A DNA stretch of 64,000 nucleotides, from the NCBI GenBank assembly GCA_000004985.1, contig GG738851.1, one strand, 5' to 3'. Both the position numbers and the translations under genes were made by a program. The notes under the pieces were generated by a model. That model saw only the letters and a program-made list of their open reading frames with translations. It did not search any database and had not been told where the DNA came from. The DNA is from Naegleria gruberi. Its lineage: Eukaryota. Below, in pieces: positions 1 to 64,000 of this stretch (positions are counted from its first letter, which is position 1; each line of letters begins with the position of its first letter).

Positions 1-138
1 AAGAGTAAAAGAGTAAATATATTGAAATTTTTAAGTAGAGAGGTGTAAACCAATGACTGCCTTGGTATTTGTTCGTGTCCTATACTTCTATGGAATAATT
101 CTTATATTGTTGAAGAGTGAAATATTAAGGTAAAGAAT

Positions 139-256
139 GGCTACGGCCATATCACGATGAATGCACTTCATCCCGTCCGATTTGAAAAGTTAAGCATCGT
201 CGAGCCACATCAGTACTGAGGTTGGAGACAACTTGGGAACCTGTGGTGCTGTAGTC
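139..256 (+). rRNA. 5S ribosomal RNA gene
   Basis: GGCTACGGCCATATCACGATGAATGCAC...CATCCCGTCCGAT...GGTTGGAGACAAC..GGGAAC..GGTGCTGTAGTC matches the conserved eukaryotic 5S consensus (helix I ends pair; box A/C region). Followed immediately by a T7 run. Confidence 0.9.
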
Positions 257-263
257 TTTTTTT
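257..263 (+). terminator. Pol III oligo-T terminator of the 5S gene
   Basis: TTTTTTT directly after the 5S 3' end. Confidence 0.7.
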
Positions 264-345
264 GCAAGGAAAAACAAGAATCATACATTTTTGTTTGTAA
301 ACCTCAACAAAATCAATAGTAACTTCAACTTAGAAAACAAAAAAA

Positions 346-1353
346 ATGGAACGCAACCACAGCAAGGATATTCGTAAAGATCCTTCTCCATTATTCGATT
401 TAAAACTTGAGGCTTCTCCCACTCATTCCCTCATGGTTCATAGAAGAATAGTCTGTAACAAGTCGAAACTCTTAAATATGTTACTATTGAGAGAACAAGA
501 ACTGGTTGGCCCGAATGAAATTGTTCATACTCTCCGTATTCAACTTCCAATTGAAGATGGTGAAGAGAATGAAGAGTCTCTGATAGAGGAATTAGTTAAA
601 TACTTTGATCAATGCATTGATTTAATGTACGATCAAAATATTGAGATGAGTACTCATGTTGTGAGAATGGCAATGTTTTTAATGATGGATGCAGATAGAG
701 TCTTAAAGCGTTGGGCAAAGGGGCTATCTGAAACTCTTAATTCTTCCGATTTGCAATTAATTAAGGGGTTGATTGATGATGAAAGTATTGGTTATTCTAA
801 CAAGACTATTAGGTGTTTAATTTCATACTATGGAAATCAAATCACTAAGGAATGCAGTATTCCTCAACAAGTTCTTGATGAATTAATTATTTATGGTGAT
901 TTTCATTCAACCGAAAAGCTTAATGAAGAAGTTGTGGGGTTTTCTCGTAATAGAGATTCTGTAAAAGTTATTCGTTCTGAATTTGTTAATATTGGATTGG
1001 TTTCTAGAGGAGGATATCAAAAATTCAGTGCTTTCGGTGTTGATTGGTTATTGAAACGATTCAATCTGAGTTTTAATGAAGAATTGTTAAAGATTTATGT
1101 TGATGACGATTTTGAGATTTCAGAAACATTGGTTTCTCCTTTGAATATTAGAGTTTACTTTATTTTGTACAGCAAGTATGAACGTGTTTGTGTGGACTTG
1201 AGTAATATTGAACAAATTGAATCTATAGAAAAATATAAGGCGTCCTATCAGGCAAAACATTATTCCAGAAACGGTATGTGCACTTGTTTTGAAAATTTAA
1301 AGGGGTGTGCTAAAGTTTCAGTATATTTAGAAGAGATTGATGATAATGAATAA
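346..1353 (+). CDS. hypothetical protein (possible BTB/POZ-like N-terminal segment)
   Basis: 335-aa uninterrupted ORF starting with ATG. Coding-type composition. Weak BTB-like motif ('SLMVHRRIVCNKSKLLNML'). No confident family assignment. Confidence 0.5.
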   Translation: MERNHSKDIRKDPSPLFDLKLEASPTHSLMVHRRIVCNKSKLLNMLLLREQELVGPNEIVHTLRIQLPIEDGEENEESLIEELVKYFDQCIDLMYDQNIEMSTHVVRMAMFLMMDADRVLKRWAKGLSETLNSSDLQLIKGLIDDESIGYSNKTIRCLISYYGNQITKECSIPQQVLDELIIYGDFHSTEKLNEEVVGFSRNRDSVKVIRSEFVNIGLVSRGGYQKFSAFGVDWLLKRFNLSFNEELLKIYVDDDFEISETLVSPLNIRVYFILYSKYERVCVDLSNIEQIESIEKYKASYQAKHYSRNGMCTCFENLKGCAKVSVYLEEIDDNE

Positions 1354-1575
1354 ATCCTATTATTAATAGTTAATAAAGGGTTGTTCTAAAAAGAAAAAAA
1401 ACTCAAATAACAATAAAGTTAATATCTAGGAAATTGAATATTAAAGATATGGCACCTTAAACATCCGTGTTCGAATCTAGAAGAGAAATCTGAACAAATT
1501 CGGCAACACCAATAAATGTGAATTTATGAAAAATAGAATAGATTCAAAATTTACACTGGCCACAATATGTGTTTC

Positions 1576-2235
1576 TTATAATTTTGAAATAAGCCCATAC
1601 ATATACCATGTTATTGGGTTTTGAACAACTGAAATCACATCCTTGTCCTTCTTCAGCTCGGTGCTAGCATACTCCAGAGCTCCAATTTTATTTTTAATGG
1701 CCCTCAGCACAACCTGTTTATCATTTCTCATGTTAACACTGGCGAATTCCAGAGCTAAGCCGTTATTTTTAACAGCATTCAACACAATTTCTTTATCGTT
1801 TCTAAATTTATCACTGAGATGTCTCAGAGTCAAGCCATTTCCATCAACCATGAATGAAAGAAACTCTTTGTCTTTCCAAAATTTCAATTTGTTAACCATG
1901 ATTTCAAGAAATTCGTAATCTTCTTCACATACTCCTTGTTGGTAATTCTCTTCTGTTATTCTTTTCCATATTTCTGTAGCTTCTGATTCAGAAATATGGA
2001 AAGACAAGTAATTCCCCAGAAATAGTCCCAAATATCGTTTAATTTGCCTCCTGTCTCTTATCAGATCAATCTTCCAACAAATGTACTGGATAGGAATGGT
2101 GTAGTAGGAATTCATAATCTCTTCCATAGTTGTGTCACCCCGCATCTTGGATTGCAGAGAGGCAGAGGAGAATGAAATATCTACTAGTATGATGACTTGT
2201 GAATCTGGAAAACCATGAGAATAATGAAATGTCAT
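1576..2235 (-). CDS. DUF4116-repeat protein
   Basis: 219-aa ORF. C-terminal half has three ~28-aa repeats 'DKEIVLNAVKNNGLALEFAS..NDKQVVLRAIKNKIGALEYAS..KDKDVI' typical of DUF4116 repeats. Confidence 0.5.
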   Translation of the reverse strand: MTFHYSHGFPDSQVIILVDISFSSASLQSKMRGDTTMEEIMNSYYTIPIQYICWKIDLIRDRRQIKRYLGLFLGNYLSFHISESEATEIWKRITEENYQQGVCEEDYEFLEIMVNKLKFWKDKEFLSFMVDGNGLTLRHLSDKFRNDKEIVLNAVKNNGLALEFASVNMRNDKQVVLRAIKNKIGALEYASTELKKDKDVISVVQNPITWYMYGLISKL

Positions 2236-2879
2236 TTTTTTTCGTTAAATGGAAGATTCGAAAAGAGTTTTACTGAGAATATATTTAACAGTGAGAATTT
2301 TGTAAGGTGATATTCCTCCTATGGAAGATTACTATCACTAAAGTACTTAATTCAACTTGTTCACGAATCTTGTTTGAAGTAATTCCAGAGATCAAGATCT
2401 GAGTGATGTATAGTTCATTATGAAAGTGTTGCTACTCTCGTTAGTTTGTTATTTGGTAGTAATTATAATCGACATTGTGTCAGACTGTATTTAGCAATCT
2501 CAATGTTATAAATATTGTCAAAATATTCATATCCACAATATAGCAAGATGGTTGCCATCAGAGTTTGCAAAAGCAAAATGAAGAAATACTCAAAGGTGCT
2601 AAAGCTTGAAAGGAATGGAAATATATCCCATTTTACCTATTTCGTTGAATAAAAAGTCTTCATCCACAGAATACTTTACATACTTCATATCTGCTATCTC
2701 CACTTTAGACAATATTTCAGTAATTTCACTCCTTAAGAACTTATTCACACATTATTTCACTCTTAACACAAGTTTATCCACAAAGAATGAGAACTAAGAA
2801 AGTGGAGAAAACCACGCGAGTGATTCCTCATCCAAAAGAATACAATACCCAACACAAGCTTGTGTTCTCAGTGACGTTT

Positions 2880-3900
2880 CATTTCACTAATGAATTTGCC
2901 CTTCTACATCAATTTCATTGTTAGAAATATTAAGTGATGTTAATTGTTTCATTTCACTTATGAATTTGGCTCCTTCATCACTAATTCTATTGTAAGAAAT
3001 ATTAAGTGATGTTAATTGTTTCATTTCGCTAATATATTTGGCTCCTTCTATACCAATTTCATTTTCAGAAATATTAAGTGATGTTAATTGTTTCATTTCA
3101 CTTATGAATTTAGCTCCTTCATCACCAATTCTATTGTAAGAAATATTAAGTGATGTTAATTGTTTCATTTCACTTATGAATTTGGTTCCTTCATCACCAA
3201 TTTCGATTTCCAGAAATATTTAGTGATGTTAATTGTTTCATTTCACAATGTATTTGGCTCCTTCATCACAAATTCGATTGTTAGAAATATCAAGTGATGT
3301 TAATTGCTTCATTTCACTTATAAATTTGGCTCCTCGATCACCAGTTATATTGTAAGAAATATTAAGTGATGTCAATTGTTTCATTTCGCTTATGAATTTG
3401 GCTCCTCGATCACCAATTTCATTGTAATTGATATTAAGTGATGTTAATTGTTTCATTTCACTTATGAATTTGGCTCCTTCTATGCCAATTTCATTGTTAG
3501 AAATATCAAGTAATGTTAATTGTTTCATTTCACTTATGAATTTGGCTCCTTCTATGCCAATGAGATTGTAATAAATATTAAGTAATGTTAATTGTTTCAT
3601 TTCACTTATGAATTTGGCTCCTTCTATGCCAATGAGAGTGTAATAAATATTAAGTGATGTTAATTGTTTCATTTCACTGATATATTTGGCTCCTTCATCA
3701 CCAATTCTATTGCCACGAATATCAAGTGATGTTAATTGTTTCATTTCACTTATGAATTTGGCTCCTTCATCACCAATTTCATTTTCACGAATATTTAGTG
3801 ATGTCAATTGTTTCATTTCACTGATATATTTGGCTCCTTCATCACCAATTCGATTGCCACGAATATTTAGTGATGTTAATTGTTTCATTTCAGTTACTAA
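2880..3900. repeat. Tandem array (~14 units) of a 72-bp repeat encoding 24-aa leucine-rich repeats
   Basis: Unit 'tttcacttatgaatttggctccttcatcaccaatt..attg..agaaatattaagtgatgttaattgtttca' repeats head-to-tail with >90% identity. Each unit encodes EMKQLTSLNISxNxIGDEGAKFIS on the minus strand. Confidence 0.85.
2887..3237 (-). pseudogene. Frameshifted continuation of the LRR array beyond the stop of the F-box/LRR gene (truncated/decayed repeats or assembly indels)
   Basis: Just downstream of the stop at ~3238 the 72-bp repeat continues. One unit has a 1-nt deletion ('attgtgaaatg' versus 'ataagtgaaatg') followed by a 1-nt insertion ('aatcgaaattgg' versus 'aatagaattgg'). Frame is restored (ORF 2887..3168 is in the same frame as 3238..4266) but TGA/TAA stops lie in between. 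Confidence 0.4.
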
Positions 3901-4266
3901 TTCGAGTTCTTCTATGGCTTCCAGCAAATTTGTTGAAAATTTAACATTAACAATACTATTCATAAATTGGCTTTTCATACATAATTCAACTCGTTTCTCT
4001 GTAATTTTGTTTTTAAATTGAATAACAAGTTTTGAACGTTCCTTGATCACATTAAAGAATTGTTTTGAAATCAAAGTACAATTATTTAAAATAAACCACG
4101 AATCATCAAGCATTGAAATTATTTCAAAACAAATATCATCAGAAAATATTTCTTGTGTGTCGAGTTTCACAAACTTTTTTGCTTTCTCTTCCATAAAATT
4201 ATTATTATTGAATATTTCCTCCGAATTAATGAATTGATGATTTTCCTCTCTGTTTCGTTTGCTCAT
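3238..4266 (-). CDS. F-box-like / leucine-rich-repeat (RNI-type LRR) protein
   Basis: 342-aa ORF. N-terminal F-box-like segment ('IFSDDICFEIISMLDD...CTLISKQFFNVI') followed by nine or more 24-aa LRRs 'EMKQLTSLNIxxNxIGDEGAKYIS'. Confidence 0.65.
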   Translation of the reverse strand: MSKRNREENHQFINSEEIFNNNNFMEEKAKKFVKLDTQEIFSDDICFEIISMLDDSWFILNNCTLISKQFFNVIKERSKLVIQFKNKITEKRVELCMKSQFMNSIVNVKFSTNLLEAIEELELVTEMKQLTSLNIRGNRIGDEGAKYISEMKQLTSLNIRENEIGDEGAKFISEMKQLTSLDIRGNRIGDEGAKYISEMKQLTSLNIYYTLIGIEGAKFISEMKQLTLLNIYYNLIGIEGAKFISEMKQLTLLDISNNEIGIEGAKFISEMKQLTSLNINYNEIGDRGAKFISEMKQLTSLNISYNITGDRGAKFISEMKQLTSLDISNNRICDEGAKYIVK

Positions 4267-4460
4267 TTTTTAAATTAGTATTTTGGACTAACATGCTTTC
4301 AATTAATCTGCTTGCCTGTTTAGTTTGAATTTTTGGTTTTACTGTATTCTGCTTAAGCCTACCTTTCCAGTGCACTTTATGATGTTTGGGAATTTTAATA
4401 ATAGAATTTACAAAATTTCCAAATTAGATTGGTCAGACATTCAATTTATTTACATAATTT

Positions 4461-7049
4461 TTACCTTAGATTTACAATATTTTCCTTTCCTTCAGGATGA
4501 AGAATTGTTGGGAGTTTCTTTGTTATCTTTACACCAATAGTTGCTTGTTGAGGAATGTTTTCCAAAATATTTTGTGAGTTGGCTTGTTGAAGAGGTTTTC
4601 GTTTAACAGGAATAACTCTGAAAGAAATATCCCCTTTCTTTCCTTCTTCAGGCTCAACAATTGAAGTTGGAGAAGTTGGAGATGGTTGTTGTCCTGAAAC
4701 TGATTCAGTAGCCATATTTGGTGAGCTAATGGCTCTCTTAATTGTTTCTTCGCTTTGGACAATTTGTAAGAGTTGTGAATTTTGTTGTTGAATGGATTTT
4801 CTCAGAGACTCGTTCTCATCTTTGAGTTTAATCACCAATTGCTCTAGCTCTTCCTTTTCCTTCTTTAATTTTTCTCCTTGATCTGTTGAGAGTTTAGCAA
4901 TTGCCTTATTGTGTTGCTGAACTAAGAGTTCATGTTCCTTTGAAGCACCTGCCAAGTCCACTGACAATCTGATTCTCTTTCCTTCATTCATCATTTGGTT
5001 ATGTTCAAGAGACTTAATTTTAAGGAATAATTCTTGGTTTTGATCAATCAATTTGGCTGTTTTTAGCTCGAGAGAGGATTGTTCTTTCACATAGTGATAT
5101 TCTTTGTTCTTGAGCTTAAATAATTGCTTTTTAAGCTTCTTATATTTCTCCTCTCTTAATTGTTGGTTTTCAAGAAGCTCTGTTATCTTGGTTTCAAATC
5201 TTTGTTTTTCAAAAGATCTTTCCTGTGAAATAACTCTCAATACAGCAAGTTCTTGGTTAAGACTCTTGATTTCCTCACACAGCATGTCCTTTTGCTTTGA
5301 TAGAATGTCCACTTTTGCCTTGAGCTCCTTACTCTCCTCTCTTGTTCCTTCTGGATCCAGAGTAAGTTCAATTTGGTACATTTCCAATTTTCTTTTAAGT
5401 TCATCCATTTCCTTCTTATTGATATAAGATTGAGTGTCGACAGATTGATGAACTGCTACTGCCTTCTCCAACAATGATGAAAAATGTTCCTTAACAGCTT
5501 TCATTTCTTTGATGGCATCCATAATTTCAGTGTTTACCACTGGTGTGCTTGGAGTGGTAACAGTTGGCAATTCCTTTGTAAGCCTAGAAAGTTCATTAAT
5601 CTTGGAAAGAGCTTCGGTATACTTTAAGTGCATTTCTCTCATGGTGTTTTTTAAAGAAATCTCTCTTTCGATGTGGCTTTCTATTTGCTTTTCCTTCTTA
5701 CAAACCATCACTTCAAGCTTTTTAAGTTCTTCTCTGTATTCTTCTACTGCAAAATCATTGGTTTGCTTTTTTTCTGTTATTTGGTTTTCCTTCAATGAAA
5801 TCATCACCATGGCTTGTTTCAACTCACTTTGATATTGAAGAGAAATCTTTTCCACATTTTGTAATAGCTCAGTCTTTGTTGAGGAAAGCTCTCTTCTCAA
5901 GTTCTCGAGGTCACTGGATTTTTCTTGCAAGCAATCCATAGCATGTTTCTTTTTCAATTTCATGTTCTTGACCTTTTTTACTAATCCATCGTTCTCCTGA
6001 CAACTAGCATTCAATTCTGAAAGTAAGTGCTCCTTATGAAATAAGTAAAATTATAAATAATTTGAAACTACTTACATTATCCTTTGATAATTTCTCAATG
6101 ATTTGATCCTTTGTTTGAATAGTCCCAATAAATTCCTTAATTTTTTTTGCGTGCTCTCCCAAATGTTTTGCTGAAATGGAGAGACCTTCTCGTTTAAGCA
6201 TCTCTATTTGTCCTTTATGAGATTTGATTGATTGTCCTTGTAATGCACAAAAGACCATAAATAAAAATAATAGTTTTTGGCTATTATAATTTTCCTTTTG
6301 AATCTGTAAAGGTAAATAAAAATTCTCATTCTAATACTCACCTCTTTTTTGATTGTCTCTTCAAGAAAATTCTCATTGTTATGTATAATTTCGTCTAAGA
6401 ATGGCATTACCTTAGCAGACACAAAGTTCGAAAATCTTCTTTTCGACTCAAAGTTTCCAGTTCCATAACTATCTTGGAACAATTTGATAATCTCTTCTGA
6501 ACTTAATTTTGAAATATCGTAACAGGAGCCCACGAAAAAGTCTTCAATGCTTCCCAAAGAGTCTCCCTCAAGGAATTGGCTCAAATTTTCACAAGTGGTA
6601 AGAAAACTCTCAATCATCTCGGCACTGTTGTTGCTCTTCAATGAACCATTCTTTGAAACACATGTTTGTTGCACGATTGGGGATTGTGTTGGACCGGCAA
6701 TATGTGTTTCCTCTTCTTGATGTTGTTCTTCATCTAATTGTTGTTCGTCAAAGTTTGCAGGATTTGAAATAAAGGAAAATAAGGATTCATCTATTGTAGA
6801 CATATCGATTTTAGATTTTTGTACATTAGGATCTAGGTTGCTATCATCCTCAAGGAATGAAGCCAAATTATTATTTGTTGGTTCCGGAACTCCATCATCA
6901 CTTGAAAATGGACTTATATCAGTGGAATGTGCTCCTTGTTTAAAATAACTGTTTAACCCTTTTGATGCACTTCCCTTACTGGCTGATGATTGTGGCGTTA
7001 CCTTCTCTTCTTTAGGGGATAGATGAAATGAGTGGAAGATGTCATTCAT
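4461..7049 (-). CDS. Ser-rich N-terminal / long coiled-coil protein, 3 exons
   Basis: Exon 1 is 6342..7049 (ATG at 7049, 'MNDIFHS...'). Intron 1 is 38 nt (6304..6341, GTGAGT..TTTACAG). Exon 2 is approximately 6076..6303 ('IQKENYNSQKLLFLFMVFCALQGQ...KLSKDN'). Exon 3 ends at stop 4461 and is ~517 aa of heptad-rich coiled coil. The exon 2/3 junction is ambiguous: either donor GTAGTT at 6071 with acceptor TTTCAG at 6017, or donor GTAAGT at 6075 with acceptor TGTCAG at ~5997. Both keep the frame. Confidence 0.6.
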
Positions 7050-7181
7050 TTTTTTTCTAAGATTTTAAAACACATAACGGAATGATGGCGCGAGATGTTT
7101 TCCCTCCAAAATCCCTTGTTGCTGTTGTTGGCTGATGAGGTTGAATGAAATGAAAAAATTTTAAGAATTGATACAAAGTAT

Positions 7182-8565
7182 TTATTTCAAATTGAACATG
7201 GAAAGGTATTGAGCATCACTCTCATAAGTGACTTGTGGTAGGGGAAGTTTAGAACTTGCTGGGCTCCATGTACCTCTCAGAGATGGAAGTCTTTGGGCTG
7301 CATTTTGAGATCCAATTGTATTGTCAAAACGAATATATACCATACCATTTGTGTCTTGATTATCTAGAAAAATGTGTAGAATATTTCCAAAACTCTTACA
7401 TGCTTTTCTTATACTATCTTCCACAACTTTTAATTGATCACTTTGAAAATTGTTAAAGAGCTTAAAAATTGAAAACTTACACTGATGGGTCAAACATGTG
7501 ACTCACTGAAATATTTTGAGATAATGATCCTCTTACGTCAGTAGAAATGAGAGTGTTAAATCTCTCTGCATAAATATTTGAAGATGGTTTTTGAGAATAA
7601 TTATTGTTGTTATAATTTGGTTTTTCTTCCTCATAATCGTCTTGATTGTCAGTTCTTTTTTCAGCCTCATTTTCACTATAAAAACCAACCTTTAAATTTG
7701 GATATTTTGAAGAAAAAGACAGTCCATTCAATTTGGAAACTGCTTTTCTTGCACCTTCAAATCTTTGAAACGTAATAATTGCTACACCATTAAAGTTTCC
7801 AGCATCATCATTTTTCATATCAATCTTTCCAATATATCCAAATGCACCAAATAATTGAACTAAATCTGATCTATTAAAAATTGTTGGTACATTACCGGCG
7901 TAAACTTTTGTTTGACCTTGATAATAGTTATCATTAGAATATTTGTCATTGTGTTCATTGTAATCTCTCTTATTCCTCTTTTTTTCCTCAGCTTGTTTTA
8001 CAGTGATAGGAAAACCCCTCACATAGCTTCCATTTAATGCTAAAGCAGGTGTAACAGAAGTAATATCATTAAAAATCACATACGCACATCCTTTTGGTTG
8101 ATTTTTCATGCTAACTTCCAAGTAATTTGTCAAATTATTATTTGCCAACAAATCCTTGATGTCTTGTTCTATTGCATTACTTGGTAATGTTGAAATATAT
8201 ACAGTTTTATCCCTATATTCGTCCTCATAGTTGTTATAATTGTCATAACCGTAATTTCTATTGTAGTGATAAGAATTATCATACTGTGATGAATAAGATC
8301 TATTATAATCCGAATGTTCACTTCTATGTGATGAAGATGATTCTACATTTCCATCCCTATTATCATAATATTTTCTTCTTTTATACTCATCATCATTGTA
8401 TGAATCACGAGAATTTTCATAATTCCTAGAAGAGCCAGAATTATATTGATTAGGATAGGAACGATTACTGCTATTATAATCCCTCTTTCTTTTGTCTCCA
8501 CCATCATTCTCCCATCCATCGTATTTTCTGTAGGCTCTATCATCGTGTTGTGAGTATCGGGACAT
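7182..8565 (-). CDS. RBM39/CAPER-like splicing factor (N-terminal R/S/D/Y-rich domain, two RRMs, C-terminal UHM-like RRM), 2 exons
   Basis: join(7182..7440,7481..8565), complement. A 40-nt intron (7441..7480, GTAAGT..TTTTCAAAG) joins '...SHMFDPSV' to 'DQLKVVEDSIRKACKSFGNILHIFLDN...'. RRM RNP motifs: 'KTVYISTLP..', 'CAYVIF', 'KVYAGNVP..', 'GVAIITF'. Confidence 0.7.
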
Positions 8566-8728
8566 TTTTTTGAATAATTATTAATAGAAATTAATTTTGA
8601 TTAAATAATAATTTATTGTTACAATTATTATTATTTCAATTTGTTTCTTATTATTTACAGAATGTTTCGTTATTATTATTTGGCTTGCACACGTCTTGAT
8701 ATTATTATTTAAATATGATGAACAAATA

Positions 8729-9295
8729 TTAATCCTCATCGCTCTGCAAGTTAGGCTTTTTTCAATATTGTTATTATTATTTCAAAAACTTACAAATCCA
8801 AGATCAACCAACGAGTTAGTAATAGAAGGAGAACTGAATGGTTGTTGGGAATAAATCTCTCCATATCTTTCTCTCTAAATTAAATTATTATTCAAATTAA
8901 TTCATTTAGAAACATACTGTTGATTCATCAACTTCCTTTGCTTGAATATCTTTATATTTAGAAGTTTGTTGTTTTGGAGAAATGTGTATAAATCCTGTTG
9001 GCAATGAATCCTCAAATTCAAAATTTGATTCAATTGTCTTTTTCTTACTCGGTAATTTGGGTGGAAGCTTGTTAATTAGACTTGTTGTGTCCTCTTTCGG
9101 AGGCTTCAATTGTTTACTATTATTATTGCTATGCTTTCTACTAGAGGTATTTTTAAAACTCTTTCCACTACTACTGCTACTACTGATCGACGATTGACTA
9201 TCATCATTCAAATCCATCGATGGCTCCTTTCCGAAAAGAAAATATTCCAATGCAATCTTATTCATTGCTTCCTTGAGCGATTTGTCTCTTTCCAT
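8729..9295 (-). CDS. hypothetical Ser/Lys-rich protein, probable 3 exons including an 81-nt exon and a 15-nt terminal exon
   Basis: ATG at 9295 ('MERDKSLKEAMNKIALEYF...'). Exon 1 runs to ~8918. Intron of 43 nt (GTATGT..AATTTAG). Exon 2 is 8794..8874, 81 nt with no stops ('RERYGEIYSQQPFSSPSITNSLVDLGF'). Intron of 50 nt (GTAAGT..ACTTGCAG). Exon 3 is 8729..8743 ('SDED*'). Frame phases are compatible. Confidence 0.45.
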
Positions 9296-9363
9296 TTTTT
9301 CCTGTGATGAGTCGAACTCTACAATTTTCCAAGCCTTTAAAGTTTTTATCAACACAAGAAAAA

Positions 9364-10887
9364 ATGTCCAACAAACCAATTGACTCTCATCAAGCGAATG
9401 AGGAGAAGAAACGAAAACGATCGGACGTTGCCACTACAAAAAACAAGAAGGATGATCAAAAGAAATTCATCAATAGTATTTCGAGAATATTTTTGCATAC
9501 AGAAACTGAATTGTTTGCCAAGAAGGTAAAGGAAGATGAAAATAAGGATAAATTGTTGGAAGCCATCAAGGAGTTTTTAACAAAAATTAAAAGTCCAGAC
9601 ATGGTTAGGGAAACAATTACAGAAATTGGAAAGATTTTTACTAAAGAAAAATGGGAAAATCATTTTTATATGAATGTTATTAGAAAACTAAGGGAAGATC
9701 CTTCCGATGCCTCAAAAAGAGTTTTAAAATTGATTATTTCTGAACAATCAAATAGATTTGAATCTCTTAAAGGACTTTTTCAGTTTGTCAATAATATTAT
9801 GATTCTGAAAGAACAAGAAAATTTTCAAGTTTCGGCATCAATTTTTTTGGAAATGTTGAAAGTTAACTATTCACATGTTAACTGGTTACTTATTGGTATT
9901 AATGCATTGATAAATTGCTATAATTATGAAATGAATGTGGATGCATTGAAAACTCTGGAAAACATTTTGAATGATTATATAGATATTTGGACTTTTTACA
10001 TTTCTACACCATCAGAAAAACGAAGATTTCAACAATACAAATCAATGATGCCAAAAAAAAGCCTTGATGAAATCAGAACAACCATCATGAATGTTGTTTA
10101 TCCAGGCCAAGAGAAAAAAGAAGTCATACTCATAGAAGAATCAAAATTCAAGATTAGGAAGAAGAAATTGAGAAAGACCACCATAAAAATAAGAAATTCA
10201 TTAGCATTTGAGGTTCATAAAGTGAAAGTTGGATTACATTTAACAAAGCATTTAATGAGAAACTTTGTCACAAATAGATCTAGTAAGGAAAGAAATCACA
10301 TTTTAGCAAAAGTGAACTCTTGCAAGTATGAATTTTATGTAAAATTTGAATCAGTTAAAATGGTGGATATTATGAAAAAGGCTGGATTGAGAGAGGTAAT
10401 TTGTGATCAAATAGTTCAAAATGGATCTAAAAAACAGGAGCCAATAAGAGTCAAAGTTGATTATAAGAATAATCCTGAGCTAGTGGAAGAGAATGGAAAT
10501 TTTTGGATCATGAAAACAATAGATTTGCCCTTCAGATTTACATCTTGCAATTGCACTGTTGAAATTCCTGAGATTGGATACACTCAGGAAGTGGTTGAAT
10601 TATTTGATTTGACCACCAAGATGGAATATCAAATAGATGAATTGCCAAATTTCAGATTCTATGAAAGGACAGGAATGAAGAAAAGAATCAAACCTCTGAA
10701 AGAGAATGTTTTCGATACTGACTTTGGATATTTGGATGGAAATTACTACGCTTATCAAGTCACTCCCTCACTTCCATCCTCATCAACAAATAATAAGCTA
10801 CCTATTCGAGTAATTTTAGAAGGTAGACCAATGAGTAAACTAATAGTAGAAACAAAAATCAAACCAATGAAAAACATTGAGAAATAA
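9364..10887 (+). CDS. hypothetical protein
   Basis: Long uninterrupted ORF. First ATG at 9364 ('MSNKPIDSHQANEEKKRKR...'). No recognisable domain. Confidence 0.5.
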   Translation: MSNKPIDSHQANEEKKRKRSDVATTKNKKDDQKKFINSISRIFLHTETELFAKKVKEDENKDKLLEAIKEFLTKIKSPDMVRETITEIGKIFTKEKWENHFYMNVIRKLREDPSDASKRVLKLIISEQSNRFESLKGLFQFVNNIMILKEQENFQVSASIFLEMLKVNYSHVNWLLIGINALINCYNYEMNVDALKTLENILNDYIDIWTFYISTPSEKRRFQQYKSMMPKKSLDEIRTTIMNVVYPGQEKKEVILIEESKFKIRKKKLRKTTIKIRNSLAFEVHKVKVGLHLTKHLMRNFVTNRSSKERNHILAKVNSCKYEFYVKFESVKMVDIMKKAGLREVICDQIVQNGSKKQEPIRVKVDYKNNPELVEENGNFWIMKTIDLPFRFTSCNCTVEIPEIGYTQEVVELFDLTTKMEYQIDELPNFRFYERTGMKKRIKPLKENVFDTDFGYLDGNYYAYQVTPSLPSSSTNNKLPIRVILEGRPMSKLIVETKIKPMKNIEK

Positions 10888-10912
10888 TGTGAAATAAATT
10901 AATTTATGAAAT

Positions 10913-11920
10913 TTAACCAACAACCTTGTTCAAGACATATCCAATACCTAAAACAGCAGCAGCAGTCAAAGCATATTCAGCAACAGTCCAACCAACACCT
11001 GGTTCCGAAGAAGCAGAAGTAGTAGCTGCTGGACGTGGTTTACCAAACATGTTATGAAGATCCATTCCCATCTTTTGAGCAAGAGCTTCTTCATCTTCTT
11101 CATTAATATCCTCAAAATCGTCATCATTATCTTCTTCCTTATCATTACCAATACCTCCAGAAACAACACCACCAGCATTCAATTGTTTGAGAATATTCAT
11201 CAAATCAGCAGCTGATTGTTCATTATCATCCTCATCTTCTTCGTCATCACCTTGGAGATTAATTGGATTTCCTTGAGCATTGGCCAAAGAACCTGCTGTT
11301 TGGAAATCTTCAATTTCCTCTTCTTCATCCTTCTTATCATCTGTGGTTTCTGTTTCTTCTTGTGTAGATCCAACACTTCCAAGAGTATTAGCAAGAACAG
11401 ATTCTAACAAAGCATCAACATCCTTTGGTTGTGTATTTTCATCTGTTGTGGTTTCGTCAGTAGTAGTAATAGTTTCTTCGACTGGTGTAGTAGTGGTTTC
11501 TTGTTGTTGAGCATCGGATGATGTTGGTTGCTCTTCATTAAGTTGATTTTCGGTATTAGTTGTTTCTATCGATGATGATGCTGGTTCTTCAACTTTTTCT
11601 TGAACAACAGAAGATGATGTATTTTCCTCAGTAACTACTGGAGTTTCAACTTGAGTGGTTGTTTCTTCGGTGGTGGTAGTAGTTTGTTCTTCAACAACAA
11701 CAACAACAGGTTCTTCAACTTGAGTTTCTTCAACAACTGATGTAGTGGTAGTTGTTTCTTCAACAATGGTAGCTTCTTGAGTTGTGGTTGGTTCTTCAGT
11801 AGTAGTAGTTTCTTCGACTGGTGTAGTTGTGGTTTCCTCCTCTTGCACTGGTGTTTGTTCTTGTTGTTCAACAACTTGTGTTGTTTCCTCTTGTGTTGTG
11901 GTTGGTTCTTCGGCAGTCAT
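10913..11920 (-). CDS. acidic Thr/Glu-rich low-complexity protein with C-terminal hydrophobic (tail-anchor-like) segment
   Basis: 335-aa ORF. Repeated 'EETTTT/EEPTTTQE' tracts. C-terminus 'GWTVAEYALTAAAVLGIGYVLNKVVG' is hydrophobic. Confidence 0.5.
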   Translation of the reverse strand: MTAEEPTTTQEETTQVVEQQEQTPVQEEETTTTPVEETTTTEEPTTTQEATIVEETTTTTSVVEETQVEEPVVVVVEEQTTTTTEETTTQVETPVVTEENTSSSVVQEKVEEPASSSIETTNTENQLNEEQPTSSDAQQQETTTTPVEETITTTDETTTDENTQPKDVDALLESVLANTLGSVGSTQEETETTDDKKDEEEEIEDFQTAGSLANAQGNPINLQGDDEEDEDDNEQSAADLMNILKQLNAGGVVSGGIGNDKEEDNDDDFEDINEEDEEALAQKMGMDLHNMFGKPRPAATTSASSEPGVGWTVAEYALTAAAVLGIGYVLNKVVG

Positions 11921-12147
11921 TTTTTGTGATTCAAAAAAGCCTTTTTATTGTGCAAATTGATTGAGCCAAAATGATTGTAAGAAGATGGCAGCATCTTGGC
12001 TTGGAATAAAAAGTGTCGATTTTAGTCTGAATCCATTCAATATCGTTATCATTGGAAAATTGGAGAAGAAAATTGATATTTATTTTCTCTTATTGTGATG
12101 AGCATGATCTTTGATGCTAATTAAAATTTTAATCACAGAATAAAAAA

Positions 12148-12438
12148 ATGCAAAGACAACAAACACAAGGAGCACCACAAACAAATCCTTCATCCTCTTC
12201 GGAACAAACTTATACAAAGTGTTTGGAAGATGTGGAAATTGGATATTCTACTCTATTGAAAAATATATCAAATGTAATAAGAGATCAGAATGTTAGTGAG
12301 TCTAGCTTGGAGGAATTAAAAAAGAATTTTGAAAATTTTGAGAACAATTGTGACAATATGTACCTCTACTTAACAAATGTCAAACAGGATGTCATTACTT
12401 CCATGATTAAAAAACAATCATCAGGATCAAATAATTAA
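12148..12438 (+). CDS. small hypothetical protein (96 aa)
   Basis: ORF with ATG and coding-like composition. No homology recognised. Confidence 0.3.
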   Translation: MQRQQTQGAPQTNPSSSSEQTYTKCLEDVEIGYSTLLKNISNVIRDQNVSESSLEELKKNFENFENNCDNMYLYLTNVKQDVITSMIKKQSSGSNN

Positions 12439-12813
12439 TTATTACATCTATTTCATTATTGATCATTTAATTGTTTTCGGAAGGATTCAATAGGATTCTA
12501 CTTGTAAATAATAATATTAAATTATTGAATGCTGTTGATATCATCCAACTAGAAAATTTCAATGTAAAATTGTTGTCCATTGATTGCCAAGAACAAGAAT
12601 AAATGGACTCTTTTTTGAAAGACCTGATGATTTGATAAATGGTTTGAATGAAAACCTTTTGTTCCTTCCTCAATAACTTGAAGAAATGTAAAGAGCATCA
12701 ACAAACATTGAGTTCCTTACTTTCCCGCTATTTTTGGTTGTTGGTTGTCTGAAAACAAATTATCTACAGTTACATGTTGATGCAAAATTTTATTATTAAA
12801 AAGGATCTAAAAA

Positions 12814-13866
12814 ATGTCTACATTGAGTACAAAGTATGTGCCTCACCGACTCAGACCTGAAAATATTATTAAAACTGAGGCAAGAGAGGCAACACTTCCA
12901 TCAAATCAAGAACATTTAAAGGTTGCTCTCTATGCTAGTTCAGTCTGTGTTGGAGAACCAGAAAGAACACCAGCAAATTTTGATACAACAAAGGGAGATG
13001 ATTTTGATAAAACTGGAAAGGAATTGATGAGGACTGCATTAGAAAGAAAGGAAGTTGTAGATCTGGAAAAACTTAATAGTGAAGCTTATTTGCATGATTT
13101 GAGAGGTGTTCATTTTGATGTTGGTCACGAACCTCATAAACCACACTTGAAAACACTTGCTCAAGCCTCATTTACAAAACCATCGGATGCTGTGCTCAAT
13201 GAAAATAAGAAGAATATCATTACAAGTGAGCAAGGATATATTATTGGAAAATCATCAATTGTGAAACATATTCCAGAGGATTGGAAGAATTGTCTCAAAA
13301 CTAATGTTCAAGATGATTTTGTCACTCCATCCGAACAAATGGAAAAGAATTTGGAACTAGGAAAGCAATCCGTTCCTAGAAGTAGACCAATAAGAGAGCA
13401 ATCCTCTGTTCTTTCCACAAAGACAATTCCTTCAGAACAATCTATTCATGATATCAGACAAGAAAATGAAGCTGATGCTGATAGAATTATTGAAGATATG
13501 AGAACTTGTCACTATTGCAATAATAAGGACAAGGAGCTTGCCAAAGATACCGAGTTTAATTCAAATTATGGAGAGAAGAATATGAATGATCTCCGATATA
13601 CATTTACAGTAAAGAAGAATGAGAGTAAGGTAGTGATGGGATATGATCCTCAGGAAGAAATTGAAAACAAGTACAATACTACATACAAGAATACCATTCA
13701 TCAAACAACCAATTCCATTAGTCACTCTGTAGAAAGATCCAAGATGGAAAAGAAGAAACGTGATGACATTCGTGACTTTATGAGAAAGAGTTCAATAGAA
13801 TTTGGAAATGAGAAACCTCCAATCTCTTCCACCACTCAACTCGATTATAGACCTGTAAAGTTTTAA
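12814..13866 (+). CDS. hypothetical protein (350 aa); possibly 5' exon of a longer gene continuing at 13933
   Basis: Uninterrupted ORF. Same frame as the downstream ORF. A candidate 78-nt intron (donor GTAAAG at 13855, acceptor ..ATCAAG at 13931/32) would splice out both intervening stops. Confidence 0.45.
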   Translation: MSTLSTKYVPHRLRPENIIKTEAREATLPSNQEHLKVALYASSVCVGEPERTPANFDTTKGDDFDKTGKELMRTALERKEVVDLEKLNSEAYLHDLRGVHFDVGHEPHKPHLKTLAQASFTKPSDAVLNENKKNIITSEQGYIIGKSSIVKHIPEDWKNCLKTNVQDDFVTPSEQMEKNLELGKQSVPRSRPIREQSSVLSTKTIPSEQSIHDIRQENEADADRIIEDMRTCHYCNNKDKELAKDTEFNSNYGEKNMNDLRYTFTVKKNESKVVMGYDPQEEIENKYNTTYKNTIHQTTNSISHSVERSKMEKKKRDDIRDFMRKSSIEFGNEKPPISSTTQLDYRPVKF

Positions 13867-13980
13867 CAACATTATAACACACTCATTGTAAAATAATAAA
13901 TATGCAAACCACATCCAAAACCAATCATCAAGATTACCGAACCCAATTATGGCCACCCACTTTCATCAATCAAACTCAAA

Positions 13981-15447
13981 ATGAAAAGAAAAACAACACA
14001 CCACTATGTTGACAGAGATTACCGCCCATCAGCAGCTGCAAAGAAGATTAAACTCAGAGACGAAGAGCGGCCCAAGAGAACCAGTGCCATTATAGCCAAT
14101 AACATTATTTCCAAACAGGCCTTCATTCCACGATTAAAGGGAGATGATTTACCAGAGATTGATCTATCGTATGTTGAAATGGTTTCAAAGATTGGATTTG
14201 CACCACCATCACCACCCTCACCACCACCAGTTGAATATGAAAATGAAGAGGAGGAGGAGGAACAAGAAGTAGAAGAATTGAATGATTGTAAACCACCATC
14301 AATTGTGGAAACGAAATTAATGAATAATAACAATCAAAAAACACAAAATATTATCGCCTTCATCAAGAATGCAAAAATTAAACAAGAACAATTGCAAACA
14401 GTGAAGAAATTGGAAGAAATTCAAGAAATTAACGAGAAACAAGAGGAAGAATTGATGAAAATTAATGAAGAAATGAAAGAATTGAATGAAAAGGATTTAT
14501 TCATCATTCAACTCTTTCAAAATATTGAAAGGGAATACGAGGAAAAGATTAAAATATTAACAGAGAAATGTTTCTTATTGGAATGTAAATGTAATCAATT
14601 GATGATGGTAAATGAAAGAGAGGAAAAAGTTGATGAGGAGTGTGAAAAAATTGTAGAACTGGATCCAATTTATGAATTTGGAGGATTGTCTCCTCCATCA
14701 CCTCCTATTTTGGAAACTCCAATTATTATTGAACTGACACCACCTTCTCCTCCATCACCTCAACAAATTAGAAATAGTCTACAGGAGAGGGAAGAGGAAG
14801 GAATTTCTAATGAATCAGATCAGATGACTCCACTCTCTCAGGAAACACAATATCAGGAAGAAAATGAAGACGATTCAACATCTGATACTACTACTCAAAC
14901 ACCTCAAAAGAGAAGAGCTGGAATGATATTGGAAGATCCAATGGAAATGCACATTAATTCATCACCATCTCTGAGTGATACTTCGAGTGAGGTTGATTTT
15001 GCTTGGTTATTTGAACAACAATTGATGCCACCACCGTCATCTCCATTCAGTAGCTCACCGACATTGAGTACTTCGAGTGCTAATGATCTGGCATCTGATT
15101 CCATTAGTAATGGAAGCACAAGCAGCGGTCCAAGAAGAAGCTCAAGAAGAGGAGAAAAGAGACAGAAAATTGAATCAGTTTTGAATCGTTTGAGAACAGA
15201 AATGAAAGTCTCTGTATTACTGCCTAATTTAATATTGAATGAATATGTTAATAGTGAAATTGCAAAGAGTGAATCTCTTGAACAGAGTACACCTCAAAGG
15301 AATAGTGCAAAGAGATCTTCTCTATTATCATCAGAGCATGTTTACACAGATAGAAAGCTGAAACTGAAAGACAAGTCATATGTGAGGACTAATTATTCAT
15401 ATAGAGGCCTTGAACTACCTGAAAATTTAATATTCTTTTGTAAATAG
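13981..15447 (+). CDS. hypothetical protein with SPPSPP motifs and a central coiled coil
   Basis: 488-aa ORF. 'PPSPPSPPP' occurs three times. E/K-rich coiled-coil middle. S-rich C-terminus. Confidence 0.5.
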   Translation: MKRKTTHHYVDRDYRPSAAAKKIKLRDEERPKRTSAIIANNIISKQAFIPRLKGDDLPEIDLSYVEMVSKIGFAPPSPPSPPPVEYENEEEEEEQEVEELNDCKPPSIVETKLMNNNNQKTQNIIAFIKNAKIKQEQLQTVKKLEEIQEINEKQEEELMKINEEMKELNEKDLFIIQLFQNIEREYEEKIKILTEKCFLLECKCNQLMMVNEREEKVDEECEKIVELDPIYEFGGLSPPSPPILETPIIIELTPPSPPSPQQIRNSLQEREEEGISNESDQMTPLSQETQYQEENEDDSTSDTTTQTPQKRRAGMILEDPMEMHINSSPSLSDTSSEVDFAWLFEQQLMPPPSSPFSSSPTLSTSSANDLASDSISNGSTSSGPRRSSRRGEKRQKIESVLNRLRTEMKVSVLLPNLILNEYVNSEIAKSESLEQSTPQRNSAKRSSLLSSEHVYTDRKLKLKDKSYVRTNYSYRGLELPENLIFFCK

Positions 15448-16085
15448 TAAGTTATTGAACTAGAGGAATAATATGCTGATGAATATTTAAAGTTTACAAT
15501 TTGATGGAGAATATTCACATGAAAAATTTGGACTCACAAACATTCGTTTCAATGTTATTGACCTCATCAATGACGAGAGGAAGAAATATCGTTTCCTAAA
15601 GTCTAACCACGATGGTATGATCATTGGCGATTGTACAGAGGGTTTGATTGTCGTGAAAATTGAGGAGTGTGAAACAAACATGGAAAGTAGAGTAATCTCC
15701 AAGCTTAATAATGTACTTCTCTCAAAACAAGCATCAAAAAGGAAACGTTTGATTAGAGAATTCTGTTTTGGTTCTCATTCATTGGCAATGGTATTTGACT
15801 TTGATTTTCCAATTTATATTCTGAGAGATGAGAAGAGGAATAATGTATCTGGTCCTTATTCTCTCCTGGAAATGGTCAGCGAATGTAAAATAGAATAATT
15901 TATGGATTGAAATATGTCAAACAGAATAATTTATGAATATTAAACACTAATATTCATATTTAGCATATTCCTTGGTTTACAATTAATTTTGGAGATTACA
16001 CGATTTTAGTGAATGAGTGTTGTGAGTTTAAACATTCTTTACTTTAAGATCATTATTACAAGCTTTTTTTAGGATGATATTTACA

Positions 16086-18259
16086 TTATTTCTTGAGGAA
16101 TCTTCTCTTGGTACGTTTCTTTGTTGGCACGACATCAGATTCTTCAGTTTCAATAGTGACTTCTTCCTCTTCAACTTTGGTCTTCTTATTTGGAGATTCA
16201 ACTTTGGACCTCTCGTCTTCCTTAAGGTCGTGTTTTCTCTTCAAATCACTAGATTCTGCAACATTGAGCTGCAAGGCGTCTTCCTTAGATTGTTTAGAGT
16301 GCTTAGATGAAAACATGGCAGAAAACTTGGATAATATCGATGATGATTCCTTCTTTTCCTCCTGTTGTGCTTGAATGAGTTGGGCTGTCTTTTCTTTGAG
16401 TACTCGGATATATTCTCTTTGTTTTTCTGTTTTGGATTCACTTTCTTGTAATTTGGCACGAAGAGTTTCAATTTCTTTTTTAGCAAGTTCGTAAATATTT
16501 CTCTTTTCTTGTTCGTATCTATCAATGGTTCCTCTCTTATCTGACTCGTATTGCTGAGTTCTAGAATAGAAAGTCTTTTCAATAGTATCTCTTTCTTTAC
16601 GAGCAGATTGTAATTGTTCGTTTGCTGCTTCTAGTTCAAGTTTCAATTTTTCAGAAATTAGTGAACCGTTTTCAGTTTCAGATTTGAGTGCTTCATACTT
16701 TTCCTTATATTCATCTCTTTCAATTTGGAGTTTACCAATAATTAAATTTTGATCTTCAAGTTTAGATTGGAATGTAGCAAGCTTATTCTTATAGTATTCC
16801 TTGTGTGTGATGGCTTGTTCATATTTTTGGAAATAGAGTTGAGTTTCCTTTCTGGCAACATCAATTTTGTTTTGGAGTTGCAGTTTAATTGTCATGGATT
16901 CTTCCCTTGCAGCATTGTCACGCATTTGAAGTGAAAATTCGGCTTCTCTTAAAACTTGTTCTCTAATTTTGAATTCATCTTCTTGTCTTGCAATTTTCTC
17001 AGCTTTCAGTGCATTAATACAATTTTGAACAATATTGAATTCTTCTGGGTTTTCAGATGGTGCTACAGGTTTGCTTACTGTTCTACCATCTTCCAGATCT
17101 ATTGTTTTAACACCCATCAAGTTAGCAGAAACAATCATTGTCTGGTAGGATTCAAAGACTCTGGCGAGAAGTCTTGAGACAGTAAAGATGGCAAATACTT
17201 TACATCCACCCTGTGCAAGATCTCTCAGTACTAACTTATTAAGATCACTACGTCCGATTTGACTATTTCTGACCTGAGTTGTTTTACCACTAATCTCTGC
17301 AATTGTATGAGTTAATTGAAACAAACTAGTGTTAATGAATATAGTTTCAGCAGTTTGCTCCTTTGCAGCAGCAACGTTGGGATTGGTAACATCCTTAATC
17401 TTTTCTGAACCAGCAAGATCTGCCACTGTAATTCTATTTAATAACTCGAGAGACATAGCACCATTATTTACAACCTTTCTTCCAAGATTAATATAAAAGA
17501 TGGCATGAGAACGAGAAGAGTCAGAGTTGAGTTTTGTGCTTCTAATTTTACGCTTACTCGTTCCATATGAAATTAAATTGAATGCATCCTTGACATTAGT
17601 TATTTCTACATCTAGCATTCCTTCGACAGCTGTTGCAGTGATGGTAACTTTTCCTTTGTGATTGTTAGATTTGGTGCTCGTTGTTGACCTAACACTACAA
17701 GTAGAATATGTGGAAAGCATAGAATCTCTAGGACCTTTTTTACAATGGTCATAATCTTCCAACAAGTCTACAACTATACTAGAATTATGATGTCCAGAAC
17801 TTGCATTCTCAATAAAATTGACATAAATACACAAGTCTGGATCTTCCTTTCTTCTAATTTCCAATTCAGCTAAAATATCATTCAACAATCTCAAAATAAC
17901 ACCATGTTCTTCACTTCCCTTATTTTCATCAAAATTACCAATCATTGTATAGGTTTTACCTTTGAAAAGTTTCGTTTTTAAAGTTAATACTTTACACACT
18001 TACCTGTACCAGTGGCACCAAAAGCAAAGACCAATGATTTAACACAGTTGAAAATGTTGGTAACACATGCTGCAGCTGTGGCTTGATAAATTTGTTCCTG
18101 AGTGGTAGTCTCATCAAAAACCTCATTGAATGGAAATAGTCTATTAACTGTACCCTTCTCTAATCGGAGTGATTGTTTATCAATCATTTCCAGAGGGCTC
18201 GGTTGATCGGATGGAAGATTTTCAGGCCTCAAACGAGCAAACATTTGAACACTATCCAT
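16086..18259 (-). CDS. kinesin-like protein (N-terminal motor, coiled-coil stalk, basic tail), 2 exons
   Basis: join(16086..17959,18004..18259), complement. A 44-nt intron (17960..18003, GTAAGT..CAAAG) splits the P-loop codon ('..AFGATGTG|KTYTM'). Motor motifs: 'GKTYTM' (P-loop), 'SSRSH' (switch I), 'DLAGSE' (switch II). Start 'MDSVQMFARLRPEN'. Confidence 0.85.
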
Positions 18260-18589
18260 TTTCTGGATAAGTTTTGGTTTTACTACGCTCCTATTATAAT
18301 AATATTATCAATGGTAAATTAATTGTGATGACAATGACGATGAAGATAATTACAATCGAAGGAAGAAGAAAATAGAGTGAATACTAACGGATCGTAATGT
18401 GTACTACTTACTTGGGTGTGTAGGCTTGCACTGGCTGAGTCTTGCGAGGTGTTGCCAACAGCAAGGAATAATCGAGCATTGATTCGTTCATTTTTTTTTA
18501 AATTGATTTTTGAAACTGAAAAATTTGGCGCCAACTGACTTTTGAAAAAAACATAAATACTTGTTTGATCAATAAAATAAACATTTAGT

Positions 18590-20172
18590 TTAGTTATTGG
18601 TAGTGGTGTCGACATTTCTTTTGAGCTCTTCCAATTTAGCCCTCTTTCTATCGGTAATGTCTTTTGAAGGTGCCCATTTTGTTGTTTCCACAAGATAATT
18701 CCACTTTTCTTCAATCTCGTTCTGTGTAATATTCTTCTTCCACAACATTTCTTGTATATCCAAATCTTGCCATGGAGGAAACACACTAATACAATCGCAT
18801 CCATACTTTACAGTGTTGGTATTAAGATTTAGTGTTGGCTCTGTAGGAATTTCAGTGGTTGGCTCCAATGGTTTGTCAGCGGCAATATCATTCGAAATAC
18901 CAATTGTCTCCTCATTAATTCGAGACTCAAGTTTACAAAGTGGGAACATATTGCCTGACTTTGCCAATTTGTCTAAAAACTTTAAACCAGTAACACTTTC
19001 CAATTCTTGAAGTGAAATGGAATATTTGGTCAATAGATCTGTTTTTTCAAGTTCTGTATTTGGTACAAGGAATGCTTGAGCATAATATTCAGGTTGATTA
19101 TCTACATGTTTTTCAGCAATAATAATTCTGAACAAGTGTGTTGGAACTGCCACTTGATGCTTGCCAACAACAAGATGTTTCATGATACCTTTTGGAGTCT
19201 GTAACCTTCCATTCACCTCCTTTCTCTCGAACATTTCAGGAATCATTGCTGGACCTGCAATAACGTGAACCGAATCAAAATCATAGGCCAATGATCTTGT
19301 AAATCTTTCCATTCTCAACCAATATCCAGCATTATTCTTGAAATCCTGTGGAACAATGTTATGAATGAGAAGGTGAGTATTATTCATTGAGGTTTGATCG
19401 AAAAAATTGAAATCTCCACAATTTACCAAATGTCCTCTTGAATATCCACTTCCCAAATAATCCTGATTATCTATTTTCACAAAATATTAGTATATTAAAT
19501 AAATCAAGTGCACATACTTGGATTAAAATCTGTGAAATTATCATAGAATGAACCTTTAGTAAATCTTGAGAATTTTCTGTCAGCTGTTACCTTCATGCCA
19601 TCATGTAAATGTGGAATCGACCAGGCAACATACAGTGGTATCCTCATTCTACTATCAGAAACTGAAATAAAATGTGAAAATAAGTGAAGAGCTCCAGCAT
19701 GAGTCGGAATTCCAAATCCATCAAAAGTTTTAAATAATTTGATAGTATCCTCTCTATTCTCCTCTGTATCATCACTCAACAAGTGAATATTATATTTTGG
19801 CCAATGAATAGAATCATCACTCTTACTCTCCAAATATTGATAAATTTCCTCAAGTGTTGTGACCTTTTTCTTTTCATTTGTTTCGATTGTACTTGTTGTA
19901 TTATTTTCTTCCTTTTGATCTGTTGATGAAATTTCCTGTTTTTCCAAAGATTCTACTCTCTGATCAACACCAGCATTAACTTGTGGAGATGAAATTTCTT
20001 GTTGCAAAGGTGAAGAAGGAGGCTTTAAATTTGTTGCTGTTGTTATAATTGGATCCGATCTTGTTGATATTGTTGGTGAAGGCCTTTTAACCTCCTGATG
20101 ACGATAACCAAAGTAATAACCAGCCCCGAGAGAACATGTACTCGTGAATAGCAAGGCACCAAATCTTTTCAT
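18590..20172 (-). CDS. EndoG-like DNA/RNA non-specific nuclease (NUC family), probably mitochondrial, 2 exons
   Basis: join(18590..19470,19518..20172), complement. 47-nt intron (19471..19517, GTATGT..AAAATAG). 'SRGHL..N..PQ...N.GYW..LE' catalytic region. N-terminus resembles a presequence. Confidence 0.75.
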
Positions 20173-20772
20173 TTTTTTTGATTTTAATATTTGATTTATA
20201 TTACTTTACAATAAATTCTTTTGAAGATGTATTTCGTAATATTAGAACTTTAATAACTTTGTAAAGGATTCGAATATTTAATTAAAAAAATGTCTGAACT
20301 GAGTGTAACTTTCCACCTCGTGGATTTCTCCAACTTTCGAATTCACTTCAAAGGTTATTGAGAGCAAAGACAAGATCCTAATGTTCAATTCTTTGAATTC
20401 TGTTGAAAGTGGAACGACCAAAGAAATTTATATTAGTTGCTTGTTGATGATGATCATGATGAAATTTTTTTACTTTCCAATTTTAATCAAGAAGAGAATG
20501 AAATTTACAAAGTTACCAAGTTGTCTCTAGGAAAGCTGTTAAAAACTGGTTCGAAAGAAATGGAAGAGTTTGATTTGGGAGAAAGAATTGAAGGTTTTTG
20601 ATTCATCTGGATTGCTCTTTACAATAATGGATGTTGAAAAAGATATCTAATGATTTTGGACAAATTCAATGACATGATAATATTTGTGGATTGGAACAAT
20701 GTTGACACGCCTTTATTTAGAACACAAACCATTATTTTACACAATTCTTAAAGTATTTCACATTGAACGTAA

Positions 20773-20845
20773 GCTGGCGTAGCTCAGTCGGTAGAGCGTT
20801 GGTCTAATAAGCCATTGGTCGCCGGTTCGATCCCGTCCGTCAGCA
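20773..20845 (+). tRNA. tRNA-Ile (anticodon AAT)
   Basis: GCTGGCG acceptor pairs with CGTCAGC. D-arm GCTC/GAGC. Anticodon loop CTAATAA. T-loop GGTTCGATCC. Discriminator A. Followed by a T-rich tract. Confidence 0.8.
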
Positions 20846-20934
20846 GAAATTTTATGTTATCTTCAAATGATTTTTAAGATGATATTGTGTATTATATTAC
20901 TGGCTTACACTTCAATTTGAGTATTTTAATAATT

Positions 20935-20957
20935 CGGTTCGATCCCGTCCGTCAGCA
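20935..20957 (+). repeat. Partial second copy of the tRNA-Ile 3' half (T-arm + acceptor 3' strand) within a diverged ~110-bp tandem duplication
   Basis: 'cggttcgatcccgtccgtcagca' is identical to 20823..20845. The flanking sequence after each copy is also similar ('gaaattttatgttatcttcaaatgattttt..' versus 'aatgttttaggttatctaataagtttta..'). Confidence 0.7.
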
Positions 20958-21112
20958 AATGTTTTAGGTTATCTAATAAGTTTTAATTGATGTAAGGAAA
21001 AAAACAACATCAAAACAAATGATGTGTCCATCATTAACAAGTAAATTATTTAAGCTGTTAGTGAATGATGTTTTTAATATCTTTCAATAACAAACAAATA
21101 GAATTAATCAAC

Positions 21113-21547
21113 ATGAGCACTCTATACTCTAAGAGAAGAACCTACAGCTGTATGAAAAATCTGAATGAGGAATCCCTCTCTGATTTGGATCATCTAGTTC
21201 TCCTTAATAATTATCTTCAACATTCCGATAAAGAACAAGTGAATGGTTCTAAAAAGAGAAAGTTGACTAGCAATAACAGATATATTCCAAACAAAGTAAT
21301 CATTAAAGAGGAAGAAAAAGAAACTGAAGATTCTACTTATTCACTTACATCTATTCAATTGAATCCTGATTTTTGTGAAGAGATAGAGCTGAGAATGAAA
21401 GCATTGAGTTCCAGAATGGATGAAACTCTCAAGAAACAAGAGGTATATTTGGAAAAGTATGCCAGCAAACAAGTTATCCAAAAGAAAGAAGCAGCAGATG
21501 ATTGGAAAGAAGCTCTTTGTAAAATATATTTCCCTTCCACTGAATAA
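21113..21547 (+). CDS. small hypothetical protein
   Basis: ORF with ATG ('MSTLYSKRRTYS...'). Coding-like. No homology recognised. Confidence 0.35.
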   Translation: MSTLYSKRRTYSCMKNLNEESLSDLDHLVLLNNYLQHSDKEQVNGSKKRKLTSNNRYIPNKVIIKEEEKETEDSTYSLTSIQLNPDFCEEIELRMKALSSRMDETLKKQEVYLEKYASKQVIQKKEAADDWKEALCKIYFPSTE

Positions 21548-21907
21548 ATTACACAATTTATTGGATGCCTATAATAATTTCGTTGGAATCTCTTCTTTCA
21601 TATCTGAATGTGTCTCATTCAAACATCTGCCCATTTGTATTGAATGGTATGTAATACGTGCAAGAGTTTTCATACTAGTCGTTACAAGAACTGTACTTGG
21701 AACATTTCTAATTACCTCAAAAAAAAAGAAACGTTTGTGGTGAACCTTGTAAACCTCTTAAAAATGAATGGACACACCTGAGAGAAAATTAAAACAATTC
21801 AAAAAAACAATAAGTGAAAATGTCAAGTAAAGGACTTCCATCAGATTTGAACGAATACTTTTGAAAAGGACAATGTTATTCAAGAAAAAGCCAAACAATT
21901 AGCTACA

Positions 21908-22642
21908 ATGATGAAACAATCTAAACATATTGTAATGTATACAGGTGCAGGAATTTCAACAAGTGCAAAGATACCTGATTATCGTGGACCTAAAGGTGTT
22001 TGGACATTGAGAGAATTGAATAGAGAAAAGGAAATTCAATATTTTGATATTGAGCAAGCATTGCCAGCATTTGGACATTATGCAATTACACATTTGGTAA
22101 AGAAAGGATATGTAAAGTTTGTTGTTTCAACAAATTTGGATGGTTTACATCGTAGATCTGGAATGGGAGCTGATAAACTTGCAGAATTGCATGGTAACTC
22201 ATATAAGGAATCATGCTTCAAGTGTGGAAAGGAATATTTGAGAGGTTTTGACACATACAAGACTGTTAAAGATTATAGAACTCATATTACTGGTAGAAAG
22301 TGTTCATGTGGAGGAGATTTGAAAGATACAATTATTCATTTCGGTGAAAATCTTCCAGAGAAGGATTTGCTTCAATCTGTAGCTCATTCTAAAGCAGCTG
22401 ATCTTGCAATTGTTTTGGGAACTTCAATGAAAGTTTCTCCTGCATGTAATTTGCCATTGAAATGTCTTGAGAAGGGAGGAAAGATGTGTATTGTGAATTT
22501 ACAAAAGACAGATTATGACTCCAAGTCAGAATTGAGAGTTTTTTCCAAAACAGACGAATTTTTAAAACTTGTTCTTGAATATTTAGGTGAATTAGATAAT
22601 GTGGATACTTCATATGATGCTCTCTCCTCAAATTGGAATTAA
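21908..22642 (+). CDS. class IV sirtuin (SIRT6/SIRT7-like NAD-dependent deacylase)
   Basis: 'GAGISTSAKIPDYRGPKGVWT' NAD-binding motif and a Cys4 zinc module (CFKC...CSCGG). The N-terminal extension appears to continue upstream in another frame (see findings). Confidence 0.8.
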   Translation: MMKQSKHIVMYTGAGISTSAKIPDYRGPKGVWTLRELNREKEIQYFDIEQALPAFGHYAITHLVKKGYVKFVVSTNLDGLHRRSGMGADKLAELHGNSYKESCFKCGKEYLRGFDTYKTVKDYRTHITGRKCSCGGDLKDTIIHFGENLPEKDLLQSVAHSKAADLAIVLGTSMKVSPACNLPLKCLEKGGKMCIVNLQKTDYDSKSELRVFSKTDEFLKLVLEYLGELDNVDTSYDALSSNWN

Positions 22643-22857
22643 CTCATTGTGTAAATAAATTGTAAATATGAAAATTGTGAAATTTTTGAGTTTCTTCAAT
22701 TTTTCTCCAGACAATTATAAAAGATAATGAGATCATAATCCTTTACAAAATAAAGTAGACAACGATACTATGTTGTGGATGGTTCACTCATTTTTTCTCT
22801 CAATGAAAGTAGAAAACAGATTACAATATCTAGTTGCTAATTTTAAAACACAAAAAA

Positions 22858-23693
22858 ATGAGTGAACCATCCACAACACAGATTCTCGACAATTCTTCAT
22901 CGGAAAACCCTGTTTTTGTATTCATGTTTGATTTTGATCATACGCTTGTGGATGAAAACACTGACACTTTTGTATTTCAAGATTTGAAACCAGAAATGAT
23001 GACTGATTTGAAAAATTGGAGACATTCGGGATTGTCTTGGACAAATGTGATGAGGTAAATTTAAATTTAATTGTTTTTACTTGAAATTAAATTAGAAAAG
23101 TGTTTGAAAAGCTATTGTCAACATGTACAGTACAACAAGTCACTGAATGGATGGAAAAGTGTCCAATTAGTGAAAAGACAGTTGAGTTTTTGAAGGAAAT
23201 TAACAAATGTGGGCATGAAATTAATATTATTTCTGATTCGAATATGTTTTTTATCTCAACAATTTTGGAGAAACATCAGATTAGAGAATGCATTTCAAAT
23301 ATTCATACAAATACTACATTAGTTGACCAACAAAAGAATACCATTGATATTACAGAATATTCTGTTGCATTCAACAAACCACATACTTGTGAAACATGCC
23401 CTGAAAATATGTGTAAGGGAGAAATTGTTAAGGAAATTATGAATTATCATCTCTCACCTCATCCACACCACACTCCAAATATCCAATTCATCTATTGTGG
23501 CGATGGAAAGAATGATTTTTGTGCATGTAAACAATTGAGGTCGATTGACCTTGCACTTCCAAGAAAGGATTTCACATTAGAAAAGGTTATTGAATCACGT
23601 CCAACAGAAGTATCCTGTCAAATCAAACTTTGGAATAGTTTTGAACATTTGAATGAAATTATTCTTGAACAATTGAAGGAAAAATCTCAATAA
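22858..23693 (+). CDS. PHOSPHO1/PHOSPHO2-type HAD-superfamily phosphatase, 2 exons
   Basis: join(22858..23054,23096..23693). 41-nt intron (23055..23095, GTAAAT..AATTAG). 'FMFDFDHTLVDEN' motif I (DxDxT). 'CGDGKNDFC' motif IV region. Confidence 0.75.
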
Positions 23694-23995
23694 TTCTAAC
23701 ATTATAAATTCAATTATTCATTCTCAAGTATCCCATTACTGTTATTACTCCACAGATTCTCAACGCTCCGCCATTCTCCAAAGTGAAACACACTTTACAA
23801 CAACTCATGACTTGACCCCTTGCCAATTAACAACATCAACCACCAGGTTAGTTGTTTCCACTAAACCAAATCATCCAAACGCACTCCTTTCTGCAATGTG
23901 GAGTGATTTTTGTGAATTTTCATCATTTCCACACTTTCTTATTGGCCTTTTAAATTGTTTTCATCATCACGACCAAACAAATAAAACTGAAAAAA

Positions 23996-25495
23996 ATGCA
24001 ATTTCATAAAAATCTTGCCCGTACATTGATTTCAGCCACTGCCAAGAAGGCAGCAACAACATCGGCACGTAGAGGAGGTGTTTCAATGATGGTGGCTTCT
24101 GGTACTATTAATTCATCTTCATGTAATAAGAAGGTTAATTTTGGATCGACTTTGGTGCATCAATCGGGTGTTGTTACTTCATCAATTAAAAATTATCATA
24201 CCACAAATTCTAACAAGAAGGTTGTTCCTTTCTTGTTGGCAGATATTGGTGAAGGTATTACAAAGGTTGAAGTTGTTAAATGGTTTATTAAAGAAGGAGA
24301 CCACATTGAACAATTCCAAAATGTTGCTGAAGTGATGAGCGACAAGGCAAATGTTGAAATTAGTAGTCGTTTTGATGGTATTGTTAAGAAGTTGTGTTAC
24401 AAGGTTGGTGACATTGCCAATGTTGGTGCTCCATTGATTGAAATTGAAGTTGCTGATTCTACTGCCTCTCCAACAGCTAGTACTCCATCATCAACAAGCA
24501 CAACAGAAACTAAAACAACAACAACAACTTCTTCATCTACTAGTTGTTCTTCATCAGATCTTGCTGAAGCATCATTCGGAAAGACTTTAACAACACCAGC
24601 TGTGAGAAGAATTGCTCGTGAAAATAATATTGATTTAACAAAGGTACAAGCTACTGGAAGAAATGGTAGAGTTTTGAAGGAAGATGTCTTGTCTTATTTG
24701 GAAAATCCAACTAAACATACTGAAAAACAATCGGAAAAGGTTGCTGCTGTTCCAGAACAAACTACTACTGCAGCTCCATCTACACCAGTTGTTGGTGATC
24801 GTAGAGAACCTGTCAGAGGACTTATGCGTACCATGATTAAGACTATGAATGCTGCTACTAAAGTTCCACACTTTGGATACAAGGATGAAGTTTATGTAGA
24901 TAATTTGATGACTCTTAGAAATCATTTGAAGAAGACAGCCGAAAGACAAGGTGTCAAATTGAGCTATATGCCATTTATTATTAAGGCTGTTTCTTTAGCT
25001 CTCAAGGAATATCCAGTTTTGAACTCTTCTCTCTCTGAAGACGAAAGTGAAATTATTTACAAGGGTGAACATAATATTGGTGTTGCTATGGATACACCAA
25101 ATGGTTTGTTGGTTCCAAACATCAAGTCTGTCCAAAATAAGTCTATACTCGAGATTGCTGCTGAATTGAATCGTCTTCAAGAATTGGGCAAGCAAGGAAA
25201 GCTTGGTTCTAATGATTTGAGAGGTGGTACTTTCACATTGTCAAACATTGGTACTATTGGTGGTACTTATGCTGATCCAATTCTTTCAATTCCTGAAGTT
25301 TGCATTGGTGCTATTGGTATGATTAAGAAGACTGCCACTTTTGATTCACACAATAATGTTGTTCCAAAACACATTATGTACATGAGTTGGGCTGCTGATC
25401 ACCGTGTTGTTGATGGTGCTACCATGGCCAGATTCTCTAACGTGTGGAAGGAATATTTGGAAAATCCAGACAATTTCATTGTTGCCCTTAAATAA
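23996..25495 (+). CDS. DBT: lipoamide acyltransferase (E2) of the mitochondrial branched-chain 2-oxoacid dehydrogenase complex
   Basis: Lipoyl domain ('VMSDKANVEISSRFDGIV'), peripheral subunit-binding domain ('PAVRRIARENNIDL'), and catalytic domain with 'DHRVVDGA'. Confidence 0.85.
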   Translation: MQFHKNLARTLISATAKKAATTSARRGGVSMMVASGTINSSSCNKKVNFGSTLVHQSGVVTSSIKNYHTTNSNKKVVPFLLADIGEGITKVEVVKWFIKEGDHIEQFQNVAEVMSDKANVEISSRFDGIVKKLCYKVGDIANVGAPLIEIEVADSTASPTASTPSSTSTTETKTTTTTSSSTSCSSSDLAEASFGKTLTTPAVRRIARENNIDLTKVQATGRNGRVLKEDVLSYLENPTKHTEKQSEKVAAVPEQTTTAAPSTPVVGDRREPVRGLMRTMIKTMNAATKVPHFGYKDEVYVDNLMTLRNHLKKTAERQGVKLSYMPFIIKAVSLALKEYPVLNSSLSEDESEIIYKGEHNIGVAMDTPNGLLVPNIKSVQNKSILEIAAELNRLQELGKQGKLGSNDLRGGTFTLSNIGTIGGTYADPILSIPEVCIGAIGMIKKTATFDSHNNVVPKHIMYMSWAADHRVVDGATMARFSNVWKEYLENPDNFIVALK

Positions 25496-25603
25496 ATGAG
25501 TTTATCAATTTTGATCAAATTCATAAGATGAGAATTTAGTGAGTCAATCGAGTTGGTTTCGTTATAACGCTAAAATTAGATTTACATTTTAAATTTGAAA
25601 AAA

Positions 25604-27109
25604 ATGAAAAAAGATCCTCTATTAGATCTGAAGGAAGAGGAATGGAGTTATGTAGCTCACAACATGCTGGATACCTATTCTTTCTGTCATATCATTTCGT
25701 ACATGCCCTATTTCTATCAATCAAAATATAAAAGATTAAACAAGTTTACTTTGAAATGGGTCGAATATCAACAGAAATATACCATTGTTCAGAGAATAAT
25801 CAAGAAAGTTAGACCTCATTACTATGAAAACTTTGAAAGCAACAACTTGGTGAATGAACAAAGTGTGTTAATTGATCTTGATGATTTGAAATTTGTAGAA
25901 AAACAAGATTTTGAGAAATTGGAATTTAAGAATTATTTGGAAGATCCCGAAATGTTAGAGAAAATGATCAAACAGTTATATTATTTGGATGATTATAGAT
26001 GGTTATTGTATTGGAATAATGTTGGAGATAAATTTTTCGATCAAGAAACAGTTTATGATCCTAAAATGCTGTTTGATAGGAAATATTCAGAGAATTATGA
26101 ATTGGAAGGAACTCAATCGTTGGTTTCGAGAAAGTTCTTGAACAATTTTTCAATGTGTTTCACAATTATTGGACTGAAAGATATGAAAACCCCACTTAAA
26201 CATTATTTAAAGCGATTGAATAGTATTGGAGTGGTTGCAGCTGAGTTTCTATTTTGTGATTATAAATTATTGAATGAATATAATCCAAAAAGATTTTATG
26301 ACATGGCTACACCCTATTTCACAAATTGTTTTTTGAGCCTTACAAAGTATCCTCCTACTGGCAATGAACATGAAAGCGCAAAAAGCTCAAAAGTTACCAA
26401 CTTTATCCCAGCAAAGTCCAACATCAAGTCCATAAAGAGAGCTAGAAAGTATCTGATAGAGTGTGCAAATGTTCATGGTGTACATGCCTCACTAATACCA
26501 AGAGGTGAACTATTTACATACTCTTTATTCGATAAGGAAACTAAAACCAAGTTGAATTGGGAGCAAGTCAAATCTATTTATGAGAATTCAATTCTATCTA
26601 TTTCTGAAAAGTTTACAAATCCTGCCCTCAAGAAGGAAATGGATATTACTCAATATCTATTCGAACCAATTTTGGATAAAGCAAGAAAGACCTATCTTTC
26701 AGAAAAGAGTGAAAATGGATTTTTGAAATCACTAAATCAATTCCAACTTGATCCAGAAGTAAAGGAAAATAAGGATCGTTTAGAATATATTCTGAAATTG
26801 GTTGATGATGATTGTTTCCAAAGATTGTGCAATAGGTCTAAATCTCTTCCACAAATGGTTAAATCCCTTGATTTTGAAACCAAAACCAAATTCCAAAAAT
26901 TCCATCTCCACACAACTCTCCAAATCAAAAAGTTCAAATTGGAAAGCTTTAAACTATACAGTTGGGAAATTGACTTTTTAAATTCATCACTCACATTCAC
27001 ACCATCCAAAAAAGAATCAATTATTGTAGACCCTCCAAAGAATCAATCAAGCACTCAAAAGAAAAAGAAATATACCAAAATTGTGGTAGAAGATAAAGAA
27101 TTTCAATAA
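25604..27109 (+). CDS. hypothetical protein (~500 aa)
   Basis: Long uninterrupted ORF. First ATG at 25604. No recognisable domain. Confidence 0.5.
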   Translation: MKKDPLLDLKEEEWSYVAHNMLDTYSFCHIISYMPYFYQSKYKRLNKFTLKWVEYQQKYTIVQRIIKKVRPHYYENFESNNLVNEQSVLIDLDDLKFVEKQDFEKLEFKNYLEDPEMLEKMIKQLYYLDDYRWLLYWNNVGDKFFDQETVYDPKMLFDRKYSENYELEGTQSLVSRKFLNNFSMCFTIIGLKDMKTPLKHYLKRLNSIGVVAAEFLFCDYKLLNEYNPKRFYDMATPYFTNCFLSLTKYPPTGNEHESAKSSKVTNFIPAKSNIKSIKRARKYLIECANVHGVHASLIPRGELFTYSLFDKETKTKLNWEQVKSIYENSILSISEKFTNPALKKEMDITQYLFEPILDKARKTYLSEKSENGFLKSLNQFQLDPEVKENKDRLEYILKLVDDDCFQRLCNRSKSLPQMVKSLDFETKTKFQKFHLHTTLQIKKFKLESFKLYSWEIDFLNSSLTFTPSKKESIIVDPPKNQSSTQKKKKYTKIVVEDKEFQ

Positions 27110-27335
27110 ATCTACTAGGTAGGTCAACAAGCATCCCTCCAATTTAAATTATTTCAATCCCACACATAAAGAATTATCTCTTAAAGAATATGAAATGTAT
27201 GAGATAATAAAGTCGGATGAAATGAGGAACAAATGTCATTCGGATTAAATGAAGAGAGGAAGAAATGCAAGAATTAAAACGCCACAATTTCAAAAAACAT
27301 AAACAGATTTGTCCCTTGATTGTGAAAAAAAATTG

Positions 27336-28222
27336 ATGATGAATAATCTCAATCGATTGAAAGTCCTTAAAACTATTGTGGGAAGAGAAGTTTCTGAAGG
27401 TGCAGGAATTAAAGTTTGTAGAACCATTGGAGGACAATCTGTTTCCTATCATGATCCATTTCTATTACTCGATGAAGCTAAAATACCAAATCCTAAAAAT
27501 GGATTTCCAGAACATCCACATAAGGGATTTGAAGCTATTTCTTATATTTTGAATGGCAATTCCAAACATAAAGATAGTTTAGGTAAAAGTGGGTTTCTTT
27601 CTTCAGGTGATGCTTTATGGATGACTGGTAGGTTTAATATAACTTTACAATTTAAAACAATGTAAAAGCTGGTCGAGGTATAAGACATGAAGAAACTCCT
27701 ATTGGAAATGGTCCTTTACATGCATTCCAAATATGGGTTAATTTAAGTGCTAAAGATAAATTAATTGAACCATACAGCCAAGTTTTAAAATCAAGTGAAA
27801 ATCCAAAAAAGCAAATTTCTGAACATGTTCACTTGACACTTTTAGCTGGTAAAAGTATTTCACATGATTTAACTAGTTCTGTACTTTTAAAAACTCCAGT
27901 TTTAGTTAGTCATGTCAAAATCAGCAAGAAGAATGAAAAACTCACAGAAACAATTCCAAAAGGATTTCAAGGTTTAGTTTATTTATTTGCAGGTGATGCA
28001 ACAATTGAAAATCAACAATTTGTTGAAAAATCTGCAATTTTATTTGAAGAAACAAGTGAAGATTCTCTATTAGAAATTGATTCAACCTCAGATCAAGTTC
28101 AATTCTTAATTTTATCAGGAAAACCAATTAAGGAGCCAATTGCAAGACATGGACCATTCGTTATGAATACAAAAGAGGAAATTATGCAAGCTTTTCAGGA
28201 TTATCATTCTGGATTGTTTTAA
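27336..28222 (+). CDS. pirin (bicupin), 2 exons
   Basis: join(27336..27627,27669..28222). 41-nt intron (27628..27668, GTAGGT..AAAAG) splits '..GDALWMTG|AGRGIRHEE'. 'FPEHPHKGFEAISYIL' metal-binding cupin motif. Confidence 0.8.
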
Positions 28223-28298
28223 ATAAACATGACTCTCTCTTAACATAACTAACACCTTAGAGAGATGAGAGAAGTAAAAAACGACCACCTTAAAAAAA

Positions 28299-29054
28299 AT
28301 GACTCAAGAGAAGGAACCTCAACTACTTATTGAGAACGATAGTTTTGGCTGTGACAGAGCAGCAACCATACATTTTAGAGTAAATGGCGTGAATGCTATC
28401 CCAGAAATGTATGACTATGTCAAGAGTGAGATTATTGTTGATAATTACTTCCAGATGGAACCAATATGCACTATTGCACACGGAGATTGGCCCAAAACAA
28501 GGGTTTCAATTTCCAACGATTCTACCAATTCTTCTTTCATTTACAAAGGTAAAGTGGGAAAAGAGGAATTCGGCTCTAATTATGAACTAATTCAACACAT
28601 CCTCCAAATTAAAAACCATGAGCCATCCCTTGATCAAGGGATTAGCCAGGAGTTCTTTACTACTACAACAACTCTTCGTCACATTTTCAAACACAAACAA
28701 GATGATGTAGAATTACATATATGTGTTTTGAAATTAGGTCAAGATATGTATTATAACTTTGGAAAGATCAGAAAAACAGGTAAAATTGAAGACAGCAAAT
28801 TCATTTTGCTTGAGCACTTGAAGAAATTGACTGTTGTAGATGATATGTTTGTCATGGACCCAGTTAACACTCCTGTAATCCAAAAGATGTTACACGAGAT
28901 GAATCCTTTACTAGAATCTATTGACAGCTATAAATTGCACCCAATTGATAATAAGTATGCCAGCTCAATGTCTGGCACAGTTATTAGCCCATCTATTGAG
29001 AACACAGAGCTGGCGAAATTAATGCACACTTTCAAATACATGGACTATGAATAA
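28299..29054 (+). CDS. hypothetical protein (251 aa)
   Basis: ATG-initiated ORF. No recognisable domain. Confidence 0.45.
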   Translation: MTQEKEPQLLIENDSFGCDRAATIHFRVNGVNAIPEMYDYVKSEIIVDNYFQMEPICTIAHGDWPKTRVSISNDSTNSSFIYKGKVGKEEFGSNYELIQHILQIKNHEPSLDQGISQEFFTTTTTLRHIFKHKQDDVELHICVLKLGQDMYYNFGKIRKTGKIEDSKFILLEHLKKLTVVDDMFVMDPVNTPVIQKMLHEMNPLLESIDSYKLHPIDNKYASSMSGTVISPSIENTELAKLMHTFKYMDYE

Positions 29055-29181
29055 ATCATCAGGTTGAAGGAAAATCTAACACAAATGATTTTGACCAAAT
29101 TCCATGAATTGACTCCAAGTTTAAATGAATTGTTGAAATTCCTTTAACTAATTTCATTCATCATTAAATTTAATTAAAAAA

Positions 29182-29850
29182 ATGAGTTTAGCCAATCGAG
29201 TGATGATGGATGAATTGATAGAAGAACACGAAGGAGAATCAATTATTATTAAATTGGATCATCACTTCGGATCATCAATATTAACCAACTTTTACCGATC
29301 CATTCCCAAAAACAATAGTAAATTAATTAATGATCAACAATTTCTTCAATTATTCAAAGGTAAAGAATTGAATACATTCAAAACTCCACAATTACTCTAC
29401 AGAGCAAGTAGAGATGGGTTTTCTTCAGAAAGCTTTCACAAAAAATGTGACGACCAATTTAAAGTTGTGATTATTGTAAAGTCCAAGGCTGGAGATTTAT
29501 TTGGAGGATTTACAACGCAAAATTTAAGACGAGATGGACCAACTGTACATGTTAGAGATGAACAATTATTTACTTTCAGATTTCAGAATGACAAGTTTTA
29601 CACTTTCAGATTACAACCAACCTTACTTAATTATGTGTTGCATAGATATAATGATACCCACTTGTTTGCATTTGGGTATTGCTTTTGGGTGTGCTCTGAT
29701 GCCAATATCCAAACTGCATCTGGTTCACACCAAGCTGAAAACTTCATTCTGGAGGAATGCAAATTGCCAATAGGATCACCATACTTTTTTAGTCAAAGTA
29801 CTCTAGGTACTCTAGTGGAAGATTTAGAAGTTCACAAAATCACAGACTAG
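29182..29850 (+). CDS. TLDc-domain protein (Oxr1/NCOA7-like fold)
   Basis: 'LLYRASRDGFSSESFHKKCDDQ...GDLFGGFT' matches the TLDc domain signature. Confidence 0.65.
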   Translation: MSLANRVMMDELIEEHEGESIIIKLDHHFGSSILTNFYRSIPKNNSKLINDQQFLQLFKGKELNTFKTPQLLYRASRDGFSSESFHKKCDDQFKVVIIVKSKAGDLFGGFTTQNLRRDGPTVHVRDEQLFTFRFQNDKFYTFRLQPTLLNYVLHRYNDTHLFAFGYCFWVCSDANIQTASGSHQAENFILEECKLPIGSPYFFSQSTLGTLVEDLEVHKITD

Positions 29851-29997
29851 AGAAATACTGAAATTTACTGGAAATCCATCCTGTCACCATATGGTTAGTT
29901 GCAATATTGAATAATTGACCAGACATTACTTAAAGTCCTAACTGCTGATTCTTAAGCCTCTATAATAAAGATTGTGGTTCATATGAAAATGGAAAAA

Positions 29998-30115
29998 GAC
30001 TACAGCACCACAGGTTCCCAAGTTGTCTCCAACCTCAGTACTGATGTGGCTCGACGATGCTTAACTTCTCAAATCGGACGGGATGAGGTGCATTCATCGT
30101 GATATGGCCGTAGCC
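29998..30115 (-). rRNA. 5S ribosomal RNA gene (second copy, inverted relative to the copy at 139..256)
   Basis: The reverse complement of 29998..30115 is near-identical to the 5S at 139..256. There is one clear substitution (GAAAAG versus GAGAAG). T5 lies on the minus strand immediately 3' (29993..29997). Confidence 0.9.
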
Positions 30116-30508
30116 ATTCATTTTATTAAAATGTGAAACATAAATCAGATTCTCACAACTCTTTGCTGGTAAAATATTATAGATTGTTGGAAAACTTTAG
30201 AAGTGAAACAATGAGATGAATAGTAGCCATCCATACTCTCAAAAATCATTCCTTATTAATTGAAATACATTAAATTTTGTTTCTAAAATACGAATTTCTA
30301 TTGTTTTAGTTCAAGAGGAGTTGACCAATCAATCTACAACATAACTTAAATCAATAACAAATCTTTATCTGAATTGCGAAATAGTTCAAAATTTCAAGCT
30401 TTCATTGTCTCTTCCTCTCATCATTTTAGTAACCAACGAGAGAGGGTTTTGAAGTATCAAGTCGAAGGAAATAAATTGTTTGCATTGTTTTGAATGGTAT
30501 CAGGTGAA

Positions 30509-30976
30509 TTAGATTCCGCATTCCTTTTCAAATTCCTTAACATCAAACTTGGTCTTGGTAGAAGCATACTTGATAGCCTTTTCAACTTGTTGGGAATTTT
30601 TGAGCTTTCCCTTGGCAATATAGGTTGCAACGGTCTTTCTATTGGCACTAGTTTCTGGCAAGGTGGATTGAATTAGCTTGACCAATAATGGACCACATTG
30701 ATAGTTGAATTGTGGTGATGTGATTTCCAATGGAATTTGTACTTCATTGACAAGTGTGATGAATTTAGCAGAAAGACTCTTGCTCTTGGTTAAATTGAGA
30801 ATATCCTTCTTGGTCAAGCCTACGATGGCCATTACTTTTTCTTGGTCCATTTTGATCAAATTGAAATTTTTAGTTGGTTGTTTTTTTTGTTGAATATTAT
30901 TTGATGAATAAATAACATGGTCTTTTTGATGACCAAACTTGGATTTTGTTCCAGTTTCCATTTCAATACAGTGCAC
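30509..30976 (-). CDS. small hypothetical protein (155 aa)
   Basis: ORF with ATG. Lys-rich. Weak resemblance to a YqeY/GatB-C-terminal-like helical domain is not convincing. Confidence 0.4.
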   Translation of the reverse strand: MHCIEMETGTKSKFGHQKDHVIYSSNNIQQKKQPTKNFNLIKMDQEKVMAIVGLTKKDILNLTKSKSLSAKFITLVNEVQIPLEITSPQFNYQCGPLLVKLIQSTLPETSANRKTVATYIAKGKLKNSQQVEKAIKYASTKTKFDVKEFEKECGI

Positions 30977-31212
30977 CAGTGTTGTAAACTTGAATCTTTA
31001 AACTTCCATTAAATTTTTAGTCAATTCATTGTAGTTAATACTAAACGCCTTGATGGAAGGTTCAATGGAGACGAGCACATCAGTGTGAAAGAGTTAAAAT
31101 CCTTTATTCTTTCCTTCAAACAAGCAGACGAATCTTTACATACAAATTTCGAATTAAGAGTAGACAACATGGGTGTGAGCTAAAAAGTAAATAGCAATAC
31201 CATTGTTAATAC

Positions 31213-34200
31213 TTATTCCTCCTTTAATAAAAATTTTCCAAGCAACGCATGAAGTTTTTGAGCTGCTCTTGCCTTTTCTTCCTTTGAGGAGAATAAATCA
31301 TCCAAATTCCTTGTTGAAATAAGAGTTTCCAATGTGGTCAAATGCTCTGTAAAGGTAAGATTATGATCTGAAACAAATCTTACTTGCTTCTTCTTTTCCA
31401 TTCTTTCACTTGTTGGTTCAATTGGTTGATGAGGTCTAATGGGGCTCTTCTTTAGTATTGGCGTAATGGCTACATTATTCATATTTGGGGAGCTATGTTT
31501 TTGTGCACTGGTTTGAGTTATCTGAGTTTCATCATCTTCTATACTGGTTTTTTCTGGTGTTGACTCTCCCACTGATGTTAATTGGACATCAGGTTTTTCA
31601 ATCTTGACCTGATTTTCAGGAGCTGTAAAAGTTATAGAGCACGACGAGGATGAATTGGATTGTTTTGGGGTACATCCAGATTCCAACTTGCTGAATAAAT
31701 CTTCTACAGATGAACTATTTTCCTTCTCTTCCTCTTTCATTATTGGAGATAATTCCAAAGCTCTATTAAAATCAGGAGTGATAAGGTTAATCACTCTTTC
31801 ACCATTCTCTTTTTTAGGAGTAATTGGAATATCTTTGATATCTATCATGGAACTGTCATTCAGCAGGTTATTTGGTGCAAGATTATTATTAACGACAACT
31901 GGAGCAGAAACAATATCGCTAATATTAAGCAAATTATTTACAGTTTCCTTCTTGACCTTTACCTCAACCTCTTCATCACTATCATCAATGGATAGAAGTG
32001 ATGATGACAAGAGACTAGGATTCATTTCTGGAACTACAAGTCTTGTTTCCTTTCTTTCACGCATCTTTTCCTTCTGTGATTTAGTCAACTTTAGTTTCTT
32101 CTTATTAGATTCTGTCCTTTCTTCTACTTCTTCCTTAAGGGCAATTTGTTCTTCTTCTTGTTTTACCTCTTCAGCCCTCTTTCTCTTATTGTCCTTATTT
32201 TCTGTCGTGGCTACAATGGTTGGTGCTTGCATTGCAGGTTTTGGTAAATCTGATTCTTCGAAAGGAAAGTTTGGTAAGTCAGCTTTAGAAATCTCTCCCT
32301 TCTGAAGTAAATTGGAGAAAGCTTGTTTCAAGCTTGGAGAGTAATTGAGAGAGGTCTTCGACTGTGAAAAGTATGAAATCCAGAATTGGGTGGTGATACG
32401 TTTCACTTTAGAATTTCTCTTAGAGTCCAATCCAATCACCAATACTTTCTCCATTTGATTTAACATGTTTTGATCAAAAACTACACCATCCTGGAGACAC
32501 CACTTACTAACTTGATTGAAAACACCTTCCCAAATATTTTCGCAAAGAGTGGCAAATTGTAACATCTCCTCTGTTGAATAGACAACACTTTGATTTTTCC
32601 TTGATAGGAATGACCCTTGAAGCTCAAATAAAGTAGTAAAGTCCTTATCAAAGAGAATCTCTTCGGCATATTCTTGAGCAAATTGAATTGCATGTTGTGC
32701 ACTTCTGGAGAGAGTTAAAATGTTCTTCAGTTCAGACATTAGTTGAGTTATTAAATCAAAGAACGGATCAGAAAGCTTTGAAAATTGTCTTCTATAATCA
32801 AATATCATCCAAACAAAGGTTTTGAGAAGTAATTGAAGATTGTGTATGGTAGATTTTCCTGATGGTATAGAAAGTATAGAAACCTTGAACCTCTGGGATT
32901 CATGACAAACAGTGCAAAGTAATGAAAGTATTTTGGTACCAAATAGAATCCAACTTCTCATTAGCACATATGACGTTGATGTTATACCGTTGATATCCTC
33001 TTTTTCAATCTCACTTAATATACAAAGATATTGACAGTTCAATTTCTCCAATAAATCTTCTGATATTTTTTGTAAATGGTGGTGAGAAAGGTTATTCTTC
33101 AAATGTTTGCTAATATAATGGAAAGGTGGCATGTTGGTATTGGATGTTACATTTCCAAACAATACAAGCATTTCTTTAAGAATATGAAGTATCTCACTGT
33201 CATTCGAAAGTATTGTGTTGATTACTTTCTGGTGAGCTTCTATACTAAACTCAGGTTTGATATCATCCGACATAATATTTCCATTAAGGGTAAGCTTGCA
33301 TCCAAAAAGATCAAAAGGATAAAATATCAGCTTCTCCAGTAATGGTAAAAATTCTGGAGTAAGTACCTTGCTGGTAAGCCCTGAATCCGTCTGTTTTTGA
33401 TTTTCTGGGTTTTGCTTACAAAGATAGGCTTTAAGCTCTTGAGCTTGCTTCTTTCTCTTTTGTAGAGTTTCTGTTGATGTATTCGGAAGATTAGCATCAC
33501 CAGTTTTGCTAATCATCAAAGAAAAGCATGTATCCACAGCTCTAATTTCATCCCTTATAGAGCTACAATATTTTTTCCATAAAATCATTTGACACTCTAA
33601 TAATTTAGTTAATCCTATTGTATCTGAGGAAATAGTTTTAGATACAACACATACTTCTTGATGTGTTGTTATTAAATCCTCCAGTAAAACAATCATCAAA
33701 TGAACCTTTCAAAAATATAACAAAAAATACTAAAGTTACTCACAATTGAATCGTTATACAGATTTGGAATAGTCAGTAAATCAACCAATACTCTATTACA
33801 TAACATTGTAACACTATTATTAATCATTTCACAAATCTTATCTCCATATTGTTTTGTTGGTGAATTATTGAAAGCCGAGAATGCAAGTCTATAGAGGCAG
33901 TAAATTAGAGCAAAGAAAGGAGATTTTTTCAGTTCAGGTGGCTTCAGTGAATCCTTGATACCACTTGTTATTGCCTTCACATCAATGAAAACCTTGATTG
34001 AATTGCATGTACCAGAAATTAGAAGATTGACTGGGAAGCATTCAACAAAGCTTTTGATAAATGCAGAAGACATTTCTTGAATCCATTCTTCCAACATTGG
34101 AGATGAATCCGAGGTAGAATAGTGTAAAACGTTTTCCACACAAAATGTTAAAAGACCTGTAATAAGTTGCACCAAAAGGGATGAATATTTTTCTGCATCA

Positions 34201-36108
34201 CTTTCTTTCATATCTCGTGGGACATTCCTTAAATATGAAACAATAACCTGACAAAGGGATCTAAAATAGAAATTGAGAGTTTTGCTAAAACGTTTAGAGT
34301 TTTCTATGGTTTGATCCGTTGTATCTACATTAAAACTCTGCACTAACCCAGCCACTAATTTGTAGAAAAAGGTATTGAAAAATACTTTGATATTACTAGC
34401 AAAAAATTCCAATCTTTGAAGGGCATCACTTGCTTTAGTATTTGGCTGGCAAATGAATAGGCCATCTTGCTTCAAACAACTCGCAGAAAATAGATAAGCA
34501 AAGTCCTTGCGAACAAGGAATGAAATGTCATTAACAAATGTAGAACCAGTTAAGAAATGTCTGTAAACCACATCCTCATCTAGATCGTCTTGTGAAAGTG
34601 CCTCGACCCTCTTTTTTCTAGCTTTGAAATTGTCTCGTTGGTCATTATATAACCATTGTCCCAAAAAGAGAACGAGCTGTTCTTGTAAAGCATAGTCTGC
34701 TGTTTCCTTGCTAGCTACAGCAGTAAATAGAGGTTTCAATAAATGTTCAAAGAATAAAGAAATTTCCTTATCTGCCTCAGGCAATAAATGAAGAATTATC
34801 TTTTGATAGCATATTTCTCTTAATTTTCTATCTGAAGGATTCGAATAGCCTTGAGCTGCTGTTTTTAGTGGTGCCAGTAAAGGCTTTAGCAATAATGCAA
34901 GCCTTCCTTTAGCATGTATTTTGCTATGTGAGCTCATTAACTGTATGAGCATGGTCCAACTATACTCGATACACTCACATACAAGCATATTATTTACAAT
35001 TTCCATAGTTTTAGAGGATTGGGAAGAACTTGCTTGAGAATCCTCAGATCTTAGTGCTAACTTAGGTTTGATAATTTCATTAAGGTTTGAAAGTACATTT
35101 TCTTTTGAAATATTTTTCTGTAAAAAGTAAAGAATATATCCCCAGGCTTTGAATCCTATAATTTGTTGTCTATTTGTTATTTCAGGCAGAATCTGGTTCC
35201 AATTCAACGTAGCTCCATTATTATTTGTGATGGCCTTTAGCTGTATTTGAGTAGTTTCATAGACTGGAACAGTTAGATTTTGTTTAAGCATTTTTTGATA
35301 ATCCTCAATTGAAGCTAATAAACTTTTAGATATTTCCGCTAAATCTCTTTCTGATATTTTGAATTTAGTATTATTACTGAAAGGTAGCATGTTTTTAAAG
35401 ACAGTTAACTCTGTAATCCTCTCAGCTGCTACACAAACACTACAAAAATGAGATAAAACGATAGATATCTTACTTACGTTTTGTGAGGTGACACAAGACA
35501 TTCGATTACATCAACAAACCATATCGATACAAATTTTGCTGAAATCTCTTGCAATTGATTCAAAAGTACTAACAGAGTATTCAAAGCTTCTGCAGTTGTG
35601 ATGTAATTTTGGTATGGATTCTTTATACCAACATGAATTGAGTTGAAAATATCATTTGAATGAGGCTCAATCACATTATATCCAACTTGTGACGAGAATC
35701 TCTGAACACCCAAACACCACACTGCTAGTGACAAGGACTTTTTCGATAAATTTGTTTGTTTTACCACAATTCTGAAAAATCTTTCTACATGAACCGAGGA
35801 GTACTGTTTAGAAATGGTTTCGTGATGAGCCAAAAATCCGTAGCAAGTAAATACTGTTGGGTTACTATCATGATAAATTAGTATACATCATACAATTAAA
35901 TCAAAACATACGTTTCTCCAACTTCAATTTCACTCTCCAGAATGTCTAAAAACCTATCCAAATTATCCGAAACAAATTGAAGTATTATTTTCGAATTCTT
36001 CTTCAATAGAGTTAATAATTCTTGAAATAAATCTGCATTTTCTCCTGAACGATTCTCCAAGTTGGTGAGCAACTCTTGAATAATTTGTTTTTCCGATTTT
36101 GTTGCCAT
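31213..36108 (-). CDS. RIF1: RIF1-like protein (HEAT/ARM-repeat N-terminal region, C-terminal SILK- and RVxF-type PP1-docking motifs), 4 exons, ~1590 aa
   Basis: join(31213..33705,33744..35439,35478..35864,35912..36108), complement. Introns are 47, 38 and 38 nt with GTATGT/GTAAGT/GTGAGT donors and ATAG/TGTAG/GAAAG acceptors. All keep phase. C-terminus 'PILKKSPIRP...KKKQVRFVSDHN' aligns with metazoan RIF1 'SILK...KVRRVSFADP'. Confidence 0.65.
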
Positions 36109-36970
36109 TGGATTTAGTTATTGTGTACACAATAGTGATGATGATAATATGATCACAATGGTAAAAATAAAGCCTTCGGCAAATGATCTTGCTATGGTTG
36201 CCTATCGTTAATATTAAAGGCTTTAACGTTAATTTTTTTAAATTTGTTTGGAATGGCGCCAAACTATTCATTTTCTAATGTTTTGTGGAAAAATCCACAT
36301 TGACCAACATTAAAGAGAAAACATGTTGGTTTTCACTTCAAATATTTGCTGATGAACACATCCTATTTGTTGCATTACATCAAGAAGTAATTTCCTTTGA
36401 ATTAAGAATGAAATAATATTTGCAATTTTTTAAAAAATGTTTTCCAAGAGATTCTGTTCTGGACTTGTTAAGAGCAATTTGTTCACTTCATCGGTGAAGA
36501 GAGGAGGTGCCGTGATGCAAAAATCACAATTTTCATCAGCTATGATTTCTATGAGTGCTACTAATAGGTATGTTTTGGAGTTATTTGTACGGAGGATATC
36601 AATGTGTGGTGGATTAATTATGTGTAGTATTTTGAATTTGGAATCCAATGTTACATCACTTACAAGTGTAAGAAAGGCTTCATCTTCATCATCATCTTCT
36701 CTTCGTGTTATTAGAATTGGTACTAGCGGAGTGACCACATCTATTTCTTGCCTTCTCAACTCGGATGATGATGGTGTATAATGAAACGCAATATATTCAA
36801 TTCAATAATAATTAATAGATTCAATGAATCACTAGTTTTCTTCCGATTTTTATTTCCCATCTCCTTTATTTCCTTCTTTTTCATCATTAATAAAACTATT
36901 TGGTTATCAATTAATTTAATAAGGATTTTAGAATGATGATAATATATAATTTAAATAATAGTTTTATGAT

Positions 36971-39900
36971 TTATTCAACAAGCTTTCTTAAATTAATTAT
37001 TTGCATTCCGATACCCACAACAATAATTCTGTAAAAGTTCTCTTCTTCCACTACGTGCATATTGGAAATATCACAAACCTCACTCATGCAACTGGCAACA
37101 ATCTCAAAAGCATCTTCTGTTGAGGAAATTTTGTACATATTCAATCTTTGATCGATACTAATGGAAATGATTGAATTCTTTCCATTCGTATAGATACCAC
37201 TCACAGCAGAGCTGTGTACTGATTCAATATGCATGTTTCTAAGAATTTCTAAAGAATCATTTTCATATTTCAATACTGCCAAATTGACCGATTGGTCGTC
37301 TCCTCCTGTGGCAATATGAATGGTGTTTGGATTTTCACTTAATGCAATGCTTATGCAATTTACACCAGATTGGTGAACTTCACATTCAAAGAATGGTTGA
37401 ATGACAGTCAAATCGCTGCTGGAAAATTCTGGAATTCTAAAGCAGTAAATCTTTCCATTTGTTGATCCAGAAAATAATAATCTAGTATTGCCGATGACAA
37501 TAGAAGACAATGACATGACTGGACCAGTGTGAGGTGAGCTACATCCAAGAGGTTTGAGTTGAGTCAATTGATTTTCTGTTTTGAAAATCTTAATTAAGCC
37601 ATCACTACTTCCTGTGAAAATTATCAATTCCTTATCGTCTGTAGAAAATGTTTCCAAAGCTAAAATTCTAAAGTTAATAACATCCATTCTAGTCTTATTC
37701 TTTACCAAGTAGCTTTTCGAAGTGTCAATTTCTGTAGTTTCCTTTCTGAGAATGTGATCATTATAAATTTGAGGATGGAAGAGTGGGAGATATTGCTTTG
37801 TCAGTCCAATATTTAATAGCGTACCAGAAGTTATTGTAGAGTACCCTTCACTATCGACGTGTTCTTCAAGTCTCCAAATAATTAATTGTTCCTTTCCACC
37901 ACCTGAAATAAGAATATTGGAATTGTCTTTTGATAAAAGTTAGCCAAATAATCTTAATATTTTACAACTTACTATTTCCAGAAATATTGGCCAAAACAAG
38001 TTCCTTGACACTACTTTCGTGACCATTAAGAATGGACATGGTATTCAAAGACAATGAAAGTGATTCATCTTCTTTAGGATAGGAAAGTAATCTAATTTTT
38101 GTATCTTCGCTGGAAGTGAGTATTCTGAGACTTCCATCATTCGATTTCCAATGAATAGCATTCAAAACTTCTCTACCATGGAATTGAGTGAATGGAGTTT
38201 GATTCTTGAAGAGTGTGAGGGAAGATTCTTGCTTTTCTCTGAAATGCTGAATTTGAGAGTCTCTGAAGAATGAAGCAGAAAAACATAATTGATTAGTTCC
38301 ATAAATATCTGAATAATCCAAGTTGTAAATTCCCCTGGAGGCTCCACATTGGCAAGAAGCAACTCTAAACCTCTTGGAGTAGTTATATACAATAAAGTGG
38401 GCTCCATAGAAACCTAGTAAAATAATTTCTGTTTCCTTCTTGTTGAATGATGAGGCTGGAATAGTATCAACAAAATCAGCACATCCAACAAGTAATTTGT
38501 AATCTCCTGTTGTTTCAACCTTCTCGATCACGTACACTTTATCCATTATTGGTATGATACTCTTCATCTTTTCTTGACCGTGCTTTACAAGTGAAAGCAA
38601 GCCATTTTCATCCTCAACCATATCATAAAAGCAAATAGTTCCGTCCCTTCCAACAGAGTAAATATTATTCCTATTAATAAACTTAATGTCACAAACTTGG
38701 TCTGTGTGTGATTTTACCAAAAATTCAGGGGAATATTCTTGGATAGTATCATTCACTCTCAAAATGTGAACAAATCCATTATCATCTCCTGTTAAGATAA
38801 TTTTCTCATCTCTTACAGCACACATTGTTTGGACTTTACCTTTCATAGTATATTGTGCACCTTCCTCGATTGTAAGAATATGTTCAATTGGTACCATTCT
38901 CATACACTTTACAATACCCATAGGTGACGTAAAATAGAGACTGAATGTAGAGTCTAAGTTGGTTACCCAAAAGATGGAGAGAATTCTTGTACCGAAAGGA
39001 GAAAACTTGACCCTTAATTCATTAGTCTTTAAATCAATAATCAAGCAATTACCATCAGAGCTACCTATTGCCAAAAAATTTCCACATGGAGAACATTTGA
39101 TTACTGTAAGCAATGTGTTTTGACTCAGGGTTGAGCTAATATTGAAAACTTCTCTATGTTGTCCTAATAACATATTAATCTCAAAAACTATACCTCGTTT
39201 TGTTCCTACATAAACAAGGTGATTATTTGCATGCATACAACGAACCATATCGGCTTGCTTTTTCAAAACTGCTGTATTCATGTTTGGTAAAGTGAGAGTT
39301 TCATGAACAACAGCAAAGTCCTTAATACGTTTGAGAGACCATAATTTTACAGAGCTGTCTCCTCCACCACTGGCTATTATTTGCTCATCTCTATCGACAT
39401 CAACTCTCCAGACATTTCTTCCAATGTGGCCTTGTAGTGTACTGACACAATTTCCTTCATAATCCCAAATTCTAATTGTGGCATCTTCACTTGCAGAGAC
39501 AATAAAATTTTGAGTGAATTTACAATGCCAAACTCTTGCTGTATGCCCAAAAAATGTTATACTCTTGTAGGAGAATTTTTCTCCAACTTGGCCTGTATTA
39601 CTGAATGGTTTTTCATCAAATTTCCACAGTATCAGAGTTCTATCATCCGATGTTGAGCATAACATTTTGCCATCTTTAGCCCATTCAACATGGAACAAAA
39701 CACCATCGTGACCTTTAAGAGTAATTACTGTATCCTTTGTGTTAAATTTGGCATTCCAAACAATTACTTGATTGAAAACGGTACCAGAAGCAACGTCAAC
39801 TCTATCAATAATATCATTTACAGTTGAAATTGGATTTTCAGATTGTGACATGAATAATGACATGGAGTAGAGCAAACAATTAGGGTAAGATCTGAAAGAT

Positions 39901-40505
39901 GTTAAAATTGTTAATGAAAAATTCTCTTCAATAGTTGTCAAATGTTTCATTTCTCCAAAAGGGTTGAGATTTTTCAAATCAAATGATATAACTTCTACAA
40001 AATTGTGGGCATAACCGAGTGCCAAACATCTAGAAGAATTATCCAGTGATAGAGTAGTATCAATCACGTCCAAAATCCAATCACACATTTCACCATAATT
40101 TGCTACATAGCAAGACACCTCTTCTTTACCATTATTTTCTTCAATTTTCAATTGAACTATTTTCAATCGTTTTTGTCCAAACACAATCAAATTTTCACAC
40201 AAATTATTTCCACTTGTCTCTTGTTGTTCAATTTCCAAAAATTTAATTCCCTTTATACTTCCTCCCTTTTCAAAAAGTTTTACTCTATACAATTCCCTTC
40301 CCGAATATGCGTTGAAAATATGAAGATTAGGTCCTATTCCTGCATATAAAATTGAACTATTCGAACGAGAAAAACAAATACAATGTATTGGACCCATATA
40401 AATTTTCTTATCAAAAATTGACACCTCCGAACGAAGACTATACTCCTTGTACTGGTTATTTTCATCTGAATTGTGCAATAAATTGCCTGATGATGATTGC
40501 GTCAT
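36971..40505 (-). CDS. WDR6-like WD40-repeat protein (tRNA 2'-O-methyltransferase partner), 2 exons, ~1155 aa
   Basis: join(36971..37902,37973..40505), complement. 70-nt intron (37903..37972, GTAAGT..TTTCAG). Multiple WD40 units ('..GHDGVLFHVEW..', '..SASEDATIRIWD..', '..GGGDSSVKLWS..'). Confidence 0.7.
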
Positions 40506-40739
40506 TTTTTCAATTTCTTCTTCAAATTACTGAATGCACTTTTCATCATGAATACGTTCATTAAAAATTCAATGAAAATATTATCATCGGAAACATTAAG
40601 AAATAATCATCTGATGGTTTAATAATGGTCAATCCTAATTGATTGTTTGATCCAGAGTCTCCTCTATTAATTAATATCTGAATTTCACTCTCTTCTCTGC
40701 CATAATGATTGAAACTCTGCTTTTAATTTGAATAAAAAA

Positions 40740-43379
40740 ATGTTGAATTTATTCAAGAAGAAGATTACCTATCATGCCACATCTGGTTTGGTTGCATCTT
40801 CTTCATCGCCGACGAGTGCCCTATTGTTTGGCAGTGGTGCTAATACAACAGTAACGAATAATATTCTTCTGCCATCAATAGTCAACAATAACAACAGTGG
40901 GACAACAAGAGGCTTTAAACAAAAGTTTGGTAGAGTTTCATCATCCAACAATACGGAAGATAAACAACAACAACATTCATCTCAACATGGATTTTCTACT
41001 AATAGTGGTGAAACAAGACAACCAACATCTAAAAAACCATTCAAGTCTAATTTCCAACAAAATTCCAACAATCATCACAACAAACCACACCACCAGAAAT
41101 CACAACAAAATTATAAGGAAAAACATTCAAACAATACCACTTCTACCACATCTTTCCTAAAAGACCATCACGAAGAACCATCAAGAAACTTTAAATTCAA
41201 TAATAACCAACAACATTTTGATAAGAGTCAAAGAAAAGGAGGATTTAATAAGAGAGATGATAAAGCTCAATTTCAACATCACAAAAAGCATAATATGGAA
41301 AGGAAACCAAAGAAACAACAGTCAGAAACTCCTTTACCCGATGTTGTTTCTAATGTTGAAGAGCCTATCAAAGAGGAAAAGAAAAGTTTTGTTGCTCTCA
41401 ATTATGACGATATTGATATGAACCTTAAAGGTGAAGATGAAACACACCAAACATCTGCAAGTGATGTCTCTCCTTTCTATGAAGGGAATGAACATTCATC
41501 TGAATTCACACCTTTCACAAAAGAATTGGAAATTAATGTAGACATTTTATTGAAACGAGTTTTAGAAAAGGTCAAAACACAAAATGCTGTAGAAATTGAT
41601 AAGGAGAAAGATGGTCTTTCTTCACTTCTCAGAGCTACTGATTCTGCAATCAAGGAAGAGGATGACGATATTTTCCAACCACGTGATTTTAGTCTTATCG
41701 AGGAAACTGATGAAGCAGAAGAAGAACAAGATTTTGTTGGAAAGAAATATGATACACTTCATAAGAAACCACTAGAATTGAAGAAGAAAGCCTCTCGTGA
41801 AAAGGAAGAATTCAGTGAAAAACAAAGTGCTGAAGTACTGACAAATGCCAAATACATTCCATCTGTGGGTATAAAATATAGAAGTAAGAATAATGATGAA
41901 TCACTTCCAGCTCTTCACAAATACCTAGTTGATTTTGGAGATTCAGAATACTTGCAATTGGCTGAAACTCATCCATCTGAAAAGATGTATGTCGGAGATT
42001 CAGATATTAATCAAGTACCAACTTTGAAAAATGGGCTCAATAGAGTTTTAACTTCACCTGGTGTACACAGAATGTATGATGGTAAAACTAAAACTCATTT
42101 CTTCCATCCATACATGAGACAACTCCACAAACCAGAAGAAATCAACTTTAATAATTTGACACCTTTCATTCCACCATCCCAAGATACTACCCTCCACAAA
42201 TTAATGGATCAAAATCCTTGCAGATATCAATCATCAACAAGTTCCATAACCTCACCTCTGGTTTCCCTCTATCTTGCACTCTCTAACTACAAACCAACAA
42301 GAGCAAGAAATTTGGAAAATTTCAAATATCTTACAAGCTCATTCACTCCTGCTGTTCGTAAGCCAGTCGTTTTTATTCTTCGTCCAAAGCTTTCCAAACT
42401 CGGACATACTTTCTACTCAATAGATTCATACAAATTCCTTTTTGAGCCTCGATCAAATCAAATTTTGATGGACCTTGGTAAAGTAATGGAAAAGCTTTTT
42501 GTTATGGAACCAGAAGATTTTGAAAAGAGATTTGTTAAACAATATTGTGGAGAAGAACAAACAGTAGAAGATGAAGAAGTATACAGATACCTTCGCCACG
42601 GAAGTTTCCTTTTGAGATCACAGTTGGATTGTTACCATCCTCAATATGGTGTTTTTGATATTAAGACAAGAGCAACAAATCCAATCAGAATCAACATGGA
42701 AAAATATCAAAAATTCACAAACATCAAACTGAAGATGATTAAGGGTAACTATAACTCATACGAAAGAGAATTTTATGATATGGTTAGGTCTGTATTCATA
42801 AAGTATAGTATGCAGGGTAGAATTGGTGGCATGGACGGCATGTTCTTGGCCTATCACAATACTGTCGAACTTTTTGGTTTTGAATACATCAAGTTGGGCG
42901 AAATTGACAAACATGTATTCGGTAGTCCACATATGGCAGAAAGATTCTTCAGTCTTTTACTCGATTTATTAGGTGAAGTTTTGGATAGAATTACTGAAAA
43001 ATTTGCTGGTCAAGCTCTCAAAGTAACTTTCCGTCCAGTTAAAGTAGAACCATACTTTATTGACATTTTTGTTGAACCAGTACATGGTGATTTAGGATGG
43101 AATGAAAGAAAGCCAACAGAAGAAGAAAAGATGAAATGGGAGTCTGATCGATTCAATGCTAATCCATTCGCTGACATGATAGAAGATACTGTTTATTGTT
43201 ATCGTTTATCATGCCAACCAATGGTAAATGGAGCTGTTTGCAGAAACTATGTCGAATTCAAGGAAGAAGACAAGGTTGACATTTTGTACTGTTTGGAAGA
43301 AATGGGTGATACCACAACTGACAAATTCTTATTGAATGAGTACATTCTCACTTTAAAGAAGGCCTTCTTTGTTGAATAA
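40740..43379 (+). CDS. Pet127-like protein (mitochondrial RNA 5'-end processing, PD-(D/E)XK-like core) with long N/Q/H-rich N-terminus
   Basis: C-terminal ~450 aa contain the conserved block '...CYHPQYGVFDIKTRATNPIRINMEKY...GMDGMFLAYHN...'. The N-terminal 400 aa are low-complexity. Confidence 0.55.
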   Translation: MLNLFKKKITYHATSGLVASSSSPTSALLFGSGANTTVTNNILLPSIVNNNNSGTTRGFKQKFGRVSSSNNTEDKQQQHSSQHGFSTNSGETRQPTSKKPFKSNFQQNSNNHHNKPHHQKSQQNYKEKHSNNTTSTTSFLKDHHEEPSRNFKFNNNQQHFDKSQRKGGFNKRDDKAQFQHHKKHNMERKPKKQQSETPLPDVVSNVEEPIKEEKKSFVALNYDDIDMNLKGEDETHQTSASDVSPFYEGNEHSSEFTPFTKELEINVDILLKRVLEKVKTQNAVEIDKEKDGLSSLLRATDSAIKEEDDDIFQPRDFSLIEETDEAEEEQDFVGKKYDTLHKKPLELKKKASREKEEFSEKQSAEVLTNAKYIPSVGIKYRSKNNDESLPALHKYLVDFGDSEYLQLAETHPSEKMYVGDSDINQVPTLKNGLNRVLTSPGVHRMYDGKTKTHFFHPYMRQLHKPEEINFNNLTPFIPPSQDTTLHKLMDQNPCRYQSSTSSITSPLVSLYLALSNYKPTRARNLENFKYLTSSFTPAVRKPVVFILRPKLSKLGHTFYSIDSYKFLFEPRSNQILMDLGKVMEKLFVMEPEDFEKRFVKQYCGEEQTVEDEEVYRYLRHGSFLLRSQLDCYHPQYGVFDIKTRATNPIRINMEKYQKFTNIKLKMIKGNYNSYEREFYDMVRSVFIKYSMQGRIGGMDGMFLAYHNTVELFGFEYIKLGEIDKHVFGSPHMAERFFSLLLDLLGEVLDRITEKFAGQALKVTFRPVKVEPYFIDIFVEPVHGDLGWNERKPTEEEKMKWESDRFNANPFADMIEDTVYCYRLSCQPMVNGAVCRNYVEFKEEDKVDILYCLEEMGDTTTDKFLLNEYILTLKKAFFVE

Positions 43380-44030
43380 ATTTCTTCGAATCACCATTAA
43401 TGTAACTCTGCCTTTACTATCCATGCAATTATTTAATTTCATGTTATTGGAGATAGTTATGCTTGATTAGCATGATTCTTAAATGAATGATGTTTCTTTC
43501 CAAATTTATCAAGAGATGATTTTGAAAGAGAATCATTACAAAGAAAACTCTTCACCATAGCTCTAGCAATTTAAAGACATTCGTCATATTCATCAGATTG
43601 CAATCTCTCCACTATACCTCATCACCACTTGTAATTTCAATTGAAAAAAACCAACACTATTCTACAAGCACAACATCTAAACAAAACATTCGTGTTCAGT
43701 CAAAGCACTGCAGTTCAACACCAGAAATTTGCATCGACTACAGCAATCATTTATATTCATCCCTGCAGCGGACTTGTCCCGAATTAACCTTGAACAAAAG
43801 TTGTTGCGAAATCTTCTTGTACTGTTGTGGTGGCATTTTATTGTTTTAAGGACCTTTAAAAAACAAAACAACAACAACACCAATAACATCTTAAAACACA
43901 CCTTATAACGGTTGAAATCTTTGCCTCCTCAAGATTTTGTCCACTCTACAAGTGCGTAGTCTCAACCAATTCTTAATAGCAAAATTCCAATATCATCGTT
44001 TGATCATTTAATTATATATAATTCTTTTGA

Positions 44031-45099
44031 ATGTTATCATCTCCAAGTGCTTCATCTTCACCTAAGGGACTTGAAGTTTATAATTTCAATTCACTGTTGG
44101 AATCTTCAACACTCTCTCCCAGAGGAAGTTGTGTTAGTTCGGATGCAGAGTTTGTTCATCACTTGATTCAACAACATTTGGATATTAGTTCTCCCTCCAC
44201 ACCATCAAGTCACCATCAACAGCAAGCAACAACGAGACAGAGAGCTTCCTCTCTTCAGCCACTCCCTCAGAAACCTTCCTATATTCCACTCTCTCCATCT
44301 CATCAGCATTTTCATCTGCTGATGAGTGGTAGACAACAACAGCCCAATACTCTGCCACCTATTGAGGTAAACTCTCCAACCTCTAAACAATCCTCTTGCT
44401 TTGATAATGGAGGGTTATTCCAGAAGAAACCTCTTCAAATGCACTCTGCTAATCCTCAAACAATGATTAAGGAAAAACTCAAATTTCAATTGCTAGATGT
44501 TCAAAAGGCAAATTGCAACACAACCACAATGAGACAATCACTTTCTGCAGACAATTTCAACGCCAAACAGACAATGCCACTCACTGCAAGAAATAAGAAG
44601 GCTGATAAGGAGTGGGATAATCAAAAACTTGTTTGTTCACCTCCAACTGTTACTAGTAGTTGGGTAGCTCCATTAAAAGATAAACACTCGCCTGATGGAT
44701 CACCAACTACTAATCAAACCAATACATTTCACAGATGGAATCAACGTATGGATAAAAAGTTGAGAGATTTAGAGTTTCACTATTCTGGTGGTCCTACCAG
44801 AGTTTGTCATATGAAATATCTCAATGATCCCAATACAGAAGTGAGACTTCCATTCAAGATTGACACGGAAATGCCTTCTGAGATTGTGGCTGAAGTGAAA
44901 CAACCACAAAAGAAAAAGAAGAAAGATAAGGCTAGGTTGATTGAAAAGTAAGTAGCAGCTTGTTTCAAATTGTATTAATTGAATTATTAGGAAATTAGAA
45001 AAATCCAAAATGGAAACTCAAAAAGCATTGGAAGAGATGGAGAGAAAACGAGAGCAATTGGAATTTTTACATCTTTTAGCCACTAGGTCTGTAGACTAA
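44031..45099 (+). CDS. Ser/Pro/Gln-rich hypothetical protein, 2 exons
   Basis: join(44031..44947,44991..45099). 43-nt intron (44948..44990, GTAAGT..TTATTAG). Exon 2 encodes 36 stop-free codons ('KKLEKSKMETQKALEEMERKREQLEFLHLLATRSVD*'). Confidence 0.5.
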
Positions 45100-45703
45100 A
45101 GTTGAAATTTGCCAGTATTGAACTGGCTTTGAGAAACTCAAAGATACGGTCGGTAATTTGTTCTAAGAGAATATTCATCACTCAAAGAACCATGCACAAA
45201 ATGCTTGCTCATAGTTCGAGCAAAATTAATTTGTACAAATTTGAAAGAAAATTGTCTAAGTCGTAAAAAAAGTCAATTTACTCGCAACAAAATCGATTCA
45301 AAGTTCACTGGTCACGACAATCAACCCACAATCGATTCAAAGTCGATCCAATTCTTGTTTTAATTGCTTGCACAGTGTGGAACTATTATCAAATAGATTT
45401 CTAAAGAACTTGGAGAGAAATAAAGGGGTACACATTAAAAAATTCAAAAGCACCTACAGTTCTGCCGCGTCAAGAATAATTTCCATGCATACGAAATTCA
45501 AATTCTTTTATTTTACCTTAACAAGATACGTTTCCTGAAGGTCATTGCTAACTGGCCAAAGTGCAGTGAACCGAAACTTTATAGACCTCGTATCTCAGGT
45601 GTTTAAAAAATATTGTTACAACATCAGAATTCATGATTAAAGGAAATGGGACCAGCGCAAAACATGTGTTCCCTTAATGATTTTCTTTAAAACTAAAATG
45701 GAA

Positions 45704-45775
45704 GGGGACCAGTGGGAATCGAACCCACGGCCTCTCGCACCCAAAGCGAGAATCATACCACTAGACCATGGTCCC
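45704..45775 (-). tRNA. tRNA-Pro (anticodon TGG)
   Basis: Reverse complement GGGACCATGGTCTAGTGGTATGATTCTCGCTTTGGGTGCGAGAGGCCGTGGGTTCGATTCCCACTGGTCCCC folds as a canonical cloverleaf. Anticodon loop is TTTGGGT. Confidence 0.9.
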
Positions 45776-45959
45776 TTACATGAAAGGTCAATTATTTTAT
45801 AAATTCCTGCCAAAAGGAGGGTGGTGAAAATCCATTTGCCTTTTTCGACCTGTGCATTGGTATGTTCTTTTTTGTGTCATTTGCTATCAGCTAGGGATAT
45901 TCAGTTAAATGCAACCGTTTCACAACTAAACACTGCCCAATAATTGTCAATTGAATTAT

Positions 45960-46700
45960 TTATTCCTCAATAAACCGATGAAGTTTAATGAACTCGACTT
46001 CCTTGCACAATTCATGTTTAAATGGTACCTCATCTCTACCATATTCAACAAGTTGACAATTAGTCATGTAGTGTTTAACCAATGCAGTAGAGACATGAAA
46101 AACAACACAGGAAACTGTTTTACATCCTCCAACTTTACCAATTTTCATCAAAGTTTCAATAATCATTGGAGCAAAACCACGTTCCTCACCATCTTGTCCC
46201 CATTTAAACATTGTTCCTCTTTCAATGTTTTCAGATTTAGCCAACATTCCAAAATATAAAGTTCCAGATCCATCCAAATCATGTGTTGTAAATTCCAAAA
46301 AGATACTTCCAATTAATTCTGTTTCATCTCTATAAAAACAAACAATTCCAGCACACTTTTCTGAATCGTGATGAGTACTTTGAATTAATTGTTGCACCTC
46401 CGAATCAGAAGTTCTCTTTCTCTCTTCTCCCAACTTGAAGGCGTGTCCTTCCTTACGGTAGGCAAGATTTACCATCTCTCTAATTGCACTATATTGTTCA
46501 GGAATGGCCAATCTAAAAGATAATTTACTTGTGGAGGTCTTATCAGGAAGCACCATCAGTGGTTGAAAATCCGAAAGTACTTGTGAGACTTTATTATCAT
46601 CCCAAAATTGTTTAAAACCTAAATATTTTCACATTGATTAGCGTGTTAACTCACAACGGAAAATCAACATACTCTTATTAGTGGTTGATGGTGTAGCCAT
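45960..46700 (-). CDS. GNAT-family N-acetyltransferase, 2 exons
   Basis: join(45960..46618,46673..46700), complement. 54-nt intron (GTATGT..TATTTAG). Exon 1 'MATPSTTNK'. GNAT motif A region 'GIVCFYRDETELIGSIFLEF...'. Confidence 0.65.
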
Positions 46701-46757
46701 TTTTTTGTAATTGGCGTGCAATATCTGAGGTGAAGTGGAGTTTTTTACTCCTCGGAG

Positions 46758-48413
46758 CTAGTCAGAAAATGTGAATAGTGTTTCAAATAATTCTTGGAGA
46801 TTTCGTTGAATGGAATGAAGAGCATCTCTTGATATGATTGGTTCCATGCAAGAAAGAGAAATAATGAGCTTGGCAGAGTGTTTCTCATTAGGAGGGAGTG
46901 TGAGAGCGCCACATGCTAAGCATCCAGCCAATGCTGATGTGTTTGCAATTGTGTACATGGAGTGAATAGTCAATGGGGTAGAAGAAAGTTGATAACTTCT
47001 TTTCACAGAATCAAGTTGACCATTATTCGTCACTATAAAGTTAACAGGTAGTCCAGCAAGGAAAACATCATTATTTTCTAATGTTTTGGCCATGGCTGTT
47101 TCTCTAGTGAGAGGAGATTGAAGAACATTTGTCAAAATAAATTGGTTTTCAAAATTGGCTGCGTGATTAGAGAGAATTTGTTTTGCATGACTGACGATGG
47201 TTTTCTTCACATCATAACAGGAATCGAATTTTAAATCCTCAATGAAAACACCCACATGTAAGGAAAGAGTGTTTCCATCCAGAACTTGAGAAAGGTGAGG
47301 AATTTTGCTTAATCCAGTTGGATAACCCACTCTAACACAACTATTTGGATGCAATGGATTTTTGTCATGCTCTCTAGCAGCTTTCAAATAGGCGAGTGAA
47401 AGTAATGGAATAAGGCATGAATTAATTGAGACGCCATGTTGTTTGGTAAAATTTCTAAAGTGCTTTAGAGTGTCCCCTTCAAATTCTAACTTCACCATGC
47501 TAACTGTCTTGTGCTCGTGTCTCCTATCGAATTGGATTAAATATTGGTTAGGTTTGTTGAATATCATCTCCTTGATAAATGGAAAGGCATATTTCAAAGA
47601 TTTCCACTTGGCTGAGAATGAGTTTAATCTTGAATCCATTATTATTTCATCAGTAGATGCAAGTAGTTTCTTAATTTCCACTTGTTCTGTTTCTCTTTCC
47701 ATACTCACATTTTCACATTCTCTCAATACTTGTCCTATAAAATTGGAAATTGAAATTCCGTCTCCTATACTATGATTATATCTCACAATCAAATACAAAT
47801 CATTTCCATTCATATAATAATACAATTCCAATTGAAAATCCTTCTCCAAATCGTAACTCTTTTGTGTGAGTACCTGTTCAATATATTCCTGCATTGGATT
47901 TTCATTCTTCTCAAACTCTTTCATTTCTCCCTCTAAATTAACAATTGGAATGAGAGGAAGATATTGATCATCCATCAATTCAAAAGAAAAAGCCAGTTTT
48001 GAACCCTTTGGATTTCTAATAATTCTACTTCTCAATAGAGGCTGTCCCTTTTGAACTCTATCAACAGCCCTTCTCAATACTCCATCAAAATTAAAAGCCT
48101 TTTCAATTTTAATATGCGCAACTCTAAACACCAAACCATTGCCATACTTTTTCAGAGAGGGAGTCAACATGATTTGTTCATTCGGAGACAAATTTCTTCT
48201 ATCCAGAATATGTCGTTCCTTATCACAATTATTGGTTTTGTAGACATGTGAATTTAAAAGTTGATTGGATTGTGTTGAATAGTTGTAATATGATGATCCT
48301 ATTGTTCTAGAAGTAATTTGGACACTGTTCTTCAGGGATGTTGCAAGCAACAAGGAAGATTTGTGTTGCACTTCTTTAATGGAGCGAACGGAATGCTTTG
48401 CCAATTTAAACAT
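46758..48413 (-). CDS. HxxxD-motif acyltransferase (condensation/CAT-like superfamily), probable mitochondrial presequence
   Basis: 551-aa ORF. 'YNHSIGDGISISNF' (HxxxDG catalytic motif). Basic, hydroxylated N-terminus. Confidence 0.55.
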   Translation of the reverse strand: MFKLAKHSVRSIKEVQHKSSLLLATSLKNSVQITSRTIGSSYYNYSTQSNQLLNSHVYKTNNCDKERHILDRRNLSPNEQIMLTPSLKKYGNGLVFRVAHIKIEKAFNFDGVLRRAVDRVQKGQPLLRSRIIRNPKGSKLAFSFELMDDQYLPLIPIVNLEGEMKEFEKNENPMQEYIEQVLTQKSYDLEKDFQLELYYYMNGNDLYLIVRYNHSIGDGISISNFIGQVLRECENVSMERETEQVEIKKLLASTDEIIMDSRLNSFSAKWKSLKYAFPFIKEMIFNKPNQYLIQFDRRHEHKTVSMVKLEFEGDTLKHFRNFTKQHGVSINSCLIPLLSLAYLKAAREHDKNPLHPNSCVRVGYPTGLSKIPHLSQVLDGNTLSLHVGVFIEDLKFDSCYDVKKTIVSHAKQILSNHAANFENQFILTNVLQSPLTRETAMAKTLENNDVFLAGLPVNFIVTNNGQLDSVKRSYQLSSTPLTIHSMYTIANTSALAGCLACGALTLPPNEKHSAKLIISLSCMEPIISRDALHSIQRNLQELFETLFTFSD

Positions 48414-48470
48414 TTTTTAATAAGAAATCTGAACAGTAAATTAATTACAAAATTAAATTATCAACATATA

Positions 48471-48496
48471 GGGCAAAATATTTCAATTCCGATCAC
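48471..48496 (+). repeat. left terminal inverted repeat
   Basis: See mobile element. Confidence 0.8.
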
Positions 48497-48691
48497 CCTC
48501 GATTTTCGATCATCTTGAACAATTTTAATAGTAAACTTTCAAAGTTTTTATAATGTATATGTAGTAGTGTGGGTCTTCTCTACCCGTATCGTTTGTTTGT
48601 TTTGGTGAATAAATTGTTTTGCAATAAAATTACCAAAGTTTACAACCATGTTTAATATGAAAAAAATATAATTCCGATCACCTTCATCATC

Positions 48692-50474
48692 ATGGTTAAG
48701 AAGAAATTAACAAAAAAGCAGGAACATGAACAACAGCAACAGGAAGAGGAGGAGAAGAGAGAGAAAGCATTAGAATATTATAATACCACAAATGGTGCAT
48801 CCATCAGAAGCGTAGCCAAAAAATTCGACATTCCATATACAACTTTTAATGATCTAGTAAATGGAAGATCATCAATTAATTCACATGCTGGTAGAAAGAC
48901 CTACTTTACTAAAGAGGAAGAGGATGAATTAAAGGAGTGGATATTTGAAAGGAATGATAATAATTTACCTGTCAATGAATATGATGTGATTAACAAAGCC
49001 AACAAGATGTATGAGTACAAGTACAATAAACCAAAAGATCTCTCTGATGGATGGTATCAAGACTTCAGAAGTAGGAATCATGATATTGCTGTTAGAGAAG
49101 CAGAAAGGCTTGAACAAGTTAGAACTGAAAGTGAAAATTCCCAAGTCGTAGAATTATTCTTTGATCAATTAGAGAAGGAAATTAAAAAGAATAACTTAAT
49201 GCCTGACCATATCTATAATTGTGATGAAACAGGAATCCAAAGGAATGAAACTACAGGATACACTCTTGCCAAAAAAAGGAAGTCATCCATCTATGGTAAC
49301 TTCTTCATCTAGAGAAACATGTTCAATACTTGTTTGTGGAAATGCTGCAGGATCATATGTTCCTCCTCTATTTATTTATAAAGGAAAATCCGTATCAGAT
49401 GATATGTTCAGTGATTTGGATAGTAAAGCAACGGTATTTGCTACTGAGAATGGATTTATTACAACAAATTGCTTTTTGAGTTGGATGAAGAAGAACTTTA
49501 TTGAACACATACCTTCAAGTAGACCAGTATTATTATTGTACGATAATCATTCCACTCACTGTGATTCTGATGTGTTGGAATATGCCAAGCAAAATAATAT
49601 TATTGTTATGTCCATTCCACCACACTTGAGTCACTTATATCAACCACTTGATGTAGGTGTTTTCTCATCCATGAAACAAAGTTTCAAACATTTTAATACT
49701 GAGTTCATGAAAAATAATTTAACCTCCTCACCATCCAAAAAAGACTTTACAAAGATATTACATGAAGCATATGAAAATTCTGCATCCCATCATAATATTG
49801 TTAGTGGATTCAAAGAAGCTTGTATTGTACCACTTGATAAGAAGTCAGCACTTGCCAAAATTCAACATTCCAAAAATAGTAATCAAGATGAAAAACCACC
49901 TTCCAAATTTGGAAATTTATTACATGAACCACCAAAACAAACCAAAGAAAAAACCAGAGTGAAAACTAACTTTGTACTAACACGCAACGACTATATGGTA
50001 ACAGCACTAGAAAAAAAAGCAGAAAAAGAAAAACAGAAAAGAAAGAAAGAGGAAGGAAAGACCCTTAGAGAAGCAAAGAAGAAAGCTAAAATCGAAACTC
50101 GTGCCCAAAACACCCTGTTGAAGAAACAGAAGCAACATGGTGTGGTTTGTTCATGTCATCATGCTTGTGGATCTAATCATACATGTAAATGCAAATTGGC
50201 GGGAAAAATGTGTACTATGTATTGTACTTGCCATGCAAAGTGTGCATATTCTATGGATAGAAATCCAACCTCCTCTCCAAGTGCATCATCATCACAAAAT
50301 ATATGCTGCTACTCTGGATGTAAATTTAAAGACGATCATGATGGTATGGTGACATGTTCGACTTGTAAAAAATTATGCCATTCCAAAACATGTACAATGC
50401 CATCAACAGAAACAATCAATGGAAAAGAGATTACCAACATCTTATGTATTGATTGTGGAGAGAAAGAGCCATGA
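48692..50474 (+). CDS. pogo-type transposase (CENP-B/Tc5-like HTH + DDE_1 domain + C-terminal Cys-rich CXC-like tail), reading frame broken by a +/-1 shift at an A7 tract (49271..49277)
   Basis: Frame 1 (48692..49312) reads '..CDETGIQ..TLAKKRKS'. Frame 2 (49221..50474) reads '..GSHPSMVTSSSRETCSILVCGNAAGSYVPPLFIYKGK...LLLYDNHSTHC...PPHLSHLYQPLDVGVF'. One extra A in the A7 run would fuse them ('TLAKKGSHPS'). C-terminal 'CSCHHACGSNHTCKCKLAGKMCTMYCTCHAKC'. Confidence 0.75.
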
Positions 50475-50537
50475 CTTCCCAATGACTTTTCAAATAAATC
50501 AACAATTTATTGCTGCACCAGTGATCGGAATTTGAAT

Positions 50538-50563
50538 GTGATCGGAATTAAATTATTTTGCCC
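50538..50563 (-). repeat. right terminal inverted repeat
   Basis: See mobile element. Confidence 0.8.
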
Positions 50564-50922
50564 TAATAGTTGGAAATTTAAATCCGTAGGTACTTGTATC
50601 CTCTCCAGAACGAAGATACAATTTCATTGGAATTTGTTGATGACGAGTTGAATTTTTGAAAATTTCGGACAATAATTAAAATTGTAATTTTTAAATGTAA
50701 CGGTAAAGATTTTAAAAAAATTAAGAAATTCCATCCTCACTTTATTCATATTATTACATAATGATGAACAAACACTCTAAAAGGTTGCGTTGGGGTATGG
50801 ACATCTTCATTAAAATTGAAGTCCACTCAGTAAGCGAGCACTTTCTCCACTCATCATCATGCTAAGGAATTTAGGCTTCTTGATTGTCATCATTTACAAT
50901 ATCAAAAAAAACACAAGAGAGA

Positions 50923-51795
50923 ATGGTCTTTGAATTAACTTATTTCGGAATTGCTGGTCGTGCTGTAAGTAAAAGAGAGTTTTTATTGGAGAGATTAATG
51001 AAATAATTCGTAATGTGCTTGGAATGGAATATTCAACATGATCAACTTTTTAATTTCGGCTTTTTGTATGTGATCATCAACATGAATGTACATTCCTTGA
51101 TCATCACAATTTATTATTAAATTCCACTATATTTGGATAATGATTGTTATATGAAATTATTAACATACTAATTGTACCTTTTATTACATCATCAATATAT
51201 TGTAGGAAGCAATCAAGCTTATTGCTGAAGTTGGAGGTACCCAATACACCTTTACACCAGTTTCCTTCCAAGATTGGCCTAAAGTAAAGCCAACAACCAA
51301 GTATGGCCAATTGCCAGTATTGAAAAACTCTGAAGATGAAAGCTTTGAGCTATGCCAAAGTATTGCAATTGCTAGATTTTTCGCTCGTGAAGGTAACTTG
51401 TACCCAACATTGAACGTTGATGCTTCCTTCTCTGATGAATATGTCAACACTATCAAGGTATGTTAAATTCTATTCACATTTATTGAACTATACAATAGGA
51501 TTTAAATGATGCCTATTTCAAAGCAATCTTCTCTCCAAATAAGGAAGAAGAATTGAGAAAGTACTATGAAGGACCATTCGTTCAAACATTGGCTGCATTG
51601 GAAAAGGAAGTCAAACCAAGTGGTTTCCTTGTGGGTACTGCCTTGAGTTGGGCTGATTTATTCTTATTCGATTTATTGTCAGGAGTTGGCAAGGACAAGG
51701 AATTGCCAACTAAATTGGCTGCTCTTAAGGAAACTATTGCAGCCAATCCTAAAGTTATTGAATATTATCAGTCAGATAGAAATTTAAGAAAGTAA
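50923..51795 (+). CDS. sigma-class glutathione S-transferase (HPGDS-like), 3 exons
   Basis: join(50923..50964,51206..51457,51499..51795). Introns 241 nt (GTAAGT..TTGTAG) and 41 nt (GTATGT..CAATAG), both phase 0. 'LTYFGIAGRAEAIKLI...YGQLPVLK...SIAIARFFA'. Confidence 0.8.
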
Positions 51796-51892
51796 ATTCT
51801 AGAGTTTATTCTTCAAATACATTTGCTTCAATTTCAAATCCTAATTCAATTTCAAATTTTAAAGCAAAATTACAAAATCAAACTTTAAAAAA

Positions 51893-53512
51893 ATGGTCTT
51901 TAAATCAGCTCTTCATGATGAATACGATATCAAGAATCTCTCTGTTCATTCCTCCGTTAAAGTAGTGAATGGATTTTCCGTAGAGAGAAAGGCAACTTTT
52001 GTTTTCTTGTCGAATCTTGGAGTTTGTTTTAATATTGGTCTTCCGATTGATGTTATTGATCGTGATTCCAAGTTTGTTGTCAATGATAAACAAAATCATG
52101 TGATTAATTATTTGTGTTTGACTGATGTATTGAGTGAAAATATTCAAGGATTAATTTCACTTGTGGAAGACAAGGTAGAATTATTTAGCAGAGGAAAGTT
52201 GACAACCAAGTTGAAGATTTTCATTTCGGAAAAGAAGAGCGAGCTCATCACCAATATTTGTAGAGGAATTGTTGATGGAAGAGGGAATATGAGTGATGTT
52301 GTCGAAGTTATTGGAATTAGTGACTTTTTCAAGAGCTTTGAATTACCAAATTCACTCGAATTGAAAGCTTTCCCTGTCAATGATGAAAATACTGAAGTTG
52401 GTTATTCAATTGTGGAAAAGAAGAAGAAATTGAAAGCTGAATTGGCTGAGCAAGTTAAGAATTTAAAGGCAAACGAAAAGAAATTATTCATGCAAGATGA
52501 AAATAATTTTGAAATTACAGAAAGTATTGTTTTTACCTTTGTCAGACAATTGGATATCTCTTCAAAGGTTATGGAGTGTAATAAGGTCATTCTCTCTAAT
52601 TCTAATACTTTGTGTATTGGTTGTTCAGAGTTGCAACACTATTTGGGTTACAATGAAAGTGATAAGACAGTCAAGCAAAATTCAACTCTTGATATTGTCA
52701 ACTTGAACAAATATGTTCTCGACCATTTTAATGGAAAGAATCTCATTTTGACCTACTTGCCAAAGAATCTGTGTCTAGATGGTGATTGTGACATGTATTG
52801 TTTCATTATTCCACGTATTCCAAAAGATCAAAGAAAGAAACTCAAACTCTTATCTCATCGACCAAAACTTGTCGAATCTACACCTAACCCATATAGTCTT
52901 GAGGAAATTAAGGAAATTCACAACAAGAGACAATGGATTGAATACGAAACCAAGTATTTGGATAAGAGTGAATACATGTATGGACAACGTGGATTCTACA
53001 TGGGAGGTGGTTCACAAAAAGCCAAGAAAGTTGAACAGCTCAAGACTCAATATCCTCGTGGTTATATTGTTGCATATGATTTTGAAGGAAATTACATTGA
53101 TAGATCATCTGCTTTTGCTTTCTATGAGGATTCTTATTATACTTTCTTACAAGAACACCCAGAAATTTTGGATAATATTTGTGAGAATTACATTGATGTC
53201 TATGATACAGAACCAAGTAATATTCTAAGTGGATATGATTACAGCATTCAAGAACAAGGAAAGGCAACTCACTTACAAGATATTGCCCTTAGAAGAGCTA
53301 TCAAACGATTGGGAAGAGAACTCAAAGGAAAGGAGCTCGTTCAAGTTAGAGGTTATCGTACTAAATTATTCTGCCTCAATCCTGCCATGGTTGTTTTCCA
53401 TAAGAGAGCAAGTATTATTCAACCAGAAATCACTGAAGAATTCATGTTGGAAGGAAGTATTGAAAGCTTTTGGCAGAGTAATAAGGTCATTCTCACTCCA
53501 CAAGAAAAATAG
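51893..53512 (+). CDS. hypothetical protein (539 aa), lies between two GST paralogues
   Basis: Uninterrupted ORF. No recognisable domain. Internal repeat of 'NKVIL'. Confidence 0.5.
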   Translation: MVFKSALHDEYDIKNLSVHSSVKVVNGFSVERKATFVFLSNLGVCFNIGLPIDVIDRDSKFVVNDKQNHVINYLCLTDVLSENIQGLISLVEDKVELFSRGKLTTKLKIFISEKKSELITNICRGIVDGRGNMSDVVEVIGISDFFKSFELPNSLELKAFPVNDENTEVGYSIVEKKKKLKAELAEQVKNLKANEKKLFMQDENNFEITESIVFTFVRQLDISSKVMECNKVILSNSNTLCIGCSELQHYLGYNESDKTVKQNSTLDIVNLNKYVLDHFNGKNLILTYLPKNLCLDGDCDMYCFIIPRIPKDQRKKLKLLSHRPKLVESTPNPYSLEEIKEIHNKRQWIEYETKYLDKSEYMYGQRGFYMGGGSQKAKKVEQLKTQYPRGYIVAYDFEGNYIDRSSAFAFYEDSYYTFLQEHPEILDNICENYIDVYDTEPSNILSGYDYSIQEQGKATHLQDIALRRAIKRLGRELKGKELVQVRGYRTKLFCLNPAMVVFHKRASIIQPEITEEFMLEGSIESFWQSNKVILTPQEK

Positions 53513-53792
53513 CTTGTTCGAATAAAATAATAAATCGAATAAGATAAACGAAATCAAATTGTACACTTCGGTACTCGGTAATCTAACAATTTCCTCAACA
53601 AACAATTGTGCGCCAATTAATAGTGGACATTTGTTTACAATAATCGGTAACGCACAGCCGACTTATTGTAAACTATTCAGATAATACATCCTGAGTAGAA
53701 AGGACTAATTTTTGGTATAAATTCAACTCGAATTACATTGCATTATTTCATATCAAAAACAAACAACCAATTTGAATTAACAACAATCAAAC

Positions 53793-54404
53793 ATGACTCT
53801 CGAAATCTTTTACTTTGAAGGACCTGGAAGAGCTGAAATTCTCAAACTCATTGCTCACGTAGTTAATGTCGATTACAAGTTTACCAGCATTCCACGTGAC
53901 CAATGGCCAGCCCAAAAGGAAAATGCAAGATATGGTCAACTTCCATACTTGAAAATTAATGACAAGTGGACACTTTATCAAACCATTGCAATTGCCAGAT
54001 ATCTTGCTCAACAAGGTGATTTGTATCCATCTAACATTGAAGAAGCAACCAAATCTGAAGAATACGTTGCAGCTTTGGATGAACTCTTGATAAAGTTTAT
54101 TAGAGTTTTCTTCGTTGCTTCAGAAGAAAGTAGGGAACAAGAATTAAAGACCTTCCTTGAAGGACCTGTTAAGACTATCCTTGGTGCCTTGGAAAAGATT
54201 TTGGAAGAGAATGGAGATGGTCATCTCATTAAGGGAAAGCTCACTTGGGCTGATTTTATCTTGTTGGATATTGTCTGTTTTTTCCAATTCAAGAATGTTG
54301 ATGTGAGTCACTTGACACATATTTTGAAATCCAAGGAAGTCATTAAAGCCCTTCCAAGATTCCAAGACTACGTCACCAAAGACTACAATTTTAGACAGTT
54401 TTAA
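53793..54404 (+). CDS. sigma-class glutathione S-transferase (second paralogue, intronless)
   Basis: 'MTLEIFYFEGPGRAEILKLI...YGQLPYLK...TIAIARYLA'. Same fold as the gene at 50923. Confidence 0.8.
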   Translation: MTLEIFYFEGPGRAEILKLIAHVVNVDYKFTSIPRDQWPAQKENARYGQLPYLKINDKWTLYQTIAIARYLAQQGDLYPSNIEEATKSEEYVAALDELLIKFIRVFFVASEESREQELKTFLEGPVKTILGALEKILEENGDGHLIKGKLTWADFILLDIVCFFQFKNVDVSHLTHILKSKEVIKALPRFQDYVTKDYNFRQF

Positions 54405-54689
54405 AGTTCGATAGTTTAACAATTTTCTTTCATTTCCATCACATTCTTGATTTTTGAATAAAAAATAAAAATTTTAATATTAAATTTTAAAAAAAATACG
54501 AAGAAAAATAACAAACGAGTTGATCGCTAAATTTTACACTTGTGGGAAAATGTCTGATCCGAATGATGACTCGGCTGATGTGAAGAGAAGAGATAAAAAA
54601 TCAGCAAAATGTCCATATTGTATGTAGTTTTGATCATCACGGATTGATAACGTTAAATTTTATAATAATTAATTTGTGGATCAATAATT

Positions 54690-55373
54690 GTGGATATTGT
54701 TCCGATTAATCTTTATCGGATTGTCATCATCATGCTGTTAATAGGCTATTATCATCAAAAGAAAAATTGTAAAGAAGTAACTGCTCTCAAACCCTTCATA
54801 GAACCAATATTAAATAGTGATAACATGTTTAGTGGACTTAGGAATAGAGAAGTTAAAGCAGTAATTGATACAATGAAGAATAAGAAGAATCCCTCTATTA
54901 AATATATTATTGATGCAGAATTGGAATTTTTTAAGAATGATGCCCGTAAATCAATACCAAACCTTTATTGGTCAACCATAGGAGACATGTATGACAAGAT
55001 TGTAAAAAAATTGAGGGAGCTTGCAGATAAAGAGGAAAAAGATCCATCTGCCTCTAATACAGTGGTGACCACTCCGGGACGTCAGATTTTTCTTGTCACT
55101 CAAGTAAATGGAGATGACTATGTGGCCGAATTGGATATCAATAAGGACTTTGTTAATCTGCAATCCTTTAATGCTGCAATGACTCCTTTTTTTAGTGGAA
55201 TTGATTTTAGCAAGTATGCTACTTGTTTTGACTATTGGAGATGCAGCCCTCCAATACGTATTGCATTAGTGAATGATAGTGCAGTTCACGCACTTAAAGA
55301 ATATTCAGAGCAGTGTGAGAAGGAAGGTCGATTGGAGGTAGCACTGCAATTTGTTAGCTTACCACAATTGTAA
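54690..55373 (+). CDS. hypothetical protein with N-terminal hydrophobic segment
   Basis: ORF. The annotated start is a GTG. The first ATG is at ~54732 ('MLLIGYYHQKK'). Probable signal or anchor. Confidence 0.4.
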   Translation: MDIVPINLYRIVIIMLLIGYYHQKKNCKEVTALKPFIEPILNSDNMFSGLRNREVKAVIDTMKNKKNPSIKYIIDAELEFFKNDARKSIPNLYWSTIGDMYDKIVKKLRELADKEEKDPSASNTVVTTPGRQIFLVTQVNGDDYVAELDINKDFVNLQSFNAAMTPFFSGIDFSKYATCFDYWRCSPPIRIALVNDSAVHALKEYSEQCEKEGRLEVALQFVSLPQL

Positions 55374-55526
55374 TTGGCCCTTATGTCAAGAAACCAAATG
55401 GAATCATTTTAGATTAGCCCTTCTACCAATGTTCCATTTTAATTCCAAAACTGTTGGGCTTGAGCGAGAGGCACCAATAGCATCAAACTCTGCAGAAAAA
55501 AAAAAGCACTTCCAATTCCAATAAAT

Positions 55527-58500
55527 ATGTTGCAGAGCTGTGCAAGAAGAGAGAAAAACTGGGTGCTGAGTTTCGCTCTAATTATCCTTTACAACATGCT
55601 GATCACACTTCTCATCCTACAAGAACCAACACATGCAACCATGTGTAGATTTGGATCACCAACATTTAATCAAAGAGATTTGTGTTCATCTGTTACAGAA
55701 GGATCATTCCGTCCTTCATGGTGCAGTGAACATAATCCTTTTGCTGCTGTGCCTCACTTGTTTAGTGACAACAAGTTTCCGAAGTGGTTAAATGTAGAGG
55801 ATGGAGCAATTTGTTCCACATCTCAGCCATACATATTCAGCTATATCAATGGAACACTGATTGATAGACCTCAAAGTGAAGATCCAAACAAATACATCTC
55901 ACCAAGAGATAAATGTAGATATATTTCAAAAATTAACACCATAGAGTTTACTGCCTCAGATGACAAGAATCCACAACGATATGTGGTATTGGGTTTAGTA
56001 TCTGGTCAGATTATTCTTATGAACTTTAACAGTGATGAGACGTACTCAGTGGGAAAGACTGATGATATGACCAATATTAGAACATTGGAAACTTTGACAA
56101 ATGGAACTGATTTATATGTGTCCAGTGTTTCTTTTGGTAATTCTGTTTCGTTATTTTATGGTACATCCAATAAGATAGACAACGTTAGATCATGTGGAAA
56201 TATTTTAGAGGTTGAACCAGACAGCGAATATGCACCTGATGTAAGGTTAATCGTGCATGAGAGAAAAATTTATGCATCAGTTGTTGTTTACAATAGTGTA
56301 GAGCAGAGCTTCTACATTCACTTTTACAGACTCTTTGGTTGTTCCTTTACAAAAGAGTTCCAATACAAGATTAAGGAGAAATGGGATTCAAATCTTGACT
56401 TTAAGGTTTCCTCTCAAGTAGGAGGATTCAAGAATAGTCTTACAACGCAAAGTTACCAAAGTGTTAGAACACTATTACAATTTTACACAACCAAGCATGT
56501 GAAAATTATTGAAATGACAACCAAGAATATTGAAATGGATTTGACTACTGTCGATGATTCTACCTTCTTTGTGGCTAATAGCACTGAAGTGATTACGGGC
56601 GCCACTATTGCTTATGAACAAATTAGAAGAGTTGATTTTAGCCAATCTTCTTGTGTTAAAGTTGTTGCAAATAAGGCTCAAGGAGCCAATTTGCTGGTTA
56701 CTCTTAATAGAAATGGTCAGACCATTTTAAGAGCAAGAAACCTGTTAGAGTTTGCAAATTATGCATTCTTTGAAAACCCTGACAGATCTTACTCTAATCC
56801 AGTAGGTAGAACTGTTCAGTGCAATATTTTGAATGGAACATTCTACGATACTAGAACTAGTAGCTGTGTACCATGTTATGAAACAGAGACAGTAATTACA
56901 GAAATTGGTTCTGGAGAGGAAATTCAAGAAATAAGGTAGGTAGTGGATTAATTTTTTCTTTCTAATGTTTTTGCAAAAAAAGAACGAGATTCCATAATGT
57001 ACCGATGGATTATGCTCAATTCTTTGATATTGACTTGGCTGAAAAGCTTGATATTAACGCACTCTGCTATGATATTATGCAAACACCTGCTCTTGCTAGC
57101 TTGTGTCAACAAAACCTCAATCAATCCAATTGTGCTCTAGAGGTCTTTTCCACTTTTGGTCAAACGTTTCTTCCAAACTTGTTGAGTGATTTTTGGGTTA
57201 ATCAAGTATTCATTTCCAAGACAGGTAAAGAAGTTCTAGTTTATGGCCTCCAACAAGAGATGTGTTCTCTTAATGGATTATATCTTGATACTTACAACAA
57301 GATTAGTTTATTGGGAGAGAGTGATTTTATGGATATTACCAGAAATGCACAACACATGTTCGTAACAATTTCAAGAGAACGTTGGGAGCTTCAATCTATT
57401 AATCGATTCTATAGCATTTGTAAGCAATTAGAAATTAATCCTGATGACCCATTCTTGAAACCATTTGCTGAACAATGTAAAGCCAATACACCAACTCCCG
57501 TCACACTCAATCAATTTGGACAATATACATCTAGCTGCTTTAGTGGAATGTCATGCCCATCACTTAAAGAGGTAGAAATAGTCAAAGTTCCTGATGGATA
57601 TTACACATCAAGACCTAACGCTGTGAAGGAATGTGAAAGTACCTATTTCTGTTACCAAGGCATCAGACAAAAATGTCCTCAAGGGTTTAAATGTCCTTAC
57701 AATAAGATGAACAAACCAATTGCTTGTAAATTTTCAAATCAAAATGGAAGGAGAAGAGATGTCAATTCTTGGGATACACCAAAGGGATCAGATACATGTT
57801 TCTCACCAGGAAACAGTGTTGCTCAACCATGCCTTAACGGAACAATTTGTGTTACTCCTTATTTCCCACCACTTCCTATTTCACCTGGGTTATATCTAGA
57901 AGGAAACAAGATTAGAAAATGTAATGTTGGTGATTATTGTAATTTGGGTCGTTTTGTTGGCTCGAACGAAAATAGTTCAGTATTACAATGCCCTGAAAAC
58001 ACTTATTGTCCTGAGCCAGCGATAATGGAACCATCTCTGTGTATTCCAAATGAAACTATGGCATTGTACTGCCCTTCTGGAACAACAACAAGAATGCCCT
58101 GCAATAGGGGATACTATTGTCCAAGACCTAGTATCCAAACACCTTGTAAATTGACTCAATATTGCGATGTTGGATCCTACGTCCCATCTCCTTGCCCAGC
58201 TGGCTATTACTGTCCATCACCTTCAGAGAAATTGATTTGTCCAAAGGGTTATTATTGTGTTGTGGGTAGTGTGTACCCAACTGGTTGTCCAACCTTCTCA
58301 ATCTGTCCAGAAGGAACCAAGGCCTATGAGGATTATGCATTGGGTGTTTTAATTGATATTTTAATTGCTGCAGCTGTTTTCTTGACTTACAAAATTTACG
58401 TATGGACCAAAGCATGTTGGAATAAATTCCAAGAAAAGAGAAGAAATAAGAAGAAGGAAGAAAGAGCTCAAAAAGTACTTAGCACTGCTCAGTTGGATCC

Positions 58501-60591
58501 TTTAGTTTCATTCTCTCAATATATCCCTAAGTTGACTGTTTCAGAAGTTATGGAAGGTTTATATAAGGAGGTTAGAGTTGAAATTGCATTCGAAAATTTG
58601 TCCCTCGATTTGAAAACCAACAATAAGAGAATTTTACATAATTTAAATGGTAAATTCAGAGCTGGTAGATTGACCTGTATTATGGGCCCTAGTGGTAGTG
58701 GTAAGACCACCTTGTTATCAGCTATTAGTGGTAAGGCACCTTATGCCAATGTGGTTGGTGATATCAAGATTAATGGTGTCAAGAGTTCCATGAAGAAATT
58801 CAAAAACGTTTGTGCATTTGTTCAACAAGAAGATTGTATGCATAGAGAGTTGACTGTTGAAGAATGTATTTATTTCTCTGCCAGAACTAGACTGAATGCA
58901 AAAGTGAGTCAAAAAACAATTGATTCCATTGTAGATGGTGTTATTCAAATTTTGGATTTGAATCACGTAAGACACTCAATTATTGGCGATGAAACAAAGA
59001 GAGGTATTTCAGGTGGTCAAAGAAAGAGAGTCAGTATTGCTATGGAATTGGTTGCTTGTCCATATGTTTTATTCCGTAAGTTTCAATTTTATATATAATG
59101 TTAACACTTCTCATAGTTGATGAACCTACTAGCTCCTTGGATGCCTACAGTAGTTTTGAAGTATCGAAAGCAATGAAGGATATTGCCTCTAGTGGTATAA
59201 CAGTAGTGGCAGTGTTGCATCAACCTAGATTTGAGATATTTGAAATGTTTGATGATGTTGTCTTGCTTGGTAATGGAGGTAGAATTGTTTACATGGGACC
59301 TTCTAAGGATGCTCTGAACTATTTCTCTGAGAAACTTCAATTGGAACCTCCTCCATTTGTTAATCCAAGTGATTTCTTCCTGGATGCTATTTACGATCCA
59401 AGTTTCACTTATCAAAATCAATCTAAGAGAACTGGAAAATATGTTAAATCTATGACCTGCCAAGAAATGTTTGATTTGTGGGAAGAAAATTCCAAGCAGA
59501 TTCAGGCCACTCCAATTGAAGCCAATATTTCATATGAATCTCTTAGAAAAGAGGAGAAATCCAGAGGACAAAATCCACTCATTCATTTGTATATGTGTAT
59601 TAGAAGATCATTCATATTGAGAATCAGAGACATTATGGGATTCTTTGTTGATTGTCTGTTAGTTTATATTGCAGGATTGGCACTTGGTATGATTTTCTTA
59701 AAGGATGCCTATGTTGGACCACTTCCTGAAGATATTATAGATACATGTCCTGCTGCTATTAGAAAGATTTGTGAATATCCATTGAATAATCCAATTATCA
59801 ATGTTGCCAGTACAATCCCTCTTGCCTTGGGATTGTGTGCAGGTATGTCTTCACTTGGAACATTTGGTACAAGACAAGAACAAGTAATTTTCAAGAAGGA
59901 ACAAGCTGCTGGATTATCTGTCATGTCCTATTTCTTGTCGAAAATGTTAGAACAAATTCCAAATATTGTTCTGGGTCCAGTTGTGTTCCTTTCCATTTTC
60001 TTCTCACTCTATTCACCACGAGCTACTTTCTGGGAATATTATTTGGTACTTTTGATGATGCACTTTACAACATTTGGATTAGGAACATTGATAAGTGTTT
60101 GTGTCAAGTTGGATTTGATTCAATTGGCCACAGCTGTCTTGATTCTCGTTTCACAACTTGTTGGAGGTAGTAAGCCAACTATTCCACAAATGAAAGAAAT
60201 TATTCCGCCACTCTTTTGGATCAGTTGCGTCTCCTATGTCAGATATGCACAAGAAGCATTATATTTAATGGAAATCAAGTACTATAAGGATATATTCGAT
60301 ATCAGGTCCTCTTTGGAAGTATTTGATTATGATTTGAGTAATATTGATTTCTGTATTGGAATGATCCCAGTTTTTGGTGTTGCCTTTAGAATTTTAACCT
60401 TGATAGCTCTTTATCAGAAGAGTGATGATTCATTGTGGAGCACTCTTTGGATGTATTTTACTTATTATTCAAATGTTGATAATTTGAAACTAACTGCTAA
60501 ATCATTCTTGAAGAAGTTTAAGAGAACTAAGAAAAAGAATGAAAACGAAGAATTATTACTCAGCACCAACGGTGATACAATAGTGCAATAA
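55527..60591 (+). CDS. Atypical ABCG-type half-transporter with ~1100-aa N-terminal extension (signal/anchor, large extracellular domain, Cys-rich 'CPxGYYCP' repeats, TM helix) followed by NBD and 6-TM domain; 3 exons proposed
   Basis: Proposed join(55527..56935,56983..59075,59117..60591). Intron of 41 nt (59076..59116, GTAAGT..CTCATAG) is strongly supported: it fuses '..VACPYVLF' to 'LDEPTSSLD' (Walker B). Intron of 47 nt (56936..56982, GTAGGT..AAAAAAAG) is inferred from frame compatibility only. NBD motifs 'GPSGSGKTTLL' and 'ISGGQRKRVSIA'. ABC2-type TMD follows. Confidence 0.6.
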
Positions 60592-60829
60592 AGTTAAGTA
60601 AAAAAATTCACTTTTAGTTGCAACGAAGCTCTTGGGTAAACCAAATTGTACGCTCAAAAAATCATTTCCGTAATTATCATCGAGTTTTGAAACAACGGTT
60701 GGCTTGCTAGTAAGATTGTTTTAATTATTTTAGAATTTCAATTTATTTAGATATATTCAGCGAATTTGACGTCTTCAAACACCCAAATTCAATTCACTAT
60801 TTACAATTTTTCACATTTTTCAATTAATC

Positions 60830-61765
60830 TTAACGCAATTCAATCAAGCCAGACCTATGCTTATCAGACATGTCGTGATTGTAATCTCTGTGCATACATT
60901 CATCGGCACGTACTACTACCACTACGTCTCTCATAGTTGATTCTGGTTTAAGATTCCAATACTTGATTGCAATCTCTGGAGCTTTACAATTTGGAATATC
61001 ACCCTTATCAATAGCTTCTAAGAATTCAGAATAGGCAGCAACAGCTTCTTCCTCCAAATAACCAACAAGACGATGGCAAAATCTTGGATTCAACAAGTAA
61101 GCCATCGTATAGAAGGAAGTAAAACCAACTTGAGCACCAACAACCAACATTCTTTCCAAAAAGGTTGGCTTTGTCATTTCCATCCATGTCAACAAGTGCA
61201 TTCTTTCATTTTCAGCTTCTTCCATCAGTTCTCCAATATGTCCATGATCTCTTCTCATTAATCTCAATGAGTTGAAATGTCTCCAACCTCCTGCAACTAT
61301 ACCCGGAACAGCAGCAACTGTTTCTAATACAACAGCATGGTGAAGATAACGATTTCCAAAGAATCCATGAACGAAAACTCTTAAAAACTTCATAATACCT
61401 AGAGCCAACTTATCAGTCAAGTCAACTGGTGAATAGGAACGTAAAACTTGATACTTTTCCAATTCTTGAGTGTTGGTGTGTGCATTGTCTCCATATGGAC
61501 GGAATTTAGCTTGTGCCAATGGAGTATGATTAGTTTCATAGTGTTTATAGACCATATCCTTAGTAAACATTGGTTTGTTGGATTCTTCTTGAATGGTAGA
61601 CTTCTTGATGGATTGTTGTTGAGTTTCAAATTGACCAAAAGCTGCAGCAGTAGAGTAGGATCTAGTCATATTGAAACAGTTCATTTGATTCTTGACATTC
61701 AAGCTTTTCAAAATGTTGAGAGAAGTTGAACTGCCACGAGCAACACAATTTCTATTCATCATCAT
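60830..61765 (-). CDS. AOX: alternative oxidase, mitochondrial
   Basis: Di-iron motifs 'LETVAAVPG', 'ERMHL', 'LEEEA', 'RADECMHRDYNH'. Presequence-like N-terminus. Single exon. Confidence 0.85.
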   Translation of the reverse strand: MMMNRNCVARGSSTSLNILKSLNVKNQMNCFNMTRSYSTAAAFGQFETQQQSIKKSTIQEESNKPMFTKDMVYKHYETNHTPLAQAKFRPYGDNAHTNTQELEKYQVLRSYSPVDLTDKLALGIMKFLRVFVHGFFGNRYLHHAVVLETVAAVPGIVAGGWRHFNSLRLMRRDHGHIGELMEEAENERMHLLTWMEMTKPTFLERMLVVGAQVGFTSFYTMAYLLNPRFCHRLVGYLEEEAVAAYSEFLEAIDKGDIPNCKAPEIAIKYWNLKPESTMRDVVVVVRADECMHRDYNHDMSDKHRSGLIELR

Positions 61766-62269
61766 TTTCAAATAGTTAATATTAAATAGTTAATATCAGT
61801 AAGTAGTATGAGTGGACAATTATTGTTATTGTTTTTGTTTTGAATTTCATCTATTGCGTCCATCATCTCTGTATTTATATCAACTGTGAAAGTGTACGTT
61901 GCGTCCGCCAATAAAGTGTTCAACCATTACAAAAAAGGAAATTATACGAAGCGGTTGTTCAAATGGTGAGTTGATATGGAGAATCATGTAGTAACAAGTG
62001 GCTATTTAAACCATGATTCTTTGAAAATGGGCGAGTATGTTACAAAAGATTCTCAAATTGATTGAATTAAATATGATTTTCATTGTAATTGGTTCAATTC
62101 AATCATTTTGAGTGGTGTTTTTCAAATTCATGTTTGAGTATGAGGTGATGGGGAAAAGGAATATTGCAATCAATTAATGAATGGTGGGGAAGGGAAAACT
62201 TTACTCAGTATTATGTGCGCCATATTAATGTTTTAACAATGTGTGTGAACAGTGCATGCGGTTATGTTT

Positions 62270-63742
62270 CTAATAGAGGAGTTGAGATATTTTGGCCTCA
62301 ATTTCTCTGCCAACTCTCGTAAACCATGTTAAAGCAAAAAATGGCTCCAAATCTCTATTCTCAATTCCATTAGAAAAGTCCTCATCTGGATAAATGAATA
62401 ATTCCTCAGCATCTCCTGCATGAACGAAAAAGTCAATCTGGGCACACATTATTAATTTAGAGAAGGGAATCATGGCCTTCTTTTCATCTTGTGTGATTGG
62501 TTCTCCTCTTGCATTTTCATAACTTGTCCTATATGCTTGAGTGAGAGTATCATCAAATACTTCAAATGGTTTGTATTCATCCTCAGGCGTAACAATCTTT
62601 GCAATACACCAAAAGAAGAATCCCTTGATGAAATCCAAAATTTGTGGTCCCCAAAAACTATCATCCCAATCCACCACTCCAGCAATGAATTCCTTGTTTT
62701 CATATTTAGAAAATAGAACATTATTCTCATGAATGTCGGCATGTAAGATTGCTTGAGGAAGAGAATCTTCGAGTCTTTGCTGTTCTTCCTTGCTTATTGT
62801 TGATATCAGACTGTTTGCCTCTTCTACAATTTTAATCAATTCATCCAACAAGGTAATTACTTTAGCGTTGTATCTATTGGCTTTTTCAATGTGTTCTTCC
62901 TTGAATGTACAATTGGTCTTGTCAAATATGACAACTCTAGATTTCATAGCTTGAATAGTATTACTCACACTTTCAAGTGCTTCTGCCAAGTATGAAAAGG
63001 TCAACTTTTTCTCACTGATTTTCATTTCTATCATGTCTTGTGGAGTGACCTTTCTATCAAGAATTGAAAAGCCATTTTCCCTGGTCATCTTGTGTAAGCT
63101 ACCCAAAAACACAGCTAATTGATTGACTTGGTCAATTGTCTTCTTTCCCTTATCAACATGGTAGCCACTCACACAACTAAACATGGCACAAAATCTTCCA
63201 TCAACAAAATCAACAATCACTCTATTCATATCAGGAAATTTGGAATAAGAAGATTGAACAAATTCAACCAGCACACATGTTGGTAAAATAACAAACGGAA
63301 CTGGAAATCTATTTTGACAAAGGAAAAACAGTGTAGACAATTCAAATCCAATGAATTCTTTAGATTTGTCACGATCATTGTAAATTCTGAAAATATAGCA
63401 TACTTTTGGAGTGCTGAAAACAGTTCCATTCTTCAATTTACCACTAAACGAAATTGTTATTTTAACACTATCATTTTCAACTCCTCCTGTCAATTCTTCC
63501 GAATCAACACTACAATCCCATAAGGAATTCTCTTCAAGAATATATTGCGAACAAACAGCATCAGGTTGCAGAAGATGAGGATAATGCTGTTTCAAAATTT
63601 CTAATATAATCTCCGCATTCCATCTTTCATTCAGGGCAGAATCCGATGATGAGTTAATATCCTCCGATTCACTACAACTATTGCCATCAAATATATTATT
63701 TGATGAAAGAGAGGGCACAGGAGTCACGTCGTCGAGGAACAT
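62270..63742 (-). CDS. APH/choline-kinase-like phosphotransferase (protein-kinase-like fold)
   Basis: 'ILHADIHENNVLF' (HxDxxxxN catalytic loop) and 'VVDWDDSFWGP' (DxD metal-binding). Confidence 0.6.
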   Translation of the reverse strand: MFLDDVTPVPSLSSNNIFDGNSCSESEDINSSSDSALNERWNAEIILEILKQHYPHLLQPDAVCSQYILEENSLWDCSVDSEELTGGVENDSVKITISFSGKLKNGTVFSTPKVCYIFRIYNDRDKSKEFIGFELSTLFFLCQNRFPVPFVILPTCVLVEFVQSSYSKFPDMNRVIVDFVDGRFCAMFSCVSGYHVDKGKKTIDQVNQLAVFLGSLHKMTRENGFSILDRKVTPQDMIEMKISEKKLTFSYLAEALESVSNTIQAMKSRVVIFDKTNCTFKEEHIEKANRYNAKVITLLDELIKIVEEANSLISTISKEEQQRLEDSLPQAILHADIHENNVLFSKYENKEFIAGVVDWDDSFWGPQILDFIKGFFFWCIAKIVTPEDEYKPFEVFDDTLTQAYRTSYENARGEPITQDEKKAMIPFSKLIMCAQIDFFVHAGDAEELFIYPDEDFSNGIENRDLEPFFALTWFTRVGREIEAKISQLLY

Positions 63743-63764
63743 TTTTTTTGATTATTTCTAAATA

Positions 63765-64000
63765 TTACCTTCGCTGCTTTTTGGTTGTGTGAAGAAGTTT
63801 GCTCAAGGTTTGTTCGACTTCAGCGTGGATACTTTTGGTTGGTTGTGGTTGGTGATCTGCTCCAGCAAACTTTCTCTTATTTTCATTCTCGATACGTTCC
63901 TTGAGAGCTTGTTCAATCTTGACTTTGGTCTTTTCCAAATATTGAATTGGAATGGGATGATTGGGATCTAGTTGGTGAGCTTTTTGGAAATTATCACTGG
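63765..64000 (-). CDS. 3' end (C-terminal ~78 codons + TAA) of a gene that continues beyond the window edge
   Basis: The frame is open from the window edge to TAA at 63765..63767 ('...IEQALKERIENENKRKFAGADHQPQPTKSIHAEVEQTLSKLLHTTKKQRR*'). Confidence 0.45.
   Translation of the reverse strand, partial: SDNFQKAHQLDPNHPIPIQYLEKTKVKIEQALKERIENENKRKFAGADHQPQPTKSIHAEVEQTLSKLLHTTKKQRR

Follow-up and report, generated by a model that had tools for sequence, protein, structure and literature searches.

GALA-LRRs are 24-residue repeats with the signature Ile5-Gly6-Asp7, Gly or Ala at position 9, Ala10 and apolar residues at positions 13, 19, 22 and 24, and they have neither a conserved Leu16 nor a conserved Cys at positions 3 and 16 (Kajava et al. 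2008, PMC2244805). The positively selected positions of GALA proteins are mostly found on the convex helix face, at positions 4, 8, 11, 15 and 17 (PMC2244805). Its carriers include the GALA/RipG type III effectors of Ralstonia solanacearum, in which an N-terminal F-box or F-box-like head is followed by near-perfect 24-residue LRRs. LegL1 of Legionella pneumophila (4xa9), a bacterial Dot/Icm effector, has GALA-type 24-residue LRRs and no F-box, and the FBXL receptors of SCF ligases (Skp2, FBXL2, FBXL3 and FBXL17) consist of an F-box followed by a solenoid of CC-type LRRs. The locus described here has the same order of parts as the RipG and FBXL proteins. On balance, we read it as a Naegleria-restricted F-box-like/GALA-LRR gene in which a frameshift yields either a 342-aa protein with nine LRRs or a young pseudogene.

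The features of the locus are collected in Table 1, in which all positions refer to the window, the whole 64-kb stretch of DNA that was analysed. The 342-aa ORF matched the Pfam model LRR_6 with E=2.4e-40, and the 93-aa ORF in the tail matched it with E=7.9e-25. The AlphaFold2 model of the 342-aa ORF had a mean pLDDT of 87.9, with values below 50 for residues 1-35 and of 97-99 for the LRR units, which were modelled as a strand and a helix every 24 residues. For the linker, DSSP assigned the elements E80-84, H90-98, E105-110 and H118-125 to the model. The N-terminal start MSKRNRQDFENHQFINSEEIF was also present in the paralogs P0001, P0003, P0006 and P0007. ORFs on the plus strand within the array (e.g. 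3686..4021) were dismissed as antisense by-products of the repeat. Genes for a kinesin, for an RRM protein and for a tRNA-Ile(AAU) also lie in the window, and five ORFs of the window were identical to the NEG-M proteins EFC48338, EFC48473, EFC48340, EFC48341 and EFC48345, which all come from a single scaffold of 693,645 bp.

Table 1. Features of the LRR locus, with positions in the window
Feature	Position	Strand	Description	Basis
LRR gene locus		(-)	Naegleria gruberi NEG-M, nuclear; minus strand of 64-kb window	
Assembled ORF	3238..4266	(-)	342 aa, ATG 4266 to TGA 3240..3238	ORF list
N-terminus	4150..4266	(-)	Residues 1-39 (MSKRNREENHQF...), predicted disordered	
Divergent F-box-like head	4033..4149	(-)	Residues 40-78 (IFSDDICFEIISMLDDSWFILNNCTLISKQFFNVIKERS)	Homology to paralog heads
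Linker	3892..4032	(-)	Residues 79-125, two degenerate strand-helix turns capping the solenoid	Model
LRR units 1-9	3245..3891	(-)	Translated in the ORF; 72 nt / 24 aa each, unit 9 of 71 nt	
1-nt deletion site	3246..3248	(-)	End of unit 9, ATTAGT to ATTGT	Unit 9 against consensus
Out-of-frame segment	3220..3240	(-)	Three stops: TGA 3240..3238, others starting at 3231 and 3222	
1-nt insertion	3201..3203	(-)	A-run in unit 10, CGAATTGG to CGAAATTGG; original frame regained	
Open tail in original frame	2890..3219	(-)	110 codons, rest of unit 10 and units 11-14	
ATG-started tail ORF	2887..3168	(-)	93 aa	ORF list
Two further 1-nt deletions	2893..2904	(-)	Unit 14, GAAGGAGCCAAATT to GAAGGGCAAATT; TAG 2889..2887 enters the frame	
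Start of a 15th unit and TGA	2868..2886	(-)	GAAATGAAACG..., then TGA 2870..2868; TRF array reaches 2876	Three-frame translation

Tandem Repeats Finder placed the array at 2876..3896, with a period of 72, 14.2 copies, 86% matches, 1% indels and a score of 1339. It was the only large tandem array in the 64 kb. Together with the LRR_6 match of the ORF, this bore out the initial annotation of a 72-bp tandem repeat encoding an LRR array. When the units were anchored on GAAATGAA, 14 of them were found at a spacing of 72 nt, except for unit 9 (3315..3245, 71 nt) and unit 10 (3244..3172, 73 nt). The same annotation had called the array highly homogenised, with about 14 units more than 90% identical. 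The number and length of the units held, but their pairwise identity was only 84.8% on average (range 78-97%), their identity to the consensus was 86.5-97%, and the synonymous divergence between units (pS) was about 0.23. The only near-identical pairs were units 1/3, 4/5 and 11/13, each with 2-3 mismatches in 72 nt. A unit of L001, an unlinked relative from another organism, differed from the window units at 7-13 of 72 nt, the same range as among the units of the array itself.

At the protein level, unit identity was 0.80 within the window array, 0.75 within all arrays and 0.66 between the arrays of paralogs, and the difference between within-array and between-array identity was significant by permutation (p<=2e-4), also when the window array was left out. 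This likeness within arrays indicates that local duplication of units or concerted evolution occurs. The proposed recent expansion or concerted evolution was thus upheld as far as the within-array likeness and the duplicated units are concerned, but the overall pS of 0.23 means that the array was not freshly homogenised. The array may have grown as blocks of one or two units were duplicated locally through unequal exchange, as the pairs 1/3, 4/5 and 11/13 suggest, and the array of each paralog would keep its own signature. Searches with tblastn found no second copy of the head or of the unit elsewhere in the 64-kb window.

The repeats had been assigned to the RNI type. The LRR_6 model does match them, but it is not specific for unit length. 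Over the 14 units the period is 72 nt or 24 residues, the length of the GALA-LRR, and not the 28-29 residues of the RNase-inhibitor unit. With Asn taken as position 3, Ile5 was found in 13 of 14 units, Gly6 in 11 of 14, Asp7 in 9 of 14, Gly9 in 13 of 13 and Ala10 in 12 of 13; further along the unit, again in GALA numbering, were Ile at 13, Met at 16, Leu at 19, Leu at 22 and Ile at 24. The units thereby have N3, I5-G6-D7, G9-A10 and the lack of Leu16 in common with the GALA/RipG repeats. A phmmer search of the PDB sequences gave RipG4 ('GALA protein', 9j7j_A) as by far the best match, ungapped and in register over 184 residues (E=2.9e-38), followed by LegL1 (4xa9, 'Gala protein type 1, 3 or 4') with E=1.3e-19 and the next match with E=3.2e-19. 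With Foldseek, the LRR domain of RipG4 was again the best match (4.6e-15). FBXL2-SKP1 (6o60_C) and FBXL17 (6wcq_B, 6w66_B) were also matched, with E values of about 1e-10 to 1e-8, and RNase inhibitors gave matches at the level of the fold only, with 14-19% identity. Judged by their residue pattern, the LRRs are of the GALA type, which belongs to the CC-LRR subfamily, and not of the RNase-inhibitor type, so that the earlier assignment was replaced.

The likeness to the bacterial proteins has clear bounds. The window gene is a eukaryotic nuclear gene among eukaryotic genes, whereas the RipG proteins are secreted bacterial effectors, and it is not a member of that group. The encoded protein is about 27% identical to RipG4, and its head is much more divergent than the F-boxes of GALA proteins. 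Its identity to LegL1 is 28-29%, and the LRR of LegL1 superimposed on the model with a target-normalised TM-score of 0.83-0.86; LegL1 has no head like that of Naegleria. Compared with the FBXL proteins, whose units have about 26 residues, the units of the window protein are shorter (24 residues), have no conserved Cys and are far more uniform.

Within the unit, the EMKQLTSL.I strand, the Asn ladder and the IGDEGAK.IS helix form a conserved framework, and the amino-acid differences between units are concentrated at unit codons 11, 12, 14 and 17 (positions 1, 2, 4 and 7 in GALA numbering). They encode residues on either side of the conserved Asn, directly behind the beta-strand, or at the beginning of the helix. 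Their pN/pS was about 2.0, a value biased upwards because the codons were chosen after looking at the data, in comparison with 0.24 at the other 20 codons; pS was similar in both sets (0.26 and 0.22, respectively). The four codons had variation in 11 of their 12 nucleotide columns, the remaining codons in 20 of 60 (Fisher p=2e-4). The four positions likely form a specificity-determining patch. Unlike in the GALA proteins, the convex helix face is invariant in the window units.

The closest matches to the protein were 'predicted proteins' of N. gruberi, which matched both the head and the EMKQLTSL units with 63-78% identity. These paralogs (e.g. NAEGRDRAFT_45222, NAEGRDRAFT_58930, EFC45710.1, EFC37939.1 and P0001-P0007) share the MSKRNR... 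N-terminus and the unit EMKQLTSL[ND]I..N.IG.EGAK.IS, and their heads are up to 86% identical to that of the window protein. The window copy differs from them by array-private variants, such as IGIEG in four units, and by its 14 uniform units, the longest run found here, compared with 3-6 in the models of close paralogs. Among 1.84 billion cluster representatives only 19 relatives of the head were found; all named ones were from N. gruberi, and the rest were soil or ENA metagenome sequences. A search of a word-indexed protein database with the head profile gave nothing, and a search there with the head only gave just P0003. Two metagenome scans, one using the head profile and the other a 29-nt pattern of the unit, were likewise without result, and when bacterial genomes and viral contigs were scanned for the window protein, no relative was found. 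Literature searches yielded no description of a Naegleria F-box-like/GALA-LRR family. The window gene is an unremarkable member of a fast-evolving, amoeba-specific family, which agrees with the earlier suggestion of a rapidly evolving gene family of the adaptor type, inasmuch as the family is expanded and lineage-restricted. Its members would share a plan in which a short N-terminus, predicted to be disordered, precedes a divergent, helical F-box-like head and a solenoid of GALA-type LRRs with 24 residues each.

The frame that begins with ATG 4266 contains stops only at 3240, 3231 and 3222 and then continues open for 110 codons to TAG 2889..2887. A deletion and a later insertion of 1 nt had been reported within a single repeat downstream of the stop. 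Both indels exist, but the deletion (ATT^GT, 3246-3248) lies 6-8 nt upstream of TGA 3240..3238 and is the reason why this stop is in frame, while the insertion, which adds one A to the run 3201-3203, lies 35 nt downstream of it. The two are about 45 nt apart and straddle the boundary between units 9 and 10. The open tail of 93 codons in the original frame was confirmed as an ORF, and the frame itself is open for longer than this ORF. TAG 2889 is in frame because of the two 1-nt deletions in unit 14; with unit 14 intact, the frame would finish with ...EMKRH* at TGA 2870..2868. Units 11 and 13 of the tail are 97% identical to the consensus, and units 11-13 are without any decay.

According to the reading that we favour, the assembled deletion at the end of unit 9 would bring TGA into frame and leave a 342-aa protein with nine LRRs or a young pseudogene, units 10-14 would now be untranslated but not yet decayed, and the insertion, like the pair of deletions in unit 14, would be another such lesion. 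In a birth-and-death family, loss of the frame through indels within the array would then be a recurrent fate. Several models of N. gruberi paralogs likewise stop inside the array in a shifted frame: the final peptides of P0002 and P0024 are translations of the unit in an alternative frame, and the ends of P0001 (...DNPNW*) and P0006 (...IGAIREQ*) appear by eye to be DNQIG and IGGNQI shifted by 1 nt. A relative on an independent Illumina metagenome contig (L002) also has a frameshift within the array, with GAGAGCAAAG in place of the expected GAG GGA GCA AAG, followed by about 135 open LRR codons. An intron at the break in L002 was rejected, as the other frame continues directly as LRR. Since frameshifts recur in the paralog models and in the metagenome relative, a truncated or young pseudogene copy is most likely. 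It is nevertheless possible, though less likely than not, that the indels arose as errors of sequencing or assembly in a 1-kb near-repeat of a Sanger shotgun assembly, either in a low-quality patch or through a consensus into which reads from other units, alleles or paralogs had been merged. The gene would then be intact and encode about 459 aa with 14 LRRs, and a few residues more if the deletions in unit 14 were also errors. An artefact would account for the exact cancellation of the -1 and +1 indels, for an insertion that extends an A run, and for the pristine tail, in which 110 codons have stayed open at a genomic G+C content of about 31%. Units 9-10 also carry private changes at otherwise invariant residues (G16C, A20T and a unique AAG Lys codon), and 6 of the 15 unit-private substitutions and indels fall in these two units (binomial p=0.013). 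Two opposite indels 45 nt apart would be expected at about 5% as independent events. The clustering of private changes and the indel pair fit a low-quality patch as well as a complex mutation. The shifted ends of the paralog models come from the same assembly and could reflect a systematic assembly problem, but the Illumina-based sequence of L002 has a similar frameshift and open LRR tail, so that such lesions do occur in the family. The two further deletions in unit 14 also speak against an artefact. Furthermore, no product of the LRR locus was found in a collection of 15 billion proteins, although those of five neighbouring genes are present there, which fits the possibility that the annotators saw no clean gene model at the locus. 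That the assembled sequence yields a full-length protein through a short intron or programmed frameshifting is very improbable. Formally, 14 GT..AG pairs of 129-300 nt drop the stops and leave at least 50 further codons open. However, the candidate donors GTGATCGA, GTGAAATG and GTGATGAA belong to the plain repeat and recur in nearly all units, the 'intron' would itself consist of homologous coding repeat, and its removal would take parts of units with it. With programmed frameshifting, the ribosome would have to slip twice in opposite directions at sites 45 nt apart, and three stops lie between these sites. Both forms of bypass were rejected for these reasons.

The identity of the head was weighed in a similar way. 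F-boxes are marked by L-P at the start and by V-[CS]-[KR]-x-W in helix 3. The head of the window protein reads F-S-D-D...I-S-K-Q-F-F, with F-S for L-P and F for the conserved W, and has in this respect lost landmarks that the FBXL proteins keep. It had no Pfam F-box match, either in the 342-aa ORF at E<=0.1 or as the head alone at E<=10; fold searches with it gave nothing significant, and AlphaFold2 modelled residues 43-77 as helical without the usual breaks of an F-box. Many GALA-LRR proteins have no F-box (PMC2244805), and the product might be an LRR scaffold of the GALA type that stands alone, carries a helical N-domain specific to the lineage and acts outside SCF ligases, comparable to the F-box-less LegL proteins of Legionella or to RanGAP-like LRR proteins. 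We consider this unlikely. Residues 40-78 align column for column, at 38-43% identity, with heads of paralogs in which the same segment matches the Pfam F-box or F-box-like models, and some of these heads reach or touch the thresholds: P0004 scored 21.1 bits on PF00646 (cut-off 20.5), P0012 24.2 bits on PF12937 (cut-off 24.3) and P0035 23.1 on an F-box profile. Within the family, 9 of 16 heads matched PF12937 and 7 of 16 matched PF00646, always in the same segment, and the only PDB match of the head profile was the F-box of FBXO42 (E=0.084). More distant paralogs retain F-P and S-K-Q-W. P0006, the closest member of the subfamily that keeps the W (SKQWFNV), is 85% identical to the window head. 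In addition, the CC/GALA type is the LRR class that is typically fused to F-boxes (PMC2244805). The earlier term F-box-like head can therefore be kept in the sense of homology to F-box-matching paralog heads, through which its F-box identity is indirectly suggested, but not in the sense of an F-box match of its own. By analogy with the FBXL and Ralstonia GALA/RipG proteins, the F-box-like head would bind to the Skp1 subunit of an SCF ubiquitin ligase, with the substrate held by the LRR solenoid, and the encoded protein is probably a ubiquitin-ligase adaptor.

The analysis gives a gene identity to a probably unannotated locus of N. gruberi. Its significance is modest, and specialists in LRR and F-box evolution will find nothing surprising in it. 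The repeat class was moved from RNase-inhibitor-like to the GALA/CC type, a class normally tied to SCF ubiquitin ligases, and the family offers a eukaryotic comparison for the bacterial GALA and LegL effectors. Naegleria was not among the organisms listed with GALA-type or GALA-like LRRs in the 2008 'plants to bacteria?' proposal (PMC2244805), and the library that was searched contained no paper joining Naegleria, GALA and Ralstonia. It is a speculative and rather improbable idea that free-living amoebae such as Naegleria carry large native F-box-like and GALA-LRR families that were the source pool for the bacterial GALA-LRR effectors. If it were true, amoebae rather than plants could be the eukaryotic donors to soil and water bacteria that encounter amoebae (Ralstonia GALA/RipG, Legionella LegL). 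For the amoeba itself, the locus points to a private adaptor family with fast turnover, in which a conserved framework carries a four-position variable patch beside the Asn ladder and copies interrupted within the array are numerous. Such a pattern would be expected if the selection on recognition modules keeps changing, for example against prey, symbionts or intracellular bacteria.

Tandem Repeats Finder detected one large array in the window (2876..3896; period 72, 14.2 copies, 86% matches, 1% indels, score 1339), and the coding strand of the LRR array was the minus strand. With GAAATGAA as an anchor, 14 units were obtained, spaced by exactly 72 nt except units 9 and 10. The deletion near the end of unit 9 brings a TGA into frame. 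Past the insertion in unit 10 the original frame contained 110 open codons, ending with TAG 2889..2887; without the two deletions in unit 14 it would extend into the beginning of a 15th unit, terminating as ...EMKRH* at TGA 2870..2868. The initial annotation had placed a deletion and an insertion downstream of the stop and within a single repeat. Only the insertion is downstream; the deletion lies upstream of the TGA, which it causes, and the two indels belong to different units. The open tail in the original frame was confirmed, although its reported 93 codons correspond to the ATG-started ORF and not to the whole open stretch.

Features of the locus and tRNA genes of the window
Feature	Position	Strand	Remark
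Main ORF	3238..4266	-	342 aa
Unit 9	3315..3245	-	71 nt
Unit 10	3244..3172	-	73 nt
1-nt deletion near end of unit 9	3246-3248	-	ATTAGT -> ATTGT vs unit consensus
In-frame stops	TGA 3240..3238, then stops at 3231 and 3222	-	frame after unit 9 deletion
Extra A in unit 10	run 3201-3203	-	CGAATTGG -> CGAAATTGG vs unit consensus
Second ORF, starting with ATG	2887..3168	-	93 aa
Two further 1-nt deletions, unit 14	2904..2893	-	GAAGGAGCCAAATT -> GAAGGGCAAATT
tRNA-Ile(AAU)	20773..20845	+	
tRNA-Pro(UGG)	45704..45775	-	

The repeats were confirmed as LRRs by a Pfam match to LRR_6 (E=2.4e-40). They had been assigned to the RNase-inhibitor type, whose repeats comprise 28-29 residues, but the unit length is 24 residues. 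Numbered so that Asn takes position 3, the unit has I5-G6-D7, G9, A10, apolar residues at 13, 19, 22 and 24, and Met instead of Leu at 16. This signature agrees with what Kajava et al. 2008 (PMC2244805) describe for GALA-LRRs. The best match in a phmmer search of PDB sequences was the Ralstonia 'GALA protein' RipG4 (9j7j_A; E=2.9e-38), aligned over 184 residues in register without gaps and far ahead of Legionella LegL1 (1.3e-19). Foldseek with the full AlphaFold2 model (pLDDT 87.9) also placed the RipG4 LRR domain first (4.6e-15). Further down were LRR proteins of Legionella, RNase inhibitors, NLRs and two SCF receptors, FBXL2 and FBXL17.

Pfam F-box profiles gave no match to the head of the locus itself. 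Its alignment to paralog heads with such a match was unambiguous, and the matches consistently covered one and the same segment; PF12937 matched 9 and PF00646 7 of the 16 family heads. The head of paralog P0004 scored 21.1 bits on PF00646 (cut-off 20.5), that of P0012 24.2 on PF12937 (cut-off 24.3) and that of P0035 23.1. A profile of the heads had a single PDB match, the FBXO42 F-box (E=0.084). The canonical landmarks of the F-box are L-P and a conserved W; in the close subfamily F-S replaces L-P and F replaces the W. The F-box-like head of the initial annotation thus finds support as a homolog of F-box heads by way of its paralogs, and because of the missing match and the changed landmarks it is best labelled a divergent F-box-like head.

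The units had been described as highly homogenised, with more than 90% identity, which is overstated. Identity to the consensus was 86.5-97%, while pairwise identity averaged 84.8% (range 78-97%), usual pairs having 7-16 mismatches per 72 positions. Near-identical pairs were limited to units 1/3, 4/5 and 11/13 (2-3 differences each). Nei-Gojobori proportions over all unit pairs were pS=0.23 and pN=0.13, and a unit from L001, an unlinked relative from another organism on a metagenome contig, differed from the window units at 7-13 positions, which is also the range inside the array. Array-specific turnover is nevertheless real, units being closer inside one array than across paralogs: protein identity was 0.80 in the window array and 0.75 in all arrays, compared with 0.66 between arrays (permutation p<=2e-4, also with the window array omitted). 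Every paralog had private signatures as well; examples are GSK in 4/4 units of paralog P0006 and, in the window array, IGIEG in four units. The proposed recent expansion or concerted evolution therefore holds as turnover, not as strong homogenisation; local unit duplication would have enlarged the array.

Codons 1-10 of the unit (EMKQLTSL[ND]I) were nearly invariant, as was the helix (G.EGAK.IS), and amino-acid differences were concentrated at codons 11, 12, 14 and 17. These codons held 11/12 variable nucleotide columns versus 20/60 elsewhere (Fisher p=2e-4), and pN/pS was about 2.0 versus 0.24 with similar pS; as the codons were picked after the data had been seen, both statistics are an indication only. 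The structural model places the beta-strand at positions 7-9 and the helix at 16-24, so that codons 11, 12 and 14 flank the Asn-ladder residue right after the strand and codon 17 starts the helix.

Five other ORFs of the window were letter-identical to N. gruberi NEG-M EFC48338, EFC48473, EFC48340, EFC48341 and EFC48345 on one 693,645-bp scaffold. The window also carries a kinesin, an RRM protein and tRNA-Ile(AAU), consistent with a eukaryote; an A34 isoleucine anticodon is of the eukaryotic type. The 342-aa product was absent from the protein collection searched. The proposed search for paralogs succeeded at the protein level: its closest relatives were N. gruberi paralogs with 63-78% identity that share N-terminus, head and unit, so the locus appears to lack a deposited gene model. 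No additional copy was found within the 64-kb window. Of 1.84 billion proteins, a search with the head alone recovered just 19 cluster representatives; those with names were from N. gruberi, the remainder from soil or ENA metagenomes. All five metagenome relatives with fetched contigs (L001-L005) came from a single ENA assembly (ERZ929261, run ERR1078381, PRJEB11402) with about 32-34% G+C, so a Naegleria-like heterolobosean, as yet unsequenced and carrying a set of family genes of its own, seems to be present in this sample. L003, L004 and L005 were intact, L001 had four units only and a non-LRR C-terminus, and in the called product of L002 about 240 unrelated residues precede the head.

The downstream neighbour of the locus (1576..2235, minus strand; 219 aa), identical to EFC48473/NAEGRDRAFT_63632, is built from DUF4116 repeats (Pfam E=8.3e-40), likewise a repeat family whose function is unknown. 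Upstream, an ORF of 517 aa (4461..6014, minus strand) ends just 195 nt ahead of the LRR gene ATG; it is rich in Lys, Glu and Leu, looks like a coiled coil and has no Pfam family. An 18/36-bp tandem repeat (11744..11822; 2.2-3.3 copies, 71-74% matches) lies within a 335-aa ORF, also without Pfam family (10913..11920, minus strand). Two pairs of long ORFs on the same strand, 31213..33699 with 33696..35501 (minus) and 57005..59098 with 59098..60591 (plus), abut or overlap by 1-4 nt and may each be a single gene split by a short intron or frameshift.

We lean towards regarding the assembled gene as cut to nine LRRs, or as a young pseudogene. The main rival explanation, that the gene is intact (about 460 aa) and its sequence in error, carries appreciable weight at less than even chances. 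In favour of this rival, the indels of units 9 and 10 are of opposite sign and 45 nt apart (about 5% expected if independent), 6/15 private changes cluster in these units alongside them (p=0.013), and the tail beyond is pristine. Error explains less well the two deletions in unit 14 or the relatives. The deposited N. gruberi models P0001, P0002, P0006 and P0024 stop after 3-6 LRRs in shifted-frame peptides; the ends of P0002 and P0024 are alternative-frame readings of the unit by alignment, and those of P0001 ('...DNPNW*') and P0006 ('...IGAIREQ*') were judged so by eye. An in-array frameshift was also present in L002, an independent Illumina metagenome relative (contig k127_8321 of ERZ929261, 2040-2600), where GAGAGCAAAG stands in place of GAG GGA GCA AAG and the LRR continues in another frame for about 135 open codons. 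Bypass of the stops by splicing or recoding is unlikely, since all GT..AG pairs that would achieve it use GTGA donors internal to the repeat and found in nearly all units, and frameshifting would require two opposite slips with three stops in between. With several models ending in shifted frames, many 'short' family members of the N. gruberi reference proteome may be truncated in the same way.

The Ralstonia GALA effectors share architecture and repeat signature with the Naegleria locus but differ in organism, head and variable surface. Positively selected positions of GALA proteins lie mostly on the convex helix face (PMC2244805), which is invariant in the units of the array. A literature search found no paper connecting Naegleria with GALA, and an origin of bacterial GALA-type effectors from amoebal families of this kind would be improbable. 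The preferred reading makes the locus an unremarkable copy in a lineage-specific F-box-like/GALA-LRR family that evolves by birth and death and whose proteins are, by analogy, probable SCF substrate receptors.

Follow-up and report, generated by a model that had tools for sequence, protein, structure and literature searches.

A predicted RIF1 orthologue of Naegleria gruberi with a candidate PP1-docking motif pair near its C terminus

RIF1 docking motifs in animals, fungi, and plants

RIF1 is a conserved protein that acts in chromosome maintenance. Metazoan RIF1 has a helical solenoid of about 1000 to 1200 amino acids followed by a long disordered region, and near its C terminus a SILK-type motif precedes an RVxF motif, with SP/TP sites flanking ILK. 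The distance from the Ile of the first motif to the Val of the second is 23 residues in human, 22 in mouse, 25 in Drosophila, and 19 in Trichoplax (Additional file 6, PMC3410773; PMC5437018). In mouse RIF1, the PP1 motifs lie beyond residue 2100 and the module binds PP1 with nanomolar affinity, for which the F and ILK residues matter; the SAAA variant, with Ile, Leu, and Lys mutated, showed an affinity about 20-fold lower, and the KIAF motif of mammalian RIF1 did not bind PP1 (PMC5437018).

Fungal Rif1 also has a pair of PP1-docking motifs, but there RVxF precedes SILK and both lie in an N-terminal extension. In S. cerevisiae they are KSVAF (residues 114 to 118) and SILR (146 to 149), and the published SILK consensus is [GS]IL[RK] (PMC6035837). 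Our motif scan of Mucoromycota placed KSVVF at residue 21 and GILK at 46 in Calcarisporiella, and KNVVF at 95 and SILK at 123 in Jimgerdemannia. Land-plant RIF1-like proteins lack the SILK/RVxF pair (our sequence scan; PMC3410773). We found no relevant published work on RIF1 in Naegleria or protists.

Gene structure and family identity

The gene described here lies in a stretch of 64,000 nucleotides of N. gruberi contig GG738851.1 (the window), at positions 31213 to 36108 of the minus strand, on which all features below are located. Its splicing was predicted from the genomic sequence and an alignment with orthologues. The four exons (35912 to 36108, 35478 to 35864, 33744 to 35439, and 31213 to 33705) give a coding sequence of 4,773 nucleotides, including the stop codon, whose conceptual translation is 1,590 amino acids long and contains no internal stop. 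Exon 1 encodes residues 1 to 66 and ends in phase 2, and exon 4 encodes residues 761 to 1590 and the stop. All three introns have GT..AG borders: intron 1 (35865 to 35911, 47 nucleotides) reads GTATGT…TACTAAT…AG and joins ET to NPTVF at a position colinear with the orthologues, while introns 2 (35440 to 35477, GTAAGT…AG) and 3 (33706 to 33743, GTGAGT…AG) are 38 nucleotides each. The full-length orthologues of N. lovaniensis and Willaertia magna aligned colinearly with the start, the end, and all three exon junctions. Thus, the four-exon gene of about 1,590 residues proposed in the initial annotation was recovered exactly. The collections searched seem to contain no public protein model for the locus, and the exon 1 open reading frame, extended into the intron, has the same sequence as the database-search protein P0011. 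The N. fowleri, N. lovaniensis, and Willaertia orthologues are labelled "hypothetical" in databases, and that of Acrasis kona is mislabelled "nagB".

The initial annotation had named the gene RIF1-like, which a comparison of the N terminus with the Pfam Rif1_N profile (PF12231) bore out. When residues 1 to 440 were scanned alone, they matched the profile at 39.3 bits (E value of 5.1e-10), above the gathering cutoff of 23 bits, so we regard the lack of any Rif1_N match in the hmmscan of the full-length protein against Pfam, even at an E value of ≤10, as a false negative. The aligned core (residues 25 to 204, profile positions 10 to 197; 35412 to 36036) spans introns 1 and 2 and contains the signature motifs CYGFLAHHE, LAVWCLGVQRF, and NPYQNYITTAEAL. 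With hhalign, the N terminus matched 11 nonheterolobosean Rif1_N proteins from plants, fungi, a haptophyte, and a malawimonad over 326 columns (Prob 99.2, E value of 6.3e-20), and the match reached residue 439 (nucleotide 34707). The Willaertia orthologue, which is 35% identical over its full length (E value of 2e-232), itself matched Rif1_N at 57.5 bits.

A coincidental resemblance, in which an unrelated HEAT/ARM-repeat protein happens to carry SILK-like and RVxF-like strings, could be argued from the full-length hmmscan and from the searches of PDB sequences, where phmmer and profile searches returned nothing or generic HEAT proteins (CAND1 and importin-beta). Yeast Rif1 was not reached in the PDB searches because it is too divergent. 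We consider such a coincidence extremely improbable, since it is contradicted by the N-terminal Rif1_N match, by hhalign, and by an exhaustive search of 1.84 billion protein sequences with a profile built from the Naegleria protein and two heterolobosean orthologues. This search retrieved 27 proteins, almost all of them Rif1_N proteins and none of the importin or CAND1 type. Rif1_N scored above the cutoff in 15 of the 17 more distant matches that were scanned; the other two were a fragment (P0009) and the Acrasis kona protein (P0010), which by eye has the same conserved N-terminal and tail motifs. Among the matches were proteins named "telomere-associated protein RIF1-like" and "Rap1-interacting factor 1 N terminal-domain-containing", and the signatures LAVWCLGVQRF and NPYQ..TT.EAL are common to the Naegleria protein and its Rif1_N relatives. 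When an alignment of 8 Rif1_N sequences served as the query of a protein search, the exon 3 open reading frame of the window was the sole match. Judged by these sequence comparisons, the gene encodes the N. gruberi orthologue of RIF1.

Residues 1 to about 1230 (32296 to 36108) are predicted to form an alpha-helical solenoid of the HEAT/ARM type, in agreement with the N-terminal helical-repeat region expected by the initial annotation. An AlphaFold2 model of residues 1 to 1195, made from 3 sequences, was entirely helical in secondary structure; because the model was poor (pLDDT of 55), its shape was not judged and it was left out of the fold search. A model of residues 1 to 440 was better (pLDDT of 81.3), and Foldseek against the PDB found only generic solenoids for it (E values of ≥2.7e-3, TM scores of 0.3 to 0.4), so that the fold searches did not single out the Rif1 N-terminal domain, an irregular HEAT/ARM solenoid of about 1,000 residues described as a "shepherd's crook", from other HEAT/ARM proteins. 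We rejected KVFF (residues 546 to 549) as an RVxF motif because of its place within the helical domain, a position like that of the nonbinding KIAF in mouse Rif1 (PMC5437018).

Candidate docking motifs in the C-terminal tail

The tail (residues 1231 to 1590; 31216 to 32295) is of low complexity and, as the initial annotation had stated, probably disordered, although its description as Ser rich did not hold, with a Ser content of 10.6% versus 9.6% in the body. Hydrophobic residues make up 26% of the tail versus 40% of the body; the tail is rich in Glu, Lys, Ser, and Pro, contains no Trp or Tyr, and has Phe as its sole aromatic residue. We aligned the tails of N. gruberi, N. fowleri, N. lovaniensis, an uncultured Naegleria-like species, and Willaertia and found short conserved islands within otherwise poorly conserved sequence. 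They include an invariant basic cluster, KRKR (1267 to 1270; 32176 to 32187), which is a candidate nuclear localization signal; the block KKLKLTKSQKEKMRERKETRLVVPEMNPSLLSSSLLS (1296 to 1332; 31990 to 32100), to which a block in malawimonad and plant RIF1-like proteins is related; an invariant S-I-[ST]-F, here SITF (1450 to 1453; 31627 to 31638), which is RVxF-like and has no basic residue; and an amphipathic segment at the C terminus (1545 to 1590; 31216 to 31353) that is conserved among heteroloboseans and may form a helix, possibly as an oligomerization element. The last 70 amino acids of six heteroloboseans showed no similarity to five other RIF1 C termini (hhalign Prob 0.1).

Two further islands are the predicted docking motifs. 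TPILKKSP (1508 to 1515; 31441 to 31464) holds a variant of the SILK type, PILK (1509 to 1512; 31450 to 31461), between TP and SP sites, and KQVRF (1533 to 1537; 31375 to 31389), within KKQVRF (1532 to 1537), is a predicted RVxF motif that ends 53 residues before the end of the protein. I1510 and V1535 are 25 residues apart. In PP1 regulators that combine SILK and RVxF (the Inhibitor-2 type), SILK is usually N terminal to RVxF, and the Naegleria tail, low in hydrophobic residues, has this arrangement, with PILK at 1509 and KQVRF at 1533. Thus, the strings "..PILKKSP.." and "KKQVRFVSD" read in the initial annotation as a SILK and an RVxF motif were present and in the proposed order, but the first is a Pro variant and not a canonical SILK. 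The spacing of about 25 residues also agreed with that of the RIF1 module (25 versus 19 to 25), and the alignments of C termini showed a pair that is conserved in heteroloboseans and has the order and spacing of the module published for metazoans.

Like metazoan RIF1, the Naegleria protein has a long predicted solenoid, then a probably disordered region, and finally ILK flanked by SP/TP sites upstream of RVxF; with the same two predicted docking motifs in the same order and spacing, it is therefore an ordinary, previously unlabelled member of the family. There are also differences from metazoan RIF1, for which we used the published alignment (PMC3410773). Pro precedes ILK where metazoans have Ser or Gly, and the RVxF motif is KQVRF instead of RRVSF or KRVSF, so that the Naegleria motif has no phosphorylatable Ser inside it. 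The protein is also shorter, at 1,590 residues, than the mouse protein, whose PP1 motifs alone lie beyond that length. By eye, the metazoan segments CRII ("IKTIGDLS.LT..EIKTLP") and CRIII, which follow the PP1 module, are absent, and we saw no CRII-like DNA-binding segment ("IKTIGDLS…KTLP") in the Naegleria tail. However, the conserved C-terminal domain of RIF1 (CTD-II, for DNA binding and oligomerization) is only "partially conserved" (PMC6035837), and its absence does not exclude the protein from the family.

We therefore had to consider whether the tail docks PP1 by both motifs, by one, or by neither. That the tail of this RIF1 does not bind PP1, so that heterolobosean RIF1 would function independently of PP1, as plant RIF1 may, and that the islands serve nuclear import, other partners, or oligomerization, would agree with the lack of RVxF and SILK in Acrasis kona and in land-plant RIF1-like proteins (PMC3410773) and with the nonbinding KIAF of mammalian RIF1 (PMC5437018). 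Short RVxF-like motifs are also frequent, and about 24% of shuffles of the tail contained a loose RVxF. We nevertheless give this reading little credence, because K, V, R, and F of the motif are invariant in all five heterolobosean orthologues within a disordered region, across about 35 to 49% identity, and two stricter RVxF consensus patterns match the protein at KQVRF and nowhere else. In addition, the pairing of this motif with ILK[KR] at the appropriate distance would seldom arise by chance: xIL[KR] followed 10 to 40 residues later by RVxF occurred in 0.56% of shuffles of the 361-residue tail, and among the stop-free stretches of the window, 20,603 residues in all, the combined pattern was found once, at this locus. 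The module also matches one verified experimentally in mouse (PMC5437018).

Docking by KQVRF alone, with TPILKKSP kept as a proline-directed kinase site or for another partner, is an alternative that we consider unlikely. The 1,590-residue protein has no strict [GS]IL[KR], and PILK violates the published consensus (PMC6035837). All five species have T-P-I, and T-P is thus the part of the island that does not vary; four of them have ILKK, and Willaertia has KKVRF together with ITPIRPN, in which IRPN replaces ILKK. The RIF1 of the haptophyte Diacronema has RKSVHF and no SILK-like motif. Acrasis kona, with TPIKK, has no RVxF at all, and the module therefore appears dispensable or replaceable within the class. 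Against docking by KQVRF alone, four Naegleria-type species and Gefionella have ILK[KR] upstream of RVxF in the order and at the distance seen in metazoans, and the Ile, Leu, and Lys mutated in mouse SAAA (PMC5437018) are all present. Overall, we hold it probable that the protein is a RIF1 orthologue and PP1-targeting subunit that docks PP1 by both KQVRF and PILK.

In this proposal, the solenoid would place Naegleria RIF1 on chromatin or DNA, and the tail would dock the catalytic subunit of PP1, with KQVRF in the RVxF groove and PILK, 25 residues upstream, in the SILK pocket. As in yeast, fly, and mammals, RIF1 would then bring PP1 to substrates such as DDK-phosphorylated MCM and thus restrain origin firing, and PP1 may also take part in its other genome maintenance roles. 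Kinases may switch docking off, as suggested by the two sites around ILK: an invariant TP precedes it, and it is followed by an SP that in N. gruberi reads SPIR and so fits the full CDK consensus. For RIF1 of other organisms, such control of PP1 docking by kinases has been reported.

Placement of the module and implications for RIF1 evolution

Discoba (Naegleria), Malawimonadida (Gefionella), and Metazoa have the C-terminal motif pair, and a haptophyte has RVxF alone. The RIF1 of the malawimonad Gefionella okellyi (EukProt EP00698_P024419; P0016) matched Rif1_N at 139 bits, and its motif region reads "RPILKSPTTASPAKRRSGGSVRF". Although its N-terminal domain is only about 19% identical to that of Naegleria, its C-terminal region reads "RPILKSP…(14 aa)…SVRF" and shares with Naegleria the Pro-ILK variant, V-R-F, and the tail block "LT..Q[KR]E". 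Unlike Naegleria, it retains, as judged by eye, a CRII-like segment downstream of the module, and its GSVRF has no basic residue immediately before the motif. Land-plant RIF1-like proteins (e.g., Impatiens XP_047309165.1) share with Naegleria the Rif1_N domain, the predicted solenoid, and the block "LT.HQKEVRRAQ". The block "LT..Q[KR]E" is thus common to plants, malawimonads, and heteroloboseans, and we found no description of it. In contrast to fungal Rif1, the Naegleria protein has neither an N-terminal extension nor a Rap1-binding module, and its motifs are C terminal and in reverse order.

These comparisons support, without proving, the ancestral C-terminal placement put forward in the initial annotation: Heterolobosea, a malawimonad, and Metazoa have the C-terminal arrangement, versus the N-terminal one of Mucoromycota. 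They add to the evidence for a C-terminal position older than animals and for the N-terminal position in fungi as the derived one. That RIF1 of the last eukaryotic common ancestor already had a C-terminal [S/G/P]ILK-then-RVxF module is, in our judgment, evenly balanced. If this were true, the reversed N-terminal arrangement of fungi would reflect loss and reinvention of the motifs, land plants and Acrasis would have lost the module separately, and the tail would have a second ancient motif in "LT..Q[KR]E…". A 2012 proposal, which had the motif relocating from the N to the C terminus when multicellular animals arose, would be reversed.

The known mechanism of RIF1 is unchanged by this new member of a known family, and a large unlabelled gene gains a name and a testable function. 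The predicted module would extend RIF1-PP1 to Discoba and bears both on the evolutionary movement of the docking motifs and on whether PP1 targeting is an ancestral core function of RIF1. It also provides a candidate regulator of replication origin firing in a tractable free-living amoeba and, by homology, in the pathogen N. fowleri.

Gene structure and RIF1 identity

The region at 31213-36108 on the minus strand contained a single gene, in which ORFs of 70, 119, 601 and 828 aa were joined across three short GT..AG introns (47, 38 and 38 nt). The resulting coding sequence of 4773 nt had no internal stops and encoded 1590 aa, starting with MATKSEKQIIQELL… and ending with …LLGKFLLKEE*. The start, the end and all three exon junctions were colinear with two full-length proteins, P0001 of Naegleria lovaniensis (1748 aa) and P0002 of Willaertia magna (1436 aa), which aligned over the full length with 43% and 35% identity, respectively. 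Thus, the coordinates, the four exons and the protein length of the initial annotation were exact.

When the full-length protein of 1590 aa was scanned against Pfam with hmmscan, nothing relevant was found, even at an E value of ≤10, an outcome that by itself would have counted against the initial reading. This apparent lack of the N-terminal RIF1 domain, Rif1_N (PF12231), was a false negative: a comparison with this model, as the initial annotation had proposed, gave a match for residues 1-440 scanned alone (E = 5.1e-10, 39.3 bits, gathering cutoff of 23), with query residues 25-204 aligned to profile positions 10-197. The N. lovaniensis protein behaved the same way, being negative at full length and positive for Rif1_N at the N terminus, and full-length scans of long low-complexity proteins can give such false negatives. 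The Willaertia orthologue matched Rif1_N at 57.5 bits. A profile of three heterolobosean proteins (residues 1-1195), used for an exhaustive search of 1.84 billion representatives, retrieved 27 proteins at an E value of ≤1e-3. The close matches were ORF-style Naegleria gene fragments, including the window's own exons on a metagenome contig of 99.57% identity, and 15 of the 17 more distant matches that were scanned carried Rif1_N above the cutoff. Among the named matches were an Impatiens "telomere-associated protein RIF1-like," a Jimgerdemannia [quoted passage not shown] and proteins from Calcarisporiella, the malawimonad Gefionella okellyi and the haptophyte Diacronema lutheri. The query N terminus, as a single sequence, also aligned to a profile of 11 nonheterolobosean proteins (hhalign, 99.2%, E = 6.3e-20, 326 columns), and the signatures CYGFLAHHE, LAVWCLGVQRF and NPYQ..TTAEAL were recognized by eye in both the query and its Rif1_N relatives. 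On the Rif1_N match, the profile alignment and the distant relatives, the protein is almost certainly RIF1, and the gene was confirmed as an unlabelled, otherwise ordinary RIF1 orthologue.

Genomic setting and annotation

The locus appears to have no public protein model, since the homology search returned no N. gruberi protein among the matches to the RIF1 query and the exact 1590-aa sequence was absent from a collection of 15 billion proteins. To judge from this absence, the public gene annotation of N. gruberi may lack RIF1. A neighboring gene is annotated: the single-exon ORF at 23996-25492 was identical over its full length (100% and 100%) to the NCBI entry [quoted passage not shown] and 74% identical to its counterparts in N. 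fowleri and N. lovaniensis. The GC content of the window (~33%) and the very short introns fit N. gruberi. The orthologues were labelled "hypothetical" in N. fowleri (XP_044560365.1, P0150), N. lovaniensis (C9374_002524) and W. magna (ABK040_007708), while the Acrasis kona orthologue (KAL0477358.1, P0010) was misnamed "nagB." The metagenome contig (locus L001, 3019 bp; ENA ERZ929261, run ERR1078381, PRJEB11402) was 99.57% identical to window positions 33368-36386, which places a very close relative of N. gruberi in that public sample.

Directly downstream of RIF1 lay an ORF (30509-30976) encoding the RNA-binding N-terminal domain of glutaminyl-tRNA synthetase, and a WD40 protein (37962-40505) and the mitochondrial protein Pet127 (40728-43379) were also encoded nearby; no functional link of RIF1 to these three neighbors was apparent. 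A 551-aa ORF at 46758-48413 on the minus strand matched the Pfam Condensation domain (NRPS C domain; E = 3.8e-8, 32.9 bits, cutoff of 30.6). Such a domain is unusual in an amoeba, and this ORF is possibly of bacterial origin.

Conserved islands and predicted PP1-docking motifs in the tail

The tail was compared among N. gruberi, N. lovaniensis, N. fowleri (P0004, identified through its cluster mate XP_044560365.1), an uncultured Naegleria-like species and Willaertia. In this five-way alignment, 67 of the 350 positions after residue 1240 were invariant and grouped in islands. By composition the tail was rich in Glu, Lys, Ser and Pro, not specifically Ser rich as initially described. One block, KLTKSQKEKMRERKETRLVVPEMNPSLLSSS (residues 1296-1332; 31990-32100), was strongly conserved. 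A related pattern, "[LM]T..Q[KR]E" followed ~20 aa later by "Y[TS].[LV]D.SQ," was shared by Acrasis, Gefionella, a protist protein from TSA and RIF1-like proteins of land plants, one of them a fern, and was absent from two Mucoromycota proteins and Diacronema; we know of no description or function of this block. Further on, S-I-[ST]-F (residues 1450-1453; 31627-31638) followed a conserved "SVEDLF.KLESGCTP" island and was invariant in all five heteroloboseans. It resembles RVxF without the basic residue, and MAFFT aligned the Gefionella SVRF to it; it may represent an additional docking site in degenerate form, or it may have another role.

The island K1533-x-V1535-R1536-F1537, likewise invariant in all five, held KQVRF (residues 1533-1537; nt 31375-31389, minus strand), which matched two stricter forms of the RVxF consensus; no other site in the protein did so. 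Upstream lay TPILKKSP (residues 1508-1515; nt 31441-31464, minus strand), of which T1508-P1509-I1510 was invariant in all five sequences. The four Naegleria-type sequences continued with L-K-K; Willaertia had IRPN at the ILKK position and so lacked ILK, and Acrasis kona lacked both motifs, with no RVxF. The combination of xIL[KR] with an RVxF 10 to 40 aa downstream of it arose in 0.56% of tail shuffles and occurred once, at the RIF1 tail, in 20,603 residues of stop-free stretches from both window strands. Of the SILK and RVxF motifs initially proposed, the second conformed to its consensus, and the first is a PILK variant that departs from the canonical [GS]IL[RK] (PMC6035837). In mouse Rif1, SILK (2128-2131) and RVSF (2150-2153) lie within the C-terminal region CRI and bind PP1 with nanomolar affinity; changing RVSF to RVSA nearly abolishes binding, and changing SILK to SAAA lowers it ~20-fold (PMC5437018). 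We consider it reasonably likely that both motifs would dock PP1, and docking through RVxF only seems less likely. Only 53 residues follow RVxF before the protein ends; they were conserved among heteroloboseans, look as if they end in an amphipathic helix and had no profile similarity to other RIF1 C termini.

Arrangement and evolution of the module

The N. gruberi segment, SSPNMNNVAITPILKKSPIRPHQPIEPTSERMEKKKQVRF, ran from an SP/TP site through ILK[KR], a linker with Pro and acidic residues and a basic run to V-x-F, with an Ile-to-Val distance of 25 (N. lovaniensis, 27; N. fowleri, 30). Metazoan modules have the same layout (human, SPLASPSTSILKRGLKRSQEDEISSPVNKVRRVSF; Drosophila, SPSASPSVSILKRKLRCESLDDVTLDSPALKRKRVSF; Trichoplax, SPKTSPTGILKRW…GKARRVTF; Additional file 6 of Sreesankar et al. 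2012, PMC3410773), with published distances of 19 (Trichoplax), 22 (mouse), 23 (human) and 25 (Drosophila). A SILK-type motif followed by RVxF was also present in Gefionella ("RPILKSPTTASPAKRRSGGSVRF"; distance of 18), which shares the Pro-ILK variant. Because layout and distance agree with the metazoan modules, the initial statement that motif order and spacing match RIF1 was correct. In contrast, fungal Rif1 proteins carry RVxF and then SILK N-terminal of the domain, as seen in Calcarisporiella and Jimgerdemannia and described for Saccharomyces cerevisiae (PMC6035837); this arrangement was excluded for N. gruberi since there is no N-terminal extension and the domain begins at about residue 25. 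No segment like the metazoan CRII ("IKTIGDLS.LT..EIKTLP") was seen by eye in the N. gruberi tail, whereas Gefionella and Diacronema seem to have one.

The protein combines a Rif1_N/solenoid body with a probably disordered tail, in which a motif of the ILK type lies upstream of a conserved one of the RVxF type. By extension from the RIF1 family, the body would position the protein on chromatin or DNA, and the tail would recruit the PP1 catalytic subunit, which would dephosphorylate substrates nearby. DDK-phosphorylated MCM is among such substrates in yeasts and metazoans, and its dephosphorylation restrains origin firing (PMC3937515, PMC3989773, PMC4811881). S1514-P-I-R is a full CDK consensus, and by speculative analogy the conserved TP and SP around ILK could let proline-directed kinases regulate docking.

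In the survey of Sreesankar et al., RIF1 was confined to fungi and animals, apart from divergent plant proteins that lacked the motifs; the authors proposed a swap of the module from the N to the C terminus from placozoans onward (PMC3410773). Their main text gives "RVxF-SILK" for the C-terminal, multicellular form and "SILK-RVxF" for the N-terminal, unicellular form; their Additional file 6, the mouse data (PMC5437018) and the yeast numbering (PMC6035837) give the opposite orders. Here, a C-terminal SILK-type-then-RVxF module was present in a unicellular discoban (N. gruberi) and a malawimonad (Gefionella), Diacronema had a C-terminal RVxF, and the N-terminal version was found only in fungi, in a small taxon sample that covered mainly heteroloboseans, a malawimonad, a haptophyte, Mucoromycota and land plants. 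Within that small sample, these sequences are most simply explained by an old C-terminal module, with the fungal arrangement and the losses in plants and Acrasis being derived, in agreement with the "ancestral non-yeast arrangement" initially suggested.

The literature searched contained no report of RIF1 in Naegleria or in any other protist. Overall, both the initial observation and its interpretation, a RIF1 gene with a predicted C-terminal PP1 module, were upheld. The chief gain is in annotation, of N. gruberi itself and, through homology, of N. fowleri and its relatives; N. gruberi RIF1 with its PILK variant also provides a data point on the antiquity of the C-terminal PP1 module.

What the first reader, a model, noticed from the sequence alone, without database searches (positions are those of the whole stretch)
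48469..50565. Structurally complete pogo/Tigger-like transposon inserted 57 bp upstream of an acyltransferase gene; transposase is one A-tract slip away from intact and carries a CXC-like Cys-rich C-terminal domain
26-bp TIRs (23/26 match) are flanked by a TA duplication, the classic pogo signature. There are subterminal copies of the TIR core. The transposase ORF is split only at an A7 homopolymer (49271..49277), and one extra A restores a continuous protein. That points to a very recent or still-active element, a sequencing error, or programmed slippage. The C-terminal 'CSCHHACGSNHTCKCKLAGKMCTMYCTCHAKC' resembles a tesmin/TSO1-type CXC module. That is not a standard part of pogo transposases and may be a domain fusion. 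The insertion sits in the 5' flank of the minus-strand gene 46758..48413.
Basis: partly seen in the sequence, partly recalled or inferred. Interest (0 to 1): 0.6.

Follow-up and report, generated by a model that had tools for sequence, protein, structure and literature searches.

The report
Frameshifted Naegleria pogo transposon, zinc-finger tail
This is an ordinary cut-and-paste pogo-type transposon in the Naegleria gruberi genome, disabled by one extra A in its transposase gene. Its one unusual feature is a conserved cysteine-rich zinc-binding tail that the pogo surveys I read do not describe.

Summary
The window is Naegleria gruberi DNA. Positions 48471..50563 are a 2,093-bp pogo-superfamily DNA transposon.

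- **Ends:** 26-nt inverted repeats match 24/26. TA flanks both ends. The 12-mer AATTCCGATCAC occurs four times near the ends.
- **Transposase:** psq and CENP-B-type HTH domains plus a DDE_1 domain with DD35D spacing.
- **Frameshift:** the gene is broken only at the A7 run 49271..49277. One fewer A (A6), or two more, restores a 593-aa ORF; one extra A does not. A 58%-identical relative has A6 in frame, and other relatives read TLAKKGS or close variants without a shift. The A7 is most likely an ordinary 1-bp insertion.
- **Other copies:** a fragment inside gene model NAEGRDRAFT_70546 on another scaffold, and a 97.8%-identical TA-flanked deletion derivative in a metagenome.
- **C-terminal tail:** a nine-cysteine module plus a second, eight-ligand zinc-finger-like module. 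Both are conserved in most relatives where this region is readable, including Naegleria fowleri copies.
- **CXC claim:** no direct Pfam match. The link to tesmin/TSO1 CXC domains is only indirect and weak to moderate.

Verdict: a real, recently inactivated transposon; a new variant of a known kind; modest interest.

The parts
48469..48470 (.). Left copy of the TA target-site duplication
   Evidence: Same-family copies at other insertion sites are also TA-flanked: L005 and L002 at both ends, L001 at its one assembled end.
48471..48496 (+). Left terminal inverted repeat, GGGCAAAATATTTCAATTCCGATCAC
   Evidence: 24/26 match to the reverse complement of 50538-50563. The pattern is found only at these two places, 0 expected.
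48660..48685 (+). Internal direct copy of the TIR core (exact 12-mer AATTCCGATCAC at 48670-48681), 11 bp upstream of the ATG. Inferred to be a second transposase-binding site.
   Evidence: (D2, 81% over 26 nt). The binding role is inference.
48692..49276 (+). Transposase gene, part 1 (aa 1-195). It holds HTH_psq (aa 24-59, weak), HTH_Tnp_Tc5 (aa 74-134) and the first catalytic Asp, D178 (49223-49225).
49271..49277 (+). A7 homopolymer carrying the frameshift. The ancestral state is inferred to be A6 (GCC AAA AAA GGA = A K K G).
   Evidence: A6 or A9 restores the ORF, A8 does not; relative L001 has A6 in frame; relatives read TLAKKGS or close variants (TLAKLGS, TLAKRGT, TLAQKGS) without a shift.
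49278..50474 (+). Transposase gene, part 2 (aa 196-593 plus stop). It holds DDE_1 (about 49314-49811), D284 (49542-44), D320 (49650-52) and a Lys/Glu-rich linker.
   Evidence: DD35D.
50148..50243 (+). Cys module 1, CXC-like: CxCx3Cx5CxCx6Cx3CxCx3C, nine invariant Cys
   Evidence: invariant columns. Searches give indirect links to tesmin/TSO1 and EZH2 CXC domains.
50304..50459 (+). Cys module 2: CCx3Cx12Cx2Cx3CHx3Cx17Cx2C, a putative two-zinc cross-brace finger
50521..50532 (-). Right subterminal copy of the TIR core AATTCCGATCAC
   Evidence: (D19).
50538..50563 (-). Right terminal inverted repeat
   Evidence: The same end sequence is present in L001 and L005.
50564..50565 (.). Right copy of the TA target-site duplication

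Best explanation
A 2,093-bp class II cut-and-paste transposon of the pogo superfamily has integrated at a TA. It belongs to a clade seen so far only in Naegleria (N. gruberi, N. fowleri) and in unassigned metagenome contigs.

The site lies in the roughly 0.4-kb region between two divergently oriented genes. One is NAEGRDRAFT_63657 (condensation-domain acyltransferase type, minus strand). The other is a GST-like gene (plus strand).

The ends and subterminal binding-site repeats are intact. The transposase gene of this copy carries a 1-bp insertion in a homopolymer (A6 to A7). That truncates the protein after the DNA-binding domains and the first catalytic Asp. This copy is therefore non-autonomous, but a transposase made elsewhere could still move it.

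The full transposase has five parts in order: psq/CENP-B-type HTH domains, a DDE_1 (DD35D) domain, a Lys/Glu-rich linker, a nine-Cys CXC-like module, and a second zinc-finger-like module. Both Cys modules are conserved across relatives only 34-60% identical over this region, so they are needed for the element's own life cycle.

Inferred, not shown: the Cys modules bind zinc, and they give extra DNA or chromatin contacts for end recognition or target choice, as CXC domains of LIN54 and MSL2 and the Cys-rich domain of piggyBac do.
For: Source organism: neighbouring ORFs are exact matches to N. gruberi EFC48484.1 and EFC48483.1.

Transposon anatomy:
- TIR 24/26 and TA flanks.
- The TIR pattern is unique to the two ends.
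- Four copies of the 12-mer core against 0.18 expected.

Transposase: DDE_1 E 9.2e-23, HTH_Tnp_Tc5 E 2.7e-8, HTH_psq E 0.0026. Catalytic residues D178, D284, D320, with 35 residues between the last two.

Frameshift as mutation:
- A6 restores 593 aa with no other stop.
- L001 has GCC AAA AAA GGA in frame.
- P0033, P0031, P0035 and P0003 run through this site without a shift.

Mobility and further copies:
- P0008 (NAEGRDRAFT_70546, on a 362,555-bp scaffold; the window's scaffold is 693,645 bp) ends in 83 residues identical to the element's linker. Its CobW/TPR part is absent from the window.
- L005 is a 97.8%-identical, TA-flanked, roughly 790-bp deletion derivative with different flanks.
- L002 and L012 are full-length relatives of about 2.1 kb with TA flanks, 26-29-nt TIRs starting GGG(C/T)AAA, and subterminal repeats.

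C-terminal conservation: all nine Cys of module 1 are invariant, and the Cys/His of module 2 are at least 90% conserved. An exhaustive profile search of 1.84 billion proteins found only 11 hits. Eight are C-terminal regions of this transposase clade (three full-length transposases, one DDE-plus-C-terminal fragment, four shorter fragments).
Against: - Copy number in the N. gruberi assembly could not be counted, because the genome is not in any searchable collection here. 'Recent activity' therefore rests on two other copies.
- An assembly or sequencing error at the A7 run cannot be excluded without reads.
- No fully intact copy from N. gruberi itself was seen. Only one relative (P0033, 607 aa, metagenome) is intact end to end.
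- Zinc binding and any DNA or chromatin role of the C-terminal modules are inferred. The AlphaFold model of module 1 is unreliable (pLDDT <50).
Confidence: 0.85

Rival explanations
1. The A7 tract is a programmed recoding site. This could work by +1 ribosomal frameshifting on AAA-AGG, with peptidyl-tRNA-Lys re-pairing one base downstream while the less-used AGG codon is awaited. Or it could work by polymerase slippage that makes A6 mRNA. Either way the copy would still produce some full-length transposase and a truncated DNA-binding protein.
For: The shift needed is +1, and the sequence A-AAA-AGG allows perfect re-pairing of tRNA-Lys (sequence). AGG is a minor Arg codon in 20 long host ORFs of the window, at 4.4 per 1000 against 27.5 per 1000 for AGA. 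Two other relatives also carry frameshifts, one of them (L004) at a different A7 run.
Against: The site is not conserved as a shift. L001 has A6 in frame. P0033, P0031, P0035, P0003 and P0004 read straight through. The frameshifts in L002 and L004 lie elsewhere, in the linker, and go in the opposite direction (-1). An in-frame A8 run at 50011 in the same ORF is tolerated. A-runs are ordinary indel hotspots.
Confidence: 0.05
2. The extra A is a sequencing or assembly error, and the genomic copy really encodes an intact, autonomous 593-aa transposase.
For: The lesion is a single base in a homopolymer, and the rest of the 593 codons has no stop. The TIRs and binding-site repeats are intact.
Against: Nothing here tests it directly. 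The exact 206-aa and 417-aa products, and any intact version more than 58% identical, are absent from the 15-billion-protein collection. No independent assembly supports either state. From my own knowledge, the reference genome was Sanger-sequenced, and that method has low homopolymer error at 7 nt.
Confidence: 0.1
3. The nine-Cys module is not a CXC-family domain. It would be an unrelated, lineage-specific Cys-rich zinc or metal-binding segment that resembles CXC only through its cysteine spacing.
For: No Pfam hit at E<=1 for the window's C-terminus or for intact relatives P0033, P0031 and P0035. No significant PDB sequence hit; the best is EZH2 CXC at E 0.17. hhalign against LIN54 CXC gives only 23% probability. 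Spacing differs from tesmin (x3/x5/x3 against x4/x4/x2). The module is single, not a tandem pair.
Against: The clade profile hits Bombus tandem-repeat proteins: P0030 at E 5e-30 summed over 24 repeats, P0036 at E 2.4e-7. Those proteins pass Pfam TCR/CXC, at 34.4 and 52.8 bits against a cut-off of 23.5. Their repeats hit LIN54 5fd3 at E 0.008. hhalign of the clade module against those repeats gives 78% probability, E 1.8e-5. The first eight Cys align in register with LIN54, and the only PDB hit is another CXC domain.
Confidence: 0.3

Closest known systems
pogo superfamily DNA transposons (pogo, Tigger, pogoR, Passer, Fot1, Tc5) of the IS630-Tc1-mariner group
   Same: DDE_1 catalytic domain with a DDD triad and 35-residue spacing. 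The published range is DD29-59D, with Passer and Fot being DD35D (PMC7386202). N-terminal psq/CENP-B-type HTH domains, short TIRs (<=40 bp, 'type 1'), TA target duplication, about 2.1 kb, one ORF.
   Different: The TIR starts GGGCAAAAT. The host is a heterolobosean, a group the two surveys I read do not mention. The transposase carries about 110 extra C-terminal residues with two Cys-rich modules. Those surveys report added domains only for domesticated genes (CENPB, POGK, POGZ). Placement in a named family such as Tigger was not tested.
Tesmin/TSO1 (LIN54) CXC domain, Pfam PF03638; also the CXC domains of EZH2 and MSL2 (Zn3Cys9)
   Same: Nine cysteines in the order CxC...C...CxC...C...CxC...C, with the x6 and x3 central spacings identical. 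The homology link is indirect, through TCR-positive proteins. The best PDB hit is EZH2 CXC. Known CXC domains bind DNA or nucleosomes (PMC2879509, PMC3447885).
   Different: No direct model hit. The spacings are x3/x5/x3 rather than x4/x4/x2. It is a single module rather than the tandem pair of tesmin/LIN54. It sits at the C-terminus of a transposase.
C-terminal cysteine-rich domain of piggyBac transposase (cross-brace zinc finger that binds subterminal repeats)
   Same: A transposase with a C-terminal Cys-rich zinc module, and an element with repeated subterminal motifs (PMC5861402, PMC7351741; window). This is the nearest functional analogy for module 2.
   Different: A different transposase superfamily with no sequence relationship. 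The fold of module 2 is only weakly FYVE/PHD-like here. Binding to the AATTCCGATCAC repeats is untested.

Membership tests
pogo superfamily transposon | DDE_1 (PF03184) transposase catalytic domain | tested here: met
   E 9.2e-23, 81.1 bits against a cut-off of 22, full profile coverage 2-177/177.
pogo superfamily transposon | DDD catalytic triad with 29-59 residues between the last two Asp | tested here: met
   D178, D284, D320, so DD35D. The range is taken from PMC7386202.
pogo superfamily transposon | N-terminal CENP-B/Tc5-type HTH DNA-binding domains | tested here: met
   HTH_Tnp_Tc5 scores 34.1 bits against a cut-off of 22.2. The first HTH (psq) is below cut-off, at 17.9 against 20.4 bits.
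pogo superfamily transposon | Terminal inverted repeats flanked by a TA target-site duplication | tested here: met
   TIR 24/26 with TA on both sides. The same holds in L005, L002 and L012.
pogo superfamily transposon | More than one copy at different genomic sites (mobility) | tested here: inconclusive
   One further fragment in N. gruberi (P0008, on another scaffold) and one deletion derivative in a metagenome. The full genome could not be searched.
Tigger family (within pogo) | Phylogenetic placement of the transposase inside the Tigger clade | not tested
   No reference set was available. The best named hit is a 'tigger 4-like' beetle protein at only 31% identity.
Tesmin/TSO1 CXC domain (PF03638) | Significant match to the family model | tested here: not met
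   No hit at E<=1 for the window C-terminus or for P0033, P0031 and P0035.
Tesmin/TSO1 CXC domain (PF03638) | Nine-Cys CxC...CxC...CxC pattern | tested here: met
   Nine invariant Cys, CxCx3Cx5CxCx6Cx3CxCx3C. The first eight align in register with LIN54 domain 2.
Tesmin/TSO1 CXC domain (PF03638) | Profile-level homology to bona fide members | tested here: inconclusive
   The profile hits TCR-positive Bombus proteins. hhalign gives 78% probability, E 1.8e-5, but only 23% against LIN54 alone.
Tesmin/TSO1 CXC domain (PF03638) | Tandem pair of CXC modules separated by a short spacer (CRC arrangement) | tested here: not met
   There is one CXC-like module. The second Cys module has a different pattern.
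Tesmin/TSO1 CXC domain (PF03638) | Zn3Cys9 cluster | not testable with these tools
   The AlphaFold models of this part have pLDDT <50.
PHD/FYVE-type cross-brace zinc finger (module 2) | Model hit, or a significant fold match with eight ligands in cross-brace order | tested here: inconclusive
Programmed frameshift site | The shift site and the two-frame arrangement are conserved in relatives | tested here: not met
   Relatives are in frame at this site.

The most novel reading that the evidence does not exclude
The CXC-like module and the cross-brace-like finger could form a clade-defining targeting device fused to a pogo transposase. It would read DNA shape or chromatin and steer integration into palindromic, AT-rich, promoter-proximal TA sites. 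The window's insertion site is the most palindromic of about 4,160 TA sites in the window, and it lies 57 bp from a start codon. If so, these Naegleria elements would be a natural example of a Tc1/pogo-type transposase with a built-in target-selection domain.
Probability: 0.15. Interest if true: 0.55.

Novelty: new variant of a known kind. Interest (0 to 1): 0.33.

Why it matters
As a transposon it is routine. It adds a documented pogo element, with ends, target site and deletion derivative, to Naegleria gruberi, a protist group the pogo surveys I read do not mention.

The part worth a specialist's attention is the conserved C-terminal pair of Cys-rich modules. Accessory DNA- or chromatin-binding domains on cut-and-paste transposases can govern end recognition and target choice. 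That matters both for understanding how compact protist genomes tolerate transposons and for engineering transposases.

The A6-restored sequence, or the intact relative P0033, gives a directly testable candidate for an active pogo element from a heterolobosean.

The finding also flags an annotation problem. Gene model NAEGRDRAFT_70546 ends in transposon-derived sequence.

Tried and rejected
- **Pfam on the C-terminus.** Scans of the C-terminal 115 aa alone and of intact relatives gave nothing for the Cys-rich region.
- **PDB sequence searches.** The C-terminus gave only a non-significant hit to a kinase activator. The CXC profile gave EZH2 at E 0.17.
- **TIR scan of JGI metagenome contigs.** A degenerate TIR pattern gave 4 loci (L006-L009) with no other similarity to the element and no TA flanks. 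I rejected them as chance matches.
- **Fetching the second N. gruberi copy.** The look-up through P0008 failed because the protein is not on record. Copy number and A6/A7 state in the genome stay unknown.
- **Viral contig scan.** No relatives were found.
- **Intron hypothesis.** I considered an intron joining the two ORFs. The only GT..AG candidate, 17 nt at about 49297-49313, does not restore the frame, and homology continues through the A-run, so I rejected it (sequence).
- **Older repeat hypothesis.** I considered that the palindromic flanks belong to the element or to an older repeat. The flanks differ between copies and are unique in the window, so I rejected it.
- **Literature.** Searches found no description of this element or of Cys-rich C-termini in pogo transposases. 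Repbase could not be consulted.
Full report
**Source and context.** The ORFs next to the finding are exact matches to Naegleria gruberi proteins. ORF 46758..48413 (-) is EFC48484.1 (NAEGRDRAFT_63657) and ORF 45960..46556 (-) is EFC48483.1. Both lie on a 693,645-bp scaffold. The window has 33.7% G+C and the element 33.5%. NAEGRDRAFT_63657 has a weak but above-threshold Condensation-domain match (E 3.8e-8), so 'acyltransferase' is a fair label. To the right lies a GST-like gene split into several ORFs; its C-terminal exon 51553..51795 matches GST_C_3 at E 1.7e-11. The element therefore sits between two divergently oriented genes. From the sequence, 57 nt (including the TA) separate the ATG at 48413 from the first TIR base. 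About 355 nt separate the right end from the probable GST start near 50920, which I inferred from the ORF list.

**Checking the observation.**
- The ends read TA|GGGCAAAATATTTCAATTCCGATCAC ... GTGATCGGAATTAAATTATTTTGCCC|TA.
- The TIRs match at 24 of 26 positions, not 23.
- A degenerate TIR pattern occurs only at these two places in 64 kb, with 0 expected.
- The core AATTCCGATCAC occurs four times: 48485 and 48670 on the plus strand, 50521 and 50538 on the minus strand. Only 0.18 are expected. So there is one inner copy on each side. The arrangement is asymmetric: the left inner copy lies about 185 bp inside and 11 bp before the ATG, while the right one lies 17 bp inside.
- ORFs 48692..49312 and 49221..50474 overlap around the A7 run at 49271..49277.
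- Editing the run shows that A6 or A9 gives one ORF of 593 or 594 codons with no internal stop. A8 gives a stop after 202 codons. One fewer A is needed.

**What it is.** The A6-restored protein matches DDE_1 (E 9.2e-23), HTH_Tnp_Tc5 (E 2.7e-8) and, weakly, HTH_psq (E 0.0026). The catalytic residues are D178, D284 and D320, with 35 residues between the last two. That lies within the range reported for pogo families; the paper gives DD29-56D in its abstract and notes up to DD59D for some pogoR elements. Passer and Fot are DD35D, and TA is the classical duplication (PMC7386202). All structural criteria for a pogo-superfamily element are met. I did not run a phylogeny, so 'Tigger-like' remains unverified. 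The best named hit is a beetle 'tigger 4-like' protein at 31% identity.

**Relatives and mobility.** A database search found few close relatives.
- **P0001** is 58% identical. Its contig L001 keeps the same right end, GTGATCGGAAAAAAATTATTTTGCCC|TA. At the homologous site it reads GCC AAA AAA GGA, which is A6 and in frame.
- **Other relatives** (P0033, P0031, P0035, P0003) read TLAKKGS or close variants (TLAKRGT, TLAKLGS, TLAQKGS, KLAKKGS) straight through this site, and P0004 reads TLAIKGT. The A7 in the window is therefore a 1-bp insertion relative to the family consensus.
- **P0008** is an N. gruberi gene model, NAEGRDRAFT_70546, with TPR and CobW domains on a different, 362,555-bp scaffold. 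It ends in 83 residues identical to the element's linker region. Its host part is absent from the window. At least one more copy or fragment therefore exists in this genome.
- **L005**, a metagenome contig, carries a 97.8%-identical internal-deletion derivative of about 790 bp. It is TA-flanked and has quite different flanking DNA.
- **L002 and L012**, more distant full-length relatives, share the architecture: about 2.1 kb, TA flanks, 26-29-nt TIRs starting GGG(C/T)AAA, and subterminal repeats.
- **State of decay.** Most relatives are themselves damaged. L001 has a stop codon. L002, L003 and L004 have frameshifts in the linker, L004's at another A7 run. The N. fowleri-type copy is broken just before the last CxxC. 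P0033 (607 aa) is intact throughout.

This is the usual picture of a transposon family with a few active and many decaying copies.

**The frameshift.** There are three readings.
- **(a) Ordinary mutation.** This is favoured. The shift is not conserved in any relative, the relatives' own frameshifts are at other places and in the other direction, and A-runs are indel hotspots.
- **(b) Sequencing error.** This cannot be excluded without reads.
- **(c) Programmed +1 recoding on A-AAA-AGG.** This is mechanistically conceivable. tRNA-Lys could re-pair perfectly one base downstream, and AGG is a minor codon here (4.4 against 27.5 per 1000 for AGA). It has no comparative support.

Apart from this base the 593 codons are open. 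Taken with the near-identical second copy, that suggests the lesion is recent.

**The C-terminal region.** Alignment of ten clade members shows two modules. Module 1 (aa 486-517) has nine invariant Cys, arranged CxCx3Cx5CxCx6Cx3CxCx3C. After a Ser-rich spacer comes module 2 (aa 538-589), arranged CCx3Cx12Cx2Cx3CHx3Cx17Cx2C, with its Cys and His conserved. The sequences are only 34-60% identical over this region, so the ligands are under selection.

- **Direct tests fail.** There is no Pfam hit at E<=1 for the window or for intact relatives. There is no significant PDB sequence hit.
- **Exhaustive profile search.** A search of 1.84 billion representative proteins returned only 11 hits. Eight are C-terminal regions of this same transposase clade: three full-length transposases, one DDE-plus-C-terminal fragment and four shorter fragments. 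They include N. fowleri FDP41_006117, annotated as an 'HTH CENPB-type domain-containing protein'.
- **Animal repeat proteins.** The other three hits are animal tandem-repeat proteins: Bombus 'balbiani ring protein 3-like' and an Acropora protein. The two Bombus proteins match Pfam TCR (tesmin/TSO1 CXC) above threshold. Their repeats hit the LIN54 CXC structure 5fd3 at E 0.008.
- **Profile-profile comparisons.** The transposase module against the Bombus repeats gives 78% probability, E 1.8e-5. Against LIN54 alone it gives 23%, with the first eight Cys aligned in register. Its only PDB hit is the EZH2 CXC domain, at a non-significant E 0.17.

I conclude that 'CXC-like' is a reasonable description, at roughly 70% confidence. 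The module fails the formal membership test, and it is single rather than a tandem pair.

**How it most likely works.**
- **Shown:** the anatomy of a cut-and-paste pogo element, a broken transposase gene, and intact ends.
- **Inferred from established knowledge of Tc1/pogo elements:** the HTH domains bind the TIR and the inner AATTCCGATCAC repeats. The DDD domain excises the element and integrates it at TA. This copy can move only if a transposase is supplied from another copy.
- **Inferred by analogy:** the C-terminal modules bind zinc and add DNA or chromatin contacts. The analogies are the DNA-binding CXC domain of MSL2 (PMC2879509, PMC3447885) and the C-terminal Cys-rich domain of piggyBac, which binds subterminal repeats and is essential for transposition (PMC5861402, PMC7351741).

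**An unexplained detail.** The DNA just outside the two TA junctions is itself an imperfect palindrome, matching at 19 of 30 positions. None of 4,158 other TA sites in the window reaches that value (mean 8.2, maximum 18). L005's different flanks are mildly palindromic (11/20, about the top 1.3%). L002's are not. The flanks are unique in the window. This could reflect a preference for symmetric AT-rich targets, or chance with n=2.

**Novelty and score.** The two pogo and Tc1/mariner surveys I read mention neither Naegleria nor Cys-rich C-terminal modules on pogo transposases. They report added domains only in domesticated genes. [quoted passage not shown] Repbase could not be checked. I rate this a new variant of a known kind, a pogo clade with a CXC-like plus zinc-finger tail. 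Interest is modest, because the element is otherwise a textbook, recently inactivated transposon.

Noticed in passing
window 48439-48468 and 50566-50595: The host DNA flanking the insertion is an imperfect palindrome (19/30; 22/38). That exceeds all 4,158 other TA sites in the window. The flanks are not repeated elsewhere in the window and differ from those of the related copy L005, which are mildly palindromic themselves.
   Followed up: partly
P0008 = NAEGRDRAFT_70546 (EFC41527.1), on another N. gruberi scaffold: This TPR/CobW gene model ends in 83 residues identical to the transposon's linker region. Either a transposon fragment was wrongly annotated as the last exon, or it has really been exonised. 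The DNA could not be fetched.
   Followed up: partly
L005 199-987 (ENA ERZ929261 contig k127_317334): A deletion derivative of about 790 bp of the same element (97.8% identical) that keeps both ends and a TA duplication. Its left TIR has lost about 11 nt, including most of the AATTCCGATCAC core. Its right end abuts the stop codon of a 251-aa ORF on the opposite strand.
   Followed up: partly
L004 about 1560-1570; L002 about 1820-1840; L010 about 6700: Relatives carry their own lesions. L004 has a -1 frameshift at another A7 run in the linker. L002 and L003 have a -1 frameshift in the linker. The N. fowleri-type copy is broken just before the final CxxC. Only P0033 (607 aa, JGI 3300035182) is intact throughout.
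   Followed up: partly
L012 1646-3775 (ENA ERZ27315067): A related full-length element with a 29-nt, 97%-complementary inverted-repeat arm pair (including the flanking A/TA; TIR proper about 26 nt). It lies between two ORFs that both match Sel1 repeats, so it may interrupt a Sel1-repeat gene.
   Followed up: no
P0030, P0036 (Bombus), P0034 (Acropora): Animal proteins made of 10-24 tandem CXC-type repeats. They are annotated 'balbiani ring protein 3-like' or 'MEGF10-like'. The two Bombus proteins pass Pfam TCR. Their function is unknown to me.
   Followed up: no
window about 50920-51795 and 53793-54404: Two GST-like genes lie on the plus strand. The first is split into several ORFs, by introns or decay. 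The second is an intact 203-aa ORF with GST_N and GST_C domains.
   Followed up: partly
window 51893-53512 (+): A 539-aa ORF with only a faint match to the DarT1-associated NADAR family (E 0.072, below cut-off). The exact sequence is not in the protein collection.
   Followed up: no

What the first reader, a model, noticed from the sequence alone, without database searches (positions are those of the whole stretch)
55527..60591. ABCG half-transporter fused to a very large N-terminal extracellular/Cys-rich extension
The NBD-TMD half-transporter (Walker A at ~58690, signature 'SGGQRKRV', Walker B split by a 41-nt intron) is preceded in the same ORF by ~700 aa. That segment contains about ten 'C-P-x-G-Y-Y-C-P/ CxxGxYC' repeats and a predicted TM helix ('ALGVLIDILIAAAVFLTYKIYVW'). 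A further upstream ORF (55527..56939) has a signal/anchor and many N-glycosylation sequons, and it can be joined in-frame by a 47-nt GT..AG intron. ABCG proteins normally start at the NBD. An extracellular Cys-rich 'receptor-like' domain attached to an ABCG pump is rare; it is known in only a few plant/protist ABCG24/WBC30-type proteins.
Basis: partly seen in the sequence, partly recalled or inferred. Interest (0 to 1): 0.65.

Follow-up and report, generated by a model that had tools for sequence, protein, structure and literature searches.

The report
Giant-ectodomain ABCG half-transporter gene (Naegleria)
This is one intact three-exon amoeba gene for an ABC pump of the little-studied ABCG24/28 type, carrying an unusually large outward-facing head (a beta-propeller on a cysteine-rich stalk); relatives occur in many protists, so it is interesting but not unique.

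Summary
Exons 55527-56935, 56983-59075 and 59117-60591 (+) join through GT..AG introns of 47 and 41 nt into a 1658-codon ORF with no internal stop.

A Naegleria lovaniensis homologue reads straight through both intron positions, and a 1666-aa N. gruberi paralogue is collinear across both. ORF1 is therefore not a separate gene.

The order of parts is:
- signal peptide
- an extra helix, TM0
- an NBD with all catalytic motifs intact
- a 6-TM ABCG membrane domain

The pump half is closest to proteins that annotators name ABCG24/28/WBC30. In that clade the Cys-rich stalk plus TM0 is the rule: 46 of 75 single-NBD top hits have it, across cnidarians, chytrids, amoebae and discobans.

What is unusual is the propeller and module C. 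Neither has a Pfam model. Both recur in 1100-2000-aa ABCGs of Naegleria, Willaertia and Acrasis and of unnamed eukaryotes; in Rigifila only module C was seen.

Function is inferred: a dimeric ATP-driven exporter whose head binds something on the exoplasmic side.

The parts
55527..56935 (+). Exon 1 (aa 1 to the first two bases of codon 470)
   Evidence: ATG-initiated ORF ending at a GT donor at 56936. Homologue HSPs end at 56933/56936.
55527..55637 (+). Predicted signal peptide or signal anchor (aa 1-37; hydrophobic core aa 13-31; possible cleavage after THA)
   Evidence: Kyte-Doolittle peak of 2.58. The paralogue P0001 starts with a classical signal peptide. No dedicated predictor was available.
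55638..55901 (+). N-terminal conserved Cys motif region (PSWC..NPF..VP.LFSD), aa 38-125
   Evidence: Conserved in Naegleria, Willaertia and Acrasis and in unnamed homologues. AF2 confidence is low here.
55902..56933 (+). Beta-propeller head (aa ~126-469): five complete 4-stranded blades plus a partial sixth
56936..56982 (+). Intron 1, 47 nt, GTAGGT...AAAG
   Evidence: Needed to join the frames. The position is read through in N. lovaniensis and is collinear in P0001.
56983..59075 (+). Exon 2 (aa 470-1167)
56984..57193 (+). Helical, Cys-containing insert (aa 471-540)
   Evidence: AF2 helices with modest pLDDT. 54% identity to the paralogue.
57194..57553 (+). Module C (aa 541-660): a blade-like beta-sheet plus helices. 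This is the most conserved ectodomain segment.
   Evidence: 87% identity to paralogue P0001, against 89% for the NBD. It is the core of the 143 HMM hits. AF2 pLDDT is about 90. No Pfam model in any of the 32 members scanned.
57554..58333 (+). Cys-rich stalk (aa 661-920): ten C-x5-C units, 25 Cys
58334..58405 (+). TM0, the extra transmembrane helix (aa ~921-944), followed by a K/R-rich cytosolic flank
   Evidence: Hydropathy 2.11. It lies about 95 aa before Walker A, as in the rest of the clade.
58589..59394 (+). Nucleotide-binding domain (aa 1006-1260; contains intron 2). Walker A 58685-58708, Q-loop 58817-58834, signature 59006-59032, Walker B 59066-59142, H-loop 59212-59229.
   Evidence: Pfam ABC_tran E 1.1e-25. 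Motif coordinates. PDB matches to Cdr1/Pdr5, ABCG2, ABCG25 and ABCG1.
59076..59116 (+). Intron 2, 41 nt, GTAAGT...ATAG, inside the Walker B codon for Leu1167
   Evidence: Splicing restores VLFLDEPTSSLD, identical to P0001. N. lovaniensis is continuous here.
59117..60591 (+). Exon 3 (aa 1167-1658 plus the TAA stop)
59620..60414 (+). ABCG-type membrane domain with six hydrophobic segments (aa 1344-1362, 1394-1412, 1448-1466, 1477-1495, 1492-1510, 1581-1599)
   Evidence: Pfam ABC2_membrane_7 E 3.8e-39 and ABC2_membrane E 2.5e-14. Hydropathy.
60415..60588 (+). Basic cytosolic C-terminal tail containing ENEELL (60541-60558)
   Evidence: The motif assignment rests only on a pattern match.

Best explanation
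SHOWN
- 55527-60591 is one intact three-exon gene of a Naegleria gruberi-like amoeboflagellate.
- It encodes a 1658-aa protein with seven predicted transmembrane helices.
- The order of parts is: signal peptide, ~880-aa exoplasmic domain, extra helix TM0, about 95 cytosolic residues, a catalytically complete NBD, and a six-helix ABCG membrane domain.
- The exoplasmic domain runs: conserved Cys motif, beta-propeller, helical insert, module C, stalk of ten C-x5-C units.
- The NBD has Walker A, Q-loop, signature, Walker B with the catalytic Glu, and the H-loop His.

INFERRED FROM ESTABLISHED KNOWLEDGE OF ABCG HALF-TRANSPORTERS
- It must pair with a second half, either itself or a paralogue.
- The dimer would use ATP binding and hydrolysis at the NBD dimer to move a substrate from the cytosolic leaflet or cytosol to the exoplasmic side.

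INFERRED FROM ANATOMY
- TM0 places the propeller-on-stalk head on the same exoplasmic face as the transporter's exit gate.
- The head is therefore most likely a binding platform, for an acceptor of the exported substrate, a ligand or a partner protein, on the cell surface or in the lumen of a secretory or endolysosomal vesicle.

CLASSIFICATION
It belongs to the eukaryote-wide clade whose members are named after Arabidopsis ABCG24/ABCG28/WBC30. It represents that clade's giant-ectodomain subgroup.
For: Gene model:
- The spliced CDS has no internal stop.
- N. lovaniensis genomic DNA has uninterrupted ORFs across both intron positions. Single tblastn HSPs cover aa 14-805 and aa 996-1603.
- Paralogue P0001 aligns without gaps at both junctions.
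- Four homologues' HSPs break exactly at the exon edges.

Topology:
- N-terminal hydrophobic core, TM0, six TMD helices, and a K/R-rich flank after TM0.

Family:
- Pfam ABC_tran, ABC2_membrane_7 and ABC2_membrane hits cover only aa ~1013-1600.
- The best solved structures are all ABCG/PDR, at up to 226 bits.
- Unsolved proteins named ABCG24, ABCG28 or WBC30 score 330-600 bits.
- 46 of 75 single-NBD top hits have TM0 with at least 8 Cys in the 110 aa before it.

Ectodomain:
- 143 HMM hits. These include 1486-2012-aa ABCG fusions from N. fowleri, Willaertia magna, Acrasis kona and N. lovaniensis, plus a Rigifila ramosa transcript.
- AF2 models with pLDDT 82 and 84.
- Fold matches for the propeller and the Cys-rich stalk.

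Constraint:
- Identity to the paralogue is 87% in module C, 72% in the stalk and 65% in the propeller, against 36-49% in the linkers.
Against: - There is no transcript, proteomic or localisation evidence for this locus.
- The signal peptide and topology rest on hydropathy and the positive-inside rule only.
- The two ectodomain halves were modelled separately, so how module C packs against the propeller is unknown.
- The substrate, the dimer partner and the membrane of residence are not addressed by any data here.
- No Arabidopsis ABCG24/28 sequence could be compared directly.
- Fold matches for the head are generic (Foldseek TM 0.3-0.4) and give no clue to a ligand.
Confidence: 0.8

Rival explanations
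1. Two genes. 55527-56939 would encode a secreted beta-propeller protein. A separate ABCG gene would start downstream, at Met 57005 or nearer the NBD.
For: ORF1 ends at an in-frame TAG. Prokaryote-style gene callers on metagenome contigs report the ORFs separately (P0123, P0003). The N. lovaniensis annotation lists two adjacent genes.
Against: - The N. lovaniensis split lies elsewhere, inside the stalk at a deletion, while its DNA is one ORF across the window's intron-1 position.
- The 47-nt gap has GT..AG ends and restores the frame exactly.
- The junction residues EIR|TRFH align to ELSSRFH and EIRSRYY in homologues.
- The same collinear architecture is found in more than 15 long proteins, including a Rigifila transcript.
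- A protein starting at Met 57005 would have no signal peptide for its Cys-rich exoplasmic region.
Confidence: 0.04
2. A receptor-like or regulatory ABCG rather than a simple pump. Ligand binding to the propeller head would gate ATPase or transport. Alternatively the protein would work only as a heterodimer with a paralogue whose NBD is catalytically dead, with one consensus and one degenerate ATP site as in ABCG5/G8.
For: - Module C is as conserved as the NBD.
- Paralogues P0221 (N. lovaniensis) and P0233 (W. magna) keep the giant ectodomain and TM0 but have degenerate Walker A, signature and Walker B motifs.
Against: - The window's own NBD is fully canonical, so a homodimer could be active.
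- No degenerate paralogue has been shown in the window's own genome.
- No ligand, no signalling domain and no experimental data exist.
- The fold matches are generic.
Confidence: 0.2
3. A decaying or non-functional duplicate of the annotated N. gruberi paralogue P0001.
For: No exact or near-exact annotated protein for this locus was returned by any search. The N. lovaniensis homologue appears disrupted.
Against: The 1658 codons have no stop or frameshift once the two canonical introns are removed, and all catalytic motifs and all stalk cysteines are kept. Divergence from P0001 is concentrated in the linkers and spares the domains, which is the pattern of purifying selection.
Confidence: 0.03

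Closest known systems
Arabidopsis ABCG28 / ABCG24 / WBC30 ('long' half-size ABCGs) and their named relatives in cnidarians, chytrids, Andalucia and Acrasis
   Same: NBD-then-TMD half-transporter. The best-scoring named proteins carry these names. They share an N-terminal extension made of a signal peptide, a Cys-rich juxtamembrane module (C-P-x-G-Y-Y-C-P units) and an extra TM helix about 90-120 aa before Walker A. ABCG28 is reported to act in polyamine-containing secretory vesicles of pollen tubes (PMC7419745, citing Do et al. 2019).
   Different: Typical clade members have ectodomains of 65-280 aa, which is the stalk only. This gene has about 880 aa, with a beta-propeller and module C on top. 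No direct alignment to the Arabidopsis proteins was possible here, and function in an amoeba is unknown.
Human ABCG2, ABCG1 and ABCG5/G8, plant ABCG25/ABCG16, and yeast Pdr5/Cdr1 (solved ABCG/PDR structures)
   Same: Same NBD and TMD families and the same motif set, with E 4e-66 to 1e-39 over aa ~996-1552. The mechanism is presumably the same dimeric type-V/ABCG exporter mechanism.
   Different: These proteins start at or near the NBD and have no signal peptide, ectodomain or TM0. Their bit scores are about half those of ABCG24/28-named proteins.
Elapor1, Eph-receptor, CaSR and TNFR-type cysteine-rich domains, and the Chlamydomonas mastigoneme protein Mst1
   Different: No Pfam model for any of these families (for example Ephrin_rec_like or TNFR_c6) matches the window protein or any of the 32 homologues scanned. 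The similarity may reflect a shared repeat type rather than membership.
Extracellular beta-propeller plus Cys-rich stalk plus single TM helix receptors (plexin/Met Sema-PSI, integrin alpha, LGI1 EPTP)
   Same: The overall exoplasmic layout is alike, and these proteins appear among the fold hits.
   Different: Matches are no better than to cytosolic WD40 proteins, sequence identity is 6-12%, and there is no Sema, FG-GAP or EPTP HMM hit.
ABCA1/ABCA4-type exporters with large extracellular domains
   Same: An ABC exporter that carries a large exoplasmic domain above the membrane domain. This is an analogy for how a head could receive exported lipid.
   Different: Different subfamily, different topology (TMD before NBD, with the ECDs inserted between TM helices) and unrelated folds. 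This rests on my own knowledge and was not tested.

Membership tests
ABCG subfamily (reverse-topology half-transporter) | A single NBD lying N-terminal to a single 6-TM ABC-2-type membrane domain | tested here: met
   ABC_tran at aa 1021-1173 precedes ABC2_membrane_7 and ABC2_membrane at aa 1325-1600. Six hydrophobic segments are present.
ABCG subfamily (reverse-topology half-transporter) | Intact Walker A, Q-loop, ABC signature, Walker B with catalytic Glu, and H-loop | tested here: met
   GPSGSGKT, FVQQED, ISGGQRKRV, VLFLDEPTSSLD and VLHQPR are all present after splicing.
ABCG subfamily (reverse-topology half-transporter) | Closest solved structures are ABCG/PDR proteins rather than other ABC subfamilies | tested here: met
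   Cdr1/Pdr5, ABCG2, ABCG25, ABCG1, ABCG16 and ABCG5/8 score E 4e-66 to 1e-39. ABCB proteins score about 1e-28, over the NBD only.
ABCG24/ABCG28/WBC30-type long half-transporters | The NBD-TMD is most similar to proteins of this clade | tested here: met
   Best named hits are Acrasis 'ABCG24' (601 bits), cnidarian 'ABCG 28-like' and 'ABCG 24-like', Nematostella 'WBC30' and Andalucia 'ABCG28' and 'ABCG24'. The names are the annotators' and are similarity-derived.
ABCG24/ABCG28/WBC30-type long half-transporters | N-terminal extension with a signal peptide, a Cys-rich exoplasmic module and one extra TM helix shortly before the NBD | tested here: met
   In the window TM0 lies at aa 921-944, with 12 Cys in the 110 aa before it. 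The same pattern is found in 46 of 75 single-NBD top hits, and the Cys columns are invariant.
ABCG24/ABCG28/WBC30-type long half-transporters | Monophyly with the Arabidopsis type members in a phylogeny | not tested
   No Arabidopsis sequence was among the retrieved hits and none could be fetched. The AFDB library was unavailable.
ABCG24/ABCG28/WBC30-type long half-transporters | Secretory-vesicle localisation and polyamine-related function, as reported for AtABCG28 | not testable with these tools
   Only literature is available (PMC7419745). There are no data for Naegleria.
Beta-propeller fold (generic) | Repeated 4-stranded antiparallel blades arranged radially | tested here: met
Specific propeller families (WD40, FG-GAP/integrin alpha, Sema, EPTP, Vps10) | A match to the family HMM, or a clearly best fold match | tested here: not met
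   No Pfam hit at E up to 1. Fold scores are flat across unrelated propeller families.
Ephrin-receptor-like / GCC2_GCC3 / TNFR cysteine-rich repeats | A match to the family HMM | tested here: not met
   No Pfam family matched the window stalk or any of the 32 homologues. The only hit was EpCAM_N at E 0.077 in one member.
Ephrin-receptor-like / GCC2_GCC3 / TNFR cysteine-rich repeats | Structural similarity of the disulfide-ladder repeat | tested here: inconclusive

The most novel reading that the evidence does not exclude
Giant-ectodomain ABCGs would form an undescribed, ancient class of receptor-like ABC transporters found in Heterolobosea, CRuMs and other protists. In them a beta-propeller plus module C head, which has no Pfam family, would couple recognition of an external or lumenal ligand or acceptor to transport. 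They might work as asymmetric heterodimers with the paralogues that have lost all ATP-site motifs.
Probability: 0.2. Interest if true: 0.6.

Novelty: new variant of a known kind. Interest (0 to 1): 0.42.

Why it matters
ABCG transporters are usually described as starting at the NBD. The ABCG24/28/WBC30 branch breaks that rule, has no solved structure, and has essentially one characterised member.

This gene shows how far the branch can go: an exoplasmic head of about 880 aa with a propeller and a conserved module that is absent from domain databases. The work also shows that the Cys-rich stalk plus TM0 is an ancient trait of the clade across eukaryotes.

If the head binds a ligand or an acceptor, these proteins would be a tractable model for coupling between an extracellular domain and an ABCG pump. 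In Naegleria, where N. fowleri has homologues, they are large surface or vesicle proteins of possible relevance to feeding, adhesion or drug efflux.

For annotation, the case shows that short introns and prokaryote-style gene calling fragment such genes.

Tried and rejected
- **Third word-indexed homologue search.** Run with a 24-sequence ectodomain alignment, it returned only 2 proteins. The exhaustive HMM search supplied the homologues instead.
- **AFDB50 fold search.** The library was not installed, so no structural comparison with plant ABCG24/28 models was possible.
- **Genomic context.** Look-ups for P0001 and for the N. gruberi GST were not on record.
- **Literature.** Searches for ABCG24, ABCG28, WBC30, N-terminal extension and Naegleria ABCG found no description of this architecture. 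The ABCG28 PNAS paper is not held.
- **Pfam on the ectodomain.** Nothing matched the window protein or any of the 32 homologues scanned.
- **N-glycosylation sequons as evidence of exoplasmic location.** Rejected, because they are not above shuffle expectation.
- **P0001 as the orthologue in another species.** Rejected. A neighbouring gene's product is 100% identical to an N. gruberi protein on a different scaffold from P0001, so P0001 is a paralogue.
- **PF19055 as a marker specific to the ABCG24 clade.** Rejected. It also hits two-NBD fungal proteins.
- **Other copies in the window.** None was found.
Full report
**Context.** The window is AT-rich (33-37% GC) and densely packed with long ORFs interrupted by very short gaps. 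The product of the GST-like gene 1.1 kb upstream of the finding (53793-54404) is 100% identical over 203 aa to Naegleria gruberi XP_002681096.1. The window therefore comes from N. gruberi or a near-identical strain. Neighbouring genes encode an alternative oxidase, an APH-family kinase and two proteins without Pfam matches.

**Observation.** Intron 1 is 56936-56982, GTAGGT...AAAG, 47 nt. Intron 2 is 59076-59116, GTAAGT...ATAG, 41 nt. Removing both gives a 4977-nt CDS of 1658 aa with no internal stop. The second splice rebuilds the Walker B motif VLF|LDEPTSSLD.
- The stalk holds exactly ten C-x5-C units.
- About 530 aa of ORF2, not 700, precede the NBD.
- N-glycosylation sequons are not enriched: 8 against 9.5 +/- 2.8 in shuffles.

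**Is it one gene?** Four lines of comparative evidence say yes.
- In the N. lovaniensis genome (locus L002) the homologous region is a single uninterrupted ORF across the window's intron-1 position (...NVLEIRSRYYDVP...), and another across the intron-2 position (...ACPYVLFLDEPTSS...). Single tblastn HSPs cover window aa 14-805 and aa 996-1603.
- A 1666-aa N. gruberi protein (P0001, 'predicted protein') aligns without gaps at both junctions. It sits on a different scaffold from the GST neighbour (508 kb against 694 kb), so it is a paralogue.
- HSPs of four homologues against the window end and restart exactly at the exon edges.
- A transcriptome-derived Rigifila ramosa protein (P0192) carries ectodomain and ABC motifs in one ORF.

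The separate ORF calls on metagenome contigs (P0003, P0123) reflect prokaryote-style gene calling.

**Pump half.** Pfam matches only aa ~1013-1600: ABC_tran, ABC2_membrane_7 and ABC2_membrane.
- All the best solved structures are ABCG/PDR proteins: Cdr1/Pdr5, ABCG2, AtABCG25, ABCG1, AtABCG16 and ABCG5/8.
- Unsolved proteins score much higher. Their source names are ABCG24 (Acrasis), ABCG 28-like and 24-like (octocorals), WBC30 (Nematostella) and ABCG28/24 (Andalucia).
- The NBD motifs are all canonical, so the subunit should be catalytically competent.

**The extension is a trait of the clade.** Of the 120 best hits to the pump half, 75 have one NBD. Of those, 46 have a hydrophobic helix 90-120 aa before Walker A, preceded by at least 8 (usually 11-15) cysteines in 110 residues. 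Alignment shows the same C-P-x-G-Y-Y-C-P ladder in cnidarians, chytrids, glomeromycetes, amoebozoans and discobans, and the Cys columns are invariant. 'ABCG with a Cys-rich ectodomain' is therefore the normal state of a widespread but little-studied ABCG branch. Their ectodomains are mostly 65-280 aa. The window's ectodomain, about 880 aa after the signal peptide, is the outlier.

**The extra ~600 aa.** An HMM of the pre-stalk region, searched against 1.84 billion representatives, found 143 proteins, 21 of them below 1e-30.
- The long hits are ABCG fusions of 1486-2012 aa.
- Named members come from N. fowleri (CAG4708565.1, FDP41_012002), Willaertia magna, Acrasis kona, N. lovaniensis and Rigifila ramosa. 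Many others are unnamed, including a Tara Oceans cluster and a protein from a GC-rich organism.
- Rigifila matched only module C and the stalk; its first ~390 aa did not match the propeller region.
- AF2 on a 29-sequence alignment folds aa ~126-469 into a beta-propeller: pLDDT 81.8, pTM 0.81, five complete blades and a partial sixth.
- The second model (aa 471-922, pLDDT 84.1) shows a helical insert, then module C, then an extended ladder of small disulfide hairpins.
- No Pfam model matches any part of the ectodomain, in the window protein or in the 32 homologues of its stalk half that were scanned.

**Constraint.** Identity to the paralogue by region:

| Region | Identity to P0001 |
|---|---|
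| NBD | 89% |
| Module C | 87% |
| TMD | 82% |
| TM0 | 74% |
| Stalk | 72% |
| Propeller | 65% |
| Linkers and tail | 36-49% |

Domains are conserved and linkers are free, which is the signature of a functional protein.

**Topology and mechanism.**
- Shown by sequence: an N-terminal hydrophobic core, TM0 followed by WTKACWNKFQEKRRNKKKEERAQK, six TMD helices and a basic C-terminal tail.
- Inferred from the positive-inside rule and ABCG topology: the 880-aa head is exoplasmic, and the NBD and tail are cytosolic.
- Inferred from established ABCG mechanism: the half-transporter dimerises and exports a substrate using ATP.
- Inferred from anatomy: the head sits beside the exit gate and acts as a binding platform.
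- The only functional lead for the clade is Arabidopsis ABCG28, which is reported to be needed for polyamine-containing secretory vesicles at pollen-tube tips (PMC7419745).
- Whether the Naegleria protein is on the surface or in vesicles is unknown.

**Side observations.**
- Paralogues in N. lovaniensis and W. magna keep the whole architecture but have lost the Walker A, signature and Walker B consensus. This raises the possibility of asymmetric heterodimers.
- The closest N. lovaniensis homologue lacks window aa 854-995 (the last stalk units, TM0 and the linker) with a frame change, and is annotated as two genes.

**Verdict.** It is not a rarity at the level of 'ABCG with a Cys-rich ectodomain'. 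It is a clear example of a giant-ectodomain variant, propeller plus module C, that I could not find described in the searchable literature or in Pfam. Homologues are already in sequence databases as hypothetical proteins, so I rate it a new variant of a known kind, of moderate interest.

Noticed in passing
window 53793-54404 (+): The product of this GST-like gene is 100% identical over 203 aa to N. gruberi XP_002681096.1 / EFC48352.1. This identifies the window as N. gruberi or a near-identical strain and makes the 1666-aa N. gruberi protein P0001 a paralogue (different scaffold).
   Followed up: partly
window 55527-60591: No exact or near-exact annotated protein for this locus was returned by any search. 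Only two ORF-sized pieces from ENA metagenome assemblies matched: P0003 (assembly ERZ929261) and P0123 (assembly not looked up), differing by 1-2 aa. The gene may be missing or fragmented in the reference N. gruberi proteome. One search also failed to list P0001, so absence is not proven.
   Followed up: partly
L002 6001-10829 (N. lovaniensis PYSW02000022.1): The closest N. lovaniensis homologue is annotated as two adjacent genes, C9374_004976 and C9374_004977, 58 nt apart. Its DNA lacks the equivalent of window aa 854-995 (the last Cys units, TM0 and the linker) and changes frame there. The second model starts inside Walker A. This is either a pseudogene or an assembly error.
   Followed up: partly
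P0221 (N. lovaniensis C9374_011496, 1721 aa) and P0233 (Willaertia magna ABK040_002358, 1785 aa): These paralogues have the same giant ectodomain and TM0 but degenerate ATP-site motifs: Walker A GVNDEASL, signature LDEDLRV and Walker B LFIENPF. They are possible non-catalytic heterodimer partners.
   Followed up: partly
window 60541-60558 (aa 1643-1648): The C-terminal tail contains ENEELL, and the paralogue P0001 ends in EKEGLL. Both fit the acidic dileucine sorting pattern [DE]xxxL[LI]. The pattern is absent from the other homologues inspected, so it may be chance.
   Followed up: no
window 60830-61771 (-), 62270-63742 (-), 51893-53512 (+), 54690-55373 (+): Flanking genes are an alternative oxidase (Pfam AOX, E 6e-80), an APH/EcKL-family phosphotransferase, and two ORFs of 539 and 227 aa with no Pfam match.
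   Followed up: partly
P0192 (Rigifila ramosa transcriptome, 1575 aa); P0172 cluster (Tara Oceans, ~1310 aa); P0152 (1630 aa, from a GC-rich organism): Module C, the stalk, TM0 and the ABCG half occur together outside Heterolobosea. P0152 also has the propeller region. The giant-ectodomain subgroup is therefore phylogenetically broad, although most members are unnamed.
   Followed up: partly
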